Assembly: GCA_045545475.1 (NCBI GenBank)
Contig: JAZQAZ010000017.1
Coordinates: forward strand, 11,973-75,972
Reading direction: 5' to 3'
DNA: 64,000 nucleotides
Source of the DNA: Clostridia bacterium
Lineage (GTDB): Bacteria > Bacillota > Clostridia > CAKSNL01 > HGM11501
Part shown: positions 1 to 64,000 of the stretch, in pieces
Layout of the letters: every line of letters begins with the position of its first letter
Numbering within the stretch: position 1 is the first letter of the stretch
The notes under the pieces: model-generated
Database searches by the model: none
What the model was told of the DNA's origin: nothing
The model's input: the letters and a program-made list of their open reading frames with translations, nothing else
Translations under genes and position numbers: made by a program

Positions 1-362
1 ATATCGCCATCGGATAAAAGAGGCGGATTTTTTGTATTGTAATTGTGACCGTGGGTTATGAAAATAAGTTTGCTTTCGTGGTAAAGAAGGGCATAGTCGG
101 CAAGGATAGGGAAATTTAGCACCATCTGGTCAACCTCGGTATCGCAATTACCTCTCACGCACATAAGCTTTTCTTTCATATTGTTCAAAAGCTCAATGAC
201 TTTTTTCGGGTTATACTCTTCAGGAAGATCGTTTCTTGGTCCGTGATATAAAATATCGCCTAAAAGTATAAGCTTGTCGGGCTTTTCTTCATTGAAACGG
301 CAGAGCAATTTTTCTAGATAATATGCAGATCCGTGAATATCAGATGCAATCATTAATTTCAT
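1..362 (-). CDS. Metallophosphoesterase, YfcE/MJ0936 family (3' end runs off window)
   Basis: Own translation MKLMIASDIHGS...LLGDILYHGPRN...VRGNCD...THGH; AGGAG RBS upstream; not in the ORF track. Confidence 0.85.
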   Translation of the reverse strand, partial: MKLMIASDIHGSAYYLEKLLCRFNEEKPDKLILLGDILYHGPRNDLPEEYNPKKVIELLNNMKEKLMCVRGNCDTEVDQMVLNFPILADYALLYHESKLIFITHGHNYNTKNPPLLSDGD

Positions 363-487
363 AAAAGTCAACTCCTTTTAATAAATTTTACCACAGCATT
401 ATCTTTTTGTCAAAAGAAAAACATTATTGACGGAAAACCTTAATTGTGGTATATTTATTTTGTTATTAATTTTATGAGGTGATTATA

Positions 488-1522
488 TTGAAAAAATATC
501 TTTTACCCGAAGGCGGAAACTTTTATAAAGCAAATCTTCACTGCCATACCGTTATGTCAGACGGTAAGAAAACGGCAGAAGAAGTGAAGGAGCTTTACAT
601 GAAAAAAGGCTATTCCGTTGTGGCTTATACAGACCACGATATTATGGTTCCTCATGATGAACTGACAGATGATAATTTCCTGGCACTCCACGGCTTTGAA
701 ATGGAGGTAAATCCACCTGCGACAGAGGGCAATCCCTATGAAAAAACCTGCCACGTTTGCTATATCGGAATTGATAAAGATAATATCACCCAGCCTATGT
801 GGCACAAAAGTAAGTACCGCTTCGGAAATGCACCGAAGTATGAGAACCTTGTGAAATTTGATGAGTCGGAGCCTGATTTTGAGAGAGAATATAATCCGGA
901 ATGCATCTCTGAAATGATGAAAATCGGGCGTGAGAAAGGCTTTTTTGTAACCTATAACCACCCCACATGGTCAATGGAAAACTATAATGATTACATTCAC
1001 TACGACGGAATGCATGCATTTGAAATAATGAATGGCTGTCTTGCTTTCGGATGGGACGAGTATAATTCTCATGAGTATGACGATTTTTTGAGGAGCGGAA
1101 AGAGAATTTTCTGCATAGGAGCTGACGATAACCACAACTATGCACCTGAAGACTCGCACTTTTTCGACTCATTTCACGCTTTTACTATGATAAAGGCGGA
1201 AAAATTAGAGTATAACACCATTACGAAAGCACTCCTGGACGGAAACTTCTATGCCTCCGAAGGTCCAGAAATTACTGAGCTTTACTGGGAAAACGGGGAA
1301 GTGCATATAAAATGCTCTCCTGCTGACAGGATTTATTGTACTTTCGGAATAAGAAGGGCGGGGGTTATATACCGCTCAGAAGAAGCACCTGTAACAAGCG
1401 CAACTTTCCCGATTCCCCCTGAGGCGGTTTATTTCCGCTTTACCGTGGTTGACGAGAGGGGAAGAAGAGCGTTTTCAAACGGATATTTCGTTGACGAAAT
1501 GCCGAAGGCTGAAGATAAATAA
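488..1522 (+). CDS. PHP-domain metallohydrolase (CehA/McbA-like)
   Basis: NLHCHT..SDG, TDHD, YNHP and DDNH motifs; TTG start after GAGGTG RBS. Confidence 0.75.
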   Translation: MKKYLLPEGGNFYKANLHCHTVMSDGKKTAEEVKELYMKKGYSVVAYTDHDIMVPHDELTDDNFLALHGFEMEVNPPATEGNPYEKTCHVCYIGIDKDNITQPMWHKSKYRFGNAPKYENLVKFDESEPDFEREYNPECISEMMKIGREKGFFVTYNHPTWSMENYNDYIHYDGMHAFEIMNGCLAFGWDEYNSHEYDDFLRSGKRIFCIGADDNHNYAPEDSHFFDSFHAFTMIKAEKLEYNTITKALLDGNFYASEGPEITELYWENGEVHIKCSPADRIYCTFGIRRAGVIYRSEEAPVTSATFPIPPEAVYFRFTVVDERGRRAFSNGYFVDEMPKAEDK

Positions 1523-1549
1523 AAAAGCACTCCGCTTTTAGAGGAGTGC
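1521..1549. terminator. Hairpin between convergent PHP gene and mscL
   Basis: GCACTCC/GGAGTGC stem with A-tract (U-tract on minus strand). Confidence 0.6.
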
Positions 1550-1556
1550 CGGAAAA

Positions 1557-2006
1557 TTATTTTTCTGCTAACTTATCTCTTATTTCCATAAGAACGGAAA
1601 GCTCTGTCTCAACAGGCTCTGCGGGAGTTTCTTCTTCTGCTACTTCTTCCTTCTTTTTAAGTTCTTCAAGCTTTTTCTGAACATTCATCATAACTCTTAT
1701 TACAAAGAAAATGGAAAGTGCGATAATCAAAAAGTCAATGATGTTCTGAAGGAAAGCACCATACTTTATTGCAACTTCGGCAACTAATACTTCGCCGGCT
1801 TCGCTGAGTTCTTCGGGTCTCAAAACGGCCTTTAAATCAGCAAGGGAAACCTTTCCTGTTGCAAGGCTGATTAAGGGAGTGATGATATCGTTAACAAGGG
1901 ATGTTACGATTTTGCCGAAGGCACCGCCTACTACAACGCCGACAGCCATGTCAACGATGTTGCCTCTCATAATGAAGGCTTTGAAGTCATTTACAAAATT
2001 TTTCAT
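1557..2006 (-). CDS. mscL: Large-conductance mechanosensitive channel
   Basis: FKAFIMRGNIVDMAVGVVVGGAFGKIV, YGAFL..IIDFLIIA, LMEIRD. Confidence 0.95.
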   Translation of the reverse strand: MKNFVNDFKAFIMRGNIVDMAVGVVVGGAFGKIVTSLVNDIITPLISLATGKVSLADLKAVLRPEELSEAGEVLVAEVAIKYGAFLQNIIDFLIIALSIFFVIRVMMNVQKKLEELKKKEEVAEEETPAEPVETELSVLMEIRDKLAEK

Positions 2007-2098
2007 TATATTACCCTCTTTCGTATATTTATGGTACAAAAGACATTTTACCATATAATATAAAATAAATCAACAAAAAAATAAAGGAGTAGATAAAA

Positions 2099-2905
2099 AT
2101 GGACTGGAAAACATTATTTAATTCAATTGTTGCGTTCTGCACAACGGCAGGAATAAAGATTGTAATTGCACTCATTATTCTTATTGCGGGCTTTAAGCTT
2201 ATCAAATGGTGCACAAAAATCTTTAGTAGGGAAGATAAATTAGCACATATCGATGCCAGCATAAAAAGCTTTCTTGCAAGCTTTCTGAGCATTGCGTTAA
2301 AGATTGTACTTTTAATTACAGTTGCGGGATATCTCGGACTTCCCATGACATCGGTAATTACCGTGCTTGGCTCTGCGGCTGTTGCTGTCGGTCTGTCTCT
2401 TCAGGGAAGCTTGTCAAATCTTGCCGGCGGAATTATGATAGTCATCTTCAAGCCCTTTGAGGTGGGGGACTATATTGATACGGGCAGTCTGTCGGGAACG
2501 GTTACAGATATCGGTATATTTTACACAAAGCTCAAAACTCCCGATATGAAAACGGTTATCCTTCCGAATGGCGGACTTTCAAACCAGAACCTTACAAACT
2601 ATTCCGATACAGATAAGCGCCGTGTGGATTTTGAAATAGGAGTAGGATATGGCAGCGATCCTGAAAAGGTTAAAAAGGTACTTACAGATATTGCACTTTC
2701 TTTTGAAAATGTGGATAAGGATCCCGCTCCCTTTGTGGGACTTAATGGCTACGGAGACAGTGCAGTTAACTTTACTCTTCGTGTGTGGTGCGACGCCGGA
2801 GAATACTGGAATGTATATTTCGCAATAAACGAAGAAATTATAAAGGCGTTTGCAAAGGAAAATATAGAAATTCCCTTCCCTCAGATGGATGTTCATATGA
2901 AATAA
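2099..2905 (+). CDS. mscS: Small-conductance mechanosensitive channel
   Basis: AVGLSLQGSLSNLAGG, KPFEVGDYI, EIPFPQMDVH. Confidence 0.93.
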   Translation: MDWKTLFNSIVAFCTTAGIKIVIALIILIAGFKLIKWCTKIFSREDKLAHIDASIKSFLASFLSIALKIVLLITVAGYLGLPMTSVITVLGSAAVAVGLSLQGSLSNLAGGIMIVIFKPFEVGDYIDTGSLSGTVTDIGIFYTKLKTPDMKTVILPNGGLSNQNLTNYSDTDKRRVDFEIGVGYGSDPEKVKKVLTDIALSFENVDKDPAPFVGLNGYGDSAVNFTLRVWCDAGEYWNVYFAINEEIIKAFAKENIEIPFPQMDVHMK

Positions 2906-2909
2906 GACG

Positions 2910-2939
2910 AAAACGGCTTGTTTTTCAAGCCGTTTTTTT
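2910..2939 (+). terminator. Intrinsic terminator of mscS
   Basis: AAAACGGCTTG/CAAGCCGTTTT stem plus T-tract. Confidence 0.85.
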
Positions 2940-2978
2940 ACTTTTTTGATAAATTTTCATAAAATTTGCAAAAAACAC

Positions 2979-3007
2979 TTTACAACTTTAGCTTGATGAA
3001 GTATAAT
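2979..3007 (+). promoter_or_regulatory. SigA promoter of the ABC operon with a HisR(YerC)-like palindromic operator in the spacer
   Basis: TTTACA-17-TATAAT; AACTTTAGCTTGATGAAGTA at 2984-3003. Confidence 0.7.
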
Positions 3008-3051
3008 GGTGTCATTGATGGGCACTGCCCGAAAAGAAAGGATGTATAAAA

Positions 3052-3843
3052 ATGAAAAAATTATTGGCACTCATAATGGCACTCGTAATGGTAGTAGCTT
3101 TAGCTGCTTGCACTGAGGAAGCTCCCGTAGAGGAAGTTGTTGAGGAAACTGCAATCGAAGAACTTGCAGACGGCGTTCTTACTATCGGTTACACAATCTA
3201 TGAACCCATGAACTACATGGAAGACGGAAAGCTTACAGGCTTTGACACAGAATTTGCTGAAGCAGTTGCTGAAAAGCTTGGCGTTACTCCCGAGTTCGTT
3301 GAAATCAACTGGGACACAAAGTTTGTTACAATCAATGCAGGACAGATTGACTGCATCTGGAACGGTATGACAATTTCTGAAGACGTAAAGGCTAACTGCA
3401 GCGTTTCCAAAGCTTATGTTAAAAATGCACAGGTTGTTGTTATGAACGCAGACGTAATCGGAAACTATGCTGATGTTGAAAGCCTTAAGGACCTTAAGTT
3501 CACAGCTGAAGCAGGATCCGCAGGCGAAACAGCTATCAAAGAAGCAGGACTTGATGCAAACTATGCACCTGTTGCTCTTCAGACAGATGCTCTCCTTGCA
3601 GTTGCTGGTGGTCAGGCTGATGCTTGTGTAATTGACATCACAATGGCAAAGACAATGACAGCTGAAGGAACAAGCTATGAAGGTCTTGACTATTCTATCG
3701 AACTTACAACTGAAGAATACGGTATTGGCTACAAGATGGATTCCGCTCTTGCTGCAGAAATCGATGCAGTTATCGACGAATTAAATGCAGACGGAACTCT
3801 TCCTGCACTTGCTGAAAAGTACGGCCTTAATCTTGCATTTTAA
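3052..3843 (+). CDS. Polar amino-acid ABC transporter substrate-binding lipoprotein
   Basis: Lipobox LAAC; YEPMNY, GFDTE, IDCIWNGMT (SBP family 3). Confidence 0.9.
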   Translation: MKKLLALIMALVMVVALAACTEEAPVEEVVEETAIEELADGVLTIGYTIYEPMNYMEDGKLTGFDTEFAEAVAEKLGVTPEFVEINWDTKFVTINAGQIDCIWNGMTISEDVKANCSVSKAYVKNAQVVVMNADVIGNYADVESLKDLKFTAEAGSAGETAIKEAGLDANYAPVALQTDALLAVAGGQADACVIDITMAKTMTAEGTSYEGLDYSIELTTEEYGIGYKMDSALAAEIDAVIDELNADGTLPALAEKYGLNLAF

Positions 3844-3860
3844 TTAACTTATAAATAAAA

Positions 3861-3893
3861 AGATAAAGGGCAGAGCTATCTGCCCCTTTATCT
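3861..3893 (+). terminator. Intercistronic hairpin after the substrate-binding protein gene
   Basis: AGATAAAGGGCAGA/TCTGCCCCTTTATCT stem. Confidence 0.55.
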
Positions 3894-3924
3894 TGTGAAA
3901 ATATTTAGCAAAGGCTTTGATTTG

Positions 3925-4572
3925 ATGTCTATGTTTCTTACAGTAACCTTAAGTCTTTTTGAAGGCTTGTGGACAACTTTTAAAATTTTCGGTCTTACTC
4001 TTCTTATGGCAATTCCGCTGGGCCTTATAATTTCGTTTGGTTCAATGAGCAAGTTTGCATTTATAAAGTGGCCGGTAAAAACATTTATATGGATAATCAG
4101 AGGAACACCTCTGATGCTTCAGTTGATTATTTTCGGATTTGGCCCCGGACTTCTCGGATTAAAAGGGATGAGCACATTTCTGGCCGTAATGATTGCATTT
4201 GTAATAAATTATGCATGCTATTTTTCCGAGATATTCCGTGGCGGAATAGAGTCTATTCCGAAGGGGCAATATGAAGCTGGTGCGGTTTTGGGACTTACCA
4301 AAACGCAGGTGTTTTTCAAAATTGTTCTTCTGCAGGTTATAAAGCATATTCTGCCTCCCATGAGCAATGAATTTTTAACCCTTGTTAAAGATACTGCATT
4401 GGCAAATACAATAATGATTTATGAAATCACATGGAATGCTAAACGCTTTATGAACAGCAACGGAATACTTTGGCCGCTTTTCTATTCGGGTGTATTTTAT
4501 CTTGCTTTATGCGGAATTTTGACACTTATTTTCGGATATATCGAAAAGAAGCTGGATTATTATAAGGGGTGA
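3925..4572 (+). CDS. Amino-acid ABC transporter permease
   Basis: [28 protein letters not shown] (EAA loop); start could be 3895. Confidence 0.9.
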
Positions 4573-4576
4573 AAAA

Positions 4577-5329
4577 ATGCTTGAAGTAAAGAACCTGAGA
4601 AAAAGCTTCGGGAAAACCGAGGTATTAAAAGGCATTGATTTTTCCCTTGAAAAAGGCGAGGTTTTATCTATTATCGGCTCATCCGGAAGCGGAAAGACTA
4701 CGCTTTTACGATGCCTTAATTTCCTTGAATTCGCAGAAGAGGGGACAATTACCGTTGACGGAAATGTAATATATGACGGTGTAAACAAAAAATCCATGAC
4801 TGAAAATGAACTTCGTGAACGTCGACTTCATTTCGGAATGGTTTTCCAGTCTTTCAATTTGTTTCCTCAGTATAACGTGCTTGAAAACGTAACGTTAGCA
4901 CCAAAGCTTCTTAAAAAGGGAACAAATGCGGAAATTGAAGAAAAAGCTCTTGCACTGATTGACAGAGTAGGGCTTTCTGACAAAACCGGAAACTATCCGT
5001 GCCAGCTTTCAGGCGGTCAGCAGCAGCGTGTTGCCATAGCCAGAGCACTTTGTATGAATCCGGATATTCTTTGCTTTGATGAACCGACAAGTGCTCTTGA
5101 CCCGGAACTTACCGGAGAGGTGCTTAAGGTTATAAAGGGACTTAAGGATTCTGACAGTACAATGATTGTTGTAACCCACGAGATGGAATTTGCCAAAAAT
5201 GTTTCCGACAAGGTTATATTTATGGCTGACGGTATTATTGAAGAGGTAGGAACTCCCGAAGAGGTGTTTGACCATCCGAAGAGCGAAAAAACAAGAGCCT
5301 TCTTAAATAAGTCTCTTGAAAGCTTTTAG
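4577..5329 (+). CDS. Amino-acid ABC transporter ATPase (GlnQ family)
   Basis: [35 protein letters not shown]. Confidence 0.93.
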
Positions 5330-5340
5330 AGGTGATTTCA

Positions 5341-5616
5341 TTGAAGGAAAATAAAATTACCGGAGAAATGATTGATGAGCTTTTTTCTGTAATTACTGAA
5401 GTTAAAAATAATGAAGAGTGCATGGAGCTTTTTGAAGATTTATGCACAAAGCAGGAGATTGAAAAGATGGCACAGAGAATCCGTGCCGCAAAGCTTTTAT
5501 CCGAAGGAAAAACCTACAATCAGGTAATAGAGGAGACGGATATTTCATCCGCCACTTTAAGCAGAGTGTCAAAGGCGCTCCGCTACGGAAAAGGCTATAA
5601 AAAATTTATAAAATAA
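5341..5616 (+). CDS. YerC/TrpR-family repressor (HisR-like)
   Basis: LFEDLCT..E...MAQR..AA.LL..GKTY..ISSATLSRV.KAL.YG.GY. Confidence 0.85.
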   Translation: MKENKITGEMIDELFSVITEVKNNEECMELFEDLCTKQEIEKMAQRIRAAKLLSEGKTYNQVIEETDISSATLSRVSKALRYGKGYKKFIK

Positions 5617-5676
5617 ACGGCGGTGCTACTTAGGAAGAAGTCGGTTTTGACTTGTTATTTTCCGCTTATAGTACAC

Positions 5677-5710
5677 AAAAAATGCAGGACACATTGTGCC
5701 TGCATTTTTT
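5677..5710. terminator. Bidirectional terminator-like hairpin
   Basis: AAAAAATGCAGG/CCTGCATTTTTT. Confidence 0.7.
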
Positions 5711-5770
5711 ATGCTTATCTGAGTCAAAAAATCCCTAAGCTAAAACTGCAAATGTCCTTACGGACAAATT

Positions 5771-5798
5771 AAAAGCGGGTTGCATTTGCAGCCCGCTT
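5771..5798 (-). terminator. Terminator of the EF-G paralog
   Basis: AAGCGGG(T)TGCA/TGCAGCCCGCTT stem right after the stop codon. Confidence 0.7.
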
Positions 5799-5803
5799 AT
5801 TTA

Positions 5804-7870
5804 TTAGCCCTGTTTGCTTTCAGCGATAACCTTCTGTGCGATGTTCTCGGGAGCCTGCTCGTAACCTTCGAAATCAAAGGTGAAATAGCCTCTGCCCTGA
5901 GTCATAGAACGAAGGTCTGTTGCATAGCCTGTCATTTCGCTCATGGGAACATCTGCTTCAACGACGGTTTTACCTTTGGATTCTGCAGCATTGGAGCCTA
6001 TTACTCTTCCACGACGCTTGTTTATATCACCGTATACATCACCGATGTAATCATCGGGTATGGTTACGAAAAGTTTGCCTATGGGTTCTAAAAGAACGGG
6101 AGAAGCCTGAGCCATACCTTCCTTATAGGCAATGGCAGCAGCCATCTTGAAGGACATTTCTGAAGAGTCAACGGGGTGGTATGAACCGTCAACAAGTGTT
6201 GCCTTTAAGTTAACAACGGGATAGCCTGCCAAAGGTCCTTCCAATATACATTCCTGAAGTCCCTTTTCAACAGCGGGGAAGAAGTTCTTGGGAACTGCAC
6301 CGCCGAAAATTTTCTCTTCAAATGTAAGGAATTCGGATTCACCGGGTTCAAATTCAATCCATACATCACCGAACTGACCATGACCGCCGGACTGCTTCTT
6401 GTGTCTTCCCTGAACCTTAACTTTCTTTCTGATGGTTTCACGGTAGGGAACCTTTGCTGTGGTGAGTGTAACCTCAACACCGAACTTAGCCTTTAATTTA
6501 CTTACGATAACATCAAGATGCTGTTCGCCCATACCGGAGATTACCATCTGATGAGTTTCAATTCTGTTTTCAACTGTGAAGGTGGGATCTTCTTCCATAA
6601 GTCTTCTAAGGCCGGAATTTATCTTTTCTTCGTCACCCTTGCTCTTTGGAACAATTGCCATGGTAAGGACAGGACGGTCAAAAGTAATAGCGGGGAAAAT
6701 GATGGGATTCTGCGTTGTGCAGAGTGTATCACCTGTTGTGGTAAACGCCAGCTTGTTAAGTACGCCGATGTCACCTGCAGAAAGCTCTGCAACTTCCACC
6801 TGCTTTTTGCCGAGAAGCGTGTAAAGCTTGCCGGGTTTTTCGTTTGCATCCTTTGTGGAGTTATATAAAGGCATATCGGACTTTAATGTACCGGAGCAAA
6901 CCTTTATGAGAGACATTTTTCCAACATAGGGATCGGCGATTGTTTTGAATACCTGAACAGATAAGGGAGCATCCGATGCAATCTTAAATTCAACATCCTT
7001 GCCACCCTTGTCAACGCCTTTAACAACTTCGTCTGCATCGGGAGCGGGGAAGTAGTTAACGAAAGCGTTGGACAAGAATCTTACACCCATGTTAAGGGCT
7101 GCACTTCCGGAATATACAGGAACTACGCTGCCTTCTTTAACACCCTTCTTAAGGGCGGTTCTCATTTCTTCTTCGGTAAACTCTTCGCCTGCAAAATAAC
7201 GTTCCATAAGTTCATCGCTGGTTTCTGCAACTGCTTCACATAAAAAGTCTCTGCAGCTTGCAACTTCGTCGGCGATTGCTGCTGGAATCGGAATTTCGCC
7301 GTCATCACTTTTATCGGTATAAGCATAAGCCTTCATTGTAATGATGTTTACATAACCTGTAAGCTTGCCGCCTTCTGTGATAGGCATACGGAAGGGTGCA
7401 ACACATGCTCCGAAGCTTTCCTTAAGCTCTGAAAGTGTTTTTGCATAGTCTGCATGCTCGTCATCCATTTTGTTAATGAATACAATTACGGGAAGACCTG
7501 CTTTCTTTGCACGTTCGAAAGAAAGCTCTGTTCCTACGGAAACACCGCTCTTAGCACTTACTACTATTAAAGCACCGTCAGCAGCTTTTATGCCTTCTGC
7601 AACTTCGCCTGCAAAGTCGAAATAACCGGGAGTATCAATTAAGTTTATCTTATAATCCTTATAGGTATAAGGAGATGTGATTGTATTGATAGTGAACTTA
7701 CGCTTAACTTCTTCAGGATCAAAGTCAAGTAATGTACTTCCGTCAGCAATCTTTCCGAGCTTATCGGTTGCACCTGCACCGTATAAAAGAGCCTCTGCCA
7801 AAGTGGTCTTTCCAGCGTGTGAATGTGATAATAATACAATGTTTCTGATTTTGTCTGTAGCTATGCCCAT
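5804..7870 (-). CDS. fusA: Elongation factor G paralog (EF-G2-like)
   Basis: Full EF-G domain set; SHSHAGKTT, DTPGYFDF, NKMD, KQSGGHGQFG, YHPVDSSEMSF; AGGAGG RBS; stand-alone, not in the str operon. Confidence 0.9.
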   Translation of the reverse strand: MGIATDKIRNIVLLSHSHAGKTTLAEALLYGAGATDKLGKIADGSTLLDFDPEEVKRKFTINTITSPYTYKDYKINLIDTPGYFDFAGEVAEGIKAADGALIVVSAKSGVSVGTELSFERAKKAGLPVIVFINKMDDEHADYAKTLSELKESFGACVAPFRMPITEGGKLTGYVNIITMKAYAYTDKSDDGEIPIPAAIADEVASCRDFLCEAVAETSDELMERYFAGEEFTEEEMRTALKKGVKEGSVVPVYSGSAALNMGVRFLSNAFVNYFPAPDADEVVKGVDKGGKDVEFKIASDAPLSVQVFKTIADPYVGKMSLIKVCSGTLKSDMPLYNSTKDANEKPGKLYTLLGKKQVEVAELSAGDIGVLNKLAFTTTGDTLCTTQNPIIFPAITFDRPVLTMAIVPKSKGDEEKINSGLRRLMEEDPTFTVENRIETHQMVISGMGEQHLDVIVSKLKAKFGVEVTLTTAKVPYRETIRKKVKVQGRHKKQSGGHGQFGDVWIEFEPGESEFLTFEEKIFGGAVPKNFFPAVEKGLQECILEGPLAGYPVVNLKATLVDGSYHPVDSSEMSFKMAAAIAYKEGMAQASPVLLEPIGKLFVTIPDDYIGDVYGDINKRRGRVIGSNAAESKGKTVVEADVPMSEMTGYATDLRSMTQGRGYFTFDFEGYEQAPENIAQKVIAESKQG

Positions 7871-8040
7871 AGATGTTAGCCTCCTTGTAAATAAATTGCT
7901 GTTACGTATAAAATTACGTATAAAATATAAATTCTGCACAAAAAAAGAAAATCCTTTCGCTATTTTGGTGTCAAAATACACAAAAAAATGACAACTAAAA
8001 AGGCAACATGCACAGAATTGATTTCAAAGGAAAAAAGTGC

Positions 8041-8069
8041 TTGACTTTAAATGGAAGTTGTACTATAAT
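8041..8069 (+). promoter_or_regulatory. SigA promoter of rpsF-ssb-rpsR
   Basis: TTGACT-17-TATAAT. Confidence 0.8.
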
Positions 8070-8098
8070 AATAAGGCTGTAAAAAGCAAAAATATAAA

Positions 8099-8138
8099 TC
8101 CTTGCGCTTATTTTTAAGCGCCAAAGACCGTGAGGAGG
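8099..8138 (+). promoter_or_regulatory. S6:S18 ribosomal protein leader
   Basis: GCGCTTA/TAAGCGC hairpin, CCG next to the SD, TCCTT able to pair with GAGGA; directly upstream of rpsF. Confidence 0.7.
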
Positions 8139-8146
8139 TGCAAAGA

Positions 8147-8443
8147 ATGGCAGAAGTAATTAATAAGTACGAGACCATATTTGTCCTTGATGTAAACATG
8201 GGAGACGAAAAGATCGAAGAGCTTTCCAATAAGTTCCAGGAGCTTATTGCAGCTAACGGTGAAGTTGAAAGTGTTGAAGTTTGGGGCAAGAGAAGACTGG
8301 CTTATCCTATCGATTATAAGACAGAAGGCTACTATGTTCTTGTAAACTTTTCTTCCAAGCCCGAATTTCCTAAGGAACTTGAACGTATCTACGGAATTAC
8401 AGAAGGCGTGCTTCGTACAATCGTTGTAAGAAAAGAAGCATAA
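8147..8443 (+). CDS. rpsF: 30S ribosomal protein S6
   Basis: KYETIFVL, WGKRRLAYPI, EGYYVL. Confidence 0.97.
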   Translation: MAEVINKYETIFVLDVNMGDEKIEELSNKFQELIAANGEVESVEVWGKRRLAYPIDYKTEGYYVLVNFSSKPEFPKELERIYGITEGVLRTIVVRKEA

Positions 8444-8457
8444 AAGGAGAAAAGAAA

Positions 8458-8895
8458 ATGCTTAACAAAGTAGTATTAATGGGACGTTTTACGAAAGACC
8501 CCGAGCTGAGGAGCACTCCTCAGGGTGTGTCTGTCTGCAATTTCCGTCTCGGCGTACAGAGAAACTATAAGACAAACGGAAGCTATGAAAGTGATTTCAT
8601 TGATTGCGTTGCATGGAGAAACACTGCGGAATTTATTTCTAAGTTCTTCAGAAAAGGTAATCTTGTATGCGTTGAAGGCTCACTTCAGCAAAGAAGCTGG
8701 GAGCAGGACGGACAGAGAAGAACAACTCTGGAAGTAATGGTAGACAACACCTATTTCGTAGAAAACAAGAGGGATGCCGAAGGTGGCGATTTCGGAGGAG
8801 CAACATACGGTGCTCCCGCACAGGCACCCGCAGAACCGAAGGAGTCTTTTTCATCCGATAGCTTTAATGCAATGGATGATGATTTACCCTTCTAA
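8458..8895 (+). CDS. ssb: Single-stranded DNA-binding protein
   Basis: LNKVVLMGRFTKDPELR; C-terminal DDDLPF. Confidence 0.97.
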   Translation: MLNKVVLMGRFTKDPELRSTPQGVSVCNFRLGVQRNYKTNGSYESDFIDCVAWRNTAEFISKFFRKGNLVCVEGSLQQRSWEQDGQRRTTLEVMVDNTYFVENKRDAEGGDFGGATYGAPAQAPAEPKESFSSDSFNAMDDDLPF

Positions 8896-8920
8896 CTTAT
8901 AATTAAAGGAGGTTAACGAC

Positions 8921-9169
8921 ATGGAAAGAGAAAGAGATGATAGACCTCAGAGAAACAGAAAACCCAGACGTAAGGTCTGCCAGTTCTGTGCCGATAAGGT
9001 TGAATTCATAGATTACAAGGATGTTGCAAAGCTTCGTCGTTTTGTATCTGAGCGTGCCAAGATTCTTCCCAGAAGAATTACAGGTACCTGTGCAAAGCAT
9101 CAGAGAGAGCTTACAGTTGCAATAAAGAGAGCAAGACATATCGCACTCATTCCTTATTCTGCTGAATAA
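8921..9169 (+). CDS. rpsR: 30S ribosomal protein S18
   Basis: [24 protein letters not shown]. Confidence 0.97.
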
Positions 9170-9176
9170 TCATTAC

Positions 9177-9206
9177 ACCGCTTGTCAATGGACAAGCGGT
9201 TTTTTT
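9177..9206 (+). terminator. Terminator of the rpsF operon
   Basis: ACCGCTTGTC/GACAAGCGGT plus T-tract. Confidence 0.85.
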
Positions 9207-9239
9207 CTTGCATTTCAACTTTCATAAAGCTTTCGATTT

Positions 9240-9276
9240 TGAAAGCGTTGACAAATAAAAGAAAATGTGTTATATT
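9240..9276 (+). promoter_or_regulatory. SigA promoter of GH39 gene with a cre/LacI-like site over the -35
   Basis: TTGACA-17-TATATT with TGn; TGAAAGCGTTGACA at 9240-9253. Confidence 0.65.
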
Positions 9277-9306
9277 AAGCAAGAATAAATAAGGGAGGCG
9301 GTTAAA

Positions 9307-10635
9307 ATGACAAAACTGACGGTTGATTTTTCTGAAATGAAAGGGAAAATTAAGCCTATGCATTCTGTAAATAACGGCCCTGTCGGAGGTACCTGGGGAG
9401 TTGGAAATGTTGAACTTTTCAAGGAAGCGGGAATTGCCTATGCAAGAAATCATGATGCTGCTTTTGCCTCGGCATACGGCGGGGAGCATGCTGTTGACGT
9501 ATCAAACATATTTCCTGATTTTGATGCAGACGAAACAAAGGAAGAAAACTATGATTTCGTGCTGACCGATGTTACCGTTAAGAAGTGTATGGAGGCAGGC
9601 ACAAAGGTTTTCTACCGTCTGGGACAGAAAATTGAACACGCCATTAAAAAATACGGAGTTAATCCCCCTGAGGATTTTAAAAAGTGGGCGGTTATCTGCG
9701 AGCATATCGTAAGACACTATACCGATGGATGGGCAGAGGGTTTTGATGCGGGAATAGATTACTGGGAAATATGGAACGAGCACGATAACGGCGAACCGGA
9801 TAAAAATCCCTGCTGGACAGGAACAATGGAACAGTTTTACGATTTTTATGAAGTGGCGGCAAAGCATCTTAAAGAACAGTTTCCCCATTTAAAAATCGGC
9901 GGTCCTGCAATGGTTGGCTCAACTCCCAACTATAAAAAGGCAGAGGAGTTTGTGTCGGAAATGGCAAAGCGAAATGTACCGCTGGACTTTTTCTCCTATC
10001 ATTTTTATACCACGAGTGCCCACGGAATGAGCTGGACGGCAAACTATACAAGAGAATTGCTTGATTCCTATGGCTATAGCGATACGGAAATCATCCTTGA
10101 CGAGTGGAATTACTGCACAGGATGGGACAGGGAAAATATGACACACTCCTATAAAACAATCCGTTCGCTCCGCGGTGCGGCATATGTAAGTGCCTGTCAG
10201 ATTGACGCACAAAAATCCCCTATCGATATGTTTATGTATTATGATGCAAGACCCGGCACAGGCTTTAACGGGATGTTTGAGCTTGGAACATATGAACCGA
10301 TGAAACCCTATTATTCCTTCTTAGCCTTCAACGAGCTTTATAAGCTCGGAGGCGAAACAAAGTCGGAAAGTGACGATAATGATGTTTATGTTCTTTCTGC
10401 AAAGGGCGATAAAAAGGCAGTTCTGATTTCATACTATGGTGCTGTGGATGCGGAAGATAAGGTTATAGAGCTTCATCTTTCGGGATTTGAAAAGCCGAAT
10501 AACAAGGTGTCCTATAAGATGCTGGATAACGAATATGATCTGGAACTTACCAAGGATGAATATATAAACGGCGAAGCAGTAACGCTTTACATTAAAATGG
10601 AAGCAAATACGGTGTTGCTTCTTACTATTGAATAA
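9307..10635 (+). CDS. GH39-like glycoside hydrolase (clan GH-A)
   Basis: ARNHD, WEIWNEH (acid/base), KIGGPA, DFFSYH, ILDEWN (nucleophile). Confidence 0.8.
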   Translation: MTKLTVDFSEMKGKIKPMHSVNNGPVGGTWGVGNVELFKEAGIAYARNHDAAFASAYGGEHAVDVSNIFPDFDADETKEENYDFVLTDVTVKKCMEAGTKVFYRLGQKIEHAIKKYGVNPPEDFKKWAVICEHIVRHYTDGWAEGFDAGIDYWEIWNEHDNGEPDKNPCWTGTMEQFYDFYEVAAKHLKEQFPHLKIGGPAMVGSTPNYKKAEEFVSEMAKRNVPLDFFSYHFYTTSAHGMSWTANYTRELLDSYGYSDTEIILDEWNYCTGWDRENMTHSYKTIRSLRGAAYVSACQIDAQKSPIDMFMYYDARPGTGFNGMFELGTYEPMKPYYSFLAFNELYKLGGETKSESDDNDVYVLSAKGDKKAVLISYYGAVDAEDKVIELHLSGFEKPNNKVSYKMLDNEYDLELTKDEYINGEAVTLYIKMEANTVLLLTIE

Positions 10636-10640
10636 TTCTG

Positions 10641-10665
10641 AAAACCGCCCGACGGGCGGTTTTTT
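10641..10665 (+). terminator. Intrinsic terminator
   Basis: AAAACCGCCC/GGGCGGTTTT plus T-tract. Confidence 0.85.
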
Positions 10666-10717
10666 CTTGCATTTGTTTGATTTTTGTGCTATAATTCAAG
10701 GCGAAGGACGTGATACT

Positions 10718-11488
10718 ATGGACTACAATTATCATACTCATACGGTGAGGTGTCATCACGCCGTTGATACGGCAGAAGAATACATAGAGCGTGCAGTTTC
10801 CTGCGGCATAAAATATATGGGCTTTTCAGACCATGCACCTTTTCCTCATCCTGACGGAAATGAAGCGGGCTACAGAATGTGTGCATCTGAAGGCAAGGCG
10901 TACTGTGATGAAATAAAGGCACTTAAGGAGAAATATAAAGAAAAAATCGATATAAAAGTCGGCTTTGAAATGGAATATTTCCCTGACAGCTTTCCCGAAA
11001 TGTTAAAAAGAGTTAAGGATTACGGTGCGGAGTACCTTATTTTGGGTCAGCACTTTGCAAAGGAAGAATATTACCACGTTCCCTATACGGGAGCTGCCAC
11101 TGACGATATGGAATATCTTAAACTCTATGTGAAAACCGTAATTGAAGGAATGGCTACGGGTAAGTTTACCTATGTCGCCCATCCTGACCTTATGAGGTAT
11201 ACGGGTGATGAGGCAATATATAAAGAAGAAATGAGAAAAATATGTATCGCATCAAGAGAATGTGGCATTCCTCTTGAAATAAATTTCCTCGGAATATATG
11301 ACGGCAGACATTACCCGAATGAAGGATTCTGGGCTATTGCTGCCGAGGAAAAGAGTCCCGTAACCTTTGGGTTTGATGCCCACGGTGCAAAAAGGGCTTA
11401 TGATGAAGCATCTTTGCTGAAGGCAGAAGAAATGGTAGAAAGGCTTGGACTTAACTATATAGGAAAGCCCGATATCTTATTTATATAA
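10718..11488 (+). CDS. PHP-family histidinol-phosphatase-like protein
   Basis: YHTHTVRCHHA, FSDHAP, GFEMEY, AHPD, FDAH. Confidence 0.8.
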   Translation: MDYNYHTHTVRCHHAVDTAEEYIERAVSCGIKYMGFSDHAPFPHPDGNEAGYRMCASEGKAYCDEIKALKEKYKEKIDIKVGFEMEYFPDSFPEMLKRVKDYGAEYLILGQHFAKEEYYHVPYTGAATDDMEYLKLYVKTVIEGMATGKFTYVAHPDLMRYTGDEAIYKEEMRKICIASRECGIPLEINFLGIYDGRHYPNEGFWAIAAEEKSPVTFGFDAHGAKRAYDEASLLKAEEMVERLGLNYIGKPDILFI

Positions 11489-11498
11489 GGAGAATGTT

Positions 11499-12536
11499 AT
11501 GGACAGATGTGAAAAACTGTTGAAAGAAATCGGCCATGCGGTTTTGATAACCTCTGACGAAAACTGCTATTACTACTCAGGCTTCACCGGTGGCGACAGC
11601 TTTCTTTTGATAGCGGATGGCTACCGGGGACTTTTTACTGACGGGCGCTATACCGTTCAGGCAAAGGAGGAGGCACCTGATTTTGAAGTTTTCGACCGAG
11701 ATGTTATAAATAATCTTAAGAAAGTGGTGTCGGACAGAAAAATCGAGGTTGCGGGCTTTGAAGAAGCAAATATGACCGTTGCTACAATGGCACGTTTTAC
11801 AGGGATATTCAAGCTTGTTCCTGTGGGTGGAAAAATAAACGCTTTAAGAAAAATAAAGGATGCATCGGAAATTGAAAAAATAGCGGCGGCACAAGCTCTT
11901 TCTGAGGCGGCATTTAACCATTTTCTTGAAAATGCAAAAGCGGGAATGACAGAAACCGCCGCTGCAAGCTTGATTGAAGGCTATATGAGAAAAAACGGAG
12001 CAAGAAGACCAAGCTTTGAAACAATCGTTGCATCAGGCGTAAGGGGAGCGATGCCCCACGCAAGGGCGGAGAATATAAAGATAGTTCCGGGCATTCCCGT
12101 GGTGTGCGATTTCGGATGTGTTTTAGATAATTACTGCTCTGATATGACAAGAACGGTATTTTTTTCTTATGCGGATGATAAGTGCAAAGAAATTTATAAT
12201 ATAGTAAAAAAAGCAAATCTTGCATCACTTTCCGTTGCAAAGGAAGGTTTAACAGCAGGGGAAGTTGACAAGGCGGCAAGGGATATAATAGAAAAAGCGG
12301 GTTACGGGAAAGAATTTTGCCACAGCTTGGGCCACGGTGTGGGGTTAATGGTTCATGAGGCACCTTATGCAAGAAGCAAAAGCGATGAAATACTTGAAAG
12401 CGGAATGACACTTACAATTGAGCCGGGAATTTATGTTCCCGATTTTTGCGGTGTCCGCATAGAGGACCTTGTGATAATCGAAGAAAATGGAGTAAGAAAT
12501 TTAAATAAAATAACAAAAGATATACTAATTCTGTAA
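11499..12536 (+). CDS. pepP: Xaa-Pro aminopeptidase (M24)
   Basis: FETIVASG, YCSDMTRT, HSLGHGVG, TIEPGIY, GVRIED; upstream of efp. Confidence 0.9.
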   Translation: MDRCEKLLKEIGHAVLITSDENCYYYSGFTGGDSFLLIADGYRGLFTDGRYTVQAKEEAPDFEVFDRDVINNLKKVVSDRKIEVAGFEEANMTVATMARFTGIFKLVPVGGKINALRKIKDASEIEKIAAAQALSEAAFNHFLENAKAGMTETAAASLIEGYMRKNGARRPSFETIVASGVRGAMPHARAENIKIVPGIPVVCDFGCVLDNYCSDMTRTVFFSYADDKCKEIYNIVKKANLASLSVAKEGLTAGEVDKAARDIIEKAGYGKEFCHSLGHGVGLMVHEAPYARSKSDEILESGMTLTIEPGIYVPDFCGVRIEDLVIIEENGVRNLNKITKDILIL

Positions 12537-12636
12537 AAAAATCATAAATATAGTATTTTTAGTAAAAAAAGACTTGAAATTTATAAAGATTTAGTATACA
12601 ATATAAAAGATAATAATAGTAGAAAGGATGATTATC

Positions 12637-13194
12637 ATGATATCTGCAGGTGAATTCAGAAACGGCGTTACCTTTGAAATGGACGGCAACGTATTCCGTA
12701 TCGTAGAGTTCCAGCACGTAAAGCCCGGTAAAGGTGCGGCTTTCGTACGTACAAAAATTAAAAACGTTATTTCCGGCGGTGTAATTGAAAAAACATTCAA
12801 CCCCACCGAAAAATTTGAAAAGGCTCACATCGACAGAAGAGAGATGCAGTATCTCTATAATGACGGCGAACTTTTCTATTTCATGGATCCCGAAACATTT
12901 GATCAGACTCCTTTGGGAGAAGACACACTTGGTGACGCCCTTAAGTTCGTTAAGGAAAACGACACCGTAACAATTCTTTCCTACAAGGGCAACGTATTTG
13001 CAGTTGAACCCCAGAACTTCGTAGTACTCGAAGTTACAGAAACCGAACCCGGCTTCAAGGGCGATACAACAACAAACGTTACAAAGCCTGCTACTCTTGA
13101 AACAGGTGCTGAAATCGCTGTTCCTCTCTTCATAGATATCGGCGATAAGATCAGAGTTGACACAAGAACCGGCGAATATATGGAGCGTGCATAA
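12637..13194 (+). CDS. efp: Elongation factor P
   Basis: [29 protein letters not shown]. Confidence 0.97.
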
Positions 13195-13200
13195 GCAAAA

Positions 13201-13407
13201 AATTTCAACAAAGAAATTTTTTGCGGGAATCGTCACGAGCGTTGAAGCGGAGTGACGATACAAAGGAAAAACCGAAGAGGTTTTTCTCGTGAGAATTTCA
13301 ACAAAGAAATTTTTTGCGGGAATCGTCACGAGCGTTGAAGCGGAGTGACGATAAAAAGGAAAAACCGAAGAGGTTTTTCTCGTGAAATTTCAACAAAGAA
13401 ATTTTTT
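13201..13407 (+). repeat. Tandem structured repeat, 93/92-bp period, two full units plus a third 22-bp terminal repeat
   Basis: AATTTCAACAAAGAAATTTTTT at 13201, 13294, 13386; near-identical intervening hairpin units. Confidence 0.95.
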
Positions 13408-13437
13408 ATTGAAACCCGATAGAAAGGTGGAAGAACT

Positions 13438-13833
13438 ATGAGCAAATTAACAGAAAAAGCTCAGTATCTTAAAGGTCTTGCAGAAGGTATAAACTTAAGC
13501 AAGGAAACAAACGAAGGAAAGCTTTTCGCTGCAATTATTGAAATGCTTGAAGAAACTGCTGCTGAATTAAAGAACGTGAAAGAACAGCTTGACGAAGTTG
13601 ATGAGTGTCTTGCTGATGTTGAAGATTTCCTTGACGAAGAATTAGATGATGAAGATGACGAGTATGATTTTGATGACGAAGGCATTTTCATTGAATGCCC
13701 CAAGTGCGGCGATAAAGTTTATGTGGAATTCGATGAAATCAACGACGATGCAACCGTAGATTGTCCTTCCTGCGGTGAGAAAATCGAAATTGAATTCGAT
13801 TGCGACTGCGAAGATTGCGAAGACTGCGAATAA
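13438..13833 (+). CDS. Acidic coiled-coil plus Zn-ribbon protein (CD1247-like)
   Basis: YLKGLAEG N-terminus, CPKC and CPSC pairs, D/E-rich; follows efp. Confidence 0.75.
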   Translation: MSKLTEKAQYLKGLAEGINLSKETNEGKLFAAIIEMLEETAAELKNVKEQLDEVDECLADVEDFLDEELDDEDDEYDFDDEGIFIECPKCGDKVYVEFDEINDDATVDCPSCGEKIEIEFDCDCEDCEDCE

Positions 13834-13840
13834 TAAGAAG

Positions 13841-13869
13841 AAAACGCCGTGCAACGCACGGCGTTTTTT
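13841..13869 (+). terminator. Intrinsic terminator
   Basis: AAAACGCCGTGC/GCACGGCGTTTT plus T-tract. Confidence 0.85.
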
Positions 13870-13883
13870 ACACGAGGTAATTT

Positions 13884-14222
13884 ATGAATATACAAATTTT
13901 CGGAAAAAGTAAATGCTTTGATACTAAAAAAGCGGAACGATATTTCAAGGAACGAAGGATAAAATATCAGCTTATTGACCTTCCTGAATACGGAATGAGT
14001 AAGGGCGAATACAATTCGGTTAAAAATGCCGTGGGTGGCATGGAGGCTTTAATTGATAAGGATGGAAAGGCTTACAAGGATTTGTATATAGAATATACCC
14101 GTCCTTCCGATGTGGAGGCAAAGCTTCTTGAAAATCCGGTGCTTTTCAAAACACCTATTGTCAGAAACGGTAAAGCTGCAACGGTTGGCTACCAGCCAGA
14201 TATATGGAAAACCTGGGAATAA
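13884..14222 (+). CDS. ArsC/Spx-family thioredoxin-fold protein
   Basis: IFGKSKCFDTKKAERYFKER, LLENP.LFKTPIVR. Confidence 0.8.
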   Translation: MNIQIFGKSKCFDTKKAERYFKERRIKYQLIDLPEYGMSKGEYNSVKNAVGGMEALIDKDGKAYKDLYIEYTRPSDVEAKLLENPVLFKTPIVRNGKAATVGYQPDIWKTWE

Positions 14223-14232
14223 TAAGTTATAT

Positions 14233-14264
14233 AAAAATCCTGAAACGAAAGTTTCAGGATTTTT
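14233..14264. terminator. Bidirectional terminator
   Basis: AAAAATCCTGAAAC-GAAA-GTTTCAGGATTTTT. Confidence 0.85.
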
Positions 14265-14385
14265 GTTATATTCTGCTTTATTCGCAGAGTTATATTTTTG
14301 ATAAATCAAAAACGATATTTTATCAGCAGTAGACTAATAAAGCTGAATGGAGTTCATTTGAATTCCATTCAAAACACCCCAACAC
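14233..14385 (-). ncRNA. Candidate ~150-nt structured RNA
   Basis: Minus-strand TTGACA-18-TATGAT (TGn) promoter at 14419-14390; several hairpins; ends in the 14233-14264 terminator; only tiny ORFs. Confidence 0.35.
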
Positions 14386-14493
14386 ATTAATCATAACACA
14401 AAAGACTATGCTTTGTCAATAAAAATATGTTCAAATTTACCATATTCTCCGTTTTATACAAAAATAAATTGTGAACTTTTAACAGTTTGCCTA

Positions 14494-14522
14494 TTGAAAT
14501 AGCTACTTTTTCATGCTATAAT
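14494..14522 (+). promoter_or_regulatory. SigA promoter with extended -10
   Basis: TTGAAA-17-TATAAT preceded by TGc. Confidence 0.8.
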
Positions 14523-14528
14523 AAACTC

Positions 14529-14965
14529 ACAAAGAAGAAAGAGAGGTAAGGTCCAATGAGATAGTAAGAAAGCTCTTTTAAGAAGGTACAATTTAATAGT
14601 GAAGGTTAAAAATAATTCAATGTAAGTAAGTTGGTTAATTTATTGGTAGGAAAATAAACAGTAAAGAAGGAATTTGCTAAGAAGAATTGAAGACACGGCG
14701 GTGTGATACGCTTTATATATAAGTGATTGTTAATCGGCCAGGAAACCTTCATTAAGAGAGCTATCGGAAATTCGCCTTTTGCAAAACGACAAAACATAAA
14801 TCCATCCCGTTGGGGAAGTGAAAGAGTGAGTAGTTTTGGAAGAATTGAATGAGCAAAGGGCAGATTAAGAAAGCGAGGATTAAAAAAGATGTTAGATATC
14901 AAGAGTGAACAGAAATAACCCTTGGTCTTGCGTAAAGAAGCATGATCAGGGGTTATTTCTATTTT
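14529..14965 (+). ncRNA. Candidate ~440-nt structured RNA with 5' RBS and Met-Arg-stop mini-ORF
   Basis: Promoter upstream, terminator at 14911-14965, long-range stems, no sizeable sense ORF. Confidence 0.5.
14911..14965 (+). terminator. Long terminator hairpin
   Basis: AGAAATAACCCTTGGTCTTGC/GCATGATCAGGGGTTATTTCT followed by ATTTT. Confidence 0.7.
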
Positions 14966-15009
14966 AAAGAAAAATCGCAACTTTGTCCTGTAACCGCAAT
15001 ATTTTCATG

Positions 15010-15085
15010 TTGAAAAAAATCCCTATATATGGTAAGATTAAAGTGGCAAAGATACATTGACATTAAATAGGGCAAAAGCTATAAT
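15010..15085 (+). promoter_or_regulatory. Tandem SigA promoters for the nitrilase-GDPD/GH43/GH35 operon
   Basis: TTGAAA-17-TAAGAT (15010-15038) and TTGACA-17-TATAAT (15057-15085). Confidence 0.75.
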
Positions 15086-15104
15086 AATTCCGGAGGTGAT
15101 TTTA

Positions 15105-16697
15105 ATGAAAGTTTGCGTTATACAACCTTTGTATCCTACAGATTATTCAAGATCTGACGAAATGTTTTTATGGGAAATGGAAGCTATGGATAAATGTGAC
15201 GGAAGTATGGATTTAATCGTGCTACCGGAATCTACCGACGTTCCTTGCTTCGCAAAAACAAGAGAAATGGCTCTTGAAAGCTATAAAAAATTTAACAGAA
15301 AACTTATCGAAAAAGCATCAGAAACTGCGAAAAGATGCAATGCGGTACTTTTTATAAATGCATATAAGGAGGTAGAAACCGGTCTCCGTAATACTACCTA
15401 CGCTTTCGACAGAGAAGGCAAAATTGCAGGATATTATTTCAAGCAGCATTTGACACCCGGCGAAACAAGCGAAAGAAAGCTTGACAGCGACTATACCTTT
15501 GAATTTTCCGATACCGACATTATCACAATCGACGGTGTACGTTATGCATTTTTAACCTGTTACGACTTTTATTTTTATGAGGCGTTTGCGAAAATCGCAC
15601 TTGCACGCCCCGATATAATAATAGGATGCTCCCATCAGCGTTCCGATACGCACGAGGCACTTTCCATTATGTCAAAGTTCCTTGCTTATAATACCAACGC
15701 TTATGTGGTTCGTTCTTCCGTTTCCATGAATGAAGAAAGCACCATCGGTGGCGGAAGTATGGTGGTGTCACCGAAGGGAGAAATGCTTCTCAATATGGGA
15801 AGCAGGGTTGGTATGGAGTGCGTAGAAATCAATCCCGAAGAAAAATATTATAAGCCAGGAGGTTTCGGAAACCCCGACATGGCTCATTTTGAATATATAG
15901 AAAAGGGACGCCGTCCCTGGAAATACCGTCCTGCGGGAAGTGCAATCGTAAAGCACGATGCTCTAATGCCATATCCCAGAATCTGTGCACACCGTGGATT
16001 TAACACTATAGCACCCGAAAACAGTATGCCTGCCTTTGGTGCGGCCATCGCCTTGGGTGCCGAAGAGATAGAGTTTGACCTTTGGTACACAAAGGACGGG
16101 GAAGTGGTATCGATTCACGATCCCGATCTTGACAGGGTGTCTGATGGTACTGGCAAGGTTTATGACCATACATATGAAGAGCTTTTAGCCTACGATTTCG
16201 GAATAAAATATTCCGAGGAATTTAAAGGACTTAAGATAATCAAATTTGAAGAAATTCTTGAAAAGTTTGCCTGCCACGTAATTATGAATATTCATATTAA
16301 AAGCGTGGACAATGTAAATCCTCTGCCTGAGGAACATCTTAAAAAGATAATTGACCTTATAGATAAATATGACTGTGCGAAATACTCCTACTTTATGACG
16401 GGTAATGATGCGGTTCTTTCTCAGCTCAAGACTCTGGCACCCGATATATGCCGTTGCTGCGGCGGAGGGGATGCACCTTTAGAAATGGTTGAGCGCGGAT
16501 TAAAATACGGCTGTAAGAAAATTCAGCTTGTAAACTGGGCATTTAATAAGGAAATGATTGATAAAGCCCACGAGAATGGAATGCGATGCACGATTTTCTG
16601 GGCAGATGAAACAGAGCAGGCGAAAAAATATCTTGATATGGGTGTTGACGTAATTTTAACCAACGACTATCAGAGAATATCGCAGGTTATAAAGTGA
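15105..16697 (+). CDS. Carbon-nitrogen hydrolase (nitrilase fold) fused to glycerophosphodiester phosphodiesterase
   Basis: N-half LPES, YFKQHL, LTCYD (E-K-C triad); C-half AHRG, PENS, EIEFD, IHD, ILTND. Confidence 0.85.
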   Translation: MKVCVIQPLYPTDYSRSDEMFLWEMEAMDKCDGSMDLIVLPESTDVPCFAKTREMALESYKKFNRKLIEKASETAKRCNAVLFINAYKEVETGLRNTTYAFDREGKIAGYYFKQHLTPGETSERKLDSDYTFEFSDTDIITIDGVRYAFLTCYDFYFYEAFAKIALARPDIIIGCSHQRSDTHEALSIMSKFLAYNTNAYVVRSSVSMNEESTIGGGSMVVSPKGEMLLNMGSRVGMECVEINPEEKYYKPGGFGNPDMAHFEYIEKGRRPWKYRPAGSAIVKHDALMPYPRICAHRGFNTIAPENSMPAFGAAIALGAEEIEFDLWYTKDGEVVSIHDPDLDRVSDGTGKVYDHTYEELLAYDFGIKYSEEFKGLKIIKFEEILEKFACHVIMNIHIKSVDNVNPLPEEHLKKIIDLIDKYDCAKYSYFMTGNDAVLSQLKTLAPDICRCCGGGDAPLEMVERGLKYGCKKIQLVNWAFNKEMIDKAHENGMRCTIFWADETEQAKKYLDMGVDVILTNDYQRISQVIK

Positions 16698-16705
16698 GGG
16701 ATTTT

Positions 16706-17545
16706 ATGAAGATCCACGAGATAAATATAAGAGATCCATATATACTGCTTCACGAAGGTAAATATTATCTTTTCGGCTCGCAGGCGGGTGAGAGGGAAAA
16801 TAGCCAGATAGGGTTTGATTGTTACATAAGCGATAATCTTGAGGATTTTTCTGAGCCAATCTCTGCATTTACCTATTACGAGGGATTTTTCTGCAAAAAA
16901 GAATACTGGGCACCGGAGGTTCATTTCTATAACGGAAAGTTTTATATGTTTGCAACCTTCCACCCGGAAAACGAGAGACGCGGGACATTTATTTTGGTTT
17001 CCGACAAGGCAGAAGGTCCTTATAAAATGCACTCTGAAAGAATAACTCCTGCTGACTGGGAGTGCCTGGACGGAACGCTTTATGTTGAAGGCGACACTCC
17101 TTATATGGTTTTCTGCCATGAATGGGCACAGATAGGAAACGGAACTGTTTGCGGAGTTGAGCTTTCAGCTGACCTTAAAAAAGCGGTGGGCGAGCCATTT
17201 TTGATGTTTGATGCAAAAAGCGGCCCCTGGGTTGGAAATATCTTCGATAAAGAAGCTTATGTAACCGACGGTCCCTTTATGATAAAGAGGGAAGATGAGC
17301 TTATCTGCCTCTGGTCAAGCTTCGGAAAGTGCGGCTTCGATGGTGGCTATGCCGTAGGAAAGGTAATTTCCGAAAGCGGAAAAATTGTCGGACCGTGGAA
17401 GCATTGCGATAAGCCTTTATACGATAAGGACGGCGGGCACGGAATGCTCTTTAAGACAAAGGAAGGAGAAGAACTTTTTACATTCCATGCACCAAACCGC
17501 CCTGCAGGTGCGGAAAGACCAAAATTTATTAAACTTGATTTATAA
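16706..17545 (+). CDS. GH43 glycoside hydrolase
   Basis: IRDPYI, WAPEV, CLDGTL, TDGPF, GGHG. Confidence 0.85.
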   Translation: MKIHEINIRDPYILLHEGKYYLFGSQAGERENSQIGFDCYISDNLEDFSEPISAFTYYEGFFCKKEYWAPEVHFYNGKFYMFATFHPENERRGTFILVSDKAEGPYKMHSERITPADWECLDGTLYVEGDTPYMVFCHEWAQIGNGTVCGVELSADLKKAVGEPFLMFDAKSGPWVGNIFDKEAYVTDGPFMIKREDELICLWSSFGKCGFDGGYAVGKVISESGKIVGPWKHCDKPLYDKDGGHGMLFKTKEGEELFTFHAPNRPAGAERPKFIKLDL

Positions 17546-17560
17546 GAAAGCGGTGGTAAT

Positions 17561-19381
17561 ATGACAAAGGAACTTCTTGAAATTAAAAAAGACGGTTTTT
17601 ACTTAAACGGCGAAAAGTTTTACGTTGTATCCGGTGACATTCAGTATTTCAGAATCTATCCCACAGAATGGCACCGTCATTTTAAGCTGGCAAAGGATTT
17701 CGGACTTACCTGCATACAGACCTATGTGCCCTGGATGCTTCACGAGCCTGAAAAAGGAAAGTTTGATTTTACAGGCAGACTTGATATCTGTGCTTTCCTT
17801 GATATGGCGGCAGAATACGGCTTTAAGGTGTTGCTTCGTCCCGCTCCATACATCTGCGGAGAGTGTGAATTCGGCGGACTTCCGCCCTGGCTGCTCTTTG
17901 AGGATGATATCGAAATAAGAAGCCGTGACGAAAAGTACTTAAAGCACGTTGTTGAATACTATGATGTATTACTCCAAAAGGTACGCCCCTATCTTTCTAC
18001 CAATGGCGGTCCCATCATAATGGCGGCAATCGAAAATGAATATGGCGGTGCGGGCTATGATAAGGTTTATTTAAAGGCACTTTATGATATGTTAAGAGAA
18101 CGTGGAATTGACGTTCCTTTATACACCACAGATAACTCCCAGGCGATGCTTAACATCGGCGGTCTTGATAACGTAATGAAGGGCTCGAACTTCAGAGGCT
18201 ATGACGGTGAGGCTACAAGATTTGCAGACTATACCGAAAAAGCATTCCCGGACATTCCATTCTTTGTGGGAGAGCTTTGGGCAGGACGTGCTATTTACTG
18301 GGGGGAACCCTATCATAAGAGAGATCCTAAGCTTGCGGTGGATGCCTTTAAGGAATGCCTCGGACGCGGATTTGTAAACTTCTATATGTTCTCGGGCGGT
18401 ACAAACTTCGGATTTTCTTCCGGTGCAATAATCGGAAAGTCCTTTACGCCCCGCCCCGATACACCGGTAAGATTTATTGCCCACACCACAAGCTATGACG
18501 AGGATTCTCCTGTTTCCGAGGGCGGTATTCCCACGGAAAAGTATTATCTTTGCAGGGAGGCTCTTGATGAATTTTTAGGCAAAGAAGTAAGGAAGGACAG
18601 AACTTTTCCCTTCGATTACGAAGTGCAGACTCCTGAAATCAGGCTTACGGAATGTGCCCGTCTTTTTGACAATATAGATAATTTAACCGTTAATGAAATA
18701 GAGCGTCCCAATGTCAGAACTATGGAATACTTAAAGCAGCAGCGCGGATTTATAATGTACTCAACAGACATTGAAACCTGGGAAACTGCAGAAAGCTATC
18801 GTCTTACACTTGTCGGTGTTCATGACCGAGCTGTTGTGTTTGACAATGAAAATTTCATTGGCGAAGTGCTCAGAGGAAGAAAGGAAGAGTCTCTCATGGT
18901 TGATATGAAGGGCAGAAGCCCCCATATCGACATACTGGTTGAGGATATTGCAAGACTTAACACCACCAAGGAAATCGACAACGACAGAAAGGGTATTACC
19001 CGTTATGTAATGTTTGATGCCGCAAAGCTTTACGGCTGGAAGATGCGCTCACTTCCCATGGAGGATATTTCAAAGGTAGAGTATAAAAAGGCAGACGATT
19101 TCACCTTTAAGGAAAACGATCCCATATTCTATAAGGGTACCTTCGATGCCAAGGCAGGCGTTGATACCTATCTTGATATGAGGTCATGGGAGAGAGGCTT
19201 TGTTGTAATTAACGGCTTCAACCTCGGTCGTTTCTGGGGCGTTGGCCCTCAGTATACCCTTTTTGTACCCGGAGGACTTCTTAAAGATAAGGACAATGTA
19301 ATTGAAATCTTCGAGGTGAGTCCCAAGGAGAAAAAAGAAATGGTAGGAACATTAACAGAGCCCATTATGGAAGGCGACTGA
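17561..19381 (+). CDS. GH35 beta-galactosidase-like protein
   Basis: TYVPW..HEP, RPAPYICGE..FGGLP.WL, IENEYG, YMFSGGTNFG, NGFNLGRFW. Confidence 0.9.
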   Translation: MTKELLEIKKDGFYLNGEKFYVVSGDIQYFRIYPTEWHRHFKLAKDFGLTCIQTYVPWMLHEPEKGKFDFTGRLDICAFLDMAAEYGFKVLLRPAPYICGECEFGGLPPWLLFEDDIEIRSRDEKYLKHVVEYYDVLLQKVRPYLSTNGGPIIMAAIENEYGGAGYDKVYLKALYDMLRERGIDVPLYTTDNSQAMLNIGGLDNVMKGSNFRGYDGEATRFADYTEKAFPDIPFFVGELWAGRAIYWGEPYHKRDPKLAVDAFKECLGRGFVNFYMFSGGTNFGFSSGAIIGKSFTPRPDTPVRFIAHTTSYDEDSPVSEGGIPTEKYYLCREALDEFLGKEVRKDRTFPFDYEVQTPEIRLTECARLFDNIDNLTVNEIERPNVRTMEYLKQQRGFIMYSTDIETWETAESYRLTLVGVHDRAVVFDNENFIGEVLRGRKEESLMVDMKGRSPHIDILVEDIARLNTTKEIDNDRKGITRYVMFDAAKLYGWKMRSLPMEDISKVEYKKADDFTFKENDPIFYKGTFDAKAGVDTYLDMRSWERGFVVINGFNLGRFWGVGPQYTLFVPGGLLKDKDNVIEIFEVSPKEKKEMVGTLTEPIMEGD

Positions 19382-19385
19382 TATT

Positions 19386-19423
19386 AATACTCCCAATCAC
19401 TTGTGATTGGGAGTATTTTTTTT
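19386..19423 (+). terminator. Intrinsic terminator
   Basis: AATACTCCCAATCAC/GTGATTGGGAGTATT plus T-tract. Confidence 0.88.
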
Positions 19424-19454
19424 AGTTTCGGAAAAACTTTCGATTCAAAACCTA

Positions 19455-19483
19455 TTGACATGATAAACGAAAAAAAGTATAAT
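19455..19483 (+). promoter_or_regulatory. SigA promoter of the GH39 triplet
   Basis: TTGACA-17-TATAAT. Confidence 0.85.
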
Positions 19484-19521
19484 GTGCCTATAAAGGAAAA
19501 AAGAAAACGGAGGAATGGAAA

Positions 19522-20844
19522 GTGGCTAAAATAACGGCGGATTTTACGAAAATAACAGGCAGAATAAAGCCGATGCACGGCGTGGGACAGCCTCCCATAA
19601 CGGGACTTACCAACGAAATGTTTCATTACCTTAAGGAAGCGGGGATTCCTTATGCCCGTCTTCACGATGTCGGAGGAATGTTCGGAGGCGGCTGCTTTGT
19701 TGATATTCCGAATCTTTTTCCCGACTTTGATGCAGATGTAAAAGATCCGGCAAGCTATACTTTTGAATTTACCGACAAATTAATCGAAGGTCTTATGGAA
19801 AACGGCTGTGAGCCCTTCTTCCGTCTCGGCATAACCATAGAAAATTATGTTGATGTAAGAGCATACAGGGTTGACCCGCCCAAGGATTTTGATAAGTGGG
19901 CGAGAATCTGTGAGCAGGTTATAAGGCACTATAACGAAGGCTGGGCAAACGGCTATAACTATGATATAAAATACTGGGAAATATGGAATGAGCCTGAAGG
20001 AAAGGCTATGTGGAACGCACCGTTTTCAGAATACTGCCGTTTATATGATATTACAAGCAAGCACTTAAAGGAGTGCTTTGGCGATAAAATAAAGGTGGGT
20101 GGTTATGCCTCCTGCGGATTTTACGCCCTTGATAAGGATCTTGAAATGACGGGAATCGGCCTTGATCCTTCCAACACTATGGAACGTTATATAAAAAACT
20201 TCTACACCTTTATGGAATATGTGTCGGAGCACAAATGTCCTCTTGACTTTTTCTCCTGGCATTCTTATTCTGCCGTTCACGCTGTAAAGCGCTATGGGGA
20301 GTACAGCCATAAAATCCTCGAAAAGTACGGCTATGGCAATATTGAAGAAATATTGAACGAATGGAACCCCTGCCACACTATGGAGAATAAAAAAGGCGGC
20401 TGGGCGGCGGCACAAAATCTTGCTATGATGCTCGGTATGCAAAAGAGCACCCTTACCATGATGAATTATTACGATGCAAGATGCGGCAGCTCTATTTTCT
20501 CCGGGATGTTCAATCCTGATACAAAGAAGCCCTATCCCAACTACTACGGCTTTATGTCCTTCAACAGCTTATATAGGCTTGAAAACGAAATAGAGGCAGA
20601 ATCTGATGATGCCAACCTTTTTGTAGGCGGAGCAACAGACGGCAAGAAGAAGGTTTTACTTCTTTCCAATATCAACGGAACGGAAACAGAAACCGAGTTT
20701 TGCATAAATGGTGCCGACATTTCGGATGTTGAAATTTTAATGATTAATGACGAATATGAATATTCTCCCACGGGCAAAGAATTTGTTGACGGAAAGCTTG
20801 TGATTCCTCCGCATACCTGCGTGGAAATCAAGTTTTATGCATAA
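19522..20844 (+). CDS. GH39-like glycoside hydrolase
   Basis: ARLHD, WEIWNEP, DFFSWH, ILNEWN. Confidence 0.8.
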   Translation: MAKITADFTKITGRIKPMHGVGQPPITGLTNEMFHYLKEAGIPYARLHDVGGMFGGGCFVDIPNLFPDFDADVKDPASYTFEFTDKLIEGLMENGCEPFFRLGITIENYVDVRAYRVDPPKDFDKWARICEQVIRHYNEGWANGYNYDIKYWEIWNEPEGKAMWNAPFSEYCRLYDITSKHLKECFGDKIKVGGYASCGFYALDKDLEMTGIGLDPSNTMERYIKNFYTFMEYVSEHKCPLDFFSWHSYSAVHAVKRYGEYSHKILEKYGYGNIEEILNEWNPCHTMENKKGGWAAAQNLAMMLGMQKSTLTMMNYYDARCGSSIFSGMFNPDTKKPYPNYYGFMSFNSLYRLENEIEAESDDANLFVGGATDGKKKVLLLSNINGTETETEFCINGADISDVEILMINDEYEYSPTGKEFVDGKLVIPPHTCVEIKFYA

Positions 20845-20854
20845 GGAGAGCACT

Positions 20855-22177
20855 ATGACTAAAATAAAAGCTGATTTTACAAAGATAACAGGAAAGATAA
20901 AGCCGATGCACGGCGTGGGACAGCCGCCTATGAACTTTGGCTCGGAAGAGCTTTTCCACTATCTTAAAGAAGCGGGCATTCCGTACTCCCGCCTTCACGA
21001 TGTGGGCGGATGGCTTGGTGGAGGACTTTATGCCGACATTCCAAATCTTTTCCCCGACTTTGATGCGGACGAAAATGACCCTGCCAATTACACCTTTGAA
21101 TTTACGGATATGCTCATCGGTTATCTTATGAAAGTGAACTGTGAGCCTTTCTTCCGCCTTGGCGTAACCATTGAAAACCGCTGGGATTTACGCTCTTTTC
21201 GTGTATTTCCTCCCAAGGACTTTCATAAGTGGGCAAGAATTTGCGAGCACGTTATAAGACACTATAACGAAGGCTGGGCAAACGGCTTTACATACGGAAT
21301 AGAATATTGGGAAATATGGAACGAGCCTGAAGGAAACCCCATGTGGCAAGGAACCTTTGAAGAGTACTGCGAGCTTTACGATATATCAAGCAAGCATCTT
21401 AAAAACTGCTTTGGCGATAAGATAAAGGTAGGCGGCTATGCCTCCTGCGGATTTTATGCCATCGACAAGGACCCTGATATGACAGGCATCGGGCTTGATC
21501 CGAAAAATACAAAAGAAAGCTACCTGGTAAACTTTCATAACTTTATGAAATATGTGTCCGAGCACAAATGCCCTCTTGACTTTTTCTCCTGGCATTCCTA
21601 TTCTGCTGTTCACGATGTTAAAAGATATGCTTCTTATTGTCACAGCGTTCTTGAAAAATTCGGCTACGGCAATATTGAAGAAATCATAAACGAGTGGAAC
21701 CCCTGCCATACCATAAAAAATAAACGTGGCGGCTGGGCGGCGGCACAAAACCTTGCGATGATGCTTGGTATGCAGAAATCTTCCGTCACTATGATGCATT
21801 ATTACGATGCACAAATAAGCTATTCCATTTTCTCAGGAATGTTCAATCCTGACCTTGGAATTCCTTATCCCAACTACTACGGCTTTATGTCCTTTAACAG
21901 TTTATATAAGCTTAAAGACGAGGTTTTCACAGAAACGGACGATGAAAATTTATTCATAGCCGGTGCGACAAACGGAAAGAAAAAGGTTCTTGTTATGTCA
22001 AACATCAACAATAAGGAAATAACGGCAGAGTTTGACATAACCGGGGCGGATGTTTCAGACGTTGACATATTTATGATAAATGACGAATACACTTACACGC
22101 TTACAGGCAAGGAAATAGTTGACGGAAAGCTTGTAATTCCCGCCAACACCTGCGTGGAAATTAAATTTTATAATTAA
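20855..22177 (+). CDS. GH39-like glycoside hydrolase (close tandem paralog of the previous gene)
   Basis: SRLHD, WEIWNEP, IINEWN; long identical blocks shared with the 19522 protein. Confidence 0.8.
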   Translation: MTKIKADFTKITGKIKPMHGVGQPPMNFGSEELFHYLKEAGIPYSRLHDVGGWLGGGLYADIPNLFPDFDADENDPANYTFEFTDMLIGYLMKVNCEPFFRLGVTIENRWDLRSFRVFPPKDFHKWARICEHVIRHYNEGWANGFTYGIEYWEIWNEPEGNPMWQGTFEEYCELYDISSKHLKNCFGDKIKVGGYASCGFYAIDKDPDMTGIGLDPKNTKESYLVNFHNFMKYVSEHKCPLDFFSWHSYSAVHDVKRYASYCHSVLEKFGYGNIEEIINEWNPCHTIKNKRGGWAAAQNLAMMLGMQKSSVTMMHYYDAQISYSIFSGMFNPDLGIPYPNYYGFMSFNSLYKLKDEVFTETDDENLFIAGATNGKKKVLVMSNINNKEITAEFDITGADVSDVDIFMINDEYTYTLTGKEIVDGKLVIPANTCVEIKFYN

Positions 22178-22188
22178 GGAGAGTTTTT

Positions 22189-23535
22189 ATGAACAGTGTA
22201 AAGGTTGACTTTTCCAAAATCAAAGGCGAAATGAAGGCACTTCACGGTGTATGCTGTGCACCATATTCCATTAATGCCGGTCCCAATCAGGGAGCGATTG
22301 ACAAATACTTCAAACAGGGGCATATTCCTTATTGCCGTCTTCACGACTGCACCGGCGGCTATGGCGGAACATACTTTATTGATATTCCCAATGTGTTCCC
22401 CGATTTTGATGCGGACGAAAACGATCCCGCAAATTATGATTTCCATTACAGCGATGAATACATAAAGGCAATCCAGGATTCCGGCTGCGAAGCTTACTAC
22501 CGCCTTGGTGTTACGATTGAGTGGGGAAGTAAAAAATATACTTCTGTTATGCCTTCTGACTTTTCAAAGTGGGCAAGAATTTGCGAACATATAATAATGC
22601 ACTATAACAAGGGTTGGGCAGACGGCTTTGAATATGACCTTAAATACTGGGAAATATGGAACGAGCCCGAAAACCCGGGAAATCAGTGGGGCCCCTGCCA
22701 GTGGAGCGGAACAAAAGAAGAGTTTTATGACCTTTACAGAGTATCTTCCAAATACCTTAAGGAAAAGTTTCCTGAAATTAAAATCGGAGGCTATGGCTCC
22801 TGTGGCTTTTACGCTGTTACAAGGGAGAAAATTCCTGAAGGACATAAGACCTTTGTGCCTTACTTTACAGACTTCCTCAAAATGATAAAGGAAGAAAAAC
22901 TTCCTCTTGACTTCTTTTCCTGGCATATTTATACCGGCGATGAGCTTGAATTACTTGCTCACGCAAAGTATGTAAGGGAGACACTTGATTCATATGGCCT
23001 TAATGAAACAGAGTCTCATCTTAATGAATGGAACATCCACGCCGAGGGAAGAGGCTTCCCCTCTAAGCACACAATGGAAGGTGCAAGCTTCAATGCGGCA
23101 GTTCTTTCAATGCTTCAGGAAACTCCCTATCTTGATAAGGCGATGTATTATGCTTTTCAGTATAGGACAGGCTACAACGGATTTACTAACCCCATCACTC
23201 ATGAAGCGCAGTATCCCTGGTTCTCCTTTGTGGCATTCGGCGAGCTTTATTCCCTTAAAAATCACGTTGATGTAGCTGTGGAAGGTGAGTACATCTATGC
23301 AACTGCGGCAACAAACGGAAAAACTTCCGGCGTTCTTTTATCGAACTTCAAAAACGAGGATGGCGTAATTAAAACCGAGCTTACGGGAATCCCCGAAAAT
23401 GCAACGGTTACACTTTACCGTATAAGAGAGGGAGAAATGCTTAAGGAGGATTTCTCTGTTTCTGCATCGGGAAATCTCGCACTTAAGATAAACCTTCCAT
23501 TATGGCAGGTAGCATACTTAAAAATAGAAGCATGA
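22189..23535 (+). CDS. GH39-like glycoside hydrolase
   Basis: CRLHD, WEIWNEP, DFFSWH, HLNEWN. Confidence 0.8.
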   Translation: MNSVKVDFSKIKGEMKALHGVCCAPYSINAGPNQGAIDKYFKQGHIPYCRLHDCTGGYGGTYFIDIPNVFPDFDADENDPANYDFHYSDEYIKAIQDSGCEAYYRLGVTIEWGSKKYTSVMPSDFSKWARICEHIIMHYNKGWADGFEYDLKYWEIWNEPENPGNQWGPCQWSGTKEEFYDLYRVSSKYLKEKFPEIKIGGYGSCGFYAVTREKIPEGHKTFVPYFTDFLKMIKEEKLPLDFFSWHIYTGDELELLAHAKYVRETLDSYGLNETESHLNEWNIHAEGRGFPSKHTMEGASFNAAVLSMLQETPYLDKAMYYAFQYRTGYNGFTNPITHEAQYPWFSFVAFGELYSLKNHVDVAVEGEYIYATAATNGKTSGVLLSNFKNEDGVIKTELTGIPENATVTLYRIREGEMLKEDFSVSASGNLALKINLPLWQVAYLKIEA

Positions 23536-23539
23536 TTAT

Positions 23540-23571
23540 AAGGAGATACTTTTAATAAGTATCTCCTTTTT
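23540..23571 (+). terminator. Intrinsic terminator
   Basis: AAGGAGATACTT/AAGTATCTCCTT plus T-tract. Confidence 0.8.
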
Positions 23572-23575
23572 ATAA

Positions 23576-23639
23576 GTGACAAAATTACATGTTTTGGTGA
23601 CATATTTCTATTGCTTTTTTTTATGCAAAGCGGTATACT
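23576..23639 (+). promoter_or_regulatory. Promoter with a 21-bp-period direct repeat upstream
   Basis: GTGACAAAATT (23576) and GTGACATATTT (23597); TTGCTT-17-TATACT. Confidence 0.55.
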
Positions 23640-23659
23640 TTAAAAAGGAGGTGGGATTT

Positions 23660-25207
23660 GTGTCCGGAAATTTGTTTAAGTGGCTTGACTATTGCGATGA
23701 TATAAGATATTACTGTGACGAAGAAGACAGAGGAGATGCAAAAGTTAAGTTTTATTCCCACGGCGAAACGATGGAAATGTATGTTGCCGCAGAAAAAAGC
23801 CGTGTGCGGAAGATTGAACTGAGATGGAAAAGAAAAACGGAGCATCCCGTATATGTTTTAGGCGATTCCTGGGAGAGAGCCTGCGGAAACCTTTCCTGGC
23901 ACCCCTTAAGCGGTGAGCGTGCTATGCCATGGTATTTCCTGGCAACTGACGGAAGCAGGACATTGGGTGTAGGTGTTAAGACAGGAGCATCAAGTTACGT
24001 ATGCTTTTCGTGTGATGCATCGGGTATAACTGCGTCGGTTGATTTAAGGTGCGGCGGAGTCGGAGTTGACCTTTCGGGAAGAGAAATTCTTGCCTGCACC
24101 TTCTTTAGCAAAGTATATTACGATATTTCGCAATTTGAAGCAGCAAAGGAATTCTGCCGCCTTTTATGTGACAATCCCATACTTCCGAAAGAGCCTGTTT
24201 ACGGCGGCAATAACTGGTATTATGCTTACGGCAAATCAAGCTATGAAGAAATTATGGCAGATGCCCGTTTGATAGCACACCTTGCGGGAGACAACAAAAA
24301 CCGCCCATTTATGGTAATAGATGACGGCTGGCAGATTAATCCCTGCGACGGACCATGGCTACCCAATGAAAAGTTTGGCGACATGAAAAAGATTGCCGAC
24401 GAATTCAAAGCTATGGGTGTACGCCCTGGAATATGGTTCCGCCCACTTATGAATACCGCTGTTCAGGCGGAGCATCCCGACTGGTGTCTTGTCAGAGGAA
24501 ATTCGCGGTGTCTGGATCCGTCTCATCCCGAGGTTAAGAAGCTAATAAAGGAAGATGTTGAAAGAATAAAAAGCTGGGGCTTTGAGCTTATCAAGCACGA
24601 TTTTACTAACTTTGATGTAAACGGAAGCTATTCGTATGACCTTAAAGGAAGCATAACTAATTTTTCGGGATGGTCATTTTATGATAATAAAAAGACCGGT
24701 GCGGAAATTTTAAGGGAGCTTTATAAGCTCATAAAGGAAACTGCTGGAGATATATACATTATCGGCTGTAACACATCACCTCACCTTTGTGCAGGATATG
24801 TGGAGATAAACCGCGTGGGAAATGACACCAGCGGTAAGATGTGGAACTATAACAGAAAGAACGGACTTAATTCTCTTGCGTTCAGGCTTTGTCAGGACAA
24901 TGCTTTTTACAAGGTGGATGCCGACTGTGTGGGAATATTTGGAGATAACATCCCCTGGGAATTGAACCGTCAGTGGCTTGATATTTTATCAAGAAGCGGA
25001 ACACCTCTGTTTGTGGCAGTCGAGCCTTCGGCTATGACTCCGCAAATGGAGAGGGACTTAAAGGAAGCCTTCAGAATAAATTCCCTTCAGGAGGATGTGG
25101 CAGAACCCCTTGACTGGATGTATAACACCAGCCCTCAAAACTGGATGATAAACGGACAACGGTATGAATATGACTTTTTTATGGATGAATATCCCGAAAT
25201 AAAGTGA
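23660..25207 (+). CDS. Clan GH-D (GH27/GH36-like) alpha-glycosidase
   Basis: NNWY, VIDDGWQ, PGIWFRP, LIKHDF, RVGND; GTG start after AGGAGG. Confidence 0.75.
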   Translation: MSGNLFKWLDYCDDIRYYCDEEDRGDAKVKFYSHGETMEMYVAAEKSRVRKIELRWKRKTEHPVYVLGDSWERACGNLSWHPLSGERAMPWYFLATDGSRTLGVGVKTGASSYVCFSCDASGITASVDLRCGGVGVDLSGREILACTFFSKVYYDISQFEAAKEFCRLLCDNPILPKEPVYGGNNWYYAYGKSSYEEIMADARLIAHLAGDNKNRPFMVIDDGWQINPCDGPWLPNEKFGDMKKIADEFKAMGVRPGIWFRPLMNTAVQAEHPDWCLVRGNSRCLDPSHPEVKKLIKEDVERIKSWGFELIKHDFTNFDVNGSYSYDLKGSITNFSGWSFYDNKKTGAEILRELYKLIKETAGDIYIIGCNTSPHLCAGYVEINRVGNDTSGKMWNYNRKNGLNSLAFRLCQDNAFYKVDADCVGIFGDNIPWELNRQWLDILSRSGTPLFVAVEPSAMTPQMERDLKEAFRINSLQEDVAEPLDWMYNTSPQNWMINGQRYEYDFFMDEYPEIK

Positions 25208-25224
25208 CGAAAGGATAGAGGAAA

Positions 25225-26796
25225 ATGGTAGATATTTTAAGAAATCCCGACCTTGTTAAAATTTACTGTGACGAGGAAAATGTTGATACAAAGGTAGAGT
25301 TTGAAACGGAAGACAGAAAATTAAAGATTTTTGTCACGGCAAATGAAAGCCGCCCCAGAATGATTTGTCTTCGCTGGTACTATAAAACCGAAGAAGCCGT
25401 TTCTGTTATGGGCGATAAGTGGGAGAGAGCTTACGGCGATATGACCTGGCACTCACTTAACGGCGAAACCTTTATGCCCTGGTACTTTATTGTAAATAAC
25501 GGTAAGGACAATGCATGCTGCGGCGTAATGACAGGCTGCTCAAGCTTTGTGTCCTTTCAGTACGATGCATCGGGCGTAACTGCCTGGGTTGATGTCCGCT
25601 GCGGCGGCGTTGGCGTTGATTTATCGGGACGCACTCTTTTGGCCTGCACAGTAGTTTGCGAGCATTATGAAAATATGTCAGCTTTTAATGCGGCAAAGGC
25701 GTTTTGCCGTGTGATGTGCGAAAACCCCATACTTCCAAAGGAGCCTGTTTACGGAAGCAACAACTGGTATTACGCTTACGGCAAATCAAGCTATGAGGAA
25801 ATTATGGAGGATGCAAAATTAATTTCCCGTATCGCAGGCGAAAATAAAAATCGTCCATTTATGGTAATTGACGACGGATGGCAGATTAATTCCTGCGACG
25901 GTCCCTGGCTTCCCAACGAAAGATACGGCGATATGAAAAAGGTTGCTGACGGCTTTAAGGAAATGGGAATCCGCCCCGGTATCTGGTTCCGTCCTCTCCA
26001 CAGTTCCACAGTTGAAAAAGAACATCCTGAATGGCTTATTAACAGAAACACAATGAAGTTTTTAGACCCCTCTCATCCTGAGGTTAAAAAGCTCATCAAG
26101 GAGGACATTGAAAGAATCGTTGGCTGGGGATATGAGCTTATTAAGCACGATTTTTCCCAGTGCGATATGTTCGGTCACTTCGGATGGGACTTAAATGGAA
26201 GTATCACAAACTACAAGGACTGGTCCTTCTATGACCGTAAAAAGACAAGTGCGGAAATCACTCTTGATTTCTATCGCCTGATAAGAGAAACTGCAGGAGA
26301 TACATATATAATCGGATGTGATACTGTAAGCCATCTTTCGGCAGGCTTAGTTGAAATCAGCCGTGTGGGTACTGATACCAGCGGAAGATGCTGGTCTGTT
26401 ACACGAATGAACGGCGTAAACTGCCTTGCCTTCAGAATGTGTCAGAACGATGCATTTTACAAGGTGGATGCCGACTGTGTAGGCCTTATGGCGGATAATA
26501 TTCCATGGAAACTGAACCGTCAGTGGCTTGATCTTCTCTCAAAAAGCGGCTCGCCCCTTTTTGTTTCAATGCAGCCTTCTGTAATAACACCGGAGATTTT
26601 TGAAGACCTTAAAAAGGCATTTAAGATTAACTCCATCCAGGAAGATGTGGCAGAGCCACTTGACTGGATGTATAACAATCAGCCTCAGAAGTGGCTTATA
26701 AACGGGGAAGAGGTAGAGTACGATTTTGTTATGGACAGCCCTCCGAGACTTTTAGGATATAAGATAGGCGACTTAAGCTCAACAAATATGTTTTAA
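25225..26796 (+). CDS. Clan GH-D (GH27/GH36-like) alpha-glycosidase, tandem paralog
   Basis: Same motifs: VIDDGWQ, LIKHDF, RVGTD. Confidence 0.75.
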   Translation: MVDILRNPDLVKIYCDEENVDTKVEFETEDRKLKIFVTANESRPRMICLRWYYKTEEAVSVMGDKWERAYGDMTWHSLNGETFMPWYFIVNNGKDNACCGVMTGCSSFVSFQYDASGVTAWVDVRCGGVGVDLSGRTLLACTVVCEHYENMSAFNAAKAFCRVMCENPILPKEPVYGSNNWYYAYGKSSYEEIMEDAKLISRIAGENKNRPFMVIDDGWQINSCDGPWLPNERYGDMKKVADGFKEMGIRPGIWFRPLHSSTVEKEHPEWLINRNTMKFLDPSHPEVKKLIKEDIERIVGWGYELIKHDFSQCDMFGHFGWDLNGSITNYKDWSFYDRKKTSAEITLDFYRLIRETAGDTYIIGCDTVSHLSAGLVEISRVGTDTSGRCWSVTRMNGVNCLAFRMCQNDAFYKVDADCVGLMADNIPWKLNRQWLDLLSKSGSPLFVSMQPSVITPEIFEDLKKAFKINSIQEDVAEPLDWMYNNQPQKWLINGEEVEYDFVMDSPPRLLGYKIGDLSSTNMF

Positions 26797-26798
26797 TA

Positions 26799-26834
26799 AA
26801 TAAAGGAAGGAATTAAAAAATTCCTTCCTTTATT
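26799..26834. terminator. Bidirectional terminator
   Basis: AATAAAGGAAGGAA/TTCCTTCCTTTATT between convergent genes. Confidence 0.75.
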
Positions 26835-26839
26835 ATATA

Positions 26840-27511
26840 TTATTTACAAAATACGTGCTTGCCGATGGTGGTTATGACTGGGCGACTTCGTATCCATTTG
26901 TTTGTTGCGGTTTTTGGGTTGTAATAGTAAATGGCACCGCCTGTCGGGTCCCAACCGTTTAAGGCATCCTTGGCGGCACGGATACAGCTTGCGGTAACAG
27001 CGGCGTTAATCTGTCCGTCGTCCACGGCGGTAAAAGCCTGAGGCTGATAAATCACCCCGGCTATGGTGTTTGGAAAGGACGGATGCTCCACTCTGTTTAA
27101 TACCACGGCACCTACTGCCACCTGTCCTTCATAGGTTTCCCCCCGTGCTTCACCGTTTATAATGCGGGCAAGCAGATTTACATTGGCGGAGGAAGAGGAG
27201 GAAGAAGATGAACCTGTAGGAAGGCCAATGGCGGCTAAGGTGGCGTTTCCTGCAATACCGTCTGCTTTAAGACCGTTAGCTCTTTGGAATTTTATTACCG
27301 CATTTTTCGTCTGCTGTCCGTAAACGCCGTCAACGCTTCCTTTATAATATCCCCACTCCTTTAAGCGTGATTGGATGTTTCTTACTTCAGTTCCCTTACT
27401 TCCTATTTTGGAAAGAGCAGAAAGGGGAGATGCGTCTTCGTATGTTATAAAGGAAAAGGCGACAACCAGAGCCATAAGACCAAAGAATATTCTGTTTCTT
27501 ATTTTTTTCAT
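26840..27511 (-). CDS. sleB: Spore cortex-lytic enzyme
   Basis: Signal peptide, PG-binding domain (DGVYG, DGIAG), GEARGE.YEGQVAVGAVVLNRV, GKHVFC. Confidence 0.92.
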   Translation of the reverse strand: MKKIRNRIFFGLMALVVAFSFITYEDASPLSALSKIGSKGTEVRNIQSRLKEWGYYKGSVDGVYGQQTKNAVIKFQRANGLKADGIAGNATLAAIGLPTGSSSSSSSSANVNLLARIINGEARGETYEGQVAVGAVVLNRVEHPSFPNTIAGVIYQPQAFTAVDDGQINAAVTASCIRAAKDALNGWDPTGGAIYYYNPKTATNKWIRSRPVITTIGKHVFCK

Positions 27512-27732
27512 TATTAATACCTCTGTGAAGTGATTTTTCGTTAGTTTTTGTGAATTCTGATAAAATATACATATTAATCCCTTGCGAAATATCGGAAAAC
27601 GTGTTATAATAACCGATATAGAGGCGGATTTTATATAAAAACTCTGTCTTTATAGTAATCTTGCACAAAAAGTTTTCTGAAAAACTGTATTTCTGACGAA
27701 TTTTACAAAATATAAAAAATGTTAAAAAATAG

Positions 27733-27761
27733 TTGACAAACGGTGGTTTACATGGTATACT
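27733..27761 (+). promoter_or_regulatory. SigA promoter of the S10 cluster
   Basis: TTGACA-17-TATACT with TGn. Confidence 0.85.
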
Positions 27762-27767
27762 CATAGA

Positions 27768-28115
27768 GTCGGTCCATGTGGGCCACTGTTTTTGTGTGCG
27801 TTTTTGGGGCACATGAAGACAGACTACCGATGAAGCAGGAGGTTGCGGCAATGCCGGTTTTCCTGCCGAGGGAGTCCGATTCAGAGAAACCGGGCGAAAG
27901 CGCAAATGCTTTGCACAGAGTGGCATAAGTAAGAAGGGAAAGTGTGGAAACCTTCTGAAAGTGCGGATCCCGGCAAGCATGCCGGGAATTATAGTTGGGG
28001 TGGATGAAACACCCGGGCGAGTGTAAGGCGAGTTCTTCTGAGTCTCCTTGGGGTATATAATAATGAAGTAATGCCCTTAACCCAAAGCAAATAAAATAAG
28101 GAGGCGATTTTACTC
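27768..28115 (+). promoter_or_regulatory. Long structured rpsJ (S10) leader
   Basis: ~350 nt GC-richer 5' UTR with several hairpins and CGATGAAGCAGGAGGTTGC, resembling Firmicute S10 leaders. Confidence 0.65.
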
Positions 28116-28439
28116 ATGGCAAAACAGAAAATCAGAATCAGATTGAAAGCTTATGACCATGCTCTTCTTGACCAGTCCACAGACAAAATTGTGGAAACAG
28201 CTAAGAGAACAGGTTCTGAAGTAAAGGGTCCCATTCCTCTTCCTACAGAAAAGGAAATCGTGACAATACTTCGTGCGGTTCATAAGTACAAAGATTCTCG
28301 CGAACAGTTTGAAATGAGAACTCACAAGAGACTTATCGACATTCTCTCTCCCACACAGAAGACTGTTGAAGCTCTCGGCAGACTCGATGTTCCTGCCGGC
28401 GTACAGGTTGAGATTAAGCTTGTTCAGAACGCAAAATAA
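28116..28439 (+). CDS. rpsJ: 30S ribosomal protein S10
   Basis: [27 protein letters not shown]. Confidence 0.98.
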
Positions 28440-28522
28440 GAACATCACATTAAAACTCCGGTTTACCGGTCAATGTTGGCGCAAGTCAACCAATAACCAA
28501 TTTTAAGGAGGACGTTATACTC

Positions 28523-29155
28523 ATGGAAAAGGCAATTATCGGTAAGAAAATCGGCATGACTCAGGTTTTCGCTCCGGACGGAAAAGTAATTCCCGTAACC
28601 GTAGTGGAAGCAGGTCCTTGCACAGTAATCCAGAAGAAGACCGTTGAAAAGGACGGCTATGAAGCAGTTCAGGTCGGCTTCGCACCTCTTAAGGACAAGC
28701 ATGTAACAAAGCCCCTTAAGGGACACTTCGCTAAGGCGGAAGTTGAAGCAAAGAAATATCTTCGCGAATTCCGTTTAAGCGACACATCAGCACTCAACGT
28801 AAAGGACGAGATTAAGTGCGACATATTTGCAGAAGCAGATAAGGTTGACGTAATCGGTATTTCCAAAGGTAAGGGATACGCTGGCGTAATAAAGCGCCAC
28901 AACGCATCCAGACTTAAGGAAACACACGGTACAGGTCCCGTTCACAGACATCCCGGTTCTATGGGCGCTTGCTCCACTCCTTCAAGAGTACTTAAGGGTA
29001 AGAAGCTTCCCGGACATATGGGTGTTGACAGAGTTACTGTATTAAACCTTGAAATCGTAAAAGTTGATGCCGAAAGAAATCTTCTTTTGATAAAGGGTGC
29101 GATTCCCGGTGCTAAGGGCGGAATCGTAACAGTAAGAAACGCTATAAAGGCGTAA
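28523..29155 (+). CDS. rplC: 50S ribosomal protein L3
   Basis: [22 protein letters not shown]. Confidence 0.98.
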
Positions 29156-29179
29156 GACTTAAGGAAGGAGGAATTTTAA

Positions 29180-29803
29180 ATGCCTAAAACTGATTTATTT
29201 GATATGACAGCTGCAAAGGTTGGCGAAATTGAGCTCGCTGATGCAGTATTCGGTCAGGAAGTAAACGGTGCAGTGCTTCACACAGTTGTTGTGAATTACC
29301 TGGCTAACCAGAGACAGGGCACTCAGTCTACAAAGACCCGTACAGAAGTAGAAGGCGGCGGTGCTAAGCCCTACAGACAGAAGGGAACAGGCCGTGCAAG
29401 ACAGGGTTCTTTAAGAGCTCCTAACCACGTTGGTGGCGGTATTGCATTAGGTCCCAAGCCCAGAGATTACAGATACACTGTAAACAAGAAGGTTAAGGCC
29501 CTCGCTATGAAGTCTGCTCTTTCCGCAAAGGTTTTAGAAAACAAGATTTTTGTTATTGACGACCTTAAGATGGATGAAGTTAAGACAAAGACAATGGCAC
29601 AGCTTATCGCAAAGCTTGGCGAAGACAAGAAGGCACTCGTTGTTACATGCGATAAGAATCAGAACGTATATCTTTCCACAAGAAACATTGAAGGTGCAAA
29701 AGCTTCCTTCGTTGGTATGCTTAACGTATATGACTTAGTTAAGTACGATAAGCTCATCGTGGCTAAGAGTGCGGTAGAGAAACTCCAGGAGGTGTATGCA
29801 TGA
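29180..29803 (+). CDS. rplD: 50S ribosomal protein L4
   Basis: [23 protein letters not shown]. Confidence 0.98.
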
Positions 29804-30099
29804 TGAAAACAGCATATGATATCATAAAGAAGCCCCTTATCACAGAACAGGGTATGGAGCAGATTGCTGACAGAAAGTATACTTTCGTAGTAAGCCTCAC
29901 CGCTAACAAGATTGAAATTAAAAAGGCTGTTGAGGAATTGTTCCCCGGCACTGAGGTTGAAAAGGTTACAACCGCAAGATACCTCGGTAAAGTAAAGAGA
30001 ATGGGCGCAACATCCGGCAGCAGACCCAACTGGAAAAAGGCAATAGTTAAGCTTACAGAAGGAAGCAAGACAATTGAAGCTTTTGAAGGTTTGGTATAA
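29800..30099 (+). CDS. rplW: 50S ribosomal protein L23
   Basis: IIKKPLITE, ANKIEIKKAVE, WKKAIVKL. Confidence 0.97.
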   Translation: MMKTAYDIIKKPLITEQGMEQIADRKYTFVVSLTANKIEIKKAVEELFPGTEVEKVTTARYLGKVKRMGATSGSRPNWKKAIVKLTEGSKTIEAFEGLV

Positions 30100-30140
30100 G
30101 CTGTACGTAGAGTAAAAGAAAGTTAGGAGTTTGATTAAAA

Positions 30141-30974
30141 ATGGCTATAAGAAAATACAATCCTACCTCTCCTGCGCGCAGACAGATGACGGTTTCTACA
30201 TTTGAGGAAATCACCACAAATAAACCCGAGCGTTCTCTTCTCGAACCTATGAAAAACAATGCCGGAAGAAACTCTTACGGCAGAATCACAGTTCGTCACA
30301 GAGGCGGCGCAAACAGGAGAAAATACAGAATCATCGATTTTAAGAGAAACAAGATTGACATGGCAGCAACTGTTATGACAATTGAGTACGATCCCAACAG
30401 AAGTGCAAACATTGCACTCGTTCAGTATGAGGACGGCGAAAAGGCTTATATCCTTGCTCCTCAGGATCTGCACGTTGGCGATCAGGTTATGTCTGGTGCA
30501 GGCGCGGACATTAAGCCCGGTAACTGCCTTCCCATCAGATCAATTCCCGTTGGTACACTCATCCACAACGTTGAGCTTTCCAAGGGTAAGGGCGGTCAGC
30601 TCGTAAGAAGCGCAGGTGCTTCTGCTCAGCTTATGGCTAAGGAAGATAAGTATTCTCAGATCAGAATGCCTTCCGGCGAAGTAAGAATGATAGATGTTGA
30701 CTGCAAAGCAACAATAGGCGTAATAGGCAACCAGGATCATGAAAACATCACTATCGGTAAAGCCGGCAGAAAGAGACATATGGGTATTCGTCCCACAGTC
30801 CGCGGTGTTGTAATGAACCCCAACGACCATCCTCACGGTGGTGGTGAAGGTAAGTCACCCATCGGTATGCCCAGCCCCGTTACACCTTGGGGTAGACCCG
30901 CACTTGGTCTTAAGACACGTAAGCAGAAGAAGTATTCTTCCAAGTACATCGTTAAGACACGTAACGGTAAATAA
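30141..30974 (+). CDS. rplB: 50S ribosomal protein L2
   Basis: [27 protein letters not shown]. Confidence 0.98.
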
Positions 30975-30992
30975 TAGAAGGAGGATTTTAAT

Positions 30993-31268
30993 ATGGGACG
31001 CAGTGTAAAGAAAGGCCCCTTCGTTGATGCGAAGCTTTTAAGCCGTATCGAAAAGATGAACGAAGCAGGCGAAAAAAGAGTTCTTAAAACTTGGTCAAGA
31101 TCTTCCACGATTTTCCCTGATTTTGTAGGTCATACAATAGCAGTACATGACGGAAGAAAGCATGTTCCGGTTTATGTAACAGAAGATATGGTTGGTCATA
31201 AGTTAGGTGAATTTGCTCCTACAAGAACCTTCAAAGGTCATGCAGGTGCAAAGACAACCGGAAAGTAA
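30993..31268 (+). CDS. rpsS: 30S ribosomal protein S19
   Basis: [22 protein letters not shown]. Confidence 0.98.
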
Positions 31269-31295
31269 TATCTCGTAAGAGAGGAGGAATTGTCG

Positions 31296-31649
31296 ATGGA
31301 GGCAAGAACAGAAGCGAAAGCAGTTGTACGCTATATTCGCATATCACCCAGAAAGGTGAATATTGTTAACGACCTCATCAGAAACAAGCCTGTAGGTGTT
31401 GCAATGGGTATTCTTAAGAACACCCCCAAGGCTGCTTCTGAGGTTTTAATAAAACTTTTGAACTCCGCAATCGCAAATGCGGAAAACAATTTCGGCATGA
31501 ATCCTGATGATTTATACGTAGCTGAGGCTTATGCTAATGCGGGTCCTACACTTAAGAGAATAAGACCCAGAGCTCAGGGACGTGCGTTCAGGATCTTAAA
31601 GAGAACATGTCACATTACTATCGTTGTTAAAGAAAGGGAGGCAAAATAA
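31296..31649 (+). CDS. rplV: 50S ribosomal protein L22
   Basis: [23 protein letters not shown]. Confidence 0.97.
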
Positions 31650-32383
31650 TGGGCCAGAAAGTTAATCCCCACGGTTTGAGAGTCGGCGTTATTAAAGACT
31701 GGGACTCCAAGTGGTACGCTGACAAGAAAACTTTCGGTGATAATCTCGTAGAAGATTACAAAATCAGAACCTTCCTTAAGAAGACACTTTTTGCCGCTAA
31801 CGTATCCAAGATTGAAATTGAGAGAGCAAACAATAAGCTTTCCGTTTCCATCAATACGGCAAGACCCGGTGTTATCATCGGTTCAAAAGGTTCTGAAATC
31901 GAAAAGCTTAAGGCACAGCTTGTTGCAATGACCGGTAAGGAAGTTGCATTGAACATAGTTGAAGTTAAGAATCCTTCAACAAATGCACAGCTCGTTGCTG
32001 AAAGCATCGCTGCACAGCTCGAAAAGCGTATTTCTTTCAGAAAGGCTATGAAGAGCTCCATGCAGAGAGCAATGAAGATGGGAGCAAAGGGTATCAAAAC
32101 TACTTGTTCCGGTCGTCTCGGCGGTGCAGAAATCGCCAGAACAGAGCACTATCATGAGGGAACAATTCCGCTGCAGACATTAAGAGCGGATATCGACTAC
32201 GGCTTCTGGGAGGCTAACACAACCTACGGTAAGATCGGTGTTAAGGTTTGGATCTACAAGGGTGAAGTTCTCCCCGGAACAAAGGCAGCAGCAGAAATCG
32301 CTCCTCCTGTTTCCGAAAAGCCCAGAAGAGAGCGTAGAGCTCCCCGCAAGACGGAAGGAGGCAAAAACAATGTTAATGCCTAA
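31649..32383 (+). CDS. rpsC: 30S ribosomal protein S3
   Basis: [31 protein letters not shown]. Confidence 0.98.
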
Positions 32384-32801
32384 AAGAGTTAAGCACAGAA
32401 GAGTATTCAGAGGTAGAATGAAGGGTACCGCTCAGAGAGGTAACATGGTTACTTACGGAGATTTCGGTCTTCAGGCTTTAGAGCCCTCCTGGATCACTTC
32501 TAACCAGATCGAAGCTGCCCGTATCGCACTTACAAGATACATCAAGAGAGGCGGCCAGGTATTCATTAAAATATTCCCCGACAAGCCCGTAACTGAAAAG
32601 CCTGCCGAGACACGAATGGGTTCCGGTAAAGGTTCACCCGAATACTGGGTAGCAGTTGTTAAGCCCGGAAGAGTTCTCTTCGAGGTTAAGGGTGTTGACG
32701 AGGAAACAGCAAGAGAAGCTATGAGACTTGCAATGCATAAGCTTCCGGTTAAGTGCAAATTTGTTAAAAAGGAAACGGAGGGTGATTCTTGTGAAAATTA
32801 A
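32370..32801 (+). CDS. rplP: 50S ribosomal protein L16
   Basis: [23 protein letters not shown]. Confidence 0.98.
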
Positions 32802-32985
32802 AGAAATTCGTGAATTATCCTTAGAGGAACTGAATACAAAGCTTACAGACCTTAAGAGCGAGCTTTTTAATCTCAGATTCCAGCATGCGACAAATCAGCT
32901 TGACAATCCCATGAAGATCGTTGAGACAAAGAAGTCAATTGCTAAAGTTATGACGGTCATCAAAGAGAAAGAGATGAACGCGTAA
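32791..32985 (+). CDS. rpmC: 50S ribosomal protein L29
   Basis: GTG start; [16 protein letters not shown]. Confidence 0.96.
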
Positions 32986-33007
32986 GCTCGGAAGGAGGTA
33001 AATGTAA

Positions 33008-33265
33008 ATGTCTGAAAGAAATTTTCGTAAAGTCAGAATAGGTGTTGTAAAGAGCGACAAGATGGATAAGACAATCGTTGTTGCAATTGAAGAACACGTA
33101 AAGCATCCTCTCTACGGCAAGGTTGTTAAGAGAACTTATACTCTTAAGGCTCATGATGAATTAAATGAGTGCCAGGTAGGCGATAAGGTAAAGGTTATGG
33201 AAACAAGACCTTTAAGCCGTGACAAGAGATGGAGACTTGTTGAAATCGTAGAAAAAGTAAAATAA
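33008..33265 (+). CDS. rpsQ: 30S ribosomal protein S17
   Basis: [22 protein letters not shown]. Confidence 0.98.
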
Positions 33266-33304
33266 TTAGTTCCAAGCTAAATAATCGGAAGGAGTTGAAG
33301 AATC

Positions 33305-33673
33305 GTGATACAGCAGCAGTCTCTTTTGAAGATAGCAGACAATACAGGTGCTAAGGAAGTTATGTGCATCCGTGTACTTGGCGGATCAGGCAGAAAGTAT
33401 GCGTCCGTTGGTGACGTTATCGTATGCTCCGTTAAGAAAGCAGCACCCGGTGGTATTGTTAAAAAAGGTGATGTTGTAAAGGCGGTTGTAGTTCGTACAG
33501 TTAACAATTTAAGACGTGCGGACGGTTCTTATATAAGATTTGACGAAAACGCTGCGGTTATTATACAGGATGACAAGAACCCCAAGGGAACCCGTATATT
33601 TGGCCCCGTAGCAAGAGAGCTCAGAGAAAAAGAGTATATGAAGATACTTTCTCTTGCTCCCGAAGTTCTGTAA
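33305..33673 (+). CDS. rplN: 50S ribosomal protein L14
   Basis: [20 protein letters not shown]. Confidence 0.98.
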
Positions 33674-33685
33674 GGAGGTACCAAT

Positions 33686-34006
33686 ATGTCGCTTCATATT
33701 AAAGAGGGTGACCAGGTAGTAGTATTATCCGGTGCCCATAAAGGTAAAACCGGCAAGGTGCTTTCCACAAACCCCAAGGCCGGCAAAGTAGTTGTTGAAG
33801 GCGTTAACATGATCACAAAGCATCAGAAAGCTAAGAGCCAGACACAGCCCGGCGGAATCATTAAGCAGGAAGCACCCATTTACGCATGCAAGGTTATGCA
33901 TGTTTGCCCCAAGTGCAATAAGCCTACAAGAATAGGCTACAAGCTGCTTGAAAACGGCAGTAAGGTTCGCGTTTGTAAAAAGTGCGGAGAAACCTTTAAC
34001 GACTAA
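33686..34006 (+). CDS. rplX: 50S ribosomal protein L24
   Basis: [25 protein letters not shown]. Confidence 0.97.
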
Positions 34007-34025
34007 AGAGAGGAGGTTGTAACGA

Positions 34026-34565
34026 ATGGCAAGACTTGAAACATTTTACAAAGAACAGGTAACCAAGGCATTGGTTGAAAAGTTCGGATATAAGAATCCC
34101 ATGGAAATCCCCAAGATTTCTAAGATAGTTATAAATATCGGTGTCGGCGAAGCCAAGGATAATCCGAAGGAACTTGAAGCTGCAATCAGCGATCTTGAGA
34201 AGATCACAGGTCAGAAGGCTGTTACTACAAAGGCAAAGAAGTCTATCGCTAACTTTAAGCTTAGAGAGGGCATGCCTATCGGATGTAAGGTAACACTCAG
34301 AAGAGACATGATGTATGAGTTCCTCGACAGATTCATCAACGTTGCACTTCCCCGTGTAAGAGACTTCAGCGGAATCAGCCCTGACAGTTTCGACGGTAGA
34401 GGTAACTACAACGTAGGTATCAAGGAACAGATCATATTCCCTGAAATCGAATACGACAAGATTGATAAAATCAGAGGTATGGATATCGTAATCGTAACGA
34501 CTGCGAAGACCGATGAAGAGGCACGTGAGCTCCTTACACTTATGGGTGCTCCGTTCACTCGCTGA
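34026..34565 (+). CDS. rplE: 50S ribosomal protein L5
   Basis: ITGQKA, FKLREG, LPRVRDF, RGMDI. Confidence 0.98.
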
Positions 34566-34586
34566 GCAGGGAGGAAAGGATAAGTT

Positions 34587-34772
34587 ATGGCTAAGAAATC
34601 TATGATCTTAAAGCAGCAGAAAGAGCAGAAGTATTCCACAAGAGAATATAACAGATGCAAAATCTGCGGCAGACCCCATGCATATCTGAGAAAGTACGGC
34701 ATTTGCCGTATCTGCTTCAGAGAGTTGGCTTACAAGGGCGAGATTCCCGGTGTAACAAAGGCCAGCTGGTAA
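34587..34772 (+). CDS. rpsN: 30S ribosomal protein S14 (Zn type)
   Basis: [22 protein letters not shown]. Confidence 0.97.
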
Positions 34773-34801
34773 TCCATTCTAACGGAAAAGGAGGCATAAT
34801 A

Positions 34802-35200
34802 ATGCAGATAACAGATCCTATTGCTGATATGCTTACACGTATCAGAAACGCTAATTCTCAGAAACACGAGTCTGTACAGGTTCCCGCTTCTAACATGAAG
34901 AAGGCTATCGCTCAGATTCTTCTTGAGGAAGGCTATATAAAAGGATACCAGGTTACAGAAGATAATAAGCAGGGCATGATTGATATCACCCTTAAGTATG
35001 GTGCAAACAAGGAAAAGGCAATCACCGGTCTTAAGAGAGTATCCAAGCCCGGTCTTAGAGTATATGCTGCGAAGGAAGACCTTCCCAGAGTATACAGAGG
35101 ACTTGGTATTGCAATAATCTCAACTTCACAGGGTATCATGACTGATAAAAAGGCAAGACTTGCCAACGTAGGCGGAGAGGTTCTTGCATTTATCTGGTAA
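34802..35200 (+). CDS. rpsH: 30S ribosomal protein S8
   Basis: [27 protein letters not shown]. Confidence 0.98.
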
Positions 35201-35232
35201 TTAATAAATTAAAGAATTAGGTGGTGAGTTAA

Positions 35233-35778
35233 ATGTCAAGAATAGGTAGAATGCCTATCACAGTCCCCGCCGGGGTAGATGTAAAGATAGAGGGAACACT
35301 TGTTACCGTTAAAGGACCCAAGGGTACTTTAACTCAGGAAATACATCCCGATATGATAATCGAAAGAGAAGGCGCTGAAATACTTGTAAAGCGTCCCTCT
35401 GAGCAGAAGGAGCACAAGGCGCTCCACGGACTTACCAGATCTCTTTTGAACAACATGGTAATCGGCGTAACTGAAGGCTTCAAGAAGGAACTTGAAATCA
35501 ACGGTGTTGGTTACAGAGCACAGAAGCAGGGTAAGAAGCTCATATTGAATCTTGGCTATTCTCATCCGGTTGAAATGGAAGAATTCGAGGGTATTACCAT
35601 CGAAGTACCGGATCAGAACAAGATCATTATAAGCGGTCCTGATAAGCAGGTAGTTGGCGCATTTGCAGCTAACGTTCGTGAAAAGAGACCTCCTGAGCCT
35701 TATAAGGGCAAGGGCATCAAGTATGTTGAAGAACATATAAGACGCAAGGAAGGTAAAGCCGGTAAGGCAAAGAAATAA
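35233..35778 (+). CDS. rplF: 50S ribosomal protein L6
   Basis: [21 protein letters not shown]. Confidence 0.98.
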
Positions 35779-35800
35779 GTAAGAAGGGAGTAAGTCTCAA

Positions 35801-36157
35801 ATGATTACTAAGTCGAGCAGCAATAAAGCAAGACAGAAGAGACACTTAAGAGTTCGTAATAAGATTTCCGGAACAGCGGAAAGACCCAGACTCAGTGTTT
35901 ACAGAAGTCTTAAAAATATGTATATCCAGCTCATCGACGACACAAAAGGTGTAACTTTAGTAGCTGCTTCCACAAAGGAACTTGAAGGTTCTAATGGCGG
36001 CAATAAGGGAGCTGCTTTTGAAGTCGGCAAGCTTATAGGCACAAAGGCTATTGAAAAAGGTATCAAGACCGTAGTATTTGACCGTAGCGGCTACATTTAT
36101 CACGGCCGAGTTAAAGAGGTCGCTGATGGTGCCAGAGAAGCCGGACTCGAATTTTAA
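35801..36157 (+). CDS. rplR: 50S ribosomal protein L18
   Basis: [24 protein letters not shown]. Confidence 0.98.
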
Positions 36158-36189
36158 GAGTCGGGATAAGAAAGGAAGTGTAGCATAAA

Positions 36190-36696
36190 ATGTCAGAGCG
36201 TTTTGATAGAGCAAACAACGTTGAAGATGAAATCCAGGAAAAGGTTGTCAGCATAACACGTGTTGCAAAGGTTGTTAAGGGCGGTCGTACTTTCCGTTTC
36301 GCTACATTAGTTGTAGTAGGTGACGGAAAGGGTCGCGTAGGCGCCGGCACAGGTAAAGCTGCTGAAATTCCCGATGCAATCAGAAAGGGAATCGAAGACG
36401 CTAAGAAGAACATGATAACCGTTCCGATTGAAAACGGAACAATTCCTCACGAGATTACAGGTCAGTTTGGTGCAGGCGAAGTATTGCTTATGCCCGCTAA
36501 GCCCGGTACCGGTATCATCGCCGGCGGAAGTGTCAGAGCAGTTGTTGAACTTTGCGGTATCAAGGATATTCGTGCAAAGTCCATGAGAAGCAATAACCCC
36601 AGAAATGTGGTTAAGGCAACAATTGAAGGCCTTTCAAATCTTGTTGATGCTAACATTGTAGCAGCAAAAAGAGGAAAGTCCGTTGAAGAACTCTAA
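36190..36696 (+). CDS. rpsE: 30S ribosomal protein S5
   Basis: [19 protein letters not shown]. Confidence 0.98.
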
Positions 36697-36714
36697 TACA
36701 AGGAGGGTTTTAAG

Positions 36715-36894
36715 ATGGCAAAACTTAAGATTACACTTGAGAAGAGCTTGATCGGACGTAAGGATGACCACATCGCAACAGCGAAGGCTCTCGGACTCAA
36801 GAAGATAAGAGATGTCGTTGAAAAAGACGACTGCGCAACAATCAGAGGTATGGTTAACAAGATTTCTTATCTTGTTAAGTGTGAAGAAATATAA
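36715..36894 (+). CDS. rpmD: 50S ribosomal protein L30
   Basis: Own translation [15 protein letters not shown]...ALGLKKI...[12 protein letters not shown] (59 aa; absent from the ORF track). Confidence 0.95.
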
Positions 36895-36917
36895 TTAGGA
36901 AAAAGGAGGTGCAGCAA

Positions 36918-37358
36918 ATGAAGTTGTACGAGCTTAGTCCTGTTCCCGGAAGCACAAAGGAAGCTAAAAGAAAGGGTAGAGGTCACGGTAGCGGCAACGG
37001 TACCCAGGCAGGTCGTGGTCACAAGGGCCAGAAGGCAAGAAGTGGCGGCGGCGTAAGACCCGGATTTGAAGGCGGACAGATGCCTTTAATCAGACGTATC
37101 CCCAAGAGAGGCTTCACCAACATATTTGCTAAAAAATATGCTGAGATCAACGTTTGCGAATTGAACGTATTCAATGACGGAGACGTTATCGGCGTAACCG
37201 AGCTCATGGAGAAAGGCATCATCAGTAAAGCATACGACGGACTTGTAGTTCTTGGTAACGGTGAAATCACAAAGAAGGTAACCGTAAAGGCAGCAAGATT
37301 CTCCAAAGTTGCAGCTGAAAAGATTGCAACAGCCGGTGGAAAGGCCGAGGTGATTTAA
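36918..37358 (+). CDS. rplO: 50S ribosomal protein L15
   Basis: [28 protein letters not shown]. Confidence 0.98.
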
Positions 37359-37359
37359 A

Positions 37360-38670
37360 GTGATAGAAACTTTAAAAGCCGCATGGAGACTTCCGGATTT
37401 AAGAAAGAAAATTTTATTTACATTGTTCATGCTTATCGTGTTCAGACTGGGATCTGCTATTCCTGTTCCCGGTCTGCAGCCCGGTATGCTGGGCAATCTC
37501 GGCCAGACCGGAGAGTTCAATATGTTCAGTATAATGAACCTCTTCTCCGGTGGTGCCTTCAGCCAGGCAACAATATTTGCAATGGGTATTTCTCCCTACA
37601 TCAACAGCTCCATCATTATGCAGCTCTTAACAGTTGCGATTCCCGCACTTGAGAGAATGCAGAAAGAAGGAGAAGAGGGCAGAAAGAAAATACAGTCAAT
37701 TACAAGATGGGTAACAATTGCTCTTGCTCTTATACAGGGTATAGGAATTTACTTCCTTCTTATCCAGTATGGCATGACAGTTAATCCTTCAGCTAAATTC
37801 ATTGACGGATTTATTGTAGTTGCAACTCTTACAGCAGGTACTGCATTTGTAATGTGGCTCGGCGAACAGATTACCGATAAGGGTATCGGCAACGGTATCT
37901 CTCTTATAATCTTCATCGGTATCGTGGCAAGTATCCCCTCCATTATCAATAACGTGGTAATGAGTTTTGATTTCAAGACAGAGTGGTGGATCGAGCTTCT
38001 TATAATAGTATATGCTCTTGCAATGATTGCTTTTGTTGTATATTTCGATTCCAGTGAAAGAAGAATTCCTGTTCAGTACTCCAAGAGAGTAGTTGGCAGA
38101 AAGATGTACGGCGGTCAGTCCACATACATTCCCTTAAAGGTTGCTATGGCGGGCGTACTTCCCATCATCTTCGCAATTTCCATTCTTTCTTTCCCCACAA
38201 CGATTATACAGCTTACAACAGGCCAGACAGAGGTTGCTAAAATCGCAATTAATCATCCTTGGCTTGCAAAGATTGTTGAGATATTCTCACCCGGAAACTG
38301 GGTATATTGCGTGATTTACTTCCTGTTAATCATTGCATTTACCTACTTCTATACTTCAATCAGTTTTAACCCCATTGAGATAGCTAACAACCTTAAGAAG
38401 AACGGCGGTACTATTCCGGCTATCAGACCCGGAAGAGATACCAGCGACTTTATCAGCAAGGTTCTTGCAAGAATAAATCTTGCAGGTGCACTCTTCCTGA
38501 GCATAGTTGCAGTGTTGCCTTTAGTACTTGGTCTTATATTCCCCAAGTTTGCAACACTTGGCTTAATCGGAGGATCTTCTGTACTCATCTTGGTTGGTGT
38601 TGCTCTTGAAACAGTTAAGCAGATAGAAGCACAGATGATGATGAGACATTACAAAGGATTTTTAGATTAA
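37360..38670 (+). CDS. secY: Preprotein translocase SecY
   Basis: GISPYINSSII, GIGNGISL, IRPG, multiple TM segments. Confidence 0.98.
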   Translation: MIETLKAAWRLPDLRKKILFTLFMLIVFRLGSAIPVPGLQPGMLGNLGQTGEFNMFSIMNLFSGGAFSQATIFAMGISPYINSSIIMQLLTVAIPALERMQKEGEEGRKKIQSITRWVTIALALIQGIGIYFLLIQYGMTVNPSAKFIDGFIVVATLTAGTAFVMWLGEQITDKGIGNGISLIIFIGIVASIPSIINNVVMSFDFKTEWWIELLIIVYALAMIAFVVYFDSSERRIPVQYSKRVVGRKMYGGQSTYIPLKVAMAGVLPIIFAISILSFPTTIIQLTTGQTEVAKIAINHPWLAKIVEIFSPGNWVYCVIYFLLIIAFTYFYTSISFNPIEIANNLKKNGGTIPAIRPGRDTSDFISKVLARINLAGALFLSIVAVLPLVLGLIFPKFATLGLIGGSSVLILVGVALETVKQIEAQMMMRHYKGFLD

Positions 38671-38696
38671 TCTTTGGCGAAAGGTCGACAGTTAAA

Positions 38697-39335
38697 ATGA
38701 AACTTATTATGTTAGGACCTCCAGGTGCAGGAAAGGGTACTCAGGCAGAATTTCTTTCTGAGAAATATGAAATTCCTCAGATTTCAACCGGTGCTATTAT
38801 AAGAAGCGTTATCACCTCAGGCAGCGAATTCGGAAAAAAATTAAAGGCTTTGATTGACGAAGGAAATCTCATTTCTGATGAAGATGTTCTTAAGTTAGTT
38901 AAGGAAAGAATCGAGGAACCTGATTGTGCGAAAGGATATATCCTTGACGGATTTCCCCGCACAATAGCACAGGCAGAAGCACTGGAAAGAATGGATATTA
39001 CCATCGATAAGGTATTATCCATAGAACTTTCGGATGAAGAAATCCTAAGTAGGCTTTCCGGAAGACGCGAATGTGCGTCCTGCAGAGCAACCTATCACAT
39101 CGAAGATAATCCCTCAAAAGTCGAAGGGGTATGTGACAGATGCGGAGGCAAGCTTATATGTCGTGAAGACGATAAGCCTGAGACAATAAAACACCGTCTT
39201 GCGGTTTACTATGAATCCACAGCTCCTCTTAAAGCTTTTTATGAGGAAAGAGGACTTCTTGTTACCGCTCACGGAAAGAAACTTCTTGAAGAAACCAAAC
39301 GAGAAGTGCTTAGAGCACTGGGTGAATTAAAGTGA
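38697..39335 (+). CDS. adk: Adenylate kinase
   Basis: GPPGAGKGTQ, LDGFPR, Zn-lid CxxC pairs. Confidence 0.97.
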   Translation: MKLIMLGPPGAGKGTQAEFLSEKYEIPQISTGAIIRSVITSGSEFGKKLKALIDEGNLISDEDVLKLVKERIEEPDCAKGYILDGFPRTIAQAEALERMDITIDKVLSIELSDEEILSRLSGRRECASCRATYHIEDNPSKVEGVCDRCGGKLICREDDKPETIKHRLAVYYESTAPLKAFYEERGLLVTAHGKKLLEETKREVLRALGELK

Positions 39336-40078
39336 TTTTAATTAAATCGGATTCTGAAATTGAACTTATGTATGAAAGCGGTCAGATAACGGGCGGAGCT
39401 CTTGCCTTGGCAGAAGAGAGCATACGCCCGGGAATGACAACCGGCGAACTTGACTCTCTTATAGAAAAATATATAAGAAGTCACGGCGCCAGGCCTTCAT
39501 TCAAAAACTATAACGGTTTTCCGGCGTCTGCATGTATTTCCGTAAATGAGGTAATCGTTCATGGAATACCCGGAGACAGAGTTTTGAAGGATGGGGATAT
39601 CGTCAGCGTGGATGTGGGCTCCTACTATAAAGGATATCACTCCGACGCGGCGAGAACCTTCGCTGTGGGTAATGTCACCGAGGAAGCTAAAAAGCTTATT
39701 GAGGTGACGAAGCAAAGCTTTTTCGAAGGAATTAAAGCCGCTTATCCCGGAATGAGGATAGGCGATATCGGAAGCCGCGTCCAGGCTTACGCCGAGAGCT
39801 TCGGCTACGGTGTAGTAAGGGACATGGTGGGCCACGGAATAGGAAGGGCACTTCATGAAGCACCCGATGTTCCCAACTTCGGAAAAGAGGGCAGAGGCAT
39901 ACGCTTATTGGAGGGAATGTGCATAGCTGTTGAGCCCATGATAAACGAGGGAACCTACGAACTTAAAACTCTCTCCGATGGTTGGACGACGGTAACTCTT
40001 GACGGTAAGTTATCGGCACATTATGAAAATACCTTGGCAATAACCAAGGATGGGCCGAGAATTCTTACCCTGATTTAA
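39332..40078 (+). CDS. map: Methionine aminopeptidase type I
   Basis: HGIP, DAART, GHGIG..LHE, HYENT. Confidence 0.97.
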   Translation: MILIKSDSEIELMYESGQITGGALALAEESIRPGMTTGELDSLIEKYIRSHGARPSFKNYNGFPASACISVNEVIVHGIPGDRVLKDGDIVSVDVGSYYKGYHSDAARTFAVGNVTEEAKKLIEVTKQSFFEGIKAAYPGMRIGDIGSRVQAYAESFGYGVVRDMVGHGIGRALHEAPDVPNFGKEGRGIRLLEGMCIAVEPMINEGTYELKTLSDGWTTVTLDGKLSAHYENTLAITKDGPRILTLI

Positions 40079-40089
40079 GGAGGATACAA

Positions 40090-40374
40090 ATGGAACCCGG
40101 AGATTTGGTACTGTCGGAAAAAGGAAGAGACAAAGACCGATATTACGTGGTAATGGAAGTCTGGCCGGAATACTGCTTTATAGCAGACGGCGACATCCGA
40201 AAAACAGACAGACCGAAGAAGAAAAAAATCAAACACGTTGTGCAGACTGGCTTTGACAGTGAGTTTATTAAAAAGAAATTCGCAGAAGGTCAAAGGGTAA
40301 CAAATACCGAACTGCGCAATGAAATAAGCAAATTTATTAACTCGCTTAATCCATCGGCATTTCCGGTGGAATAA
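40090..40374 (+). CDS. KOW-domain RNA-binding protein (L14e-like)
   Basis: GDLV.S..GRD, IADGD.R...PKKK..KH; located between map and infA. Confidence 0.85.
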   Translation: MEPGDLVLSEKGRDKDRYYVVMEVWPEYCFIADGDIRKTDRPKKKKIKHVVQTGFDSEFIKKKFAEGQRVTNTELRNEISKFINSLNPSAFPVE

Positions 40375-40389
40375 AGGAGGTAGAAAACC

Positions 40390-40751
<362 letters not shown>

Positions 40752-40805
40752 TTCCCACTAAGAAAAATATTTTTATGACATGCGAAAGCAGGAGGTGTAA
40801 GTTAA

Positions 40806-41177
40806 ATGGCTAGAATTGCCGGTGTAGATTTACCGAGAGAAAAGCGTATCGAAATTGGTCTTACCGCCGTTTACGGAATTGGTCGCACAACTGCGACTGA
40901 AATTCTTACAAAAGCAGGCGTAAATCCTGACATCAGAGTTAAGGATCTTACTGACGATGATCTTGCAAAGATCAGAGAAGTAATGGCTACTGAAGAGTAC
41001 AAGGTTGAAGGTGACCTTCGTCGCGATACAGCTCTCGACATTAAGAGACTCGTTGAGATCGGCTGCTACAGAGGAATGAGACATAGAAAAGGTCTTCCCG
41101 TAAGAGGTCAGCGTACCAAGACGAATGCTCGTACCAGAAAAGGTCCCAGAAAGACCATGGCGAACAAGAAGAAATAA
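40806..41177 (+). CDS. rpsM: 30S ribosomal protein S13
   Basis: [25 protein letters not shown]. Confidence 0.98.
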
Positions 41178-41199
41178 TAAGTAAGGGAGGATATTTTTC

Positions 41200-41601
41200 A
41201 TGGCTAAGACTGTTGTGGCTAAGAAAGCTGTTAGACGTCGTAAAGAGCGCAAGAATATCGAGCGCGGCGCCGTTCATATCAGCTCCACATTTAATAACAC
41301 AATTGTAACAATAACAGACACTGCAGGAAACGCTCTTTCCTGGGCAAGTGCAGGTGGATTAGGATTCCGCGGTTCAAAGAAGAGCACTCCTTTCGCAGCT
41401 CAGACAGCTGCTGAAACAGCAGCAAAGGCTGCTATGGAGCACGGCCTTAAAACTGTAGAAGTTTATGTAAAGGGCCCCGGTGCAGGTAGAGAAGCTGCTA
41501 TTCGAGCTCTTCAGGCAGCTGGTCTTGAGATCAGCATGATTAAGGACGTAACACCCATTCCTCACAATGGATGTCGCCCGCCCAAGCGTAGAAGAGTTTG
41601 A
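41200..41601 (+). CDS. rpsK: 30S ribosomal protein S11
   Basis: [25 protein letters not shown]. Confidence 0.98.
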
Positions 41602-41627
41602 TTTAGGGGAAAGGAGGAAGTTTATTT

Positions 41628-42221
41628 ATGGCTAGAAATACACAGCCCATCGTTAAAAGATGTAAGACGCTCGGAATTGAGCCCGGCGTAATGGGTTATA
41701 ACAAGACAACAAACAGAAACCCCAATCCGAACAGAAAGAAAAAGTCGGAATACGGTATTCAGCTTAATGAAAAGCAGAAGGTTAAGTTCATTTACGGCGT
41801 ACTTGAGAAGCAGTTCAGAAAGTACTATGTAATGGCAACCAAGAGACACGGTATCACAGGTGAAATGTTACTTCAGATTCTTGAATCAAGACTGGATAAC
41901 GTTGTATACCGTTTAGGTCTTGCTAACACCCGTCGTGAATCAAGACAGATCGTTGTTCACGGTCACGTTACCTTAAACGGTAAGAAGGTTAATATTCCTT
42001 CTATCCTTGTTAAGCCCGGCGACGTTATCGCTGTAACTGAAAAGTGCAAGAGTAACGATCATTTCAAAGCAATCTTTGAAGCAAACGAAGGCAGAATCAT
42101 CCCCAAGTGGCTTGATTTTGATAAGAATACCCTTACAGGTAAGGTAGTAAGCCTTGCTGAGCGTACGGATATTGATTTCCCCGTTGAGGAAACTCTTATT
42201 GTCGAGTTGTACTCTAAGTAA
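41628..42221 (+). CDS. rpsD: 30S ribosomal protein S4
   Basis: SEYG.QL.EKQK, LESRLDNVVYR, IVELYSK. Confidence 0.98.
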   Translation: MARNTQPIVKRCKTLGIEPGVMGYNKTTNRNPNPNRKKKSEYGIQLNEKQKVKFIYGVLEKQFRKYYVMATKRHGITGEMLLQILESRLDNVVYRLGLANTRRESRQIVVHGHVTLNGKKVNIPSILVKPGDVIAVTEKCKSNDHFKAIFEANEGRIIPKWLDFDKNTLTGKVVSLAERTDIDFPVEETLIVELYSK

Positions 42222-42277
42222 GATTTGCTCCCTCATTGTAAAATTAATTAAATTAATAAAGGGAGGTAGCGCTTATC

Positions 42278-43228
42278 ATGATAGAAATAGAAAAGCCTAA
42301 AATAAGCTGTACAGAGCTTAATGATGAAAAGACTTACGGAAAGTTTGTTGTAGAACCTCTTGAAAGAGGTTACGGCACGACACTTGGTAACTCTCTTAGA
42401 AGAATCCTTTTGTCGTCGCTTCCCGGTGTTGCTGCTACCAGCGTTAAGATTGACGGAGTGCTTCATGAGTTCTCCACAATTAACGGTGTGAAGGAAGACG
42501 TAACAGATATCATTATCAACATCAAGCAGCTTATTGTAAAGCTTCACGGGGAAGGCCCTAAAACCATCTATATAGATGCAAAGGGCGAACAGGAGATTAC
42601 AGCCGCTGACATAAAGCATGACAGCGACGTTGAAATCATCAACGGTGATCTTCATATAGCAACCCTTAACGAGGACGCTAAACTGTATATGGAAATCACA
42701 ATCGGAAAGGGCAGAGGTTATGTAAGTGCTGAGCGTAATAAACAGAATCAGCAGCCTATAATCGGCCTTATCAGTGTGGACTCCATCTACACCCCCGTAC
42801 CCAAGGTAAATTACTATGTGGAAAACACACGTGTAGGACAGATTACCGACTATGACAAGCTTACACTTGAAGTTTGGACTAACGGTACTTTGACTCCTGA
42901 CGAGGCAATTTCCTTAGGTGCAAAAATATTAAACGAACATCTTAATCTGTTCATCGACTTGTCTGACGATGCAAAGAATGCCGAGATTATGGTAGAAAAA
43001 GCAGCGCCCAGCCAGAGTAAACTTCTGGAAATGACAATCGAAGAACTTGATCTCTCAGTACGTTCCTACAACTGCTTAAAGCGTGCAGGAATCAACACTG
43101 TTGACGATCTTATTCAGAGAACAGACGAAGATATGATGAAGGTTAGAAACTTAGGACGTAAGTCTTTGGAAGAAGTTATTAATAAGCTTCATGGCCTTGG
43201 ACTTTCATTGGCGTCCGAAGAAGAATAA
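42278..43228 (+). CDS. rpoA: RNA polymerase alpha subunit
   Basis: [34 protein letters not shown]. Confidence 0.98.
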
Positions 43229-43241
43229 GGAGGTGCGTTAG

Positions 43242-43583
43242 ATGCCCGGTACAAGAAAATTAGGTCGTAAGACCGATATCAGAATAGCTATGCTCAAGAA
43301 TCTGGTTACCGCACTTTTAGAAAACGGCAAGATTTCCACCACAGAAGCACGTGCGAAGGAAATCCGTCCCATCGCTGAAAAGATGATCACTCTTGGTAAG
43401 AAGAACACTCTTCATACAAGAAGACAGGCTCTTGCTTTCATTCAGAGCGAAGACGTTGTAAAGAAGCTGTTTGATGAGATTGCTCCCAAGTATGCAGAAC
43501 GCAACGGAGGATACACCAGAATTTATAAGGGCGGAGTAAGACGCGGTGACGCGGCTCCTACTGCCATCATCGAGCTGGTTTAA
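43242..43583 (+). CDS. rplQ: 50S ribosomal protein L17
   Basis: [19 protein letters not shown]. Confidence 0.98.
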
Positions 43584-43593
43584 TTCAAAGCTT

Positions 43594-43628
43594 AAAAAAC
43601 ACCGTTCCAAAAGGAACGGTGTTTTTTT
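43594..43628. terminator. Bidirectional terminator ending the ribosomal cluster
   Basis: AAAAAACACCGTTCC/GGAACGGTGTTTTTT. Confidence 0.9.
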
Positions 43629-43637
43629 GTGTTAAAA

Positions 43638-44189
43638 TCAATTTTCTTCTTTTTTAAGTCTTGGCAGAACATCAAATCTTATTATTCCGATAATTAATGA
43701 TACAAGCAATACTCCGTCGGCGATGGCACCTTCGTAAGATGTAACCGCAAGATTGTAGCAAAGGTAACATATATGAGTTAAAAAGGAAACTGTTCTTATT
43801 ACAGTTGTATTTTTATTTCCGTATGCAATGGTTGAAAGGTCTTTCGCAAAAATAAGCATTATGCTTTTAAATCCTTCAAATGTCCATATGCCGAAGGCGG
43901 TAAATATAACACAGAAAATTATCTGGAAAACCGTGGTTTTCTTGCCCGCTGCTACCTGCTTTGTAAAAATGATGTTTCTTACGCATCCAACGGCATTAAG
44001 GATTCCTCCTGAATATGCACCAAGCAGGAAATACTGCAGAATAAATAGTGCTTCATTAACTGTTCTGAAAAATAAAATGTGCTTGTGCTTTTTAAACTGG
44101 AAAGATAAAAAGTTAGCACCAAGTCCTAAAATACCAACTGTACGGGTTATAATAAGCTCAAGCAGTGGTGTTATAGTAAAAAATGGCAT
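43638..44189 (-). CDS. YgjV-family inner membrane protein
   Basis: SFQFK, QYFLLGAYSG, several TM helices. Confidence 0.65.
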   Translation of the reverse strand: MPFFTITPLLELIITRTVGILGLGANFLSFQFKKHKHILFFRTVNEALFILQYFLLGAYSGGILNAVGCVRNIIFTKQVAAGKKTTVFQIIFCVIFTAFGIWTFEGFKSIMLIFAKDLSTIAYGNKNTTVIRTVSFLTHICYLCYNLAVTSYEGAIADGVLLVSLIIGIIRFDVLPRLKKEEN

Positions 44190-44307
44190 AATAAAATCTC
44201 CTTGCATTTAACTATCTTATGTGCTATACTATAACACAAGACAGAAATAAACACAATAGTTGTTCAAAATATTGATAAATGAACATTTTTGTGAACGGAG
44301 TGATGCC

Positions 44308-45003
44308 ATGAAACTCAGCGAAAGACAAAGGGAAATATTCAATCTTATATGCGAAAATAAGAAAATGTCCGTGGAGGAGTTAACTGCTGCCGTGTATGTT
44401 TCGGGAATGACGGTGAGAAGGGATTTAGCGGAGCTTTCTAAAAACGGTTATGTAAAAAGATACCGTGGTGGGGCAATGTGCCTGCCGGAAAACAATAGCT
44501 TTCCCGTTTCTTCCCGCATGCACATTGAAGAGGATGAAAAAAGAGCACTTGCCAAAAAGGCGGCGGAATTTTTGAAAGACGGCTTAAATATATTTATCGA
44601 TAGCTCATCAACATGCCAGTTTATAATCCCTCACATAAAAAAATTTGAAAATATAAAAATAATAACAAACTCGGTAAATGCACTTATTTCGGCATCAGAA
44701 TTTCACATTCCTTGTTTTATAATCGGAGGACAGTATTTAGAAAGCGATATGTGTTTTATCGGAACTGCGGCGGAAAAACAGGCCGAAAATCTCAATGTGG
44801 ATATAGCTTTTATCTCCACTCAGGGAATAACGGAGGACGGCGTTATCACAGATTCATCTCCCCAAATAACAGGCGTTAAGGAAGAAATAATGAAAAATGC
44901 AAAGCACACGGTGTTCCTTTTTGAGAAATCGAAAATCGGAATAAAAGGGCTTTATACCGTTTGCCGCAAGAATGATGAAAACGTGACGGTGGTTACGCTA
45001 TGA
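44308..45003 (+). CDS. DeoR/GlpR-family transcriptional regulator
   Basis: VSGMTVRRDL, RYRGGA, IFIDSSST, IITNS. Confidence 0.9.
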   Translation: MKLSERQREIFNLICENKKMSVEELTAAVYVSGMTVRRDLAELSKNGYVKRYRGGAMCLPENNSFPVSSRMHIEEDEKRALAKKAAEFLKDGLNIFIDSSSTCQFIIPHIKKFENIKIITNSVNALISASEFHIPCFIIGGQYLESDMCFIGTAAEKQAENLNVDIAFISTQGITEDGVITDSSPQITGVKEEIMKNAKHTVFLFEKSKIGIKGLYTVCRKNDENVTVVTL

Positions 45004-45081
45004 AGAAGGGGTTATATTGATTAAATTCTGAAATTGTGTTATACTACCAACATAAAGATATGGTTATGGAGGAACTTGGCA

Positions 45082-45890
45082 ATGGAAAAATTAAAAGTTG
45101 CGGTTGAAAAAAACAGACAGCTTATTTTAGATGCTGAAAGGTATATATGGAAAAATCCCGAAACGGGATATAAAGAGGTGAAAACTTCAAAATATATGGC
45201 GGACGCTTTCCGTACCCTTGGCTATGAACTTACCATGGCAGAGGGAATAACAGGCTTTTGTACTGTTATTGACACGGGAAAAGAGGGCCCCACACTTCTT
45301 ATATTAGGTGAGCTTGATTCAATAATATGTCCAAATCATCCCGAATCCGATCCAGAAACCGGAGCAGTTCACTCATGCGGACACAACGCACAGTGTGCGG
45401 CACTTCTTGGTATTGCCGCCGCTCTTAAAGAACCTGGCGTGCTTGAGGGTTTATGCGGAAGGATAATGCTCCGCTTGTAAACGATAACGGGCTTATTGAA
45501 ATTACGAAAGAAGCGGCAGGAAAAATACTGCCCGAATATACATTCACCATCAATGAAGGGATAAGCTCAGGAAGCACAGATATGGGCGACCTTTGCTGCA
45601 TTATGCCCGTAGTTCACCCTTATGCAGGCGGTGCGAAGGGAACAGCACACGGAAGCGATTATTATATAGTCGACCCGGAAGCAGCCTGCATTGCATCGGC
45701 AAAAATGCAGATGGCAATGCTTTATATTCTTCTTTCAGACGAGGCAAAGCGTGCAAAAGAAATAATTAAAAACTATAAGCCGTTATTTGCTTCTAAGGAA
45801 GAATATTTTGCTTATGTTGACTCCTTAAATAAAGCAGGAGACAGAATAAAGTACGGCGAAAGCGGAGAAGCGATAGTTGATACACTGTAA
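45082..45890 (+). pseudogene. M20 amidohydrolase with central deletion and frameshift
   Basis: N-part has NPETGYKE, GELD, HSCGHNAQ; C-part in another frame has GSTDMGD and AHG; the PAEE motif and dimerisation domain are missing. Confidence 0.75.
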
Positions 45891-45965
45891 AATGAACTTG
45901 CAAAGAATAGAATTTTGTGGTAAAATATAATTCGATTTTTCAGAGTAAGCTTTTTGGAGGCAAAT

Positions 45966-47114
45966 ATGAAAAAGATACAAAGTAACTGGATAAAAATGCT
46001 CCTGCTTGGTGCATTCCTTATTTTGTTTTACAGGGTTACTGAGAACTACAAAGGAAGCCTTGATTGGATAGGTGATTTTATAGGAGTATTTACACCCTGC
46101 ATAATAGGGGTGGTTATAGCTTTCTTTCTGTGGAAACCGGCAGAAAAGCTAGAAGTGCTTATAGGAAAAGCGAAATGGAATTTTTTAAGAAGCCATAAAA
46201 AGGCGGTATCAATTTTAAGTATTTATCTTATTATTGTCATCATTATGGCACTTGCGGTTAATTTTATCCTTCCTGTACTATCTAAAAACGTGAAGGATCT
46301 GGCAATTAATGCTCCTTCATATATAGATAAAGCTGATAAATTCCTGAAAGAAAACAAATATCTTTCAGAGATAGATATTTTTGAGACAATGAACGGGAAG
46401 CTGGAGAACTTTGTTAAAGAAAATCTTACTTTAAGCAATATAAATAAGTATATTTCGGTACTGGGTAATATTGCAGGTTCTTTCCTTAATTTCTTTTTAG
46501 GAATTGTTTTTTCCATATATATTCTTTTTGACCGTGAAGGAATTAAAAAATTCTGGAAAACCGTGGGAGATAAGTTTCTTTCCGGAAAAGGCGGCATTGT
46601 TTTAAGAAAGTACATTGCGAAAACTGTAGGGTTGTTTTATTCCTATTTTTCAGGTCTTGCCATAGATGCTCTGATAGTTGGATTTGTAACATCGGTTGCA
46701 CTTGGAATTTTCCGTGTGCCTTATGCTGTGCTTCTCGGTGTTTTGGCGGCAATAGGAAATATGGTGCCGTTCTTCGGACCTATTGTGGCAACGGTTGTGA
46801 CTTTTATAATAAGTATGCTTACTGTAGGGCCTGTCAACGCACTTTGGATTATTGCTTTCCAGATAATACTGGGACAGGTTGATTCAAATATTATTCAACC
46901 AAAAATATTAAGTAAATCCACCGGAGTAAGTCCGCTGCTGGTTCTTTTTGCTGTGATAGTATTCGGTGAATTGTTCGGATTTTTCGGAATGGTTTTGGGA
47001 GTACCGCTGATTGCCACGATTAAGATGATTGCGGACGATTATTTTGATAACGGAGAACTTGACGGCAGCATGCCGGAAGATATAACAAAGAAAGGAAATG
47101 ATATAAATGAGTGA
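45966..47114 (+). CDS. AI-2E family transporter
   Basis: VPFFGP, NIIQPKIL, GMVLGVP; TM pattern. Confidence 0.88.
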   Translation: MKKIQSNWIKMLLLGAFLILFYRVTENYKGSLDWIGDFIGVFTPCIIGVVIAFFLWKPAEKLEVLIGKAKWNFLRSHKKAVSILSIYLIIVIIMALAVNFILPVLSKNVKDLAINAPSYIDKADKFLKENKYLSEIDIFETMNGKLENFVKENLTLSNINKYISVLGNIAGSFLNFFLGIVFSIYILFDREGIKKFWKTVGDKFLSGKGGIVLRKYIAKTVGLFYSYFSGLAIDALIVGFVTSVALGIFRVPYAVLLGVLAAIGNMVPFFGPIVATVVTFIISMLTVGPVNALWIIAFQIILGQVDSNIIQPKILSKSTGVSPLLVLFAVIVFGELFGFFGMVLGVPLIATIKMIADDYFDNGELDGSMPEDITKKGNDINE

Positions 47115-47943
47115 ATGTACACACAACTGTGAAACCTGCAATGTGGGTGATTGCGGAGAAAGAACAAAAGAAAGCTTTTTGGAAAAGCCCCACGAGCTTT
47201 CCGACATCAAAAAAGTAATAGGTATCGTAAGCGGTAAGGGCGGCGTAGGTAAAAGTCTTGTTACGGGCTTAATGTCCGTACTTTCAAGAAGAGCAGGCTT
47301 TAATACTGCGGTTCTTGACGCCGATATCACAGGTCCATCCGTTCCCAAAATGTTCGGAGCGAAGGAAAAAGCCCTTGGTGCAGAAAACGGAATTTATCCC
47401 GTTCAGACAAAAACCGGTATAAGACTTATGTCCATTAATCTTTTAATGGAAAACGAAACAGATCCTGTTGTATGGCGTGGTCCCGTTATCGCAGGTGCCG
47501 TTAAGCAGTTCTGGACAGATGTAATCTGGGGCGATGTTGACTTTATGTTTGTCGATATGCCTCCGGGAACAGGCGATGTTCCTCTTACGGTTTTCCAGTC
47601 CCTTCCTGTTGACGGAATTATCGTAGTAGCATCTCCCCAGGAGCTTGTAGGAATGATTGTTGAAAAGGCACTTAATATGGCAAAGCTTATGAATATTCCG
47701 GTTTTAGGCCTTGTTGAAAATATGAGCTATGTGACTTGCCCCGACTGCGGAAAGCAGATAAAGGTATTTGGCGAAAGCCATATTGATGAAATTGCAAAGG
47801 CGAAAGATCTTACGGTTCTCGGAAGAATTCCATTTGATCCCAAGCTTGCCGCTGCCTGCGATGCAGGTATGCTTGAGCTTTTTGAGGGCGATTGGCTTAA
47901 GGATGCAGAAGCTCTCCTTGAAAAGCTCTGTCCCGAAGAATGA
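47107..47943 (+). CDS. Mrp/NBP35 Fe-S carrier ATPase
   Basis: N-terminal Cys cluster, SGKGGVGKS, DMPPGTGD, ENMS..CPDC. Confidence 0.92.
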   Translation: MSECTHNCETCNVGDCGERTKESFLEKPHELSDIKKVIGIVSGKGGVGKSLVTGLMSVLSRRAGFNTAVLDADITGPSVPKMFGAKEKALGAENGIYPVQTKTGIRLMSINLLMENETDPVVWRGPVIAGAVKQFWTDVIWGDVDFMFVDMPPGTGDVPLTVFQSLPVDGIIVVASPQELVGMIVEKALNMAKLMNIPVLGLVENMSYVTCPDCGKQIKVFGESHIDEIAKAKDLTVLGRIPFDPKLAAACDAGMLELFEGDWLKDAEALLEKLCPEE

Positions 47944-48779
47944 AAAATTATAAAATTGATGAGATAGGCGGAACACTATTAAACCTCAAGGTAAAGAGAA
48001 ATGCAGGAAAAACCTTTGTACCGCCTCATACACATGACTTTGCGGAGATTGTTTATATATACAGCGGAAGCGGTGTCCACGAAATCGGTGATGTAAGCTA
48101 CAGTGCAAAGGAAGGGGACTTACTTTATGTAAATCCCGGAGAAAGGCACGCCTACAGCACCGAGGGAAATATGGATTTTTACGAGGTTTTATTGAAAGGT
48201 GAATTCTTCAGCGAAAATGAGGCACTTTCCGATAACATATTTGCACTTTTTATGCTTACCGCATTTTCCGATTTTGAAAGCGAAATAACGGAAAACGGAA
48301 GAAAAGTCAGCTTTCATAAGGAAGAAGGAATGACAGAGCTTTTCAAATGCCTTGAGAAGGAATATAAAAATGCCGAAGCAGGGTACGAAACAGTAGTGAG
48401 AAGTTTAGTTTCCATAATTCTTGTAAAGCTTTTCAGAAAGCTTTCATTGCACGATGATAAAACCTCGGAAAAGATAAATTCAAAGTTTTCGGAGTATATA
48501 AAAAAGCATTCGGGAGAGAGAATTACGCTGTCAAGCGTGGCAAAGGAGTTTTTGTATAATCCATCCTATTTTTCAAGGATGTTCAAAAATTACTTCGGAA
48601 TGACCTTTTCAGAATATGTGGGCAGAGAACGGATTGAAAAGGCAGGAAAGATGCTTCGTGAAAGCGATATGTCCGTAAGCGAGATTGCGGCAGAGGCTGG
48701 CTTTTCCAATATGAATATGTTTTATAAAAAGTTCAGAGAGTATAAGGGATGCCTTCCTGCCGAGTACAGAAAAAAGTAA
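47940..48779 (+). CDS. AraC-family regulator with cupin sensor domain
   Basis: HTHDFAE, PGERH, C-terminal double HTH. Confidence 0.9.
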   Translation: MKNYKIDEIGGTLLNLKVKRNAGKTFVPPHTHDFAEIVYIYSGSGVHEIGDVSYSAKEGDLLYVNPGERHAYSTEGNMDFYEVLLKGEFFSENEALSDNIFALFMLTAFSDFESEITENGRKVSFHKEEGMTELFKCLEKEYKNAEAGYETVVRSLVSIILVKLFRKLSLHDDKTSEKINSKFSEYIKKHSGERITLSSVAKEFLYNPSYFSRMFKNYFGMTFSEYVGRERIEKAGKMLRESDMSVSEIAAEAGFSNMNMFYKKFREYKGCLPAEYRKK

Positions 48780-48839
48780 AAATCTGATAGTTAAAAGTAA
48801 AAAGATGCTATTTTTTATATAGCATCTTTTTTGTATAAT
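48772..48839 (+). promoter_or_regulatory. 21-bp direct repeat plus -10 TATAAT upstream of the ARH-family gene
   Basis: AAAAGTAAAAATCTGATAGTT / AAAAGTAAAAAGATGCTATTT; overlapping inverted repeat AAAAGATGCTAT/ATAGCATCTTTT. Confidence 0.55.
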
Positions 48840-48858
48840 AAAATTAAGGAGGGATAAT

Positions 48859-50340
48859 ATGTTATACTTAAATAAAGAAGAATTAAGAGATAAAATTTTC
48901 GGCTGCTGGATTGGTAAAAATATAGGCGGAACCATGGGTGCACCGTATGAGGGAAGCAGTGCTATGCAGGATATAGAAGGCTTTAAGTCAGCTAAGGGTG
49001 AGCCTCTGCCAAACGATGACCTTGACCTTCAGCTTATCTGGCTTCGTGCAGTTGAGCAGGAAGGTCCCTGGCACTTATCCGCAACGGTGCTTTCTGAATA
49101 CTGGCTTCAGTTTATAACACCCCACTGGAACGAGTACGGCGTAGGTAAAAGCAATTTGACAGCTGGTTTTTTGCCTCCCATGTCGGGCGAGCTTAACAAC
49201 GAGGTATGGCGTCACTCCAACGGTGCATGGATCCGCTCGGAAATATGGGCGTGCCTCGCTCCCGGCTATCCCGAGATTGCCTGCCGTTATGCCTTTATGG
49301 ATGCATCGGTTGACCACGGAACAAGCGAAGGAACTAATGCGGAGCTTTTCACCGCCGCACTTCAGAGCCTTGCTTTCAGGGAAAACGATGTAAGAGCGAT
49401 TATAGATAAGGCTCTTTCTTTTATTTCCGAGGAGAGCAGGGTTTATAAAAGCGTAAAAAAGGTAATTGAATTATACGATGCAGGTGTTGATTACAGAACT
49501 GCCCGTGAGGAAATAGTGAAGATGAACTCTGACCTTGGCTGGTTTCAGGCACCGTCCAATGTGGCATTTGTATTAATTGGGCTTATCTACGGCGAGGGCG
49601 ACTTTAAAAAGAGTATGATTTATTCCATTAACTGCGGCGACGATACCGACTGCACCGGTGCCACCGTCGGTGCAATTATGGGCATTTTACACGGCGGAAA
49701 AAACATTCCTTCCGACTGGAAGGAATATATCGGAGATTCCATAAAAAGCATCTGCATTGCACCTGACGATACAATGGCGGCAACAAGTTGCACAAAGCTT
49801 ACAGAACGTGTTATGAGAATGATTCCTATGGTTTTCAGGGCAAATAATATGGTTATGGAATTTACCGATGGCGAAACAAAGTATGACGATAACATAAAGG
49901 GAAGCGCCTGGTGGGATCAGACAAGTGTTGAAACACACCTTTTCGGACTTCCTGATGTAAGAGAAAAATTCAAGTTTAAACGCTACAGCTTTGAAGCCTT
50001 CCACACGGTGCATACCGACGGCTATATCGAATTTAACGGTAAGCCTGAAATTGCACCCGGTGAAGAAATTGAGCTTACCCTTTATATGAAAAACCTAAAG
50101 GTAGATCAGCGTTATGCCTATATCACACTTCATCTTCCCGAAGGATGGAGGGCCTCATATGATAGGGCGGCGTTTATCGACAGATACTATAATATAGCTC
50201 ATCCCGAACTTAAAACAGAATGTAAGATAAAGATAGCAGCAGGTGAAAAAGTTCTGCCTAAAAACAGAATCATAATGGATATTGAATTTGAGGGCAAGGC
50301 AACAGATGCCTATGCTACGATAAATATACTGGGGAAATAA
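48859..50340 (+). CDS. ADP-ribosylglycohydrolase-family protein with C-terminal beta-rich domain
   Basis: GGTMGAPYEG, NDDLD, SNGAWIR, GDDTDCTGA. Confidence 0.85.
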   Translation: MLYLNKEELRDKIFGCWIGKNIGGTMGAPYEGSSAMQDIEGFKSAKGEPLPNDDLDLQLIWLRAVEQEGPWHLSATVLSEYWLQFITPHWNEYGVGKSNLTAGFLPPMSGELNNEVWRHSNGAWIRSEIWACLAPGYPEIACRYAFMDASVDHGTSEGTNAELFTAALQSLAFRENDVRAIIDKALSFISEESRVYKSVKKVIELYDAGVDYRTAREEIVKMNSDLGWFQAPSNVAFVLIGLIYGEGDFKKSMIYSINCGDDTDCTGATVGAIMGILHGGKNIPSDWKEYIGDSIKSICIAPDDTMAATSCTKLTERVMRMIPMVFRANNMVMEFTDGETKYDDNIKGSAWWDQTSVETHLFGLPDVREKFKFKRYSFEAFHTVHTDGYIEFNGKPEIAPGEEIELTLYMKNLKVDQRYAYITLHLPEGWRASYDRAAFIDRYYNIAHPELKTECKIKIAAGEKVLPKNRIIMDIEFEGKATDAYATINILGK

Positions 50341-50343
50341 GAT

Positions 50344-50589
50344 ATGAGATGTTAAAATACTCCGGACCGCAAAAAGACAGTTTATTTTATATATTCTTAC
50401 AAAGCTTAGGTATTAAAAGCGTAAAAAAGCAGAAAAATCGCCGTACGGCGATTTTTTTATTATGAGTCTTTTTGCTGCGAACAAACTTCACCACTCGGCG
50501 TATCACATACGCCTTCGGGCAGGCGTAAAAAACTGTAAGCAGTTTTTTACGTTCAGTTTGTCCGTTCCAAAGCATTTTTCCTATCTCAT
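50344..50589. repeat. Nested inverted-repeat intergenic element (REP/MITE-like)
   Basis: 24-bp perfect palindrome at 50433-50456 and at least five further inverted pairs. Confidence 0.6.
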
Positions 50590-50590
50590 G

Positions 50591-50626
50591 AAAAAGGGGC
50601 TGTAATTATTTCACAGCCCCTTTTTT
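50591..50626. terminator. Bidirectional terminator
   Basis: AAAAAGGGGCTGT/ACAGCCCCTTTTT. Confidence 0.85.
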
Positions 50627-50658
50627 GTTAATTTAGCGCTTACGGCCCGGATGTATGC

Positions 50659-52638
50659 TCAGCTCAATTTCTGTATGGTACGTTGTATCACCATTCTTTT
50701 CAGTTCGTCAGACAGATTCTGGAAGTATTCTGAATAGCCTCCGACGCGCACAATAAGATTTTTGTGCATTTCGGGATTTTTGTATGCTTCCATCAAGGTT
50801 TCCAATGAAGTACATGTAATCTGTATATGTATGCCTCCGCCATCCATATATCCTAAAATAAGAGCCTTCAGAGTGGCGTTTTTAAAATCGGGATTTATAT
50901 TAAAGTTAAGCACGGGGATGCCTAATGCGGATTTAAGATCGACAGAAGTTACGCTGTTCAGCAAAGCGGTAGGCCCTTCTGTATCTTTTCCGAAAATGGC
51001 ACCTAAAGAATCGCAAAGCGGAGAGCCTTTTTCTCTGCCGTCAGGGGTTGCACCTATATTCTTTCCTGCCCCCACCTGCGACATAAACTGAATTGATGCC
51101 GGTAAAAATCCTTCGCCTATATATGGCTTTTTATCATCAAGCATAGAAAATACATCAGAAGAAAGCCTGCTTGTAAAATTGTTGGCATCGGTATTATCGT
51201 TGCCGAAGCTCACTTTGTGATTTCTGGCATTTCTTAAAAATTCCTTATCGTTTGTCTTAAGCAGTTCGATGAATAACGGCACATCATAAAGCTTTTCCTC
51301 AAATATGAAATCGCGGATTACAAGCATTGAATCTATTACATTTATCATACCGGCAAAGTTTATGATACTCCATTTATACCTTGCTCCGCCATTGTTATAT
51401 TCCAATCCTAAGTCAATGCAGTCATCAATAAGCAGTGTACGCATCGGCAGGGGGTTATATTTTGCGCGCTCTCTTTGTGAACTGTTAATTTCTGCGGTTA
51501 CGGTTTCGACAACGGATGCCACTTCTTTAATGTAGCATTCGTAAAATTCTTCAAAGCTTTTTGAATCGGCGAGCTTTTCGTATATAACATTTTCCAGTAT
51601 TAAAAGCAGATTTATACCGGCGTCAAGTGATCCTACGTTTGAAAGTCCGGCAAGCATTGACTCGGTACAGCCGCCACCGCAGAATTTTTTTAAATCTTCA
51701 TCCTTGATAAACGGGAATTTGTTTTTAAATCCTTCAATTATTACTTTTTCGTTGTAAAAGGCGGGCTGTCCGTTGTTTGTTCTTACAATTTCAAAAGCCT
51801 TGTCCCATATTTCATCAGGAGTGCTGTCGTTTATGAAAAGCTCTGTCATAGGGCGTCTTTTGCCTTTGGAGGCTTCAAGGCACTGGAGAGTAATCGGATT
51901 GTAATCTGTGCCAAGAGCCATCGAATAGCCGTTATTGACATCTAAATTATCAAACAGGTTTTTTAGTAAATCAACAACACATTCACCGTTGTAATAAGGA
52001 TATAACCCGGAGGCTAAACAGCCGAGATTGTCGCAATTATCAAGATAAAGAATAAAATTCCACGAAACAATGGCTTCGTATATGTTTTCTGCAGGATAAA
52101 GAGGAACCTTATTTAATGCCTTTATCAGTTTTTCGTCGGCACAGGAGGCTTTAAGATAATCAAGGCACCGGGATATGTAGCATTTAATTCCTTCTATAAC
52201 GTGCATAAGACCTTCGCGCATATCTTTATCTTCAATTTTTTCAATTCTTTCTGCGTATGACAATAATCCTTCTTTTAAGATGCGCTCATAGTTTGGCATA
52301 GAATGTGTGTACATACTGCCTGCAACAGTATGCTCAACCGGAACGGACGGATGATATTTGCAAAAGTCAGACAGGAATTTGTTTGCCAGATCGGTATCTT
52401 TTTTGCATACATCATTGTAGTCTATATTCATCCCTGACATATATGATGGATATATGCTCATTCTTTTTGGAAGAATGCCCGACGGATACAAAGCTTTGCC
52501 TTCGTAGACAGCAAGCTCGCAGTTTTCGTAAAATCTTCTTATGCCCAATGCTTTTCTGTAAAAAAGACTTCTTTCTTCCTCTTCATACATTCCTGATGCA
52601 CCATATTCTCCGATAAGCTTAAATTTTTCTGAAATCAT
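50659..52638 (-). CDS. Glycyl-radical enzyme (PFL-like superfamily), short form
   Basis: Cys loop GGGCTE, GATPDGR, Gly loop LIVRVGGYS. Confidence 0.85.
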   Translation of the reverse strand: MISEKFKLIGEYGASGMYEEEERSLFYRKALGIRRFYENCELAVYEGKALYPSGILPKRMSIYPSYMSGMNIDYNDVCKKDTDLANKFLSDFCKYHPSVPVEHTVAGSMYTHSMPNYERILKEGLLSYAERIEKIEDKDMREGLMHVIEGIKCYISRCLDYLKASCADEKLIKALNKVPLYPAENIYEAIVSWNFILYLDNCDNLGCLASGLYPYYNGECVVDLLKNLFDNLDVNNGYSMALGTDYNPITLQCLEASKGKRRPMTELFINDSTPDEIWDKAFEIVRTNNGQPAFYNEKVIIEGFKNKFPFIKDEDLKKFCGGGCTESMLAGLSNVGSLDAGINLLLILENVIYEKLADSKSFEEFYECYIKEVASVVETVTAEINSSQRERAKYNPLPMRTLLIDDCIDLGLEYNNGGARYKWSIINFAGMINVIDSMLVIRDFIFEEKLYDVPLFIELLKTNDKEFLRNARNHKVSFGNDNTDANNFTSRLSSDVFSMLDDKKPYIGEGFLPASIQFMSQVGAGKNIGATPDGREKGSPLCDSLGAIFGKDTEGPTALLNSVTSVDLKSALGIPVLNFNINPDFKNATLKALILGYMDGGGIHIQITCTSLETLMEAYKNPEMHKNLIVRVGGYSEYFQNLSDELKRMVIQRTIQKLS

Positions 52639-52753
52639 AACAATCCCCTTTCTGCCTGATTAGATTTTACCCTAAACAAGCGGATTTGTCCATTGACATA
52701 TCTATTCATCATATGGTAAAATCATAACTGATAACAAGAGGGAGGGCGACAGA

Positions 52754-53560
52754 ATGCGATATGAGATTTTCTCTGACGGCAGTGCATCTTTGCTTAAACT
52801 GAATTCAATGGGAGTAAGCGGAGATGTGAATGTTACGAAATTCGGGCCTGCACGAAGAGATTTATATATAATTCATTATGTAACCAAAGGGAAAGGATAC
52901 TATAACGGTAATGAGGTAAACGAGGGAGAAGGCTTTCTTATATATCCCGGTCAAGATGAGGTATACTATCCTTCAAAAAGTAATCCGTGGGAGTTTTTAT
53001 GGATTATATCATCAGACGATGCCATGAAAGAAATCTTTGAAAGATATAATGCAGATTCAGATACATTGATTTTTAAGTATGATACCGTACCTGTGGCTAA
53101 AAAAATCGGAAGTATGATTATGTCTGAAAACGGAAAAATTTCAGACTCCCTTAAAATGCTGGAGATGTTTTTGCATATATTAAACAGTCATACATATACA
53201 AAGCTTTCATCGCAGCGCGTGCCCGACAGTGAAATATATCTGAATTTTTGCACAGGCTTTATTGAAACCAATATGCATAAGAAAATTACGGTGGAGGAGC
53301 TGTCACGTCTGGCAGGAATAAGCCAGCCTTATCTGCACAAAATTTTCAGGAAAAGATTTAATATGTCAACAAAAGAGTATATAACATGGTATAAAATGAA
53401 GAAAGCCAAAGAATTACTGATAGAAACAAGTATGTCGATAACCGAAATTGCAAATTCTGTCGGTTACAGTGATGTTCTCGCGTTTTCCAAGGCTTTTTCT
53501 TCAAAGGAAAATATGTCTCCGCAAAAATATCGGCAGCTTATGAAAAAAGACGGAGTTTGA
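52754..53560 (+). CDS. AraC-family regulator
   Basis: FGP..R..Y.IHYV..GKG, C-terminal HTH; divergent from the GRE gene. Confidence 0.9.
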   Translation: MRYEIFSDGSASLLKLNSMGVSGDVNVTKFGPARRDLYIIHYVTKGKGYYNGNEVNEGEGFLIYPGQDEVYYPSKSNPWEFLWIISSDDAMKEIFERYNADSDTLIFKYDTVPVAKKIGSMIMSENGKISDSLKMLEMFLHILNSHTYTKLSSQRVPDSEIYLNFCTGFIETNMHKKITVEELSRLAGISQPYLHKIFRKRFNMSTKEYITWYKMKKAKELLIETSMSITEIANSVGYSDVLAFSKAFSSKENMSPQKYRQLMKKDGV

Positions 53561-53577
53561 GCATAAGAATCTATTGT

Positions 53578-53612
53578 AAAAGGCAGAAACGATTTAATCG
53601 TTTCTGCCTTTT
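53578..53612. terminator. Bidirectional terminator
   Basis: AAAAGGCAGAAACGATT/AATCGTTTCTGCCTTTT. Confidence 0.85.
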
Positions 53613-53650
53613 GGATTTCTGTTTTTAATTGTTTAAAAGTGCATCCCGAA

Positions 53651-53916
53651 AAAATTTTCTCTATTGAAAATTTTAGCGATTCTTTTATAGAATGTGTATC
53701 TCGAAAAAATCCTGTTCGGATTTTTCATTGTATTGCCTACACCCTTGAACGCATTTTCGGCAATGTCGCTCAAAATTTTTCTTTGTTGAAAAAGTCAACA
53801 ATTCTTTTATAGTGTGAGCGTGCCGAAAAAATGCTATTCGCATTTTTCATTGTATTTCCTACACCCTTGAACGGGTTTCGGAAATTTCCGATAAAATTTT
53901 CTCTATTGAAAATTTT
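53651..53916 (-). repeat. Tandem structured repeat, 121-bp period, two diverged units plus three terminal repeats
   Basis: AAAATTTTCTCTATTGAAAATTTT-like repeat at 53651, 53772, 53893; homologous to the 13201-13407 repeat. Confidence 0.9.
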
Positions 53917-54943
53917 ATCTCTGTACTCTTCCTGATCCGTCGCCACCCATTAAGGTTTCAACTTCCTTAACGGTTACTCTGTTAAAGTCACCGATGATGG
54001 TGTGCTTTAAGCAGCTTGCTGCAACTGCAAATTCAAGAGCCTTCTTCATATCGTCATAGTTAAGAAGTCCGTAAATCAAGCCTGCACCGAAGGAGTCGCC
54101 GCCGCCAACTCTGTCAACGATATCCTTGATTTCATACTTCTTGGAAACGTAAAATTCCTTGCCGTCGCAGATACAAGCAGACCAGTCATTGTGGTTTGCA
54201 CTCTTGCTTTCACGAAGTGTGATTGCAATCTTTTCTGCGTTGGGATACATTTTAAGTACTTCCTTTGCAAGAACTTCGTACTTAGCTGTGTCAAGGTGAC
54301 CGCCTGTAACGTCGCTTCCTGCTTCGATGCCGAGTGACTTCTGGCAGTCTTCTTCGTTTGCGATGATTACGTCAACGTACTTAACAAGCTCTCTCATAAT
54401 TTCCTTTGCTTCCTTACCGTACTTCCAGAGGTTCTTTCTGTAGTTAAGGTCGCAGGAAACCTTTAAGCCCATTTCCTTTGCTGCCTTACAAGCTGCAAGA
54501 GAAACATCAGCTGCACTCTGGGAAAGAGCGGGGGTGATACCTGTGATGTGGAACCACTCTGCACCGTCGAAAATCTTCTTAAAGTCGAAAAGATCGGGTG
54601 TTGCAAGAGCGATGGAAGAATAGGCTCTGTCATAAATTACCTTGGAAGGTCTCTGGTTAGAGCCTGTTTCAAGATAGTATGTACCGAGTCTGCCTTCGGA
54701 ATATACGATATCGGAAATATCAACGCCGAAGCCGCGAAGCTGGCAGGTAAGTGCATATGTAATGTCATGCTTGGGAAGAGCGGTAACGTACTTTGCTTCC
54801 ATACCGAAGTTTGCAAGAGAAACTGCAACGTTTGCTTCACCGCCGCCGAAGGTTGCCTCAAGCATGGGGGACTGCATGAATCTTTCAAGACCGGGAGACT
54901 TAAGTCTTAACATAATTTCGCCGAGTGTAACAACTTTTTTCAT
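53915..54943 (-). CDS. kdgK: 2-keto-3-deoxygluconate kinase (PfkB)
   Basis: [32 protein letters not shown]. Confidence 0.9.
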
Positions 54944-54961
54944 AATAAAACGTCCTTTCTA

Positions 54962-55918
54962 TTATTTCTGGAGAAGGTGAAGTGCAAAGCCTGCAATTTC
55001 ATCCTTAAAGAATATAACCTTCATAGAACCGTCTGCATTGAAAAGTGCGGAAGATTCGTCAAATTCAATGCCCTGAGCCTTTAAGTGGTAAACTGCTCTG
55101 TCAACAGAGTTTGTCTTGATTGCGATGTGACCGTTTACGCCTTTGCCTTTGCCCTTCATGATTTCGATAATCTTTCCCGCCCAGAAGCTGGAATTGCCTT
55201 CGGAAGTTTCGATACCGCCGAAAGCCTTTGCAAACTTAACTGCAACGCAGGAAGCTTCTGCAGCATCAGCTGTATTAACGCCGAGGTGACCGATTTCGAA
55301 GCCGAGCATAATGGAAACAGCCTTTTTGGTAAGCTCTGTAATCTTATCCCATTCGCCGTTTTCGATGTATTCTTCCTTAACCATAAAGCTTCCGCCGCAG
55401 GCAAGGATTTTCTTGTTTGTGATATAGGTGGTTAAATTGTCAAGTCCGATTCCGCCTGTGGGAATGAACTTAAGGTTTCCGTAGGGAGCAGATAAAGCCT
55501 TTATCTTATCAATACCGCCGCTCTGCTCTGCAGGGAAGAACTTAACAACCTTTAAGCCAAGCTCCAAAGCCTGCTCAATTTCTGTGGGAGAAGTACATCC
55601 GGGTGTGGGGATGATGTCATTTTCTAAACACCAGGAAACAACCTTGGGATTGAAGCCGGGGCTTACGATAAATTTAGCGCCTGCGTTTTTAGCACGCTGG
55701 GCCTGTTCTATGGTAAGAACTGTTCCTGCACCAACTAACATTTCGGGGAAAGCTTCGGATACTCTCTTTATAGCTTCCTCGGCGGCCTCTGTTCTGAAGG
55801 TAATTTCGGCAATGGGAAGACCGCCGTCAATTAAAGCCTTCGCAAGGGGAACAGCCTTTTCAACGTCATTGATTTTTATAACCGGTACGATACCGATATC
55901 GGATATTTTCTTTAACAT
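54962..55918 (-). CDS. eda: KDPG/KHG aldolase with ~110-aa C-terminal extension
   Basis: EITFRT, GAGTVL, VSPG, KFFPA, PTGGI. Confidence 0.9.
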   Translation of the reverse strand: MLKKISDIGIVPVIKINDVEKAVPLAKALIDGGLPIAEITFRTEAAEEAIKRVSEAFPEMLVGAGTVLTIEQAQRAKNAGAKFIVSPGFNPKVVSWCLENDIIPTPGCTSPTEIEQALELGLKVVKFFPAEQSGGIDKIKALSAPYGNLKFIPTGGIGLDNLTTYITNKKILACGGSFMVKEEYIENGEWDKITELTKKAVSIMLGFEIGHLGVNTADAAEASCVAVKFAKAFGGIETSEGNSSFWAGKIIEIMKGKGKGVNGHIAIKTNSVDRAVYHLKAQGIEFDESSALFNADGSMKVIFFKDEIAGFALHLLQK

Positions 55919-55951
55919 AAAAACACCTCTTTTAAAAATTTTTGCAATTAT

Positions 55952-56023
55952 ATTATATATTTTTCTTTTCCCTAAGTCAATGCAAATTCTTGCTTTTTTT
56001 GCGAAAAATCTTTAATTTTTTGC
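55952..56023 (-). promoter_or_regulatory. eda-kdgK promoter with 21-bp direct repeat abutting the -35
   Basis: Minus strand GCAAAAAATTAAAGATTTTTC / GCAAAAAAAGCAAGAATTTGC then TTGACT-17-TATAAT. Confidence 0.6.
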
Positions 56024-56032
56024 TCTCTTTTA

Positions 56033-56875
56033 TCAAAGTGTAAGCTTTTTTCTGTAGGCGGTGGGAGAGAGGCCTTTGTGCTTTTTAAAAAGCTTGCCGT
56101 AATAGGAAGCACCGGAAAAGCCTGAGGAGGTTGCAACCTCTTCAATCGAAAGGTCTGCTTTTTCTAAAAGCTCCAGAGACTTATCGAGCTTTTTTAAGCT
56201 TATGTATTCACCAAGAGCCATACCGAAATGTTGATTCGTGAGTTTATATAAGGTGGTTTTGGAGAGATAAGTGCCTTTGGAGATTGAGTCTGGCGTTAAG
56301 GCTTCGCCTATGTGAGCATCGATATATTCTGTCAGTATGTCAAGCTTCTGCCCGCTTTTTGCCTTTACCATATTCTCGGTTAAAATATATTTTGTAAGCA
56401 TCACCGCTACGCTTATGACACCTTTGATTTTACTGTCGTCATAAGTGGGAAGAGCATCAAAGCTTTTTTTCATTTCTTCCATTGGAAGACCGGTGTGGGC
56501 GATTAAGGGATAAACCTTTTTAAAATCCGTTTCCTTTTTCATCTGTCCTAAAATTATGTAGCCCAGAACAGAATCATTGTGAGTTATGGGAACGGCAATA
56601 TCAATAAGCCCTGCGTGGCAGATGTGATGTTCTGCCTTAAGGCTTTTTTTACACCTTTCGATAAGCATACTGTCAGAGGCGTGACATTTATTGCGTGACT
56701 GGGGGAGGGAGTGAATAAGACGGCAGTAGGGCGGGATGTCGCAATGCTCCTTGTAGTCATTCCACAAAATCTGTGTATGGCCGTCCTTGTCTATAAGGTT
56801 TATATTTATTCCCGTGGCATTGGAAAAATCACGAAGTGCTGAAATAAGCTTTTCTTTGTCATAACGTATAATCAT
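56033..56875 (-). CDS. AraC-family regulator with PocR sensor domain
   Basis: YCRLI...C..SD...CHAGL.DIAVPI...GQ plus HTH. Confidence 0.88.
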   Translation of the reverse strand: MIIRYDKEKLISALRDFSNATGININLIDKDGHTQILWNDYKEHCDIPPYCRLIHSLPQSRNKCHASDSMLIERCKKSLKAEHHICHAGLIDIAVPITHNDSVLGYIILGQMKKETDFKKVYPLIAHTGLPMEEMKKSFDALPTYDDSKIKGVISVAVMLTKYILTENMVKAKSGQKLDILTEYIDAHIGEALTPDSISKGTYLSKTTLYKLTNQHFGMALGEYISLKKLDKSLELLEKADLSIEEVATSSGFSGASYYGKLFKKHKGLSPTAYRKKLTL

Positions 56876-57041
56876 AAAATCACCCGTTACCATTATAAAA
56901 CATAAGCAGTAATTCGTCAAGGATTTTACAATTTGGGGAATATAGTGCGAAAATAAAGAATTATCCTCCTAAGCGGGGTATTGAAAAAAGGAAAGTTTTG
57001 TAGTAAAATTATCCGTGATAAAATTAAAAGGCGGCGTATTT

Positions 57042-57899
57042 ATGAGTACTTTGGTTCTTATTTTAGTAATTATTGGAGTTTCTTTACAGAACATCGTAAA
57101 AAAAGCATATAACATAAAGGTTGGCGGCGGAGTTTTTGCTTTTTCGGGAGCGTCTGCAGCAATTGCGGCATTGTTTTTCATCTTTTCTTCTATAGGAACA
57201 TTTGAATACAGTGCGGAATTTTTACCTTATTCTGTAGGCTTTTCTGTTTTCTACAGTATGGGCGTTGCCTTTTCCGTTCTCGCGATTCTGACGGGGCCGT
57301 TATCTTTGACAAGCCTTATTTCTTCCTATTCTTTAATAATTCCTGCACTTTACGGAATTATGAACGGGGATGAGGTTGACGCACTTTTAATAGGCGGAAT
57401 AATTCTTCTTTTAATTTCTCTCGTATTTGTAAATATGGAGAAAAAGGACGATAAAAAAATAACGCTTAAGTGGGCAATCTTTGCATTTCTTGCTTTCCTC
57501 GGAAACGGAGGATGCTCCACTGTGCAGACGGCACAGCAGCAGGCACTTGACGGAAAGTACAAAAACGAATTTATGATAATTGCTCTTTTAATTACGGCAT
57601 TTACGCTTTTTGCGGTGGCGTTTTTCACAAAGGAAAGGGAAAAAATCGGTACTTCACTTAAAAAAGGCTTCATTTGGTATGCCGTATGCGGTATTGCCAA
57701 CGGTGCTGTAAACCTTTTCGTAATGATGCTGGTATCGGTTTATAAAATGCCTCCCTCTGTAATGTTCCCCCTTGTTTCCGCAGGCGGTATCATCGTAACC
57801 GTTGCTGTTTCAATGACGCTTTATAAAGAAAAGCTTACGCTCTGCCAGATAATCGGCGTAATCTTAGGCACCGGGGCAGTTGTGCTTCTTAATCTTTAA
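57042..57899 (+). CDS. DMT/EamA-family transporter
   Basis: About ten hydrophobic helices, GPLSLT, YKEKLT..Q..G. Confidence 0.75.
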   Translation: MSTLVLILVIIGVSLQNIVKKAYNIKVGGGVFAFSGASAAIAALFFIFSSIGTFEYSAEFLPYSVGFSVFYSMGVAFSVLAILTGPLSLTSLISSYSLIIPALYGIMNGDEVDALLIGGIILLLISLVFVNMEKKDDKKITLKWAIFAFLAFLGNGGCSTVQTAQQQALDGKYKNEFMIIALLITAFTLFAVAFFTKEREKIGTSLKKGFIWYAVCGIANGAVNLFVMMLVSVYKMPPSVMFPLVSAGGIIVTVAVSMTLYKEKLTLCQIIGVILGTGAVVLLNL

Positions 57900-57903
57900 C
57901 AAA

Positions 57904-57932
57904 AAAAGCTTCGGGCTTTGCCCGGAGCTTTT
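57904..57932. terminator. Bidirectional terminator
   Basis: AAAAGCTTCGGGC/GCCCGGAGCTTTT. Confidence 0.8.
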
Positions 57933-58767
57933 AATATTTCTTTCCTTTAAGAGCGTCCTCGACGCTCTTTATTGCATTTTCGGCATAAGTGGTTTTGCGG
58001 CACACGATGTAAGAATAAATGGTGTCAATTATTGAAAGTGCCGCGATTCGGGAGTTTAAGCCGAGGATAGTATATTCCGTTTCCATTGATGAGGTAAAAA
58101 GTGTGATGTCAGATTCCTTTACGATGGGGGACTTACCCTTGTTTGTTATGGCGATGGTTTTAGCCCCTTGTCCTTTTGCAATTTTCAAGGCATCAACAAT
58201 ATCCTTTGATGAGCCTGAATGGGAAATGCCTATGGCAACATCCCCGCTATTTAAATGAGATGCGGCAATTGCCTGCATATGATTGTCTGAAAAAACGGAA
58301 GCATCGCACCCTGCCCTGAAAAACTTGTGTCCTGCATCTTGTGCCACGGAGGCGGAGTTACCGAGACCGAAAATTACCACCTTTTTGGCATCTAAAATTG
58401 CCTTTGCGGCTTCATCCAAGGCTTCGGGAGAAAGGGATTGCTTTGTCATTTCAAGAGACTTATAAATATCGTTTGTGACCTTTTCGAAAATTTCAAAGGT
58501 GGTATCTTCCTCTGCAACATCGTGATTGTCTATGACCTTTCCGCTTTCTCTGGCAATGGAAATTTTAAGCTCCTGATATCCTGAAAGCCCGAGACGTCTT
58601 GCAAAGCGGACGATTGTTGCCTCGCTGCTCTTGCTTTTTTCCGCAAGCTCCGTTATGGAAAGGGGGAGAAGCTCCGACGGATGGGAGATTATAAAATCCG
58701 CCACTTTTTTCTCGGATTTTCCCATTTCGTCATAAAGCATCTGTATTTTAAGCATTGTTCTGTCCAT
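57931..58767 (-). CDS. RpiR/MurR-family regulator (HTH + SIS)
   Basis: SEATIVRFARRLG.SGYQELK, GLGNS, ISHSGS. Confidence 0.92.
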   Translation of the reverse strand: MDRTMLKIQMLYDEMGKSEKKVADFIISHPSELLPLSITELAEKSKSSEATIVRFARRLGLSGYQELKISIARESGKVIDNHDVAEEDTTFEIFEKVTNDIYKSLEMTKQSLSPEALDEAAKAILDAKKVVIFGLGNSASVAQDAGHKFFRAGCDASVFSDNHMQAIAASHLNSGDVAIGISHSGSSKDIVDALKIAKGQGAKTIAITNKGKSPIVKESDITLFTSSMETEYTILGLNSRIAALSIIDTIYSYIVCRKTTYAENAIKSVEDALKGKKY

Positions 58768-58783
58768 AAAACACCTCCAAAAA

Positions 58784-58888
58784 TGAAAATAATTTTCACT
58801 TTTTAATCATTTTAACACGATAGTAACCAAAAGTCAATGAAAATTTTTTCAAAAAAGTCTTGCATTTTAATATAAGATGTGATAATAT
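58784..58888. promoter_or_regulatory. Divergent promoters with two palindromic operator candidates
   Basis: TGAAAATAATTTTCA (58784-58798), TGAAAATTTTTTCA (58838-58851); minus TTGACT-17-TAAAAT; plus TTGCAT-17-TAATAT. Confidence 0.65.
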
Positions 58889-58932
58889 GTAAAATAGCAA
58901 ATAATGTGTAAATAAAAAACGGAGGTATTAAA

Positions 58933-60357
58933 ATGACAGACTTTTTATTTGACGTGATTGCGACCGAACTTGAGGACGCAGTCGGCAGAGAAAACTGTTC
59001 TACAAGAACAATCGACAAGGTTTCTCACAGTGTTGACTATTTCTGGCTTTCCAGAATGTGGGCAGACAGAGGCTTAAGAATGCCCGAGGGTGACTTTATA
59101 GTTGCTCCCAAGGATGCAAAGGAAACTTCTGCGGTATTAAAAATTGCAAACTACTACAAAATTCCCGTAACCACCTGGGGTGCCGGCGGCGGTACACAGG
59201 GCGGTGCAATTCCCGTTTGCGGCGGTATCGTTCTTGACACAAAGAGAATGAATAAAATTTATGACGTAAACGAGCAGGGTATGTACATAGAGTGCGGAAC
59301 AGGTGCGATCTATAAGCACATCGAATGGGCTGCAAACGAAAGAGGATATGCAACAATGCACTATCCTTCATCCCTTACCTGCTCCACAGTAGGTGGCTTC
59401 TTGGCTCACCGTGGTATCGGCGTATCTTCCACAAAGTACGGAAAGATTGACGATATGGTGCTCCAGATGGAAGTTGTTCTTCCCAACGGTGACATTATCG
59501 AGACATCTCCCGCTCCCAAGCATGCGGCAGGTCCAGACCTTAATCAGATATTCATCGGTTCTGAAGGTACACTTGGCGTTATGACAAAGGCTCAGATGAG
59601 AATTTACGAACAGCCTGAGTCCCGTCAGTTCAGAGGCTTCCTCTTCCACAATATGACAGATGCGTTCAACGCAGGCCGTGAGCTTTTACAGAAGTTTAAG
59701 CCCTCTGTTATGAGACTTTATGACGAGGCTGAAACAGCTTCTCTTATAAAGAAGATTGTCGGCGTTGAAAAGAAGGGCGCATTCATGAACATCGCTATTG
59801 AAGGTGTTAAGGAAATGGCTGACCTTGAAATGAAGATTCTTCTTGAAACCTTCGGCAAGTACGGTGCAGAAGACTTAGGCTCTGAATACGGCGAAAAGTG
59901 GTGGAAGGAAAAGATTACATTCTTCTATCCCGGTCATATGATGGATATTCCTCAGTGCTTCGGTACTATGGATACAATCGCTCCCTATGATAAGATTGAA
60001 AAGATTTACTGGGAAATGAAGAAGGCAATCGAAACAAACTTCCCCCAGGCGAAGTTCATCGCTCACTTCTCTCACTGGTATGAATGGGGCTGCATGATTT
60101 ACGACCGCTTTATCGTTGACGGTAAGGACGTTCCCAGAGATCCTCACGAAGCATTCAGACTTCATCAGGCAATCTGGAACTGCGGCGTAAGAACAGCTCT
60201 TGCCAACGGCGGTGTTGTAAACGACCACCACGGCGTAGGCATCAAGCTCGGCCGTCTTATGAAGGAACAGTACGGTCCCGCTATGCAGGTATTTGAAGGA
60301 ATTAAGAAGCAGCTTGACCCCAACGGCATCATGAATCCGTTCAAGCTTGGATTATAA
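58933..60357 (+). CDS. FAD-linked oxidase family protein, alkyl-DHAP-synthase/YgcU-like
   Basis: GAGGG..GG, STVGG, STKYGKI.D, GPDL.QIFIGSEGTLGV, HFSHWY, DHHGVG, DPNGIMNP. Confidence 0.8.
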   Translation: MTDFLFDVIATELEDAVGRENCSTRTIDKVSHSVDYFWLSRMWADRGLRMPEGDFIVAPKDAKETSAVLKIANYYKIPVTTWGAGGGTQGGAIPVCGGIVLDTKRMNKIYDVNEQGMYIECGTGAIYKHIEWAANERGYATMHYPSSLTCSTVGGFLAHRGIGVSSTKYGKIDDMVLQMEVVLPNGDIIETSPAPKHAAGPDLNQIFIGSEGTLGVMTKAQMRIYEQPESRQFRGFLFHNMTDAFNAGRELLQKFKPSVMRLYDEAETASLIKKIVGVEKKGAFMNIAIEGVKEMADLEMKILLETFGKYGAEDLGSEYGEKWWKEKITFFYPGHMMDIPQCFGTMDTIAPYDKIEKIYWEMKKAIETNFPQAKFIAHFSHWYEWGCMIYDRFIVDGKDVPRDPHEAFRLHQAIWNCGVRTALANGGVVNDHHGVGIKLGRLMKEQYGPAMQVFEGIKKQLDPNGIMNPFKLGL

Positions 60358-60371
60358 TAGGAGGTAAGGTT

Positions 60372-61442
60372 ATGCAGTTTTCAAATAAAGCAAAAGAACA
60401 TATTGACTCCTGCCGTTTCTGCTGGATGTGCCATCACGTTTGCCCCATCGGAAACGCAACAGGCCTTGAAAGAAACACAGCAAGAGCGAGAGCTCTCGGT
60501 CTTTCCTTGGTTGCAAGGGAAGCAGTTGAATATTCAGATGATATTATAAACAACGTATACGAATGCTCCCTTTGCGGCGGATGTATGAAGGACTGTGTTA
60601 CAGGCTGGGATCCCGTTATGTTTACAAAGGAAGCAAGACTCGGTGCGGCTCTTGACGGTAAGATTCCCGCATATGTTGAAAAAATGCTTGATAATTTAGA
60701 TGCAAAGGGAAATATCTACGGTATCGAAAACGAAAACAAGATTCCCGATTTCCCCGAAACAGATGTGCTTTTCTTTATCGGTGAAGACACCAGAGCGAAG
60801 GGCTGTGCAAAAACAGCCGCTTCCGTACTTAAGGCAGCAGGCGTAGATTTCACAATTCTTAAGGACGAACCCGTAAGCGGTTACAGCCTTGACTTCTTAC
60901 TCGGTGCCGCAGCAGAAACAAAGGCAGCTATGGAAAATTGTGCAAAGGTACTTAATAACTACAAAAAGGTAATCTGCTACGATCCTTCCGATGCAAAGGT
61001 AATGCTGCGTGAATACAAGGAATGGGGAATTGAAGTTACGGCCGAAGTTGTAACATTCACATCCTTCCTTGCAGAATTAATCGAAAAGGGCGCACTCAAG
61101 GTTAAAAATTCAGGTGAGGTTTATACTCCTCAGGATTCTCCCATCCTTGCAAGAGACTTGGACGAAACCGATGCAATAAGAACAATACTTAATGCATGCG
61201 GAAGCGTTCGTGATATGCTTCTTTCAAAGAAGGATACCGTTTTAGCCGGAAACCTCATTATGAATGAATATATGCCAGACGTAATGGCAAAGGTTGCCGA
61301 TATGAGATGGACAAATGCGAAGAACGCAAATGCTGAAATCTTAGTTACAGAGTGCTTCGCAGAATACACTCTTCTTTCCGAAAATAAGATTGACGGAATC
61401 GAGCTTAAGAAGATTGAGGAGGTTGTTTCAGAATGCTTGTAA
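60372..61442 (+). CDS. GlpC/GlcF-like Fe-S protein
   Basis: CRFCWMCHHVCP and CSLCGGCMKDC; the C-terminal CCG motifs are degenerate. Confidence 0.8.
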   Translation: MQFSNKAKEHIDSCRFCWMCHHVCPIGNATGLERNTARARALGLSLVAREAVEYSDDIINNVYECSLCGGCMKDCVTGWDPVMFTKEARLGAALDGKIPAYVEKMLDNLDAKGNIYGIENENKIPDFPETDVLFFIGEDTRAKGCAKTAASVLKAAGVDFTILKDEPVSGYSLDFLLGAAAETKAAMENCAKVLNNYKKVICYDPSDAKVMLREYKEWGIEVTAEVVTFTSFLAELIEKGALKVKNSGEVYTPQDSPILARDLDETDAIRTILNACGSVRDMLLSKKDTVLAGNLIMNEYMPDVMAKVADMRWTNAKNANAEILVTECFAEYTLLSENKIDGIELKKIEEVVSECL

Positions 61443-62266
61443 GCTTTAAGACTGTGCTTGATATGGCAGAGAAGGGCAATTTCGCCATTCCTGCATTCAA
61501 CGTATATAATATGGAAACGGTTATGGGTGTTATAAGAGCGGCTGAAAGAATGAATGCTCCCGTGATACTTCAGAACTACTCCCGACTTGTTACAAACGAG
61601 GAAGGATACTTCCTTGCTCCCATAATCATTGCGGCTGCAAAACAGGCAAGCGTTCCCGTTTGCTATCATCTTGACCACGGTGCAAGCGAGGTTGAGGTTA
61701 TGAGAACTCTCCGCTATGGTGCAACAGGCATTATGATTGATAAATCCGCACTTCCCATGGAAGAGAACATTGCCGGAACAAAGAACGTTGTTGAGCTTTG
61801 TAAGGCAGTGGGTGTGGAGGTTGAAGGTGAAATCGGTCACGTCGGCTCTGCGGCAAACGGCGATGAACAGACTACAGAATACACCACAGTGGAAGAAGCA
61901 AAGGCTTTCGTTGAGGGAACAGGTGTAACTGCACTTGCAATTGCGGTTGGTACTGCTCACGGAAGATATAAAAAGGCTCCCAAGCTTGCAATTGAAAGAA
62001 TCGCTGAAATCCACAAAAATGTGGATGTTGCACTGGTTCTTCACGGCGGAAGCGGCGTTCCCGATGAGGAAATCAAAGCTTCCATCAATGCAGGTATCAG
62101 AAAAATCAACTTCGGAACAGACCTTTGCTATGCATTCCTTGATCAGGTATTTGCAACAGGCAGAGACAAGGTTGGTATCGACCTTTTCATGAAGGATGCA
62201 GTTGAAGCTGTAGCATCCTTTGCTGAAGAAAAGATAAAGTTGTTAGGAGCTGACAATAAGGCATGA
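61433..62266 (+). CDS. Class II ketose-phosphate aldolase
   Basis: PAFNV, HLDHG, EGEIG, GTAHG, LVLHGGSG, KINFGT. Confidence 0.92.
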   Translation: MLVSFKTVLDMAEKGNFAIPAFNVYNMETVMGVIRAAERMNAPVILQNYSRLVTNEEGYFLAPIIIAAAKQASVPVCYHLDHGASEVEVMRTLRYGATGIMIDKSALPMEENIAGTKNVVELCKAVGVEVEGEIGHVGSAANGDEQTTEYTTVEEAKAFVEGTGVTALAIAVGTAHGRYKKAPKLAIERIAEIHKNVDVALVLHGGSGVPDEEIKASINAGIRKINFGTDLCYAFLDQVFATGRDKVGIDLFMKDAVEAVASFAEEKIKLLGADNKA

Positions 62267-63192
62267 GTAAGGTTGTAGGAATCGGAGCAAACGTGTATGA
62301 TACACTTTATACCGTGCCAAATTATCCTACCGAGGATACAAAAATGAGAGCAGAAAATTCCGTTGCGGCAGGGGGAGGCCCCACCGCAACGGGAATTGTC
62401 GCAGTATCAAAGCTTGGAGCAAAAGCCGCCTATATCGGCGTTCTTGCCGATGATGCGGGCGGATGCTTTTTGAAGGCGGATATGGAAAAATACGGCGTTT
62501 CCACGGAATATACCGACGTTTATTCGGGATATGCTTCCTTTTCATCCTGCATATGGCTGAGCAGGGAAGCAAAAAGCCGTACCTGCGTATTTTTCAGAGG
62601 AAATCTGCCTGCCTTAAAGCTTGATGAAAAAAAGACAGAAGCAATTAAAAATGCTGAAATCTTAATGGTTGACGGAAATGAGATGGAGGCTGCAGTTGAA
62701 GGAGCAAAAATCGCAAATGAGTCCGGTACTAAGGTATTGTATGATGCAGGCGGACTTTATGAGGGTGTTGAAAAACTTCTTCCTCATGCCGATATATTGA
62801 TTCCTTCCGAGGAATTTTCGTTAGGACATACGGGGGCTGCGACAGCAGAGGATGCGGCAAAGATTCTTTTCGACAAATATTCACCCGAGGTTGTTGTAAT
62901 AACCCAGGGGAAAAAAGGCGGCATAATGTATGACGGTAAGGAAATAAAAGCTTACCCTGCAACACCCGCCGAGGTTATAGACTCAAACGGTGCGGGAGAC
63001 GTTTTCCACGGGGCTTTCGCCTTTGCCGTAACAAAGGGCTATGACTATTATAAGGCCTGCATATTCTCCAGTGCAGTTTCAGCATTAAAGTGCGAAAAGC
63101 TTGGCGCAAGAGCAGGCGTTCCGACCTTTTCGGAGGTAATAAAATATTTGAAGGAGTTGGGATTCGATGAATTTAAAGAAGAACTGGAATAA
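62263..63192 (+). CDS. PfkB-family kinase, YihV/ketohexokinase-like
   Basis: GGGPTAT..VAVSKLG, ITQGKKG, DSNGAGDVFHGAF. Confidence 0.88.
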   Translation: MSKVVGIGANVYDTLYTVPNYPTEDTKMRAENSVAAGGGPTATGIVAVSKLGAKAAYIGVLADDAGGCFLKADMEKYGVSTEYTDVYSGYASFSSCIWLSREAKSRTCVFFRGNLPALKLDEKKTEAIKNAEILMVDGNEMEAAVEGAKIANESGTKVLYDAGGLYEGVEKLLPHADILIPSEEFSLGHTGAATAEDAAKILFDKYSPEVVVITQGKKGGIMYDGKEIKAYPATPAEVIDSNGAGDVFHGAFAFAVTKGYDYYKACIFSSAVSALKCEKLGARAGVPTFSEVIKYLKELGFDEFKEELE

Positions 63193-63955
63193 GAAATTCG
63201 GTAAAAGCGAAATAATCACAAAGGCAAACAGCACCTGTAAAAAGGTTGAAATGGATATGCTTCGTTTAGCTCCCGGGGACAAAAAGTCCTACAGAGAGGT
63301 AAATAAGGAATATGCCCTTGTTATTTTAAGAGGTAAGTGCACAGTAGAAGGCGAAGGCTTCTCCTTTAAGGATGCAGGGTGCAGAATGGACGTTTTCGAA
63401 GGTGCTGCAACATGCATTTATGTACCTGCTAATACTCCCTTCACAGTTGAAGGCGTAACAGAGGTTGAAATCGCAGTTTGCAAGTCACCCTCCGAGGCAG
63501 CATATAAGCCTGCAATCGTAAATCCCGAGGATGTTGTAATTAAGAACTTAGGTAAGCCCGGCTGGGAGAGAGAAGCTCACTTCATTTTAGATGAAAGAGT
63601 GGATTCTACAATGCTTTACATCGGTGAAGCTTTTGTAAAGGGCGGACAGTGGGCAAGCTATCCTCCTCACAAGCACGACGATGACAATATGCCTAAAGAA
63701 GCTGAGACAGAAGAAATTTACTATTATGAATTCAAACGTCCCGAAGGCTTCGGTATCCAGAAGGTTTATACAATGGAAGGCGACATCGACGAGACTTACA
63801 CAGTTAAGACAGGCGATTTAGTTGAAATCCCGAGGGGATATCATCCCTTCCACACAGCACCCGGATATGATAACTATTATCTTTGGATTATGGCAGGAGC
63901 TGACAGAGGCTTCTACATGACCACAGACGAGGATCACTTATGGCTGACAAAATAA
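63167..63955 (+). CDS. iolB: IolB-family (5-deoxy-glucuronate) isomerase
   Basis: W.SYPPHKHD, EEIYYY, GFG.Q.VY, P.GYHP, YYLW.MAG. Confidence 0.85.
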   Translation: MNLKKNWNKKFGKSEIITKANSTCKKVEMDMLRLAPGDKKSYREVNKEYALVILRGKCTVEGEGFSFKDAGCRMDVFEGAATCIYVPANTPFTVEGVTEVEIAVCKSPSEAAYKPAIVNPEDVVIKNLGKPGWEREAHFILDERVDSTMLYIGEAFVKGGQWASYPPHKHDDDNMPKEAETEEIYYYEFKRPEGFGIQKVYTMEGDIDETYTVKTGDLVEIPRGYHPFHTAPGYDNYYLWIMAGADRGFYMTTDEDHLWLTK

Positions 63956-64000
63956 TTACACTTAAAAACGAGTTCCTTACCGTTGATATATCAACAAAGG
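63940..64000 (+). CDS. Probable aldose 1-epimerase (LacX-like), 5' fragment
   Basis: Own translation MADKIITLKNEFLTVDISTK; GAGGA RBS; overlaps the iolB stop; only 20 codons visible. Confidence 0.5.
   Translation, partial: MADKIITLKNEFLTVDISTK

Follow-up and report, generated by a model that had tools for sequence, protein, structure and literature searches.

We found that the 64-kb window (the whole stretch of DNA analysed) contains two arrays of a ~95-nt module, one after efp and one, diverged, after a sugar-kinase gene. The module has three consecutive hairpins (R, hairpin A and hairpin B), and units span 93-122 nt. Judging from sequence comparison, we consider the chances roughly even that the arrays are a low-copy, resident structured RNA module of 3' untranslated regions (3' UTRs) and intercistronic spacers, recognised via its conserved loops. 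The family is small and rare, has no name, and is limited to a few related gut Clostridia. Profile and covariance-model searches of the whole window found only these two arrays; a further match to our covariance model R1 (9173-9250, 18.4 bits) was weak and fell in an ordinary terminator/promoter region.

Tandem Repeats Finder recovered the efp tract (13200-13407) as a tandem array (period 93, 2.2 copies, 97% matches, score 400). A repeat search resolved it into two 93-nt copies (13201-13293 and 13294-13386, 98% identity) and three 23-nt copies of R (13200-13222, 13293-13315 and 13385-13407; identity 100, 96 and 100%). The array holds two full units plus a terminal R, which bears out the earlier note's description of three R copies flanking two near-identical units. 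The features of this locus are as follows (window positions).

12628..13194, plus strand: efp (elongation factor P); Pfam EFP_N/EFP/Elong-fact-P_C; NCBIfam TIGR00038, 257 bits; stop codon TAA at 13192-13194
13195..13224, plus strand: first R, core AAATTTC-AACAAA-GAAATTT (13200-13222); 12-bp stem directly after the efp stop codon
13223..13292, plus strand: unit A1; hairpin A at 13229-13259 (loop GTTGAA), linker ACAAAG, hairpin B at 13266-13286 (loop GAAGA)
13197-13293, plus strand: model R1 match to unit A1, 95.6 bits
13293..13315, plus strand: second R (repeat search, 96% identity)
13316..13384, plus strand: unit A2; hairpin A at 13322-13352, linker AAAAAG, hairpin B at 13359-13379; 98% identical to A1
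13290-13386, plus strand: model R1 match to unit A2, 92.3 bits
13385..13407, plus strand: terminal R (100% identity); the next gene's start codon is 30 nt on
13438..13833, plus strand: CD1247-N-terminal-domain/zinc-ribbon protein, 131 aa, acidic; NCBIfam NF045650; co-oriented, downstream of the array

The hairpin arms were exact in the efp units (hairpin A, ATCGTCAC/GTGACGAT; hairpin B, GAAAAACC/GGTTTTTC), and the flank lengthened the first R to a perfect 12-bp stem (13195-13206 with 13213-13224). A1 and A2 differed at two positions (98% identity over the full 93-nt copies, 96% over R plus the unit core). Because the units differ and independent assemblies carry one to three units at the kinase locus, the possibility that the 93-bp duplication is an assembly artefact was ruled out. 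A terminator/promoter scan between efp and the CD1247-like gene found no plus-strand terminator-like site and no promoter-like site. A small ORF of 19 codons, read from a GTG after loop B of A1, was rejected as a candidate: a 1-nt deletion shifts its frame in A2, and the kinase-type units have no equivalent.

The second array had been reported as a diverged copy at 53651-53916. We observed that this array is real but lies on the minus strand (two units, 53651-53919), directly after the sugar-kinase gene, with the following features.

53915..54943, minus strand: PfkB-family sugar kinase (2-dehydro-3-deoxygluconokinase-like); Pfam PfkB; NCBIfam KDG-kinase models below cut-offs
53893..53916, minus strand: first R, AAAATTTTC-AATAGA-GAAAATTTT
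53794..53892, minus strand: unit B1; hairpin A (loop GTTCAA), linker ACAATG, hairpin B (loop GAATA), tail
53820-53917, minus strand: model R1 match to unit B1, 111.1 bits
53772..53793, minus strand: second R, TTTTTC-AACAAA-GAAAAA; exact core at 53778-53791
53676..53771, minus strand: unit B2; loop B GAACA, compensatory stem changes, 76% identical to B1
53698-53797, minus strand: model R1 match to unit B2, 96.3 bits
53651..53674, minus strand: terminal R
53577..53613, both directions: intrinsic terminator with a 17-bp stem, which ends the kinase transcript (after the array) and that of the convergent AraC-family gene

The first R of this array extends to a 12-bp stem (53890-53919) that encloses the kinase stop codon (53915-53917). 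The B1 tail (~30 nt) was conserved and without structure.

R is an AU-rich palindrome with 9-bp inverted arms around an asymmetric 6-bp spacer, an invariant TTTC-AAYARA-GAAA core and a single G-C pair. Hairpin A has a C-G-closed GTTNAA hexaloop with an internal loop below it, and an ACAA linker joins it to hairpin B. Hairpin B is an A5/U5-6 stem capped by a GAANA pentaloop, which is closed by C-G and varies only at its fourth base (G, U or C). We observed that both loops, the linker and the R core were invariant over 10 units, drawn from three lineages whose overall identity is 59-79%. The loop/linker pattern matched the window four times against 0.00 expected (100 shuffles), and the R core, at up to two mismatches, matched seven times (six within the two arrays) against 2.71 ± 1.61 expected.

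Standard pairs occupied 95.0% of 280 pair cells across the 10 units, compared to a shuffled mean of 86.2%, and 10 of the 28 proposed base pairs changed on both sides with pairing kept. On four of five pairing measures the observed value was reached by 0 of 500 shuffles, and slid controls were 38-62% paired; these shuffle statistics are inflated, because the 10 sequences share ancestry and themselves served to derive the structure. RNAalifold, run on four full-length units, independently recovered R, upper hairpin A and hairpin B. The paralogues B1 and B2 keep their pairs nonetheless at 76% identity. Hairpins A and B, first proposed from the window, proved to have exact, conserved and covarying arms. 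The predicted pairs are kept by compensatory change, as in conserved structured RNAs generally.

The earlier note had also proposed that each unit can close into a three-way junction, and this gained no clear support. The closing helix (TTGCGGGA/TCTCGTGA) is present in the efp units. In the comparison 75% of its cells were paired compared to a shuffled mean of 69.8% (19 of 500 shuffles reached the observed value), slid controls gave 63-70% towards 5' and 19-52% towards 3', and only two pairs changed on both sides. The helix also competes with the hairpin B base and is absent from the RNAalifold prediction. Three other structural candidates were rejected. A K-turn in hairpin A would need tandem G-A/A-G pairs, which are possible only in efp-type units, the kinase-type units having a symmetric 4x4 internal loop. 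A conserved pseudoknot between loop A and R (GTTGAA with TTCAAC) can likewise pair only in efp-type units. As for ribozymes such as the hammerhead, conservation is lacking in the junction strands, and Rfam gave no ribozyme match.

Membership in an Rfam 15 family is set by a covariance-model score at or above that family's gathering threshold. At gathering thresholds the whole window gave nothing on the arrays; the only match was an S10 leader (27822-27899). Permissive search of 13100-13500 gave a lowest E of 1.6 (ylbH, 13.7 bits, gathering 50) and a top score of 18.4 bits (HAR1A, E = 9.7, gathering 40). In 53550-54000 no permissive match came near a gathering score on the units, and the better matches centred on the terminator (53577-53613). 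The four related loci gave 0 Rfam matches, in agreement with the earlier view that the module fits no named family. A tRNA-like reading (GCGGGAA start) was dropped after ARAGORN found 0 tRNA or tmRNA genes. A full-text literature search for the R core string returned nothing relevant (a Drosophila match was irrelevant), and the literature on structured RNAs contained known motif surveys, none tied to the module sequence. We also scanned 46 of the 73 window ORFs for Pfam domains (the other 27 lie at 27.4-43.6 kb and are mostly ribosomal-protein-sized) and found no transposase, recombinase, Y1_Tnp or Cas domain among the 46. A CRISPR array was rejected on the same scan and because its 'spacers' would be homologous to each other (96% at efp, 76% at kinase).

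To place the module among genomes, we ran a strict loop/linker pattern over 185,579 species genomes. This gave 24 loci, of which 20 were chance matches with no profile match at E ≤ 0.01. The other four were true loci: three are the kinase locus in related genomes (L005, L017 and L024), and one (L011) has unrelated surroundings. Four genomes, with flanks 81-96% identical, carry an array at the kinase locus, which has two units in the window, three in L024, and one each in L005 and L017. Efp-type units were 59-70% identical to all other units. The strict pattern found none of them in L024, L005, L017 or the other scanned genomes, so recent acquisition at efp fits better than long residence.

The arrays also differ in how they end. 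In L005 a single R and unit end without a trailing R; L011 also lacks one, and has a half R and a degenerate unit 2 with a ~55 nt insertion in loop B. The rule that n units are flanked by n+1 copies of R is thereby broken in two of six arrays. Unit 1 of L024 and the unit of L005 are B1/B2 chimeras. Together with the 1, 1, 2 and 3 units at one orthologous locus, these chimeras show that array length shifts by unequal homologous recombination, both from unit to unit and from one R copy to another. Because one to three units occur among genomes ~95% identical, dosage is not tightly constrained, a point that weighs against the resident RNA module.

We considered whether the arrays are instead a non-autonomous mobile element of the MITE, REP/BIME or BOX kind, which would insert by stop codons and multiply its module in tandem, with a transposase encoded elsewhere. 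We regard this as unlikely, though it is the strongest of the alternatives. It would account for a module at three unrelated loci (efp, kinase and L011), for an efp-type copy that is unmatched in three related assemblies while the kinase-locus copies are matched, for the 96-98% identity of A1 and A2, which points to recent duplication, and for an array that takes up nearly the whole efp intergenic spacer. However, high copy number was not observed: there are two loci in 64 kb and, by the strict pattern, one locus in each of four assemblies, whereas REPs and REPINs number tens to hundreds per genome. The earlier note had suggested, as one possibility, insertion that duplicates R. The R core TTTCAAYARAGAAA is identical at efp, kinase and L011, and because these loci are unrelated, R is module sequence and not a target-site duplication of the type that lies beside the inverted repeats of MITEs and varies between insertion sites. 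No other direct repeat was seen beside the outer R copies of the two window arrays. The kinase locus is filled in 4 of 4 related genomes, down to ~81-86% flank identity, which argues for vertical inheritance, and at 59-70% identity the efp-type units are not a recent copy of any unit seen. No transposase was found among the 46 of 73 window ORFs scanned, and both arrays were unmatched in plasmid and phage collections (blastn distant mode). We see no sign that the module is a jumping element; it is more probably resident than actively transposing.

REP/BIME elements resemble the arrays in being hairpin-forming intergenic tandem repeats just past stop codons or within operons. They are co-transcribed with the upstream gene, as we infer for the arrays here, and are thought to influence mRNA stability; REPs near a stop codon reportedly can reduce how much the upstream gene is translated. 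Each REP is one GC-rich hairpin; REPs occur in hundreds of copies, alternate in orientation and are linked to RAYT transposases. In contrast, the module is AU-rich, has three different hairpins with conserved loops, runs in the same direction from unit to unit, and is low in copy; among the 46 of 73 ORFs that were scanned, none had a Y1 (RAYT) domain. In Streptococcus pneumoniae, BOX elements (boxA, a variable number of boxB, boxC) are described as having an internal module that varies between strains and stem-loops predicted when transcribed as untranslated regions (PMC3049150). Variable module number is also what we observed at the kinase locus (2, 3, 1 and 1 units), a likeness that counts in favour of a mobile element. 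The same description gives BOX terminal inverted repeats and target duplications, within an interspersed repeat family (PMC3049150). On that description the arrays are set apart, because BOX has distinct terminal modules whereas the arrays have R-only ends, no target duplication and few copies.

Array position was consistent across loci. Both window arrays and those of L024, L005 and L017 run in the direction of the upstream gene and start 0-6 nt from its stop codon; for the window the coordinates confirm the earlier statement that both arrays begin at a stop codon in the sense direction. At the kinase locus an intrinsic-terminator-like hairpin follows the array in all four genomes, including L017, where the terminator is not homologous. 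The L011 copy has no co-oriented upstream gene and a weak promoter-like site (9/12), and a mechanism tied to 3' UTRs is therefore inapplicable there unless that copy is a relic. No R or unit hairpin scored as an intrinsic terminator (G+C-rich stem, U tract) on the sense strand; hairpin B appeared in the terminator scan on the antisense strand of the efp array only.

The claim that G-U pairs favour RNA of the sense strand drew mild support. There were 12 G-U cells and 0 A-C cells, and pairing was 95.0% on the sense strand compared to 90.7% on the antisense strand. These counts mildly favour a sense-strand RNA, a call that rests on few independent events because six of the 12 G-U cells come from one pair at the hairpin B base in related units and four from outer R pairs. 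Folding strength was similar on both strands (z = −8.6 vs −8.0, and −7.4 vs −7.2).

A resident RNA module could work as follows. The module would act as RNA, transcribed together with the upstream gene, in whose transcription unit it lies, as a 3' UTR or intercistronic spacer, and would fold into the three hairpins whose pairs are conserved and covary. A putative trans-acting factor (an RNA-binding protein or ribonuclease) may read the conserved loops and linker, and may set processing or stability of the host mRNA or free unit-length stable RNAs. The first R lies on the stop codon or directly behind it, so a ribosome that terminates there would have to melt the hairpin, and the fold of the first unit could be coupled to translation. 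R copies may also be processing sites from which a small RNA is released, as the earlier note suggested for its other option.

A bolder form of this idea, which we offer as speculation and think improbable, is that the arrays are precursor transcripts. Cleavage at AU-rich R loops would yield unit RNAs whose half-R ends pair into a three-way junction. Derived from housekeeping mRNA 3' ends, and with an output tied to the ending of translation at the first R, such small RNAs would titrate or guide a putative protein via the GTTNAA and GAANA loops. When efp units were cut at R in a predicted fold, the half-R arms at the two ends were complementary and gave a closed three-way junction of −32 kcal/mol.

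Two further explanations are each slightly less probable still. The first is that the arrays are antisense small RNA genes, in which the kinase-type R supplies a −35 box (TTGAAA) and the tail a −10 box reading towards the kinase gene. All six tail-bearing units contain a sigma-70-like site (window 53664-53693 and 53786-53813, 10/12 each; three in L024, 10/12; one in L017, 9/12), and the tail is conserved in sequence without predicted structure, as a promoter would be. However, the six units share descent, and the site is not general to the family, being absent from the efp array, L005 and the element portion of L011. Regional totals were within shuffle expectation (3 vs 1.4 ± 1.3 in the window, 3 vs 1.8 ± 1.5 in L024), the −10 hexamers of B1 and B2 do not align with each other and have spacers of 16 and 18 nt, and the 12 G-U cells become A-C mismatches on the antisense strand.

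The second is that the arrays are functionless intergenic DNA, rich in hairpins, that was duplicated in tandem without selection. The free variation in copy number among close relatives (1, 1, 2 and 3), the degenerate L011 unit 2, and the rarity of the family in the species-genome scan are what such duplication would produce. Against this are the compensatory changes in 10 of 28 pairs and the loops and linker that stay invariant across the diverged lineages. Identity to B1 and B2 is 81-82% for the L017 unit, compared to 74% at fourfold-degenerate sites of the adjoining kinase gene (148 sites), and L017 keeps its array although the adjoining 3.4 kb and the terminator have been replaced.

A DNA-level site is very unlikely. 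Here R would be the core for a site-specific recombinase or a dimeric DNA-binding protein and the units its cassettes, as with integron attC or Xer/dif. The geometry of R matches a recombinase core site, copies of R bound the units, and the junction between the extra unit of L024 and the next unit is an R with an R3-type left flank and an R1-type right flank. However, the chimera breakpoints in L024 and L005 fall within units and not at R, a signature of homologous recombination, and covariation within units needs a folded single strand. A single array can also contain unlike R spacers (AATAGA vs AACAAA), between which exchange would be blocked, and no recombinase was found among the 46 of 73 window ORFs scanned.

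Least credible of all is a type III antitoxin-like RNA array, cut by and neutralising an endoribonuclease toxin: the arrays share with ToxI, CptI and TenpI a head-to-tail layout of small structured units with A/U-rich boundaries, and the cut efp units would close as above, but those arrays lie upstream of a toxin gene whereas these come after housekeeping genes, the efp array being followed by genes for the CD1247-domain protein and an ArsC/Spx-like protein and the kinase array by the terminator and the convergent AraC-family gene. No ToxN-, CptN-, TenpN-like or defence protein lies beside either array or L011 (PADLOC gave no defence or toxin family in 5 of 5 window neighbours and only generic wHTH/ABC-ATPase matches for the 2 L011 neighbours). 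The units, at 93-122 nt, are about two to three times longer than type III antitoxin repeats (~36-45 nt).

The resident RNA module also has likenesses among RNA motifs from comparative genomics (for example, Rfam sets), which share its compensatory stems, conserved loops and narrow taxonomic range; it is unusual among them in being 3' of genes, tandem and bounded by palindromes. Loop B resembles lambda boxB, as a G-A-A-N-A loop closed by C-G with a variable fourth base, the base that is flipped out in the boxB pentaloop. This is a resemblance of the loop alone, which we treat as a lead and not as evidence; unlike in phage lambda, no N-like protein, nut-site context or boxA was identified here.

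The module bears on annotation as well as on biology. Automatic annotation could misread R-bounded arrays as CRISPR arrays or MITEs, and the covariance model R1 built here is a means to find and count members of the family. Should unit RNAs prove to be cut from precursors, they would form a new class of regulatory RNA in Clostridia, encoded by repeats and derived from mRNAs. A functional module would be unusual in its tandem layout, its three hairpins with sequence-specific loops, and its place 3' rather than 5' of genes, and its abutment on the stop codon would suggest a tie between translation termination and the fate of mRNA 3' ends. If the RNA is functional, the non-coding repertoire of uncultured gut Clostridia, so far poorly charted, would gain an unnamed structured motif.

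We observed that array A, the tandem array after efp, has a period of 93 nt at 13200-13407 (2.2 copies, 97% matches, score 400, Tandem Repeats Finder). A repeat search of the window resolved a pair of 93-nt copies (98% identity) and three 23-nt copies of R, the AU-rich palindrome that bounds the units, starting at 13200, 13293 and 13385. The arms of hairpin A (ATCGTCAC/GTGACGAT) and hairpin B (GAAAAACC/GGTTTTTC) are exact over 8 bp. The R-U-R-U-R description in the earlier note was accurate. Two differences separate units A1 and A2, a C/A substitution in the linker and a single nucleotide deleted at the 3' end, which makes an exact assembly duplication unlikely. The array fills the spacer between two co-oriented genes:

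12628-13194, plus strand: efp, the gene upstream of array A
13438-13833, plus strand: the gene downstream of array A; its 131-aa acidic product has a CD1247 N-terminal domain and a zinc ribbon

The R stem starts one base past the efp TAA, and the first R has a perfect 12-bp form (13195-13206 paired with 13213-13224). The terminator and promoter scan found no plus-strand terminator-like site and no promoter-like site in this spacer. The very acidic CD1247-domain protein has a C-terminal CxxC zinc ribbon and no Pfam match. A 256-codon open frame at 12559-13329 (minus strand) runs antisense through efp into array A; nothing supports it as a gene, though it could mislead ORF callers.

The second array (array B) exists and is diverged, as had been claimed, but it lies on the minus strand at 53651-53919. 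Reverse-complemented, its units B1 and B2 align to the efp units over R, hairpins A and B with their loops, and the linker. Its neighbours are as follows:

53915-54943, minus strand: PfkB-family kinase, 2-dehydro-3-deoxygluconokinase-like, the gene upstream of array B
53577-53613, both strands: two-way terminator with a 17-bp stem, common to the kinase side and a convergent AraC-family gene

The kinase stop codon falls within the first R stem of the array (GATAAAATTTTC/GAAAATTTTATC), and ~40 nt separate the array end from the terminator. Both arrays are thus sense to the upstream gene and start at its stop codon. A pattern of loops and linker only (GTTNAAG-N10-ATANAANG-N7-CGAANAG) matched four times in the window versus 0.00 expected (100 shuffles). 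Profile and covariance-model searches found no copy beyond arrays A and B in the 64-kb window; a weak match at 9173-9250 was an ordinary terminator/promoter. Elsewhere in the window, an S10-Clostridia ribosomal-protein leader (RF03136, 27822-27899, plus strand, 40.6 bits) lies upstream of a ribosomal-protein cluster, which fits a Clostridia origin. Four GH39-like glycoside-hydrolase paralogues, three in tandem (9307-10635 and 19522-23535, plus strand), adjoin GH43, GH35 and melibiase-like genes in a plant-polysaccharide utilisation cluster.

We scanned the loop/linker pattern once across a collection of 185,579 species genomes and obtained 24 loci. Twenty lacked a profile match at E <= 0.01 and appear to be chance matches inside coding sequence, in agreement with the roughly 17 chance matches estimated. 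The other four carry the module:

L024: kinase locus, flanks 94.7-96.2% identical to the window; three units and four R
L005: kinase locus, flanks 95.3-95.9% identical; a single unit that has an R before it but none after it
L017: kinase locus, flanks 81.4-86.4% identical; one unit with a tail and a degenerate R
L011: flanks not homologous to the window, between a [FeFe]-hydrogenase-like gene and a GntR/ABC operon and antisense to both; two units, the second having half an R only and ~55 nt inserted in its loop B

In 4/4 kinase-locus genomes, the stop codon precedes the array and an intrinsic-terminator-like hairpin follows it. The L017 terminator differs from that of the window, and ~3.4 kb of neighbouring DNA is absent: L017 (2599-2636), compared with window 50343-53774, is without the glycyl-radical-enzyme gene (50659-52638) and the AraC-family gene (52754-53560). 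The module is kept after the kinase gene despite these differences. Directly downstream of the L011 module copy (~2040-2410, minus strand) are two promoter-like boxes (GCTATTGACT, 17 nt, TATACT; one at 2407-2379), each followed by 100-230 nt of non-coding, hairpin-rich DNA ending in T runs. These stretches have no Rfam match at gathering score and may be unannotated small-RNA genes.

We tested the three-hairpin structure (28 pairs, 280 cells) on an alignment of ten units: A1, A2, B1, B2, L024 units 1-3, L005, L017 and L011 unit 1. Standard pairs filled 95.0% of cells versus a shuffled mean of 86.2%, for related units of only about six independent sequence types from which the structure itself was derived. 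On four of five measures, no shuffle out of 500 came up to the observed value, and sliding the 3' partners lowered pairing to 38-62%. Both sides change in 10/28 pairs (for example columns 37-65 U-A/C-G, 38-64 G-C/U-A, 39-63 C-G/U-A and 47-56 C-G/G-C; also 74-94 A-U/G-C, 79-89 U-A/A-U and 80-88 C-G/G-C). An independent RNAalifold run on four full-length kinase-type units recovered R and the following R, as well as apical hairpin A and all of hairpin B, with no structure predicted in the 30-nt tail that follows hairpin B. The hairpin A internal loop has one extra covarying position (A-U in B1/B2, G-C in L005, A-A in L017), with G-A and A-G oppositions on either side. Each array's first R draws its flank into an 11-12-bp perfect stem. 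Because the sequence of this extended stem differs among efp, the window/L024 kinase locus and L005, the R hairpin itself appears to be selected.

Invariant positions cluster where bases are unpaired. They are the TTTC-AAYARA-GAAA core of R, the GTTNAA of loop A together with the C-G pair closing it, AT-ACAA in the linker, C-GAANA-G at loop B, and TTTT-CG at the end of hairpin B. In loop B the fourth base alone varies (G, U or C); as a lead only, we note that GNRA-like pentaloops, lambda boxB among them, show this signature. Identity of the L017 unit to B1 and B2 is 81-82%, a modest margin over the 74% at fourfold-degenerate sites of the kinase gene (148 sites).

The earlier note also proposed a helix closing the hairpins into a three-way junction. 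As a conserved feature this was not supported: pairing was only 75% over the ten units versus 69.8% in shuffles, 19/500 shuffles reached the observed pairing, and sliding towards 5' gave 63-70%. In units of the efp and B1 types the helix does pair, with G-U; it competes with the hairpin B base, and RNAalifold does not predict it. Closure by two half-R arms is an alternative (efp units fold at -32 kcal/mol) and is not essential, because L005 keeps an intact unit without a trailing R.

The arrays have changed by recombination. L024 unit 1 is a chimera that changes from B1 (5' side) to B2 (3' side) within the conserved hairpin A apex. The L005 unit joins a B2-type 5' part to a B1-type hairpin B, and its deletion joins two TTTTTTCG stretches. 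Unequal homologous recombination explains the changes in array length.

From gene order we infer co-transcription of the sense strand with the upstream gene at the efp and kinase loci. G-U pairs had been taken to favour sense RNA, and pairing is indeed higher on that strand (95.0% versus 90.7%), with 12 G-U cells and 0 A-C cells. However, the 12 cells reflect few independent events (six are one pair at the hairpin B base in related units, four are outer R pairs), and folding z-scores are about equal on sense and antisense strands (array A -8.6/-8.0; array B -7.4/-7.2). We kept as a rival an antisense reading, in which tail-bearing units carry a sigma-70-like promoter. Such a site, built from a -35 TTGAAA within R and a -10 TAGAAT, TATAGT or TAGAGT within the conserved, unstructured tail, occurs in 6/6 tail-bearing, kinase-type units (window 2, L024 3, L017 1):

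window 53664-53693 and 53786-53813, plus strand: antisense sigma-70-like sites
L024 2709-2680, 2587-2560 and 2467-2438, and L017 2587-2558, minus strand: antisense sigma-70-like sites

However, array A, L005 and the element part of L011 have none, and counts per region are within shuffle expectation.

Mobility of the module, proposed earlier as insertion that duplicates R, accounts less well for the data. In its favour, unrelated loci carry the module, and no genome of the 185,579-species scan, three close relatives included, gave a match to the efp-type unit. Against this, copies are few, 4/4 related genomes have an occupied kinase locus, a scan of 46 of the 73 window ORFs found no transposase, and arrays A and B had no match in plasmid or phage collections. 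The same R core occurs at three unrelated loci; R is therefore part of the module. The n+1 rule for R holds in 4/6 arrays and fails in L005 and L011, while at least the 3' half of R precedes 11/11 units. The trailing R is where one more, truncated copy begins, as the 2.2 copies from Tandem Repeats Finder indicate.

The module matches no Rfam family, consistent with the earlier failure to name it; we found no name in the literature, a kind of search that cannot prove it unpublished. It works most like REP/BIME and BOX-type intergenic structured repeats and has in common with type III antitoxin arrays the logic of tandem units. Unlike REP, it is low in copy number and showed no transposase among 46 of 73 window ORFs, and it lacks the site-specific target duplications of MITEs, the unrelated spacers and cas genes of CRISPR (cas sought in 46 of 73 window ORFs) and the adjacent endoribonuclease toxin of type III systems. 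We rate it as a structured intergenic repeat or candidate non-coding RNA motif.

We judge the chances about even that the tract is a low-copy, resident, structured RNA module of 3' UTRs or intercistronic spacers whose loops are read by a trans factor. The data show its anatomy, its conserved and covarying pairs, its placement within transcription units and its change by recombination, whereas transcription, the strand, the trans factor and the effect are inferred. The module RNA would fold into three hairpins, and its sequence-invariant loops would be read by a trans-acting protein or ribonuclease. The likely outcome would be altered processing or stability of the host mRNA, or release of unit-length RNAs. 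With the first R embedded at the stop codon, the fold of the module would be tied to translation termination.

Follow-up and report, generated by a model that had tools for sequence, protein, structure and literature searches.

Ribosome-mediated 5' stabilizers of Firmicute mRNAs include the ermC leader and STAB-SD; natural minigenes, ORFs of 2-3 codons behind a Shine-Dalgarno (SD) sequence, include the lambda bar minigenes; and dual-function sRNAs with a small ORF are exemplified by RNAIII/hld, SR1/SR1P and SgrS/SgrT. On the B. subtilis hbs mRNA, ribosomes initiating at a strong SD are reported to block RNase J1 (PMC5737220). The mccA RNA of the microcin C operon is described as short, highly abundant and ribosome-stabilized; it ends at an intrinsic terminator and is called "exceptionally stable" in its ribosome-bound form (PMC4231749). 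Its ORF has just seven codons, and the figure given in PMC6495379 is ~71 rounds of translation per binding event. The same source reports that reiteration falls from 71 to 30 to 6 rounds as the ORF grows from 7 to 11 to 15 codons, cites earlier work in which ORFs of 2-8 codons were translated reiteratively without ribosome release, and states that the microcin C precursor requires a C-terminal asparagine (PMC6495379).

How does the present locus compare? The window, the whole 64,000-nt stretch of Clostridia DNA that was analyzed, holds a stand-alone RNA gene of ~440 nt (14529-14969, + strand) that starts with a 2-3-codon ORF and ends with a nine-codon ORF. Across the family to which it belongs, three things stay invariant: the strong promoter, the strong terminator and, on frames of 2-9 codons, perfect ribosome-binding sites. 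What lies in the middle is a fold, a set of extra mini-ORF modules or almost nothing. The best explanation, which we favor tentatively and would place a little below an even chance, is a ribosome-stabilized micro-mRNA that mass-produces a conserved peptide of 8-10 residues with the consensus M-L-D-I-K-x-E-x-x. An earlier note on this DNA found a real, unusual gene and read its 5' half well; it overlooked the tiny ORF at the 3' end as the core.

The transcription unit and its flanks

The features of the unit and of the region upstream are collected in Table 1. A check of the sequence found in place every feature that the earlier note had listed: the promoter, ribosome-binding site, mini-ORF, helices and hairpin.

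Table 1. Positions of features, counted from the first letter of the window
Feature	Position	Strand	Remark
GC-containing hairpin, then U-rich run	14344..14370	-	would terminate a tiny divergent transcript
Divergent promoter TTGACA-18 nt-TG-n-TATGAT	14390..14419	-	scan score 11/12 with TG; predicted start ~14383
Conserved upstream promoter region, two blocks just 5' of -35	14445..14493	+	alignment of 82 non-redundant upstream regions
SigA-type promoter TTGAAA-17 nt-TG-n-TATAAT	14494..14522	+	TTGAAA 14494-14499, TG 14514-15, TATAAT 14517-14522; scan score 11/12 with TG; predicted start ~14529
5' module: strong SD GAGAGGT (14541-14547), 8-nt spacer, ATG AGA TAG TAA (14556-14567)	14541..14567	+	
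P1 5' arm	14571..14587	+	starts 3 nt after the second stop codon
Small hairpin ACAC-GGCG-GUGU in P1 domain	14693..14704	+	98% of cells paired; one compensatory change
P1 3' arm	14745..14762	+	pairs with 14571..14587
P2 5' arm GCCTTTTGC	14774..14782	+	9 pairs with 14853..14861, one G-U
Small conserved hairpin in P2 domain	14804..14817	+	88% paired; 3 pairs with compensatory change
P2 3' arm GCAAAGGGC	14853..14861	+	7 nt separate its end from the purine-rich SD of the main ORF
SD of conserved ORF GAAAGCGAGG	14869..14878	+	10 nt before ATG
ORF MLDIKSEQK + stop	14889..14918	+	last sense codon and stop in terminator 5' arm
Intrinsic terminator: hairpin 14911-14960, then T-rich tail	14911..14969	+	covarying helix

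Taken by itself, a promoter-like site could be due to chance, since the scan found 7 sites in total and 5.8 are expected in shuffles. The reality of the unit is settled by conservation and by RNA data, because its parts recur in relatives, its helices covary (the terminator helix holds the bulk of 16 pairs with compensatory changes) and RNA contigs are confined to the predicted transcript. Three runs recorded as RNA (X16 and X18 from one study, X20 from another) were mapped on 14100-15400. Their contigs cover bins 14540-14935 only; the flanks (14100-14539 and 14936-15400, which take in parts of the neighbor genes) have zero cover in all three runs, with a sole exception in X18 (depth 1.7, bin 14496-14539), whereas a DNA run (X1) covers 30/30 bins, flanks included. 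One X16 contig (record 9; 330 nt, depth 233) spans 14575-14904 and shows a single difference; X18 pieces that show 0-2 differences range in depth from 222 to 1035. Over 14848-14935 depths add up to very high values, as much as 135,372 in X18, contig depth being a poor guide to expression; many contigs from other organisms have only the conserved 3' module in common with the window, and their loose ends begin at 14883-14889. Contig starts range from 14496 to 14575, and contigs stop within the terminator hairpin, with none extending past it. Contigs cannot fix exact transcript ends, and the pattern of cover fits a transcript that runs from ~14529 to the terminator hairpin. That the element is an independent, unannotated transcription unit, as the earlier note had proposed, is thus borne out by RNA-library contigs from two studies.

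Could the locus be what is left of a protein-coding gene, or could its minus strand carry a genuine one? Purines make up 63% of the unit's sense strand, on which no stop-free frame is longer than 41 aa; as a by-product of this composition, a 124-aa frame is open on the minus strand (14606-14980). This frame was rejected as a gene since 5.8 billion proteins include no match other than the frame itself and since relatives have not retained it, their longest minus-strand frame being 71 aa (G004) or 57 aa (G009); it also belongs to no Pfam family. Conservation along the unit is modular (promoter, SD-ORF modules, helices), not codon-periodic. A degraded gene, the alternative that the earlier note had named, is therefore scarcely credible.

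Conservation extends upstream of the unit. In the upstream-region alignment, ~170 nt 5' of the start are conserved in the family, and the two blocks next to the -35 element are possibly a regulator site or an UP-like element. Further upstream, 62 of the 82 non-redundant relatives have a divergent site that scores at least 10/13, and its distance to the mini-ORF is mostly the same. Its predicted product would be only ~50 nt long, reaching down to the hairpin and U-rich run; at this position, a hairpin preceded by an A-run (read on the + strand) recurs across the family. RNA contigs give no cover over 14276-14407, which is uninformative since a ~50-nt product would not assemble.

Distribution and genomic context

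A 482-nt query matches 5 of 11 other species of the genus and has no match in the other 29 genomes searched (2 from the same family and 27 from elsewhere in the class). The six sequences align as two conserved modules that flank a diverging middle. The reach of the 3' end is much wider: an invariant 25-mer has exact matches in at least 120 MAG contigs (one genome per species), and in these genomes the rest of the sequence has diverged. Labels among the matches listed are Oscillospiraceae, Acutalibacteraceae, Faecousia, Fimenecus, Flemingiibacterium, Monoglobaceae, Ruminococcus and unclassified Clostridia, from animal guts; among the same matches, two copies are present in each of two MAGs. With up to 3 mismatches allowed, 15 of 401 genomes drawn evenly from the class have the 25-mer (8 of 217 genera), as do 9 of 22 genomes of one other family. 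As seen in these sequence searches, the distribution is wide but patchy, which would make the product dispensable.

In the window organism's own genome the element is single-copy. A cultured carrier is available: in the complete RefSeq genome of Vescimonas fastidiosa MM35, the element lies, unannotated, on an 861-kb replicon (NZ_AP023416.1, ~65.2-65.7 kb), between a TetR gene and spoVAC. This replicon is the sole match in the plasmid collection, and no record of the phage collection has the element; nothing thus points to a mobile carrier.

Has the family been described before? Rfam 15, searched with the whole window at the gathering score, returns only an S10 leader located elsewhere in the window; at E values up to 10, the interval 14300-15150 gives only spurious hairpin matches far below gathering; and at the loci of 18 relatives no family overlaps the element. 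The peptide string and a 21-mer nucleotide string are absent from the ~8.4 million papers of the searchable literature, and a search of the gut metatranscriptome ncRNA literature found nothing relevant. Within Rfam 15 and the searchable literature, the family appears to be undescribed. The supplementary tables of human-microbiome catalogues of small proteins and structured RNAs, such as those of Sberro 2019 and of Fremin and Bhatt 2021, may already include it.

The same architecture was seen in 25 of 25 loci inspected by eye, and the surroundings vary. Clustering of flanking ORFs finds no neighbor family in more than 18 of ~126 loci; by Pfam, the commonest neighbors are MatE, ABC exporter, GH32, AraC, GH43 and thioredoxin. 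Of 104 loci, 57 have their nearest downstream ORF on the same strand and 47 on the opposite one; for the nearest upstream ORF the split is 59 versus 44. Because neighbors are not conserved and their orientation is near-random, the element is ruled out as a leader or attenuator of a particular gene; the earlier note, in doubting that it is just the leader of the next operon, was right.

In the window itself, the next gene is a CN-hydrolase/GDPD fusion, with GH43 and GH35 genes also downstream, and a leader peptide could attenuate read-through into them. Such an attenuator would account for a short ORF that ends inside a terminator stem, and it draws some support from the same-strand orientation of the next gene and from some relatives in which genes of efflux type (MatE, ABC exporter) lie close by. 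The reading was rejected on the orientation of downstream ORFs, 47 of 104 being opposite. It is also hard to reconcile with the lack of any neighbor family beyond 18 loci; with the next gene's own promoters at 15057-15085 (12/12) and 15010-15038 (9/12); with the RNA-library contigs, none of which crosses 14936; and with the ortholog of the downstream gene in one relative (G006), which has no element upstream and instead follows a different gene after a 43-nt spacer. We consider attenuation very unlikely.

Short reading frames and the structured spacer

At the 5' end, a mini-ORF with a strong SD is conserved in 108 of the 119 loci with enough sequence, nearly always as Met-X-X-stop; this feature of the earlier note thus recurs in relatives, as do the covarying helices. 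The form of the module is constant: a very strong SD (~12 nt downstream of the predicted start in the window), a spacer of 7-9 nt with CC-purine at its end, ATG, 1-2 sense codons and a stop. The commonest peptides are MYR (32), MNR (10) and MYK (9). Most of these loci have one module (89), 17 have two and 2 have three; tandem modules are in most cases 44-59 nt apart. At one locus (L147), three tandem mini-ORFs run straight into the 3' ORF with almost no structured middle.

At the 3' end lies the best-conserved element of the family, the MLDIKSEQK ORF, which the earlier note had mentioned as one of several incidental tiny ORFs; the substitution pattern is instead that of a translated peptide. 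Its module has the form GAAAG-n-GAGG, with an SD-ATG spacer of 10-11 nt in 103 of 118 loci, which is on the long side of bacterial optima. Among fourteen variant genomes used for coding analysis, 7 of 9 codon changes at codons 2-5 and 7 (L, D, I, K and E) are synonymous (ATT three times, AAA twice, CTA and GAG; the other two replace I by T and E by D); synonymous changes are expected to make up 15.6% of single-base changes, giving P ~6e-5 with relatedness ignored. Codon 6 has changed six times, always with a change of amino acid (S to N or I), and codon 8 three times, again always with a change (Q to H, R or G). In two genomes of one genus the ATG has become ACG and a new in-frame ATG has appeared one codon upstream (MTLDIK...); in V. 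fastidiosa the ORF starts with ATG ATG.

The stop codon lies inside the 5' arm of the terminator hairpin in 119 of 119 non-redundant loci: codon 10 is TGA in 57, TAA in 51 and TAG in 10, and the remaining locus stops at codon 9. TGG is never found at codon 10, against ~4.8 expected, although two variable bases covary with the opposite arm of the stem. The last sense codon is AAA in 74 loci, AAG in 36 and AAT in 1, the rest being GAG, AGA, ATT, GAA and one TAG, so that the C-terminal residue is Lys in 110 of the 119 loci and Asn in 1. This codon is free (K, E, R, I or N) and covaries with the stem, and codons 6 and 8 change amino acid; the conserved peptide is therefore M-L-D-I-K-x-E. Judged by its substitutions, the nine-codon ORF looks translated and under purifying selection at the peptide level. 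The earlier description of the unit as an "ORF-less" ncRNA therefore holds only in part, since the 3' ORF is conserved and looks translated.

Between the two ORFs, the spacer ranges from ~30 to ~400 nt and its subfamilies cannot be aligned with each other. In the subfamily of the window, two long-range helices, P1 and P2, are separated by a few bases. P1 has an RNAduplex energy of -25.8 kcal/mol in the window (z -6.0 versus shuffles). It was assessed in the 18 of 25 aligned relatives that have the anchors, by pairing 40 nt after the stop with 50 nt before the next conserved block: z is below -2 in 17 of 18 loci (median -5.0), while the sequences of the arms are quite different between loci. 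In 13 of the 18, no more than 8 nt lie between the mini-ORF stop and the start of P1, so the earlier observation that the first helix starts just past the stop codon holds in most of them. In P2, 86.7% of 225 cells are paired, versus 35-52% with the partner slid; compensatory change is seen at 5 of the 9 pairs, and both sides have changed in 19 cells, a count reached by 0 of 500 shuffles. Both helices proposed in the earlier note are thus conserved with compensatory changes. Two small hairpins covary as well (Table 1); the one in the P1 domain belongs to the CACGGCGGTG..ACGC..ATATAGAT block. Across all subfamilies, the spacers between the ORFs are more stable than shuffles (median z -2.8; 59 of 86 below -2).

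Might the RNA itself be the effector? In a regulatory or dual-function RNA, the invariant single-stranded 25-mer or the P1/P2 domain would bind a protein or a target RNA, and the tiny ORFs would merely recruit end-protecting ribosomes. The conservation of the 25-mer, identical in at least 120 species-level genomes in spite of the diverged remainder, is what such a role would lead one to expect: at the nucleotide level it goes far beyond the apparent need of a nine-residue peptide, and this excess leaves room for an RNA-level function. The 25-mer is mostly unpaired in predicted folds, with the SD of the 3' ORF apparently accessible, and 25 single-sequence folds give it no consistent intramolecular partner; RNAalifold pairs CAC with GUG, both of which are invariant and hence uninformative. 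Paired with the GUGUUUU block, the A-rich 5' side of the CACGGCGG block has a median z of -1.2 (7 of 25 below -2) and one compensatory case (L046). The covariation of P1, P2 and the two small hairpins and the stability of the spacers would also fit an RNA effector. Against it, the synonymous bias, the compensating new ATG and the obligatory stop all point to the peptide; the 45-nt 3' module, searched with blastn-short against the own genome, yields only chance-level matches (E >= 0.28); and the structured middle, unalignable between subfamilies, is absent or very short in some members (L147 and L065). Because some members are almost devoid of a structured middle, an ncRNA fold is not the universal functional core. 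We regard an RNA effector as unlikely, although it deserves to be kept in mind. For the earlier proposal of an ncRNA that loads ribosomes on a dipeptide ORF, this means that protection by ribosome loading remains a good reading of the 5' end, whereas the ncRNA fold as a universal core fails at the L147 locus.

Alternatively, the RNA may sense the state of translation. The nascent MLDIKxE would stall in the exit tunnel near the stop, or a ribosome would be handed from the mini-ORF across P1/P2 to the 3' ORF, and in either case ribosomes, by occupying the RNA, would decide what becomes of it or how it folds. Conservation over only ~7 residues suits a nascent-chain role; short arrest peptides are found in the erm and cat leaders. 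Three positional features are also in keeping with sensing: (i) the stop always falls within the 5' arm of the terminator; (ii) in 13 of 18 loci, a ribosome at the mini-ORF stop would cover the start of P1; and (iii) P2 ends 7 nt before the 3' SD. The resulting geometry resembles the short ORF, stem and landing site described for the plant pararetrovirus shunt (PMC2241666). However, no regulated gene lies downstream (104 loci), and hand-over would be unneeded for a 3' ORF that has its own strong and apparently accessible SD. Nor are the spacers compacted, with 19.5 exterior unpaired nt versus 18.8 in shuffles and a lower value in only 40 of 86; and no consistent antiterminator partner for the 3' module was found in consensus or single-sequence folds. 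A sensor of this kind is improbable in our view. To a broader idea, that the element is a new kind of ribosome-engaging RNA, we give a similarly small chance: an array of perfect ribosome-binding sites on 2-9-codon frames, in which MLDIKxE and the mini-ORF/P1 junction make ribosome occupancy, not the free peptide, the signal. Such an RNA could report on the state of translation, or it could be a prokaryotic analog of the short-ORF-dependent hand-over of ribosomes across a folded domain.

A candidate micro-mRNA and its known counterparts

If the element is a micro-mRNA, how would it work? We infer from its sequence both translation and stabilization, with the 5' mini-ORFs as putative ribosome-parking stabilizers. 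A ribosome would initiate on the very strong SD of the 2-3-codon ORF, whose start lies ~27 nt from the 5' end; so short a frame may be re-translated without release, and the ribosome would stay parked there. The parked ribosome would block 5'-to-3' decay, for which the genome encodes an RNase J homolog (PF17770, 109 bits, the C-terminal domain in a 568-aa open frame). P1 and P2, or elsewhere further tandem mini-ORF modules (~44-59-nt spacing), would minimize naked RNA between ribosome sites, and a second ribosome would reiteratively translate the nine-codon frame beside the 3' hairpin. The outcome would be a very stable RNA and a large output of peptide. As for the product, conserved-neighbor analysis of ~126 loci finds no adjacent genes for its modification or export. 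A hydrophilic peptide of nine residues without a partner gene has no obvious activity.

Should the micro-mRNA reading hold, the element would be among the shortest conserved stand-alone genes known (8-10 codons), invisible to gene callers. It is among the well-covered RNAs of animal gut metatranscriptomes and is spread over several families of gut Clostridia. It would offer a natural system for ribosome parking and reiterative micro-ORF translation in Firmicutes and a portable, naturally optimized RNA-stabilizing cassette, along with a conserved peptide. The cultured carrier, V. fastidiosa MM35, makes the reading directly testable.

By analogy, the closest described system is the mccA RNA. Both have a very short ORF with a strong SD and an intrinsic terminator directly after it, the ORF being of a length within the reiterative range, and both are abundant short RNAs, as judged for the gut Clostridia element by RNA contig cover. 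They differ in the C-terminal residue, which is variable here (Lys in 110 of 119 loci, Asn in 1 of 119), and in context: the element has no adjacent MccB-like (adenylating), export or immunity genes and no operon behind its terminator. A microcin C precursor was accordingly rejected as its identity (C-terminus other than Asn, no MccB-like or export gene adjacent). The 5' mini-ORFs and the structured spacer are features of this family, and we know of none in mccA.

Dual-function sRNAs are likewise stand-alone transcripts of a few hundred bases, with their own promoter and terminator, conserved structure and a small frame. The element differs in its much shorter frame (9 codons) and is unrelated to them by sequence or Rfam, and a search of the own genome for base-pairing targets gave only chance-level matches. 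With the plant pararetrovirus shunt, as described in PMC2241666, the element shares a 5'-proximal short ORF that ends a few bases before a stable structure, with the next frame just behind. The likeness is geometric only: the shunt is eukaryotic and scanning-based, while here the downstream frame has its own SD and the spacer is as compact as shuffles.

Stabilizers of the hbs type (PMC5737220; reviewed in PMC3997798) are described as placing a very strong SD near the 5' end in an RNase J host, as is the case here. In the present family, unlike in those stabilizers, a start, 1-2 sense codons and a stop always follow the SD, two or three modules can stand in tandem, and the module heads no normal protein gene. 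Finally, the axe-txe minigene (PMC8708949) is reported to share the 2-3-codon ORF behind an SD and to act via the handling of ribosomes or peptidyl-tRNA. Natural minigenes lie in operons or phage regions and act on neighbors or tRNA pools; here, by contrast, they head an independent conserved RNA.

Upstream region and divergent promoter

On the opposite strand, a near-consensus promoter lies back to back with the σA-type promoter of the stand-alone RNA element, and two conserved blocks directly precede the -35 hexamer of the latter. The divergent promoter keeps its position in most members of the element family (relatives' loci L004-L124), and its predicted product is just UGUUGGG followed by a GC hairpin and a U-run, ~30-60 nt in all; among family members, the stem of this hairpin is kept while its sequence varies. 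What could such a unit do? Candidate roles are (i) production of a tiny RNA; (ii) insulation; and (iii) supercoiling coupling to the main promoter. In the alignment of 82 non-redundant upstream regions, one conserved block is of the TTCT-n-CGTTTT type and the other follows the pattern TTGT-n-AAC TTT-n-TACAA, which makes an imperfect inverted repeat; they look like a putative regulator site common to the family.

Features near the element and elsewhere in the window
Feature	Position	Strand	Basis
Divergent near-consensus promoter and predicted short transcript	14333-14419	-	also examined in relatives L004-L124
Two conserved blocks directly 5' of the -35 hexamer	14445-14493		upstream-region alignment
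S10-Clostridia ribosomal protein leader	27822-27899	+	Rfam RF03136, 40.6 bits

Tandem modules and paralogues

In some members (loci L147, on G351:C13, L066 and L060), the mini-ORF module occurs three times in tandem at a spacing of ~48-57 nt; L147 has three copies of an MFR-stop frame, which run straight into the 3' ORF without a structured spacer. The element is single-copy in the window's own genome. Two MAGs each have two different copies on separate contigs (L008/L033 and L043/L050), so the family includes paralogues.

Neighboring genes and RNAs

Efflux-type genes adjoin the element in ~30 of ~126 relatives' loci: MatE lies upstream in 18, an ABC exporter downstream in 18, and both are present in 6. 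In other loci, the window included (13884-14222), thioredoxin or ArsC/Spx-like genes lie upstream. Because many of these loci are related, such neighbors may reflect lineage synteny instead of a functional link.

Copies of Gut-1 RNA (RF01706) and tRNA genes lie ≤1-2 kb from the element in two relatives, at loci L041 (5720-5901) and L085 (6213-6282), with no overlap. In the whole window, the sole Rfam match at gathering score is the S10-Clostridia leader.

Follow-up and report, generated by a model that had tools for sequence, protein, structure and literature searches.

An array of an apparently uncatalogued, lineage-restricted hairpin repeat behind a sugar kinase gene in a Clostridia bacterium

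Positions 53651-53919 of the window (the entire stretch of 64,000 nucleotides analysed here) carry two tandem copies of a small non-coding repeat with three hairpins per repeat. They are arranged as R-unit-R-unit-R on the minus strand, directly 3' of the stop codon of a sugar kinase gene. On balance, we regard this stretch as one array of a lineage-restricted, modular, non-coding interspersed repeat that probably folds in the tail of an mRNA. The family is apparently an uncatalogued relative of the BOX, REP and SPRITE repeats. The first-pass annotation, made from the sequence alone, treated the feature as a matter of two loci. Instead, it belongs to a dispersed repeat family confined to one lineage, with about 20 arrays in the genome of this uncultured gut bacterium.

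Anatomy, dispersal, covariation, divergence below the synonymous rate and a place between stop codon and terminator are established. Beyond these, we propose that transcription would include the array, either in the tail of the upstream mRNA or as a spacer between cistrons, and that its hairpins would fold in that RNA. There they may act as a barrier to 3' exonucleases, as a processing signal or as a weak attenuator. Their effect on the flanking genes would be on stability or translation termination, as shown for REP in E. coli and for the stem-loops of one operon in Clostridia. Locally, arrays would grow when R copies recombine or slip against each other.

In a few model bacteria, repeats of this small, structured type have been well described (REP and BIME, BOX, RUP, SPRITE and Correia). 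To our knowledge, hardly any work has been devoted to them in the uncultured Clostridia dominating animal guts. If the arrays tune mRNA decay or termination, they would constitute a lineage-wide layer of gene control. Stems that change freely around loops that are held provide a defined target for finding a factor that reads these loops. As R overlaps the stop codons of housekeeping genes and covaries with their last codons, the repeat would constrain protein C-termini or be constrained by them. Copy numbers in the arrays differ between close species, and the arrays will break assemblies made from short reads. In addition, they can mimic riboswitch-like covariation, which is a warning for annotation.

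The array at the sugar kinase locus

The upstream host gene (ORF 53915-54943, minus strand, stop codon TAA at 53915-53917) encodes a PfkB-family, KDG-kinase-like sugar kinase, which the NCBIfam KDG/KDGal kinase models match below their curated cut-offs. It is adjoined by an eda aldolase ORF (54962-55918). All elements of the array lie on the minus strand. R1 (53890-53919) reads GATAAAATTTTC-AATAGA-GAAAATTTTATC and has a 12-bp stem with a predicted RNA fold of -9.8 kcal/mol; the kinase gene's final codon and its stop codon are part of the 5' arm. In unit 1, hairpin A (53854-53885) is composed of the outer stem ATTTCC/GGAAAT, a 4x4 internal loop, the inner stem ACCC/GGGT and the hexaloop GTTCAA, and is predicted to fold at -13.1 kcal/mol in sense compared to -10.2 kcal/mol in antisense orientation. 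It is followed by the terminator-like but weak hairpin B (53827-53847; AAAAATGC-GAATA-GCATTTTT; -6.3 kcal/mol) and a variable tail (53794-53825); such tails differ among loci. The internal R2 (53776-53793), TTTTTC-AACAAA-GAAAAA, has only a 6-bp stem around the loop AACAAA (-2.4 kcal/mol). In unit 2, hairpin A (53732-53764; -8.6 kcal/mol) has the outer stem ATTGCC/GGCAAT and a weakened inner helix (ATGC versus GGGT). Hairpin B (53705-53725) reads AAAAATCC-GAACA-GGATTTTT, and the variable tail spans 53674-53703. Behind the closing R3 (53651-53674; 9-bp stem, loop AATAGA), a further unit begins but is truncated after its first bases.

The array sits between the kinase stop codon and a strong two-way terminator with a 17-bp stem (53578-53612, both strands, -21.6 kcal/mol), which is common to the kinase side and a convergent AraC-family gene (52754-53560, plus strand). 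This hairpin, placed at 53577-53613, is the single call in a terminator scan of 53400-54100. R, A and B were not called, and they were rejected as intrinsic terminators, which need a stem with three or more G-C pairs and a T-run right behind it. The 286-nt kinase stretch folds at z = -7.4 (200 shuffles) and its opposite strand at z = -7.2. Because both strands fold equally well, the stretch alone does not tell them apart.

The two units are 75% identical. Three R copies had been reported at an exact spacing of 121 bp. The three copies are present; their start-to-start distances are 122 and 120 nt. Both reported variants of hairpin A, ATTTCC..GGAAAT and ATTGCC..GGCAAT, were recovered in units 1 and 2, and so were the B arms that differ around the GAATA and GAACA loops. 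A reported difference in the linker, ACAATG versus ACAAAG, was a misassignment: both kinase-locus units contain ACAATG, and ACAAAG belongs to the efp unit.

Unit 1 and unit 2 were compared over the 29 pairs of the covariance model. Three pairs are changed on both sides and still pair, one each in A, in B and in the outer stem of R. Two others have a one-sided change and are retained as G.U. Four are broken in unit 2 by a one-sided change: three belong to the internal R, whose outer stem, where they lie, is short in every internal copy, and one is the inner pair of A, where an uncompensated change converts C-G into G.G. The observation that the units differ yet keep pairing is confirmed, with the inner helix of A in unit 2 as a correction. 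Likewise, a chimeric unit in genome G002 combines ATTTCC..GGCAAT without compensation. Two compensatory pairs in A and B alone are thin evidence; it is the family-wide counts that carry weight.

That just two such pairs are clear at the kinase locus would suit a neutral local tandem duplication or an assembly artefact with compensation by chance. We give this explanation hardly any credence: the same architecture recurs at about 20 loci here and in eight other genomes, covariation is family-wide, and units are conserved beyond fourfold sites (see below). Misassembly, against which the annotation had argued from the divergence of the copies, is excluded: other genomes have orthologous arrays, and metagenome contigs from independent sources span this one.

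Composition, distribution and turnover of the repeat family

Units across the family follow one plan. In the R hairpin, the loop C-AAYAAA-G is enclosed by a stem whose sequence varies. Hairpin A comprises an outer stem, a purine-rich internal loop, an inner stem of 2-4 bp and the hexaloop GUUSAA. In hairpin B, an A-tract, 2-3 G/C pairs, the loop GAAYA and a T-tract follow each other, and a variable tail ends the unit. The G+C content of units is 28-54%, and R stems are A+T-rich. In arrays, units are joined head to tail and have R copies in common. A second array in the window (13195-13403, plus strand) begins 1 nt after the stop codon of efp, whose identity was confirmed by Pfam. It consists of R, then twice A and B, then R, with a 93-nt period and covariance-model scores of 105.3 and 81 bits.

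The covariance model found 28 units in this genome (G000), 11-26 units in each of seven of the 11 other genomes of the genus, one unit in an eighth and none in 29 genomes of other genera or families. A pattern search for R yielded 20 matches in this genome versus 0 for the reversed pattern; the pattern is present in six of the 11 other genus genomes, with 0-1 matches elsewhere. Within the genus, the distribution is patchy. An exact 18-mer scan with one genome per species returned at least 117 stretches, most of which are single chance matches in unrelated A+T-rich genomes. Among the matches listed, the full architecture is present at 11 loci, all of them in Clostridia MAGs.

The kinase locus contains two units here, three in G002 and one each in G003 and G004. 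One or two units are found at the efp locus depending on the genome, and both efp and pta loci hold different unit types in different species. The efp array of G003 (L141) even mixes two different types, and a contig from run X19 displays another unit arrangement. From species to species, units are gained, lost and exchanged.

Mixed arrays of this kind, units always bounded by R in direct orientation, and solo R sites, e.g. between SRP RNA and dnaX, could also be expected if R was the core site of a site-specific recombinase (dif, attC or lox type) and units were cassettes that excise as circles and re-enter other R sites. The inverted arms of R around a 6-nt asymmetric spacer would fit as well. 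Nevertheless, such a system is very improbable, as the pattern is reversed: the arms differ almost everywhere between loci (11 of 12 pairs vary), and the spacer, i.e. the 6-nt loop, is constant (AACAAA or AATAAA in 58 of 61 units). On these grounds, a dif/lox/attC core site was rejected. Furthermore, all R copies within one array carry the locus-specific 3' arm, which fits tandem duplication and not cassette entry.

Covariation and constraint

Sixty distinct units were aligned (alignment A2), and in this alignment, which was fitted to the covariance model and leans towards pairing, 95.5% of the pair cells pair compared to 68.3% after shuffling. Pairing drops to 40-56% when partners are slid. 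Changes on both sides were found at 25 of the 29 pairs, and the loop-closing C-G is the sole R pair that never varies. A MAFFT alignment of 35 units yielded 92.4% paired cells versus 73.3% for shuffled ones, with 19 of 29 pairs changing on both sides. All these family counts overstate the support because copies in related genomes are not independent. The earlier claim of paired substitutions around conserved loops holds family-wide. Further copies with unpaired random substitutions had been named as a refutation; the great majority of cells pair, and some uncompensated changes exist. Stems vary while the loops C-AAYAAA-G, GUUSAA and GAAYA persist. In G011, for instance, R stems have other inner pairs (AGTC/GACT, ATGC/GCAT) and the loop is unchanged. 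B loops are A-rich on the element strand in 61 of 61 units; none is T-rich.

To measure divergence, units of the same type at orthologous loci were compared with fourfold sites of the flanking gene. At efp, units diverge by 0.07 and fourfold sites by 0.20; at pta, the values are 0.11 and 0.33. Units at the locus of a ROK gene differ by 0.07-0.20 (fourfold sites 0.31-0.43), those at a cell-wall-hydrolase locus by 0.02 (fourfold sites 0.47). Variable columns amount to 39 of 580 in stems and 49 of 375 in unpaired regions. Covariation, divergence slower than at fourfold sites and stems that are less variable than unpaired columns argue against neutral duplication. To this extent, the proposal of selection on a folded single strand is partly supported; the folded strand may be RNA. 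Arms also come to match without any selection when the template is switched within inverted repeats, as reported in passages of PMC7202029 and PMC8604942. Therefore, compensation alone is no proof of selection.

Position at stop codons and origin of the first R

The neighbours of 66 arrays from seven genomes were taken from gene calls scored by codon usage and complemented by Pfam checks. In 41 arrays, the stop codon of a same-strand ORF is located 0-26 nt before the R core. The gap is at most 9 nt in 39 arrays, and in 25 the stop codon lies inside the stem. According to Liang, Rudd and Deutscher (2015), REP sequences close to stop codons reportedly lower translation; if this holds, a hairpin within a few bases of a stop codon has a known consequence. 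The host genes are unrelated and include efp, pta, sigA, secA, ROK, SBP_bac_5, cell-wall hydrolase and sugar kinase genes. A perfect palindrome of at least 10 bp begins between -12 and +3 of the stop codon in 185 of the 2116 genes of this genome. The first R occupies this usual site of a terminator: it lies on an ordinary gene's stop codon or immediately behind it.

With regard to the genes on either side, 28 arrays are ++, nine +-, three +? and 16 --. This means, 40 of the 66 follow a gene on the same strand, and 28 are located between co-directional genes on their own strand. Sixteen run antisense between co-directional genes and represent about seven of some 28 locus groups in our own grouping. 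Random orientation relative to transcription had been named as an argument against an RNA-level role. The arrays lean with the genes; the antisense minority departs from this trend.

The 5' arm of the first R is the end of the host gene, and its 3' arm is the inverted copy thereof. At the kinase locus, the 5' arm GATAA of R1 is the gene end also in congeners that lack the element, and the sigA gene end is likewise identical in element-free congeners. At secA, the 3' arm tracks the last codons: the arms are GGAAAAATAA/TTATTTTTCC in G000, GGATAAATAA/TTATTTATCC in G004 and AACAAATAA/TTATTTGTT in G003. In G007, which has the single clean empty site, the sequence is AAATAA|GAAAGGA. The filled junctions in G000, G003 and G004 contain an inverted copy of the left flank only, and no target-site duplication was found at them. 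A 12-nt direct repeat, at the same time a terminator arm, flanks the array at C9:38378.

We suggest, as a speculation that is unlikely to be right, that seeding may copy the last 5-10 bases of a host gene in inverted form around the invariant C-AAYAAA-G loop. This would create a G-C-closed stem of 12-13 bp that overlaps the stop codon, and a loop-specific factor would then allow units to pile up. If true, the self-built R would be an insertion with an inverted instead of a direct target copy, a mode not described in passages of PMC3184786 and PMC3049150. In addition, the C-terminal codons of housekeeping genes such as secA, sigA and pta would become coupled to a non-coding element.

RNA or DNA as the level of action

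In 57 of 60 units, folding is more stable for the strand with the AAYAAA loop than for its complement (mean -35.5 versus -31.4 kcal/mol). As weak support for transcription, RNA libraries from two studies contain contigs that match parts of the kinase-locus array (e.g. X17, record 9, 53743-53932; X18, record 18, 53631-53780) at a depth of 2-9; these contigs cannot show strand, ends or expression, and such libraries can hold DNA. Among the matches listed, no contig has at least 31 letters on both sides of the stop codon. Promoter scans within units and in front of antisense arrays detected only weak matches at or near the shuffled expectation. For the same reason, the pair TTGAAA-N16-18-TA.A.T on the antisense strand of each kinase-locus unit was rejected as a promoter.

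Better folding of the sense strand is also what one would expect if arrays were non-coding RNA genes or decoys that show their A-rich loops (AACAAA, GAACA) to an RNA-binding protein, with antisense arrays as independent transcription units. Loops conserved on stems of free sequence agree with this idea, and so does a conserved leader of about 40 nt before R that an antisense group (C48:34919, C31:76039, L154 and L165) has in common. We nonetheless judge it distinctly improbable: most arrays begin on a stop codon, which leaves no room for a promoter, the promoter scans were weak, the number and type of units change freely between species at one locus, and an Rfam match is lacking.

A more serious competitor, which is still rather unlikely in our opinion, is a mobile element that acts at the DNA level without an RNA role. 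Its hairpins would be substrates for a mobilising enzyme on single-stranded DNA or in cruciforms, loops would be conserved since only recognisable copies spread, and template switching would match the arms and extend R into the host flank. Croucher et al. regarded the pneumococcal repeats as parasitic, and a parasitic element needs no host function (passages of PMC3049150). Nearly all pairing in the family is Watson-Crick: among 1695 cells, 33 are G.U and 22 A.C, i.e. G.U is rare and hardly in excess, a difference too weak to decide on the strand. Such scarcity of G.U is unusual for a selected RNA structure and expected from DNA-level homogenisation of arms, an effect that template switching has on inverted repeats (passages of PMC7202029 and PMC8604942). 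The 3' arm of R as an inverted copy of the ancestral flank and the patchy distribution within the genus point in the same direction. So does a nested module of about 100 nt that interrupts hairpin A at a single, exact position; it is absent from unit 1 of L171 and present in its unit 2. Moreover, both array orientations occur; the parB-parA array is even inverted between species.

Five observations speak against the mobile element. First, there is no replication-strand bias, unlike in elements that move on single-stranded DNA: seven of 13 arrays are on the G-rich strand and six on the other. Second, no loop inversion was detected in 61 units, yet template switching is reported to invert spacers (passages of PMC8604942). 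Third, the secA pair of filled and empty sites has no target-site duplication. Fourth, the Y1 transposase family does not track the element: PF01797 is absent in G007 with 15 units and present in G006 and G008 with one and no unit, respectively, and a RAYT-type partner was rejected. Fifth, old orthologous copies are more conserved than fourfold sites, which indicates constraint after insertion.

Relation to known repeats

When the whole window was searched with Rfam at gathering cut-offs, the sole match was the S10-Clostridia leader elsewhere. A permissive Rfam search of both arrays gave only sub-threshold hits, with a best score inside an array of 16.4 bits at a cut-off of 70. The 286-nt stretch had no match in phage and plasmid collections in distant mode, and literature searches, supplements aside, found no description of this hairpin repeat family. 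A CRISPR array was dismissed, as the sequences that separate the R copies share 75% identity and are homologous across loci. Integron sites and type III antitoxin arrays were set aside on anatomy, and REP/BIME was rejected due to the A+T-rich R stems and the head-to-tail arrays. When a unit is compared with a MITE and read from loop to loop, it opens with the 3' arm of one R and closes with the 5' arm of its successor, and the two form an inverted pair of 6-9 bp. These are not terminal repeats in the usual sense because the arms differ between loci and belong to a hairpin common to two units. The direct target-site duplication of a MITE is missing at the secA site.

Likeness to BOX and SPRITE was judged by architecture. 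BOX elements of Streptococcus pneumoniae (boxA-boxB(n)-boxC) are, like the present repeat, modular, non-coding and composed of independently folding stem-loops (passages of PMC3049150 and PMC3184786). In both cases, the number of tandem internal modules at one locus varies between strains or species, and the family is confined to one species group. BOX is co-transcribed with neighbouring genes, a likeness that we infer for the arrays. BOX, RUP and SPRITE were judged likely to affect co-transcribed genes (passages of PMC3049150). According to the same passages, BOX has distinct end modules, terminal inverted repeats and target-site duplications, whereas here the same R hairpin bounds every unit. 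Unlike in BOX, the first R is built on the last codons of the host gene.

Like the family, SPRITE elements are AT-rich and terminator-like, have A-tract/T-tract ends and lie near where coding sequences end; neither repeat has a transposase match (here for the Y1 family) or a target duplication that could be demonstrated (here at the secA site) (passages of PMC3049150). Hairpin B has an A-run and a T-run (A5/T6) as in SPRITE, but an 8-bp stem, and R has no T-tract. SPRITE is described there as a single 18-bp duplex with a uridine-rich tract that is enriched between convergent genes, whereas here three different hairpins per unit form direct arrays, most of them between co-directional genes (28 of 66).

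REP/BIME sequences of enterobacteria and pseudomonads are extragenic palindromes in mRNA tails that stabilise the upstream mRNA and occur singly or, as here, in mosaic clusters (passages of PMC3184786). REP is G+C-rich, organised in alternating clusters and tied to a RAYT gene; by contrast, the family described here has A+T-rich stems and direct arrays that PF01797 does not track. The intergenic stem-loops in the cip-cel operon of Ruminiclostridium cellulolyticum are single and locus-specific and do not form a dispersed family with conserved loops. They were found experimentally to stabilise processed transcripts and to direct endonuclease cleavage (passages of PMC10311766), a mechanism that the hairpins of the arrays would have in common with them.

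The array at the kinase locus

The kinase gene is a 342-codon ORF on the minus strand (53915-54943) that encodes a PfkB sugar kinase, nearest to KDG kinases, with scores under the curated cut-offs (NCBIfam), and is adjoined by an eda aldolase gene. The array is located directly at its 3' end, on the same strand. Each unit comprises three hairpins, R, A and B, and head-to-tail units share R copies. R1 (53890-53919), a 12-bp hairpin with the loop AATAGA, carries the kinase stop codon TAA in its 5' arm. It is followed by A1 (53854-53885), B1 (53827-53847) and a 32-nt tail leading to the shorter R2 (53776-53793), which has the loop AACAAA and has lost its outer stem. Unit 2 consists of A2 (53732-53764), B2 (53705-53725) and a 30-nt tail before R3 (53651-53674). 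A strong 17-bp two-way terminator (53578-53612), common to the convergent AraC-family gene, lies 38 nt beyond R3. The R copies, which the first-pass annotation had placed exactly 121 bp apart, start 122 and 120 nt from each other, and the linker said to differ between the units is ACAATG in both; ACAAAG belongs to the efp array. This second array in the window (13195-13403, plus strand) comprises three R copies and two near-identical 93-nt units. It begins 1 nt past the efp stop codon, and the next gene starts 27 nt past the last R.

The two kinase units share 75% identity. Compensatory changes had been proposed between them, and one A pair (U-A to G-C) and one B pair (G-C to C-G) indeed change on both sides from unit 1 to unit 2. 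Unit 2 has also lost one of the inner A pairs. Folding of the 286-nt stretch is much more stable than that of its shuffles (z -7.4), and its complement gives z -7.2. Opposite the kinase gene, each unit contains a promoter-like pair on the plus strand (53664-53693 and 53786-53813) composed of TTGAAA in R, 16-18 nt and TAGAAT or TATAGT in the tail (10/12 matches); the number of such matches is close to the shuffled expectation.

Copies and distribution of the family

Searching for the R pattern revealed the same arrays at a dozen sites in the source genome G000 (2.74 Mb, 50 contigs). Their hosts include efp, pta, sigA, a ROK-family gene, an SBP_bac_5 gene and a cell-wall hydrolase gene, and further arrays are found in the SRP RNA-dnaX gap and the parB-like-parA gap. 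A covariance model trained on 35 simple units yielded 28 matches in G000, which provides the genome-wide count that had been suggested, and added loci missed by the R pattern, including one on the secA stop codon. Among the other 11 genomes of the genus, it found 26 matches in G003, 21 in G002, 19 in G004, 15 in G007, 14 in G011, 13 in G009, 11 in G010, one in G006 and none in G005, G008 and the 59% complete G001. Likewise, no match was obtained in 29 genomes of the same class from other genera and families. The arrays hit no Rfam family at threshold and matched nothing in phage and plasmid collections. In a one-genome-per-species scan, the full architecture occurred, among the matches listed, only in uncultured Clostridia MAG records, and the runs containing the kinase stretch come from metagenomes of animal guts and faeces. 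The sole threshold Rfam match in the window is an S10-Clostridia ribosomal protein leader (RF03136, 40.6 bits) at 27822-27899 on the plus strand.

Solo or short R elements adjoin stable RNA genes (extracted loci L119 2769-3036 and 3054, L132, L156 and L214): directly behind the SRP RNA in the gap to dnaX, between an ORF that is presumably smpB and the tmRNA gene and, in G000, beside the tmRNA gene.

Covariation, conserved loops and constraint

RNAalifold predicts R, A and B from a MAFFT alignment of 35 units, with double-sided changes in 19 of 29 pairs. In this alignment, 92.4% of the cells pair compared to 73.3% after shuffling and 39-57% with partners slid, and the covariation score is 0.441 vs. 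0.139. For 60 distinct model matches including divergent G011 copies, the values rise to 95.5% (68.3% shuffled) and 25 of 29 pairs in an alignment that was fitted to the covariance model and is therefore biased towards pairing. Across the family, the proposed paired substitutions with conserved loops are thus borne out. R has a C-G closing pair in all units and the loop AACAAA or AATAAA in 58 of 61. The A loop is mostly GTTCAA or GTTGAA, and the B loop GAACA, GAATA, AAACAA or similar. In G011, part of R has TTTC/GAAA swapped for AGTC/GACT or ATGC/GCAT under an unchanged loop. Constant loops on changing stems are the signature of hairpins that are read via their loops, i.e. single-stranded. A recombinase or operator site would conserve the arms; here, the loops are constant and the arms vary.

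The chief rival of an RNA-level role is a selfish element acting at the DNA level alone, in which template switching, a route to matched arms according to excerpts of PMC7202029 and PMC8604942, would keep the arms complementary. The wobble counts fit it well: G.U occupies 33 of 1695 cells, barely above A.C with 22, and this rarity counts against RNA-level constraint. By contrast, the absence of loop inversion argues against this DNA-level rival; the T-rich complement of the B loop was never found in the family units. The same holds for the absence of a replication-strand bias, as the 13 G000 arrays divide into 7 on the G-rich strand and 6 on its complement. As RNA, the own strand folds better than the complement in 57 of 60 units with a mean gain of 4.1 kcal/mol, largely because of purine-rich internal loops and the loop sequences.

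The conservation of old copies speaks against the DNA-level rival, too. Same-type units at the same locus in two species were compared with fourfold sites in the 150 codons at the 3' end of the host gene. The units diverge less at efp (0.07 vs. 0.20), pta (0.11 vs. 0.33), the ROK-gene locus (0.07-0.20 vs. 0.31-0.43), the cell-wall-hydrolase locus (0.02 vs. 0.47) and sigA (0.21 vs. 0.36). The kinase locus shows no such gap (0.20 vs. 0.22, G000-G004). Where unit types at one locus differ between species, divergence reaches 0.3-0.45. Across ten groups of orthologues, variation is seen in 39 of 580 columns within stems and in 49 of 375 unpaired ones; the B stem is most constant (2/160).

R and the stop codon

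For 41 of 66 arrays from seven genomes, the distance from the end of a same-strand ORF (simple ORF rule) to the R core behind it is 0-26 nt; it does not exceed 9 nt in 39, and the stop codon lies within the stem in 25. Of the 50 distinct first-R hairpins whose stems reach 9 bp or more, 35 have 12 or 13 pairs, 35 a basal G-C pair and 38 a G directly after the stem. From the R core to the closing pair, the bases are complementary and locus-specific. Element-free congeners show the R 5' arm to be ancestral: the kinase gene ends in ...CAGAGATAA in G005, G008 and G011, and sigA in ...GCATAA in G007, G008 and G009 and in ...GCGTAA in G011. In G007, secA is a clean empty site where AAATAA leads straight into the ribosome-binding site of the downstream gene. 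The site is occupied in G000 (gene end and 5' arm GGAAAAATAA, 3' arm TTATTTTTCC), G004 (GGATAAATAA, TTATTTATCC) and G003 (AACAAATAA, TTATTTGTT), and the 3' arms track the differing last SecA codons. The last three residues are MEK, MDK, GNK or MNK depending on the species (L218 940-1200 = G000:C40; L221, L223, L224). Since the non-coding 3' arm changes to match the secA codons, the R hairpin is coupled to the SecA C-terminus. Such an inverted flank copy fits the DNA-level rival well. Comparison of filled and empty secA sites reveals no direct target duplication.

The placement of R on the stop codon is not as strange as it might seem. Perfect palindromes of 10-23 bp that start at -12 to +3 of the stop codon are present at 185 of the 2116 genes called in G000 (controls: 0 at -100, 9 at +150). 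Ordinary two-way terminators, with an A-tract that opens with TAA and a T-tract that ends with TTA, account for most of them. In element-free congeners, the last efp codons form a small hairpin of 6-8 bp, and the stop codon of efp in G004 carries a hairpin with 12 bp and the same layout (G...C, then GG) but another loop. R thus sits in the position of a terminator.

Orientation and mode of action

Orientation relative to the neighbouring genes was determined from gene calls scored by codon usage, with Pfam checks at doubtful loci. Orientation leans towards transcription: in 40 of 66 cases, the gene preceding the array is on the same strand (28 ++, 9 +-, 3 +?). Another 16 arrays run antisense to the two co-directional genes around them, and 7 precede a same-strand gene where the context is divergent or open. 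Grouped by eye into orthologous loci, this amounts to about 21 sense and 7 antisense groups. In arrays antisense to both neighbours, R is immediately preceded by a conserved, roughly 40-nt leader (TTGACTTGTTTTTGAACTATATTG...TTTAGCA) common to them (L127 3880-3920, L216, L154, L165, minus strand), for which the promoter scan gives no more than a 9/12 match. The parB-parA array is inverted in G003 compared to G000 and G002 (L122 = G000:C34:10096-10772; L128; L172). It carries a nested module and is flanked by two palindromes TGTTTCACGTGAAACA, which we take to be parS-like. Low-depth contigs from the RNA libraries of two studies span parts of the kinase array and prove neither strand nor expression.

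The most likely mode of action is at the RNA level. The arrays would ride along in ordinary mRNAs, as tails or spacers whose stable hairpins might block 3' exonucleases, steer processing or damp read-through. REP sequences have been shown to play such a role. In a Clostridia operon, it has been demonstrated for single stem-loops according to excerpts of PMC10311766.

Array turnover and relation to known repeats

At the kinase locus, G000 has two units, G002 three, G003 one, and G004 one plus a decayed R; the first G002 unit is chimeric with one mismatch in A. A metatranscriptome contig (sequencing run X19) that links 53812 back to 53698 via 7 other letters is a different unit order or number at this locus in another strain. 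At efp and pta, the unit type varies by species, and in one efp array two different unit types are adjacent. The nested module, some 100 nt long, contributes a C-AACAGA-G hairpin and two more hairpins. It always interrupts the apical portion of A at the same nucleotide position (GAAGC | GTTGAAGCGG) and is found at L171 771-1204 (G003), G000:C34:10362 and 10584 and G000:C9:38500. In the L171 array, it is present in unit 2 and missing in the neighbouring unit 1.

In its anatomy, spread, turnover and restriction to one lineage, the family matches the small interspersed structured repeats of bacteria. As far as excerpts of PMC3049150 and PMC3184786 describe them, the nearest types are pneumococcal BOX, which is likewise modular with a variable unit number, SPRITE, which is terminator-like and near 3' ends, and REP/BIME. 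However, the family lacks the BOX end modules and the RAYT link of REP/BIME, its arrays are direct instead of alternating, and its stems are A+T-rich. No target duplication was seen at the single clean site, secA. The family therefore fits none of the three fully and is taken as a further repeat of that kind. The L215 array (G000:C9:38378-38579, minus strand) is located between copies of a 12-nt direct repeat AAAAGCGACTTT, the second of which is the 5' arm of the terminator after the array; the repeat may stem from a target duplication or from duplication of part of the terminator.
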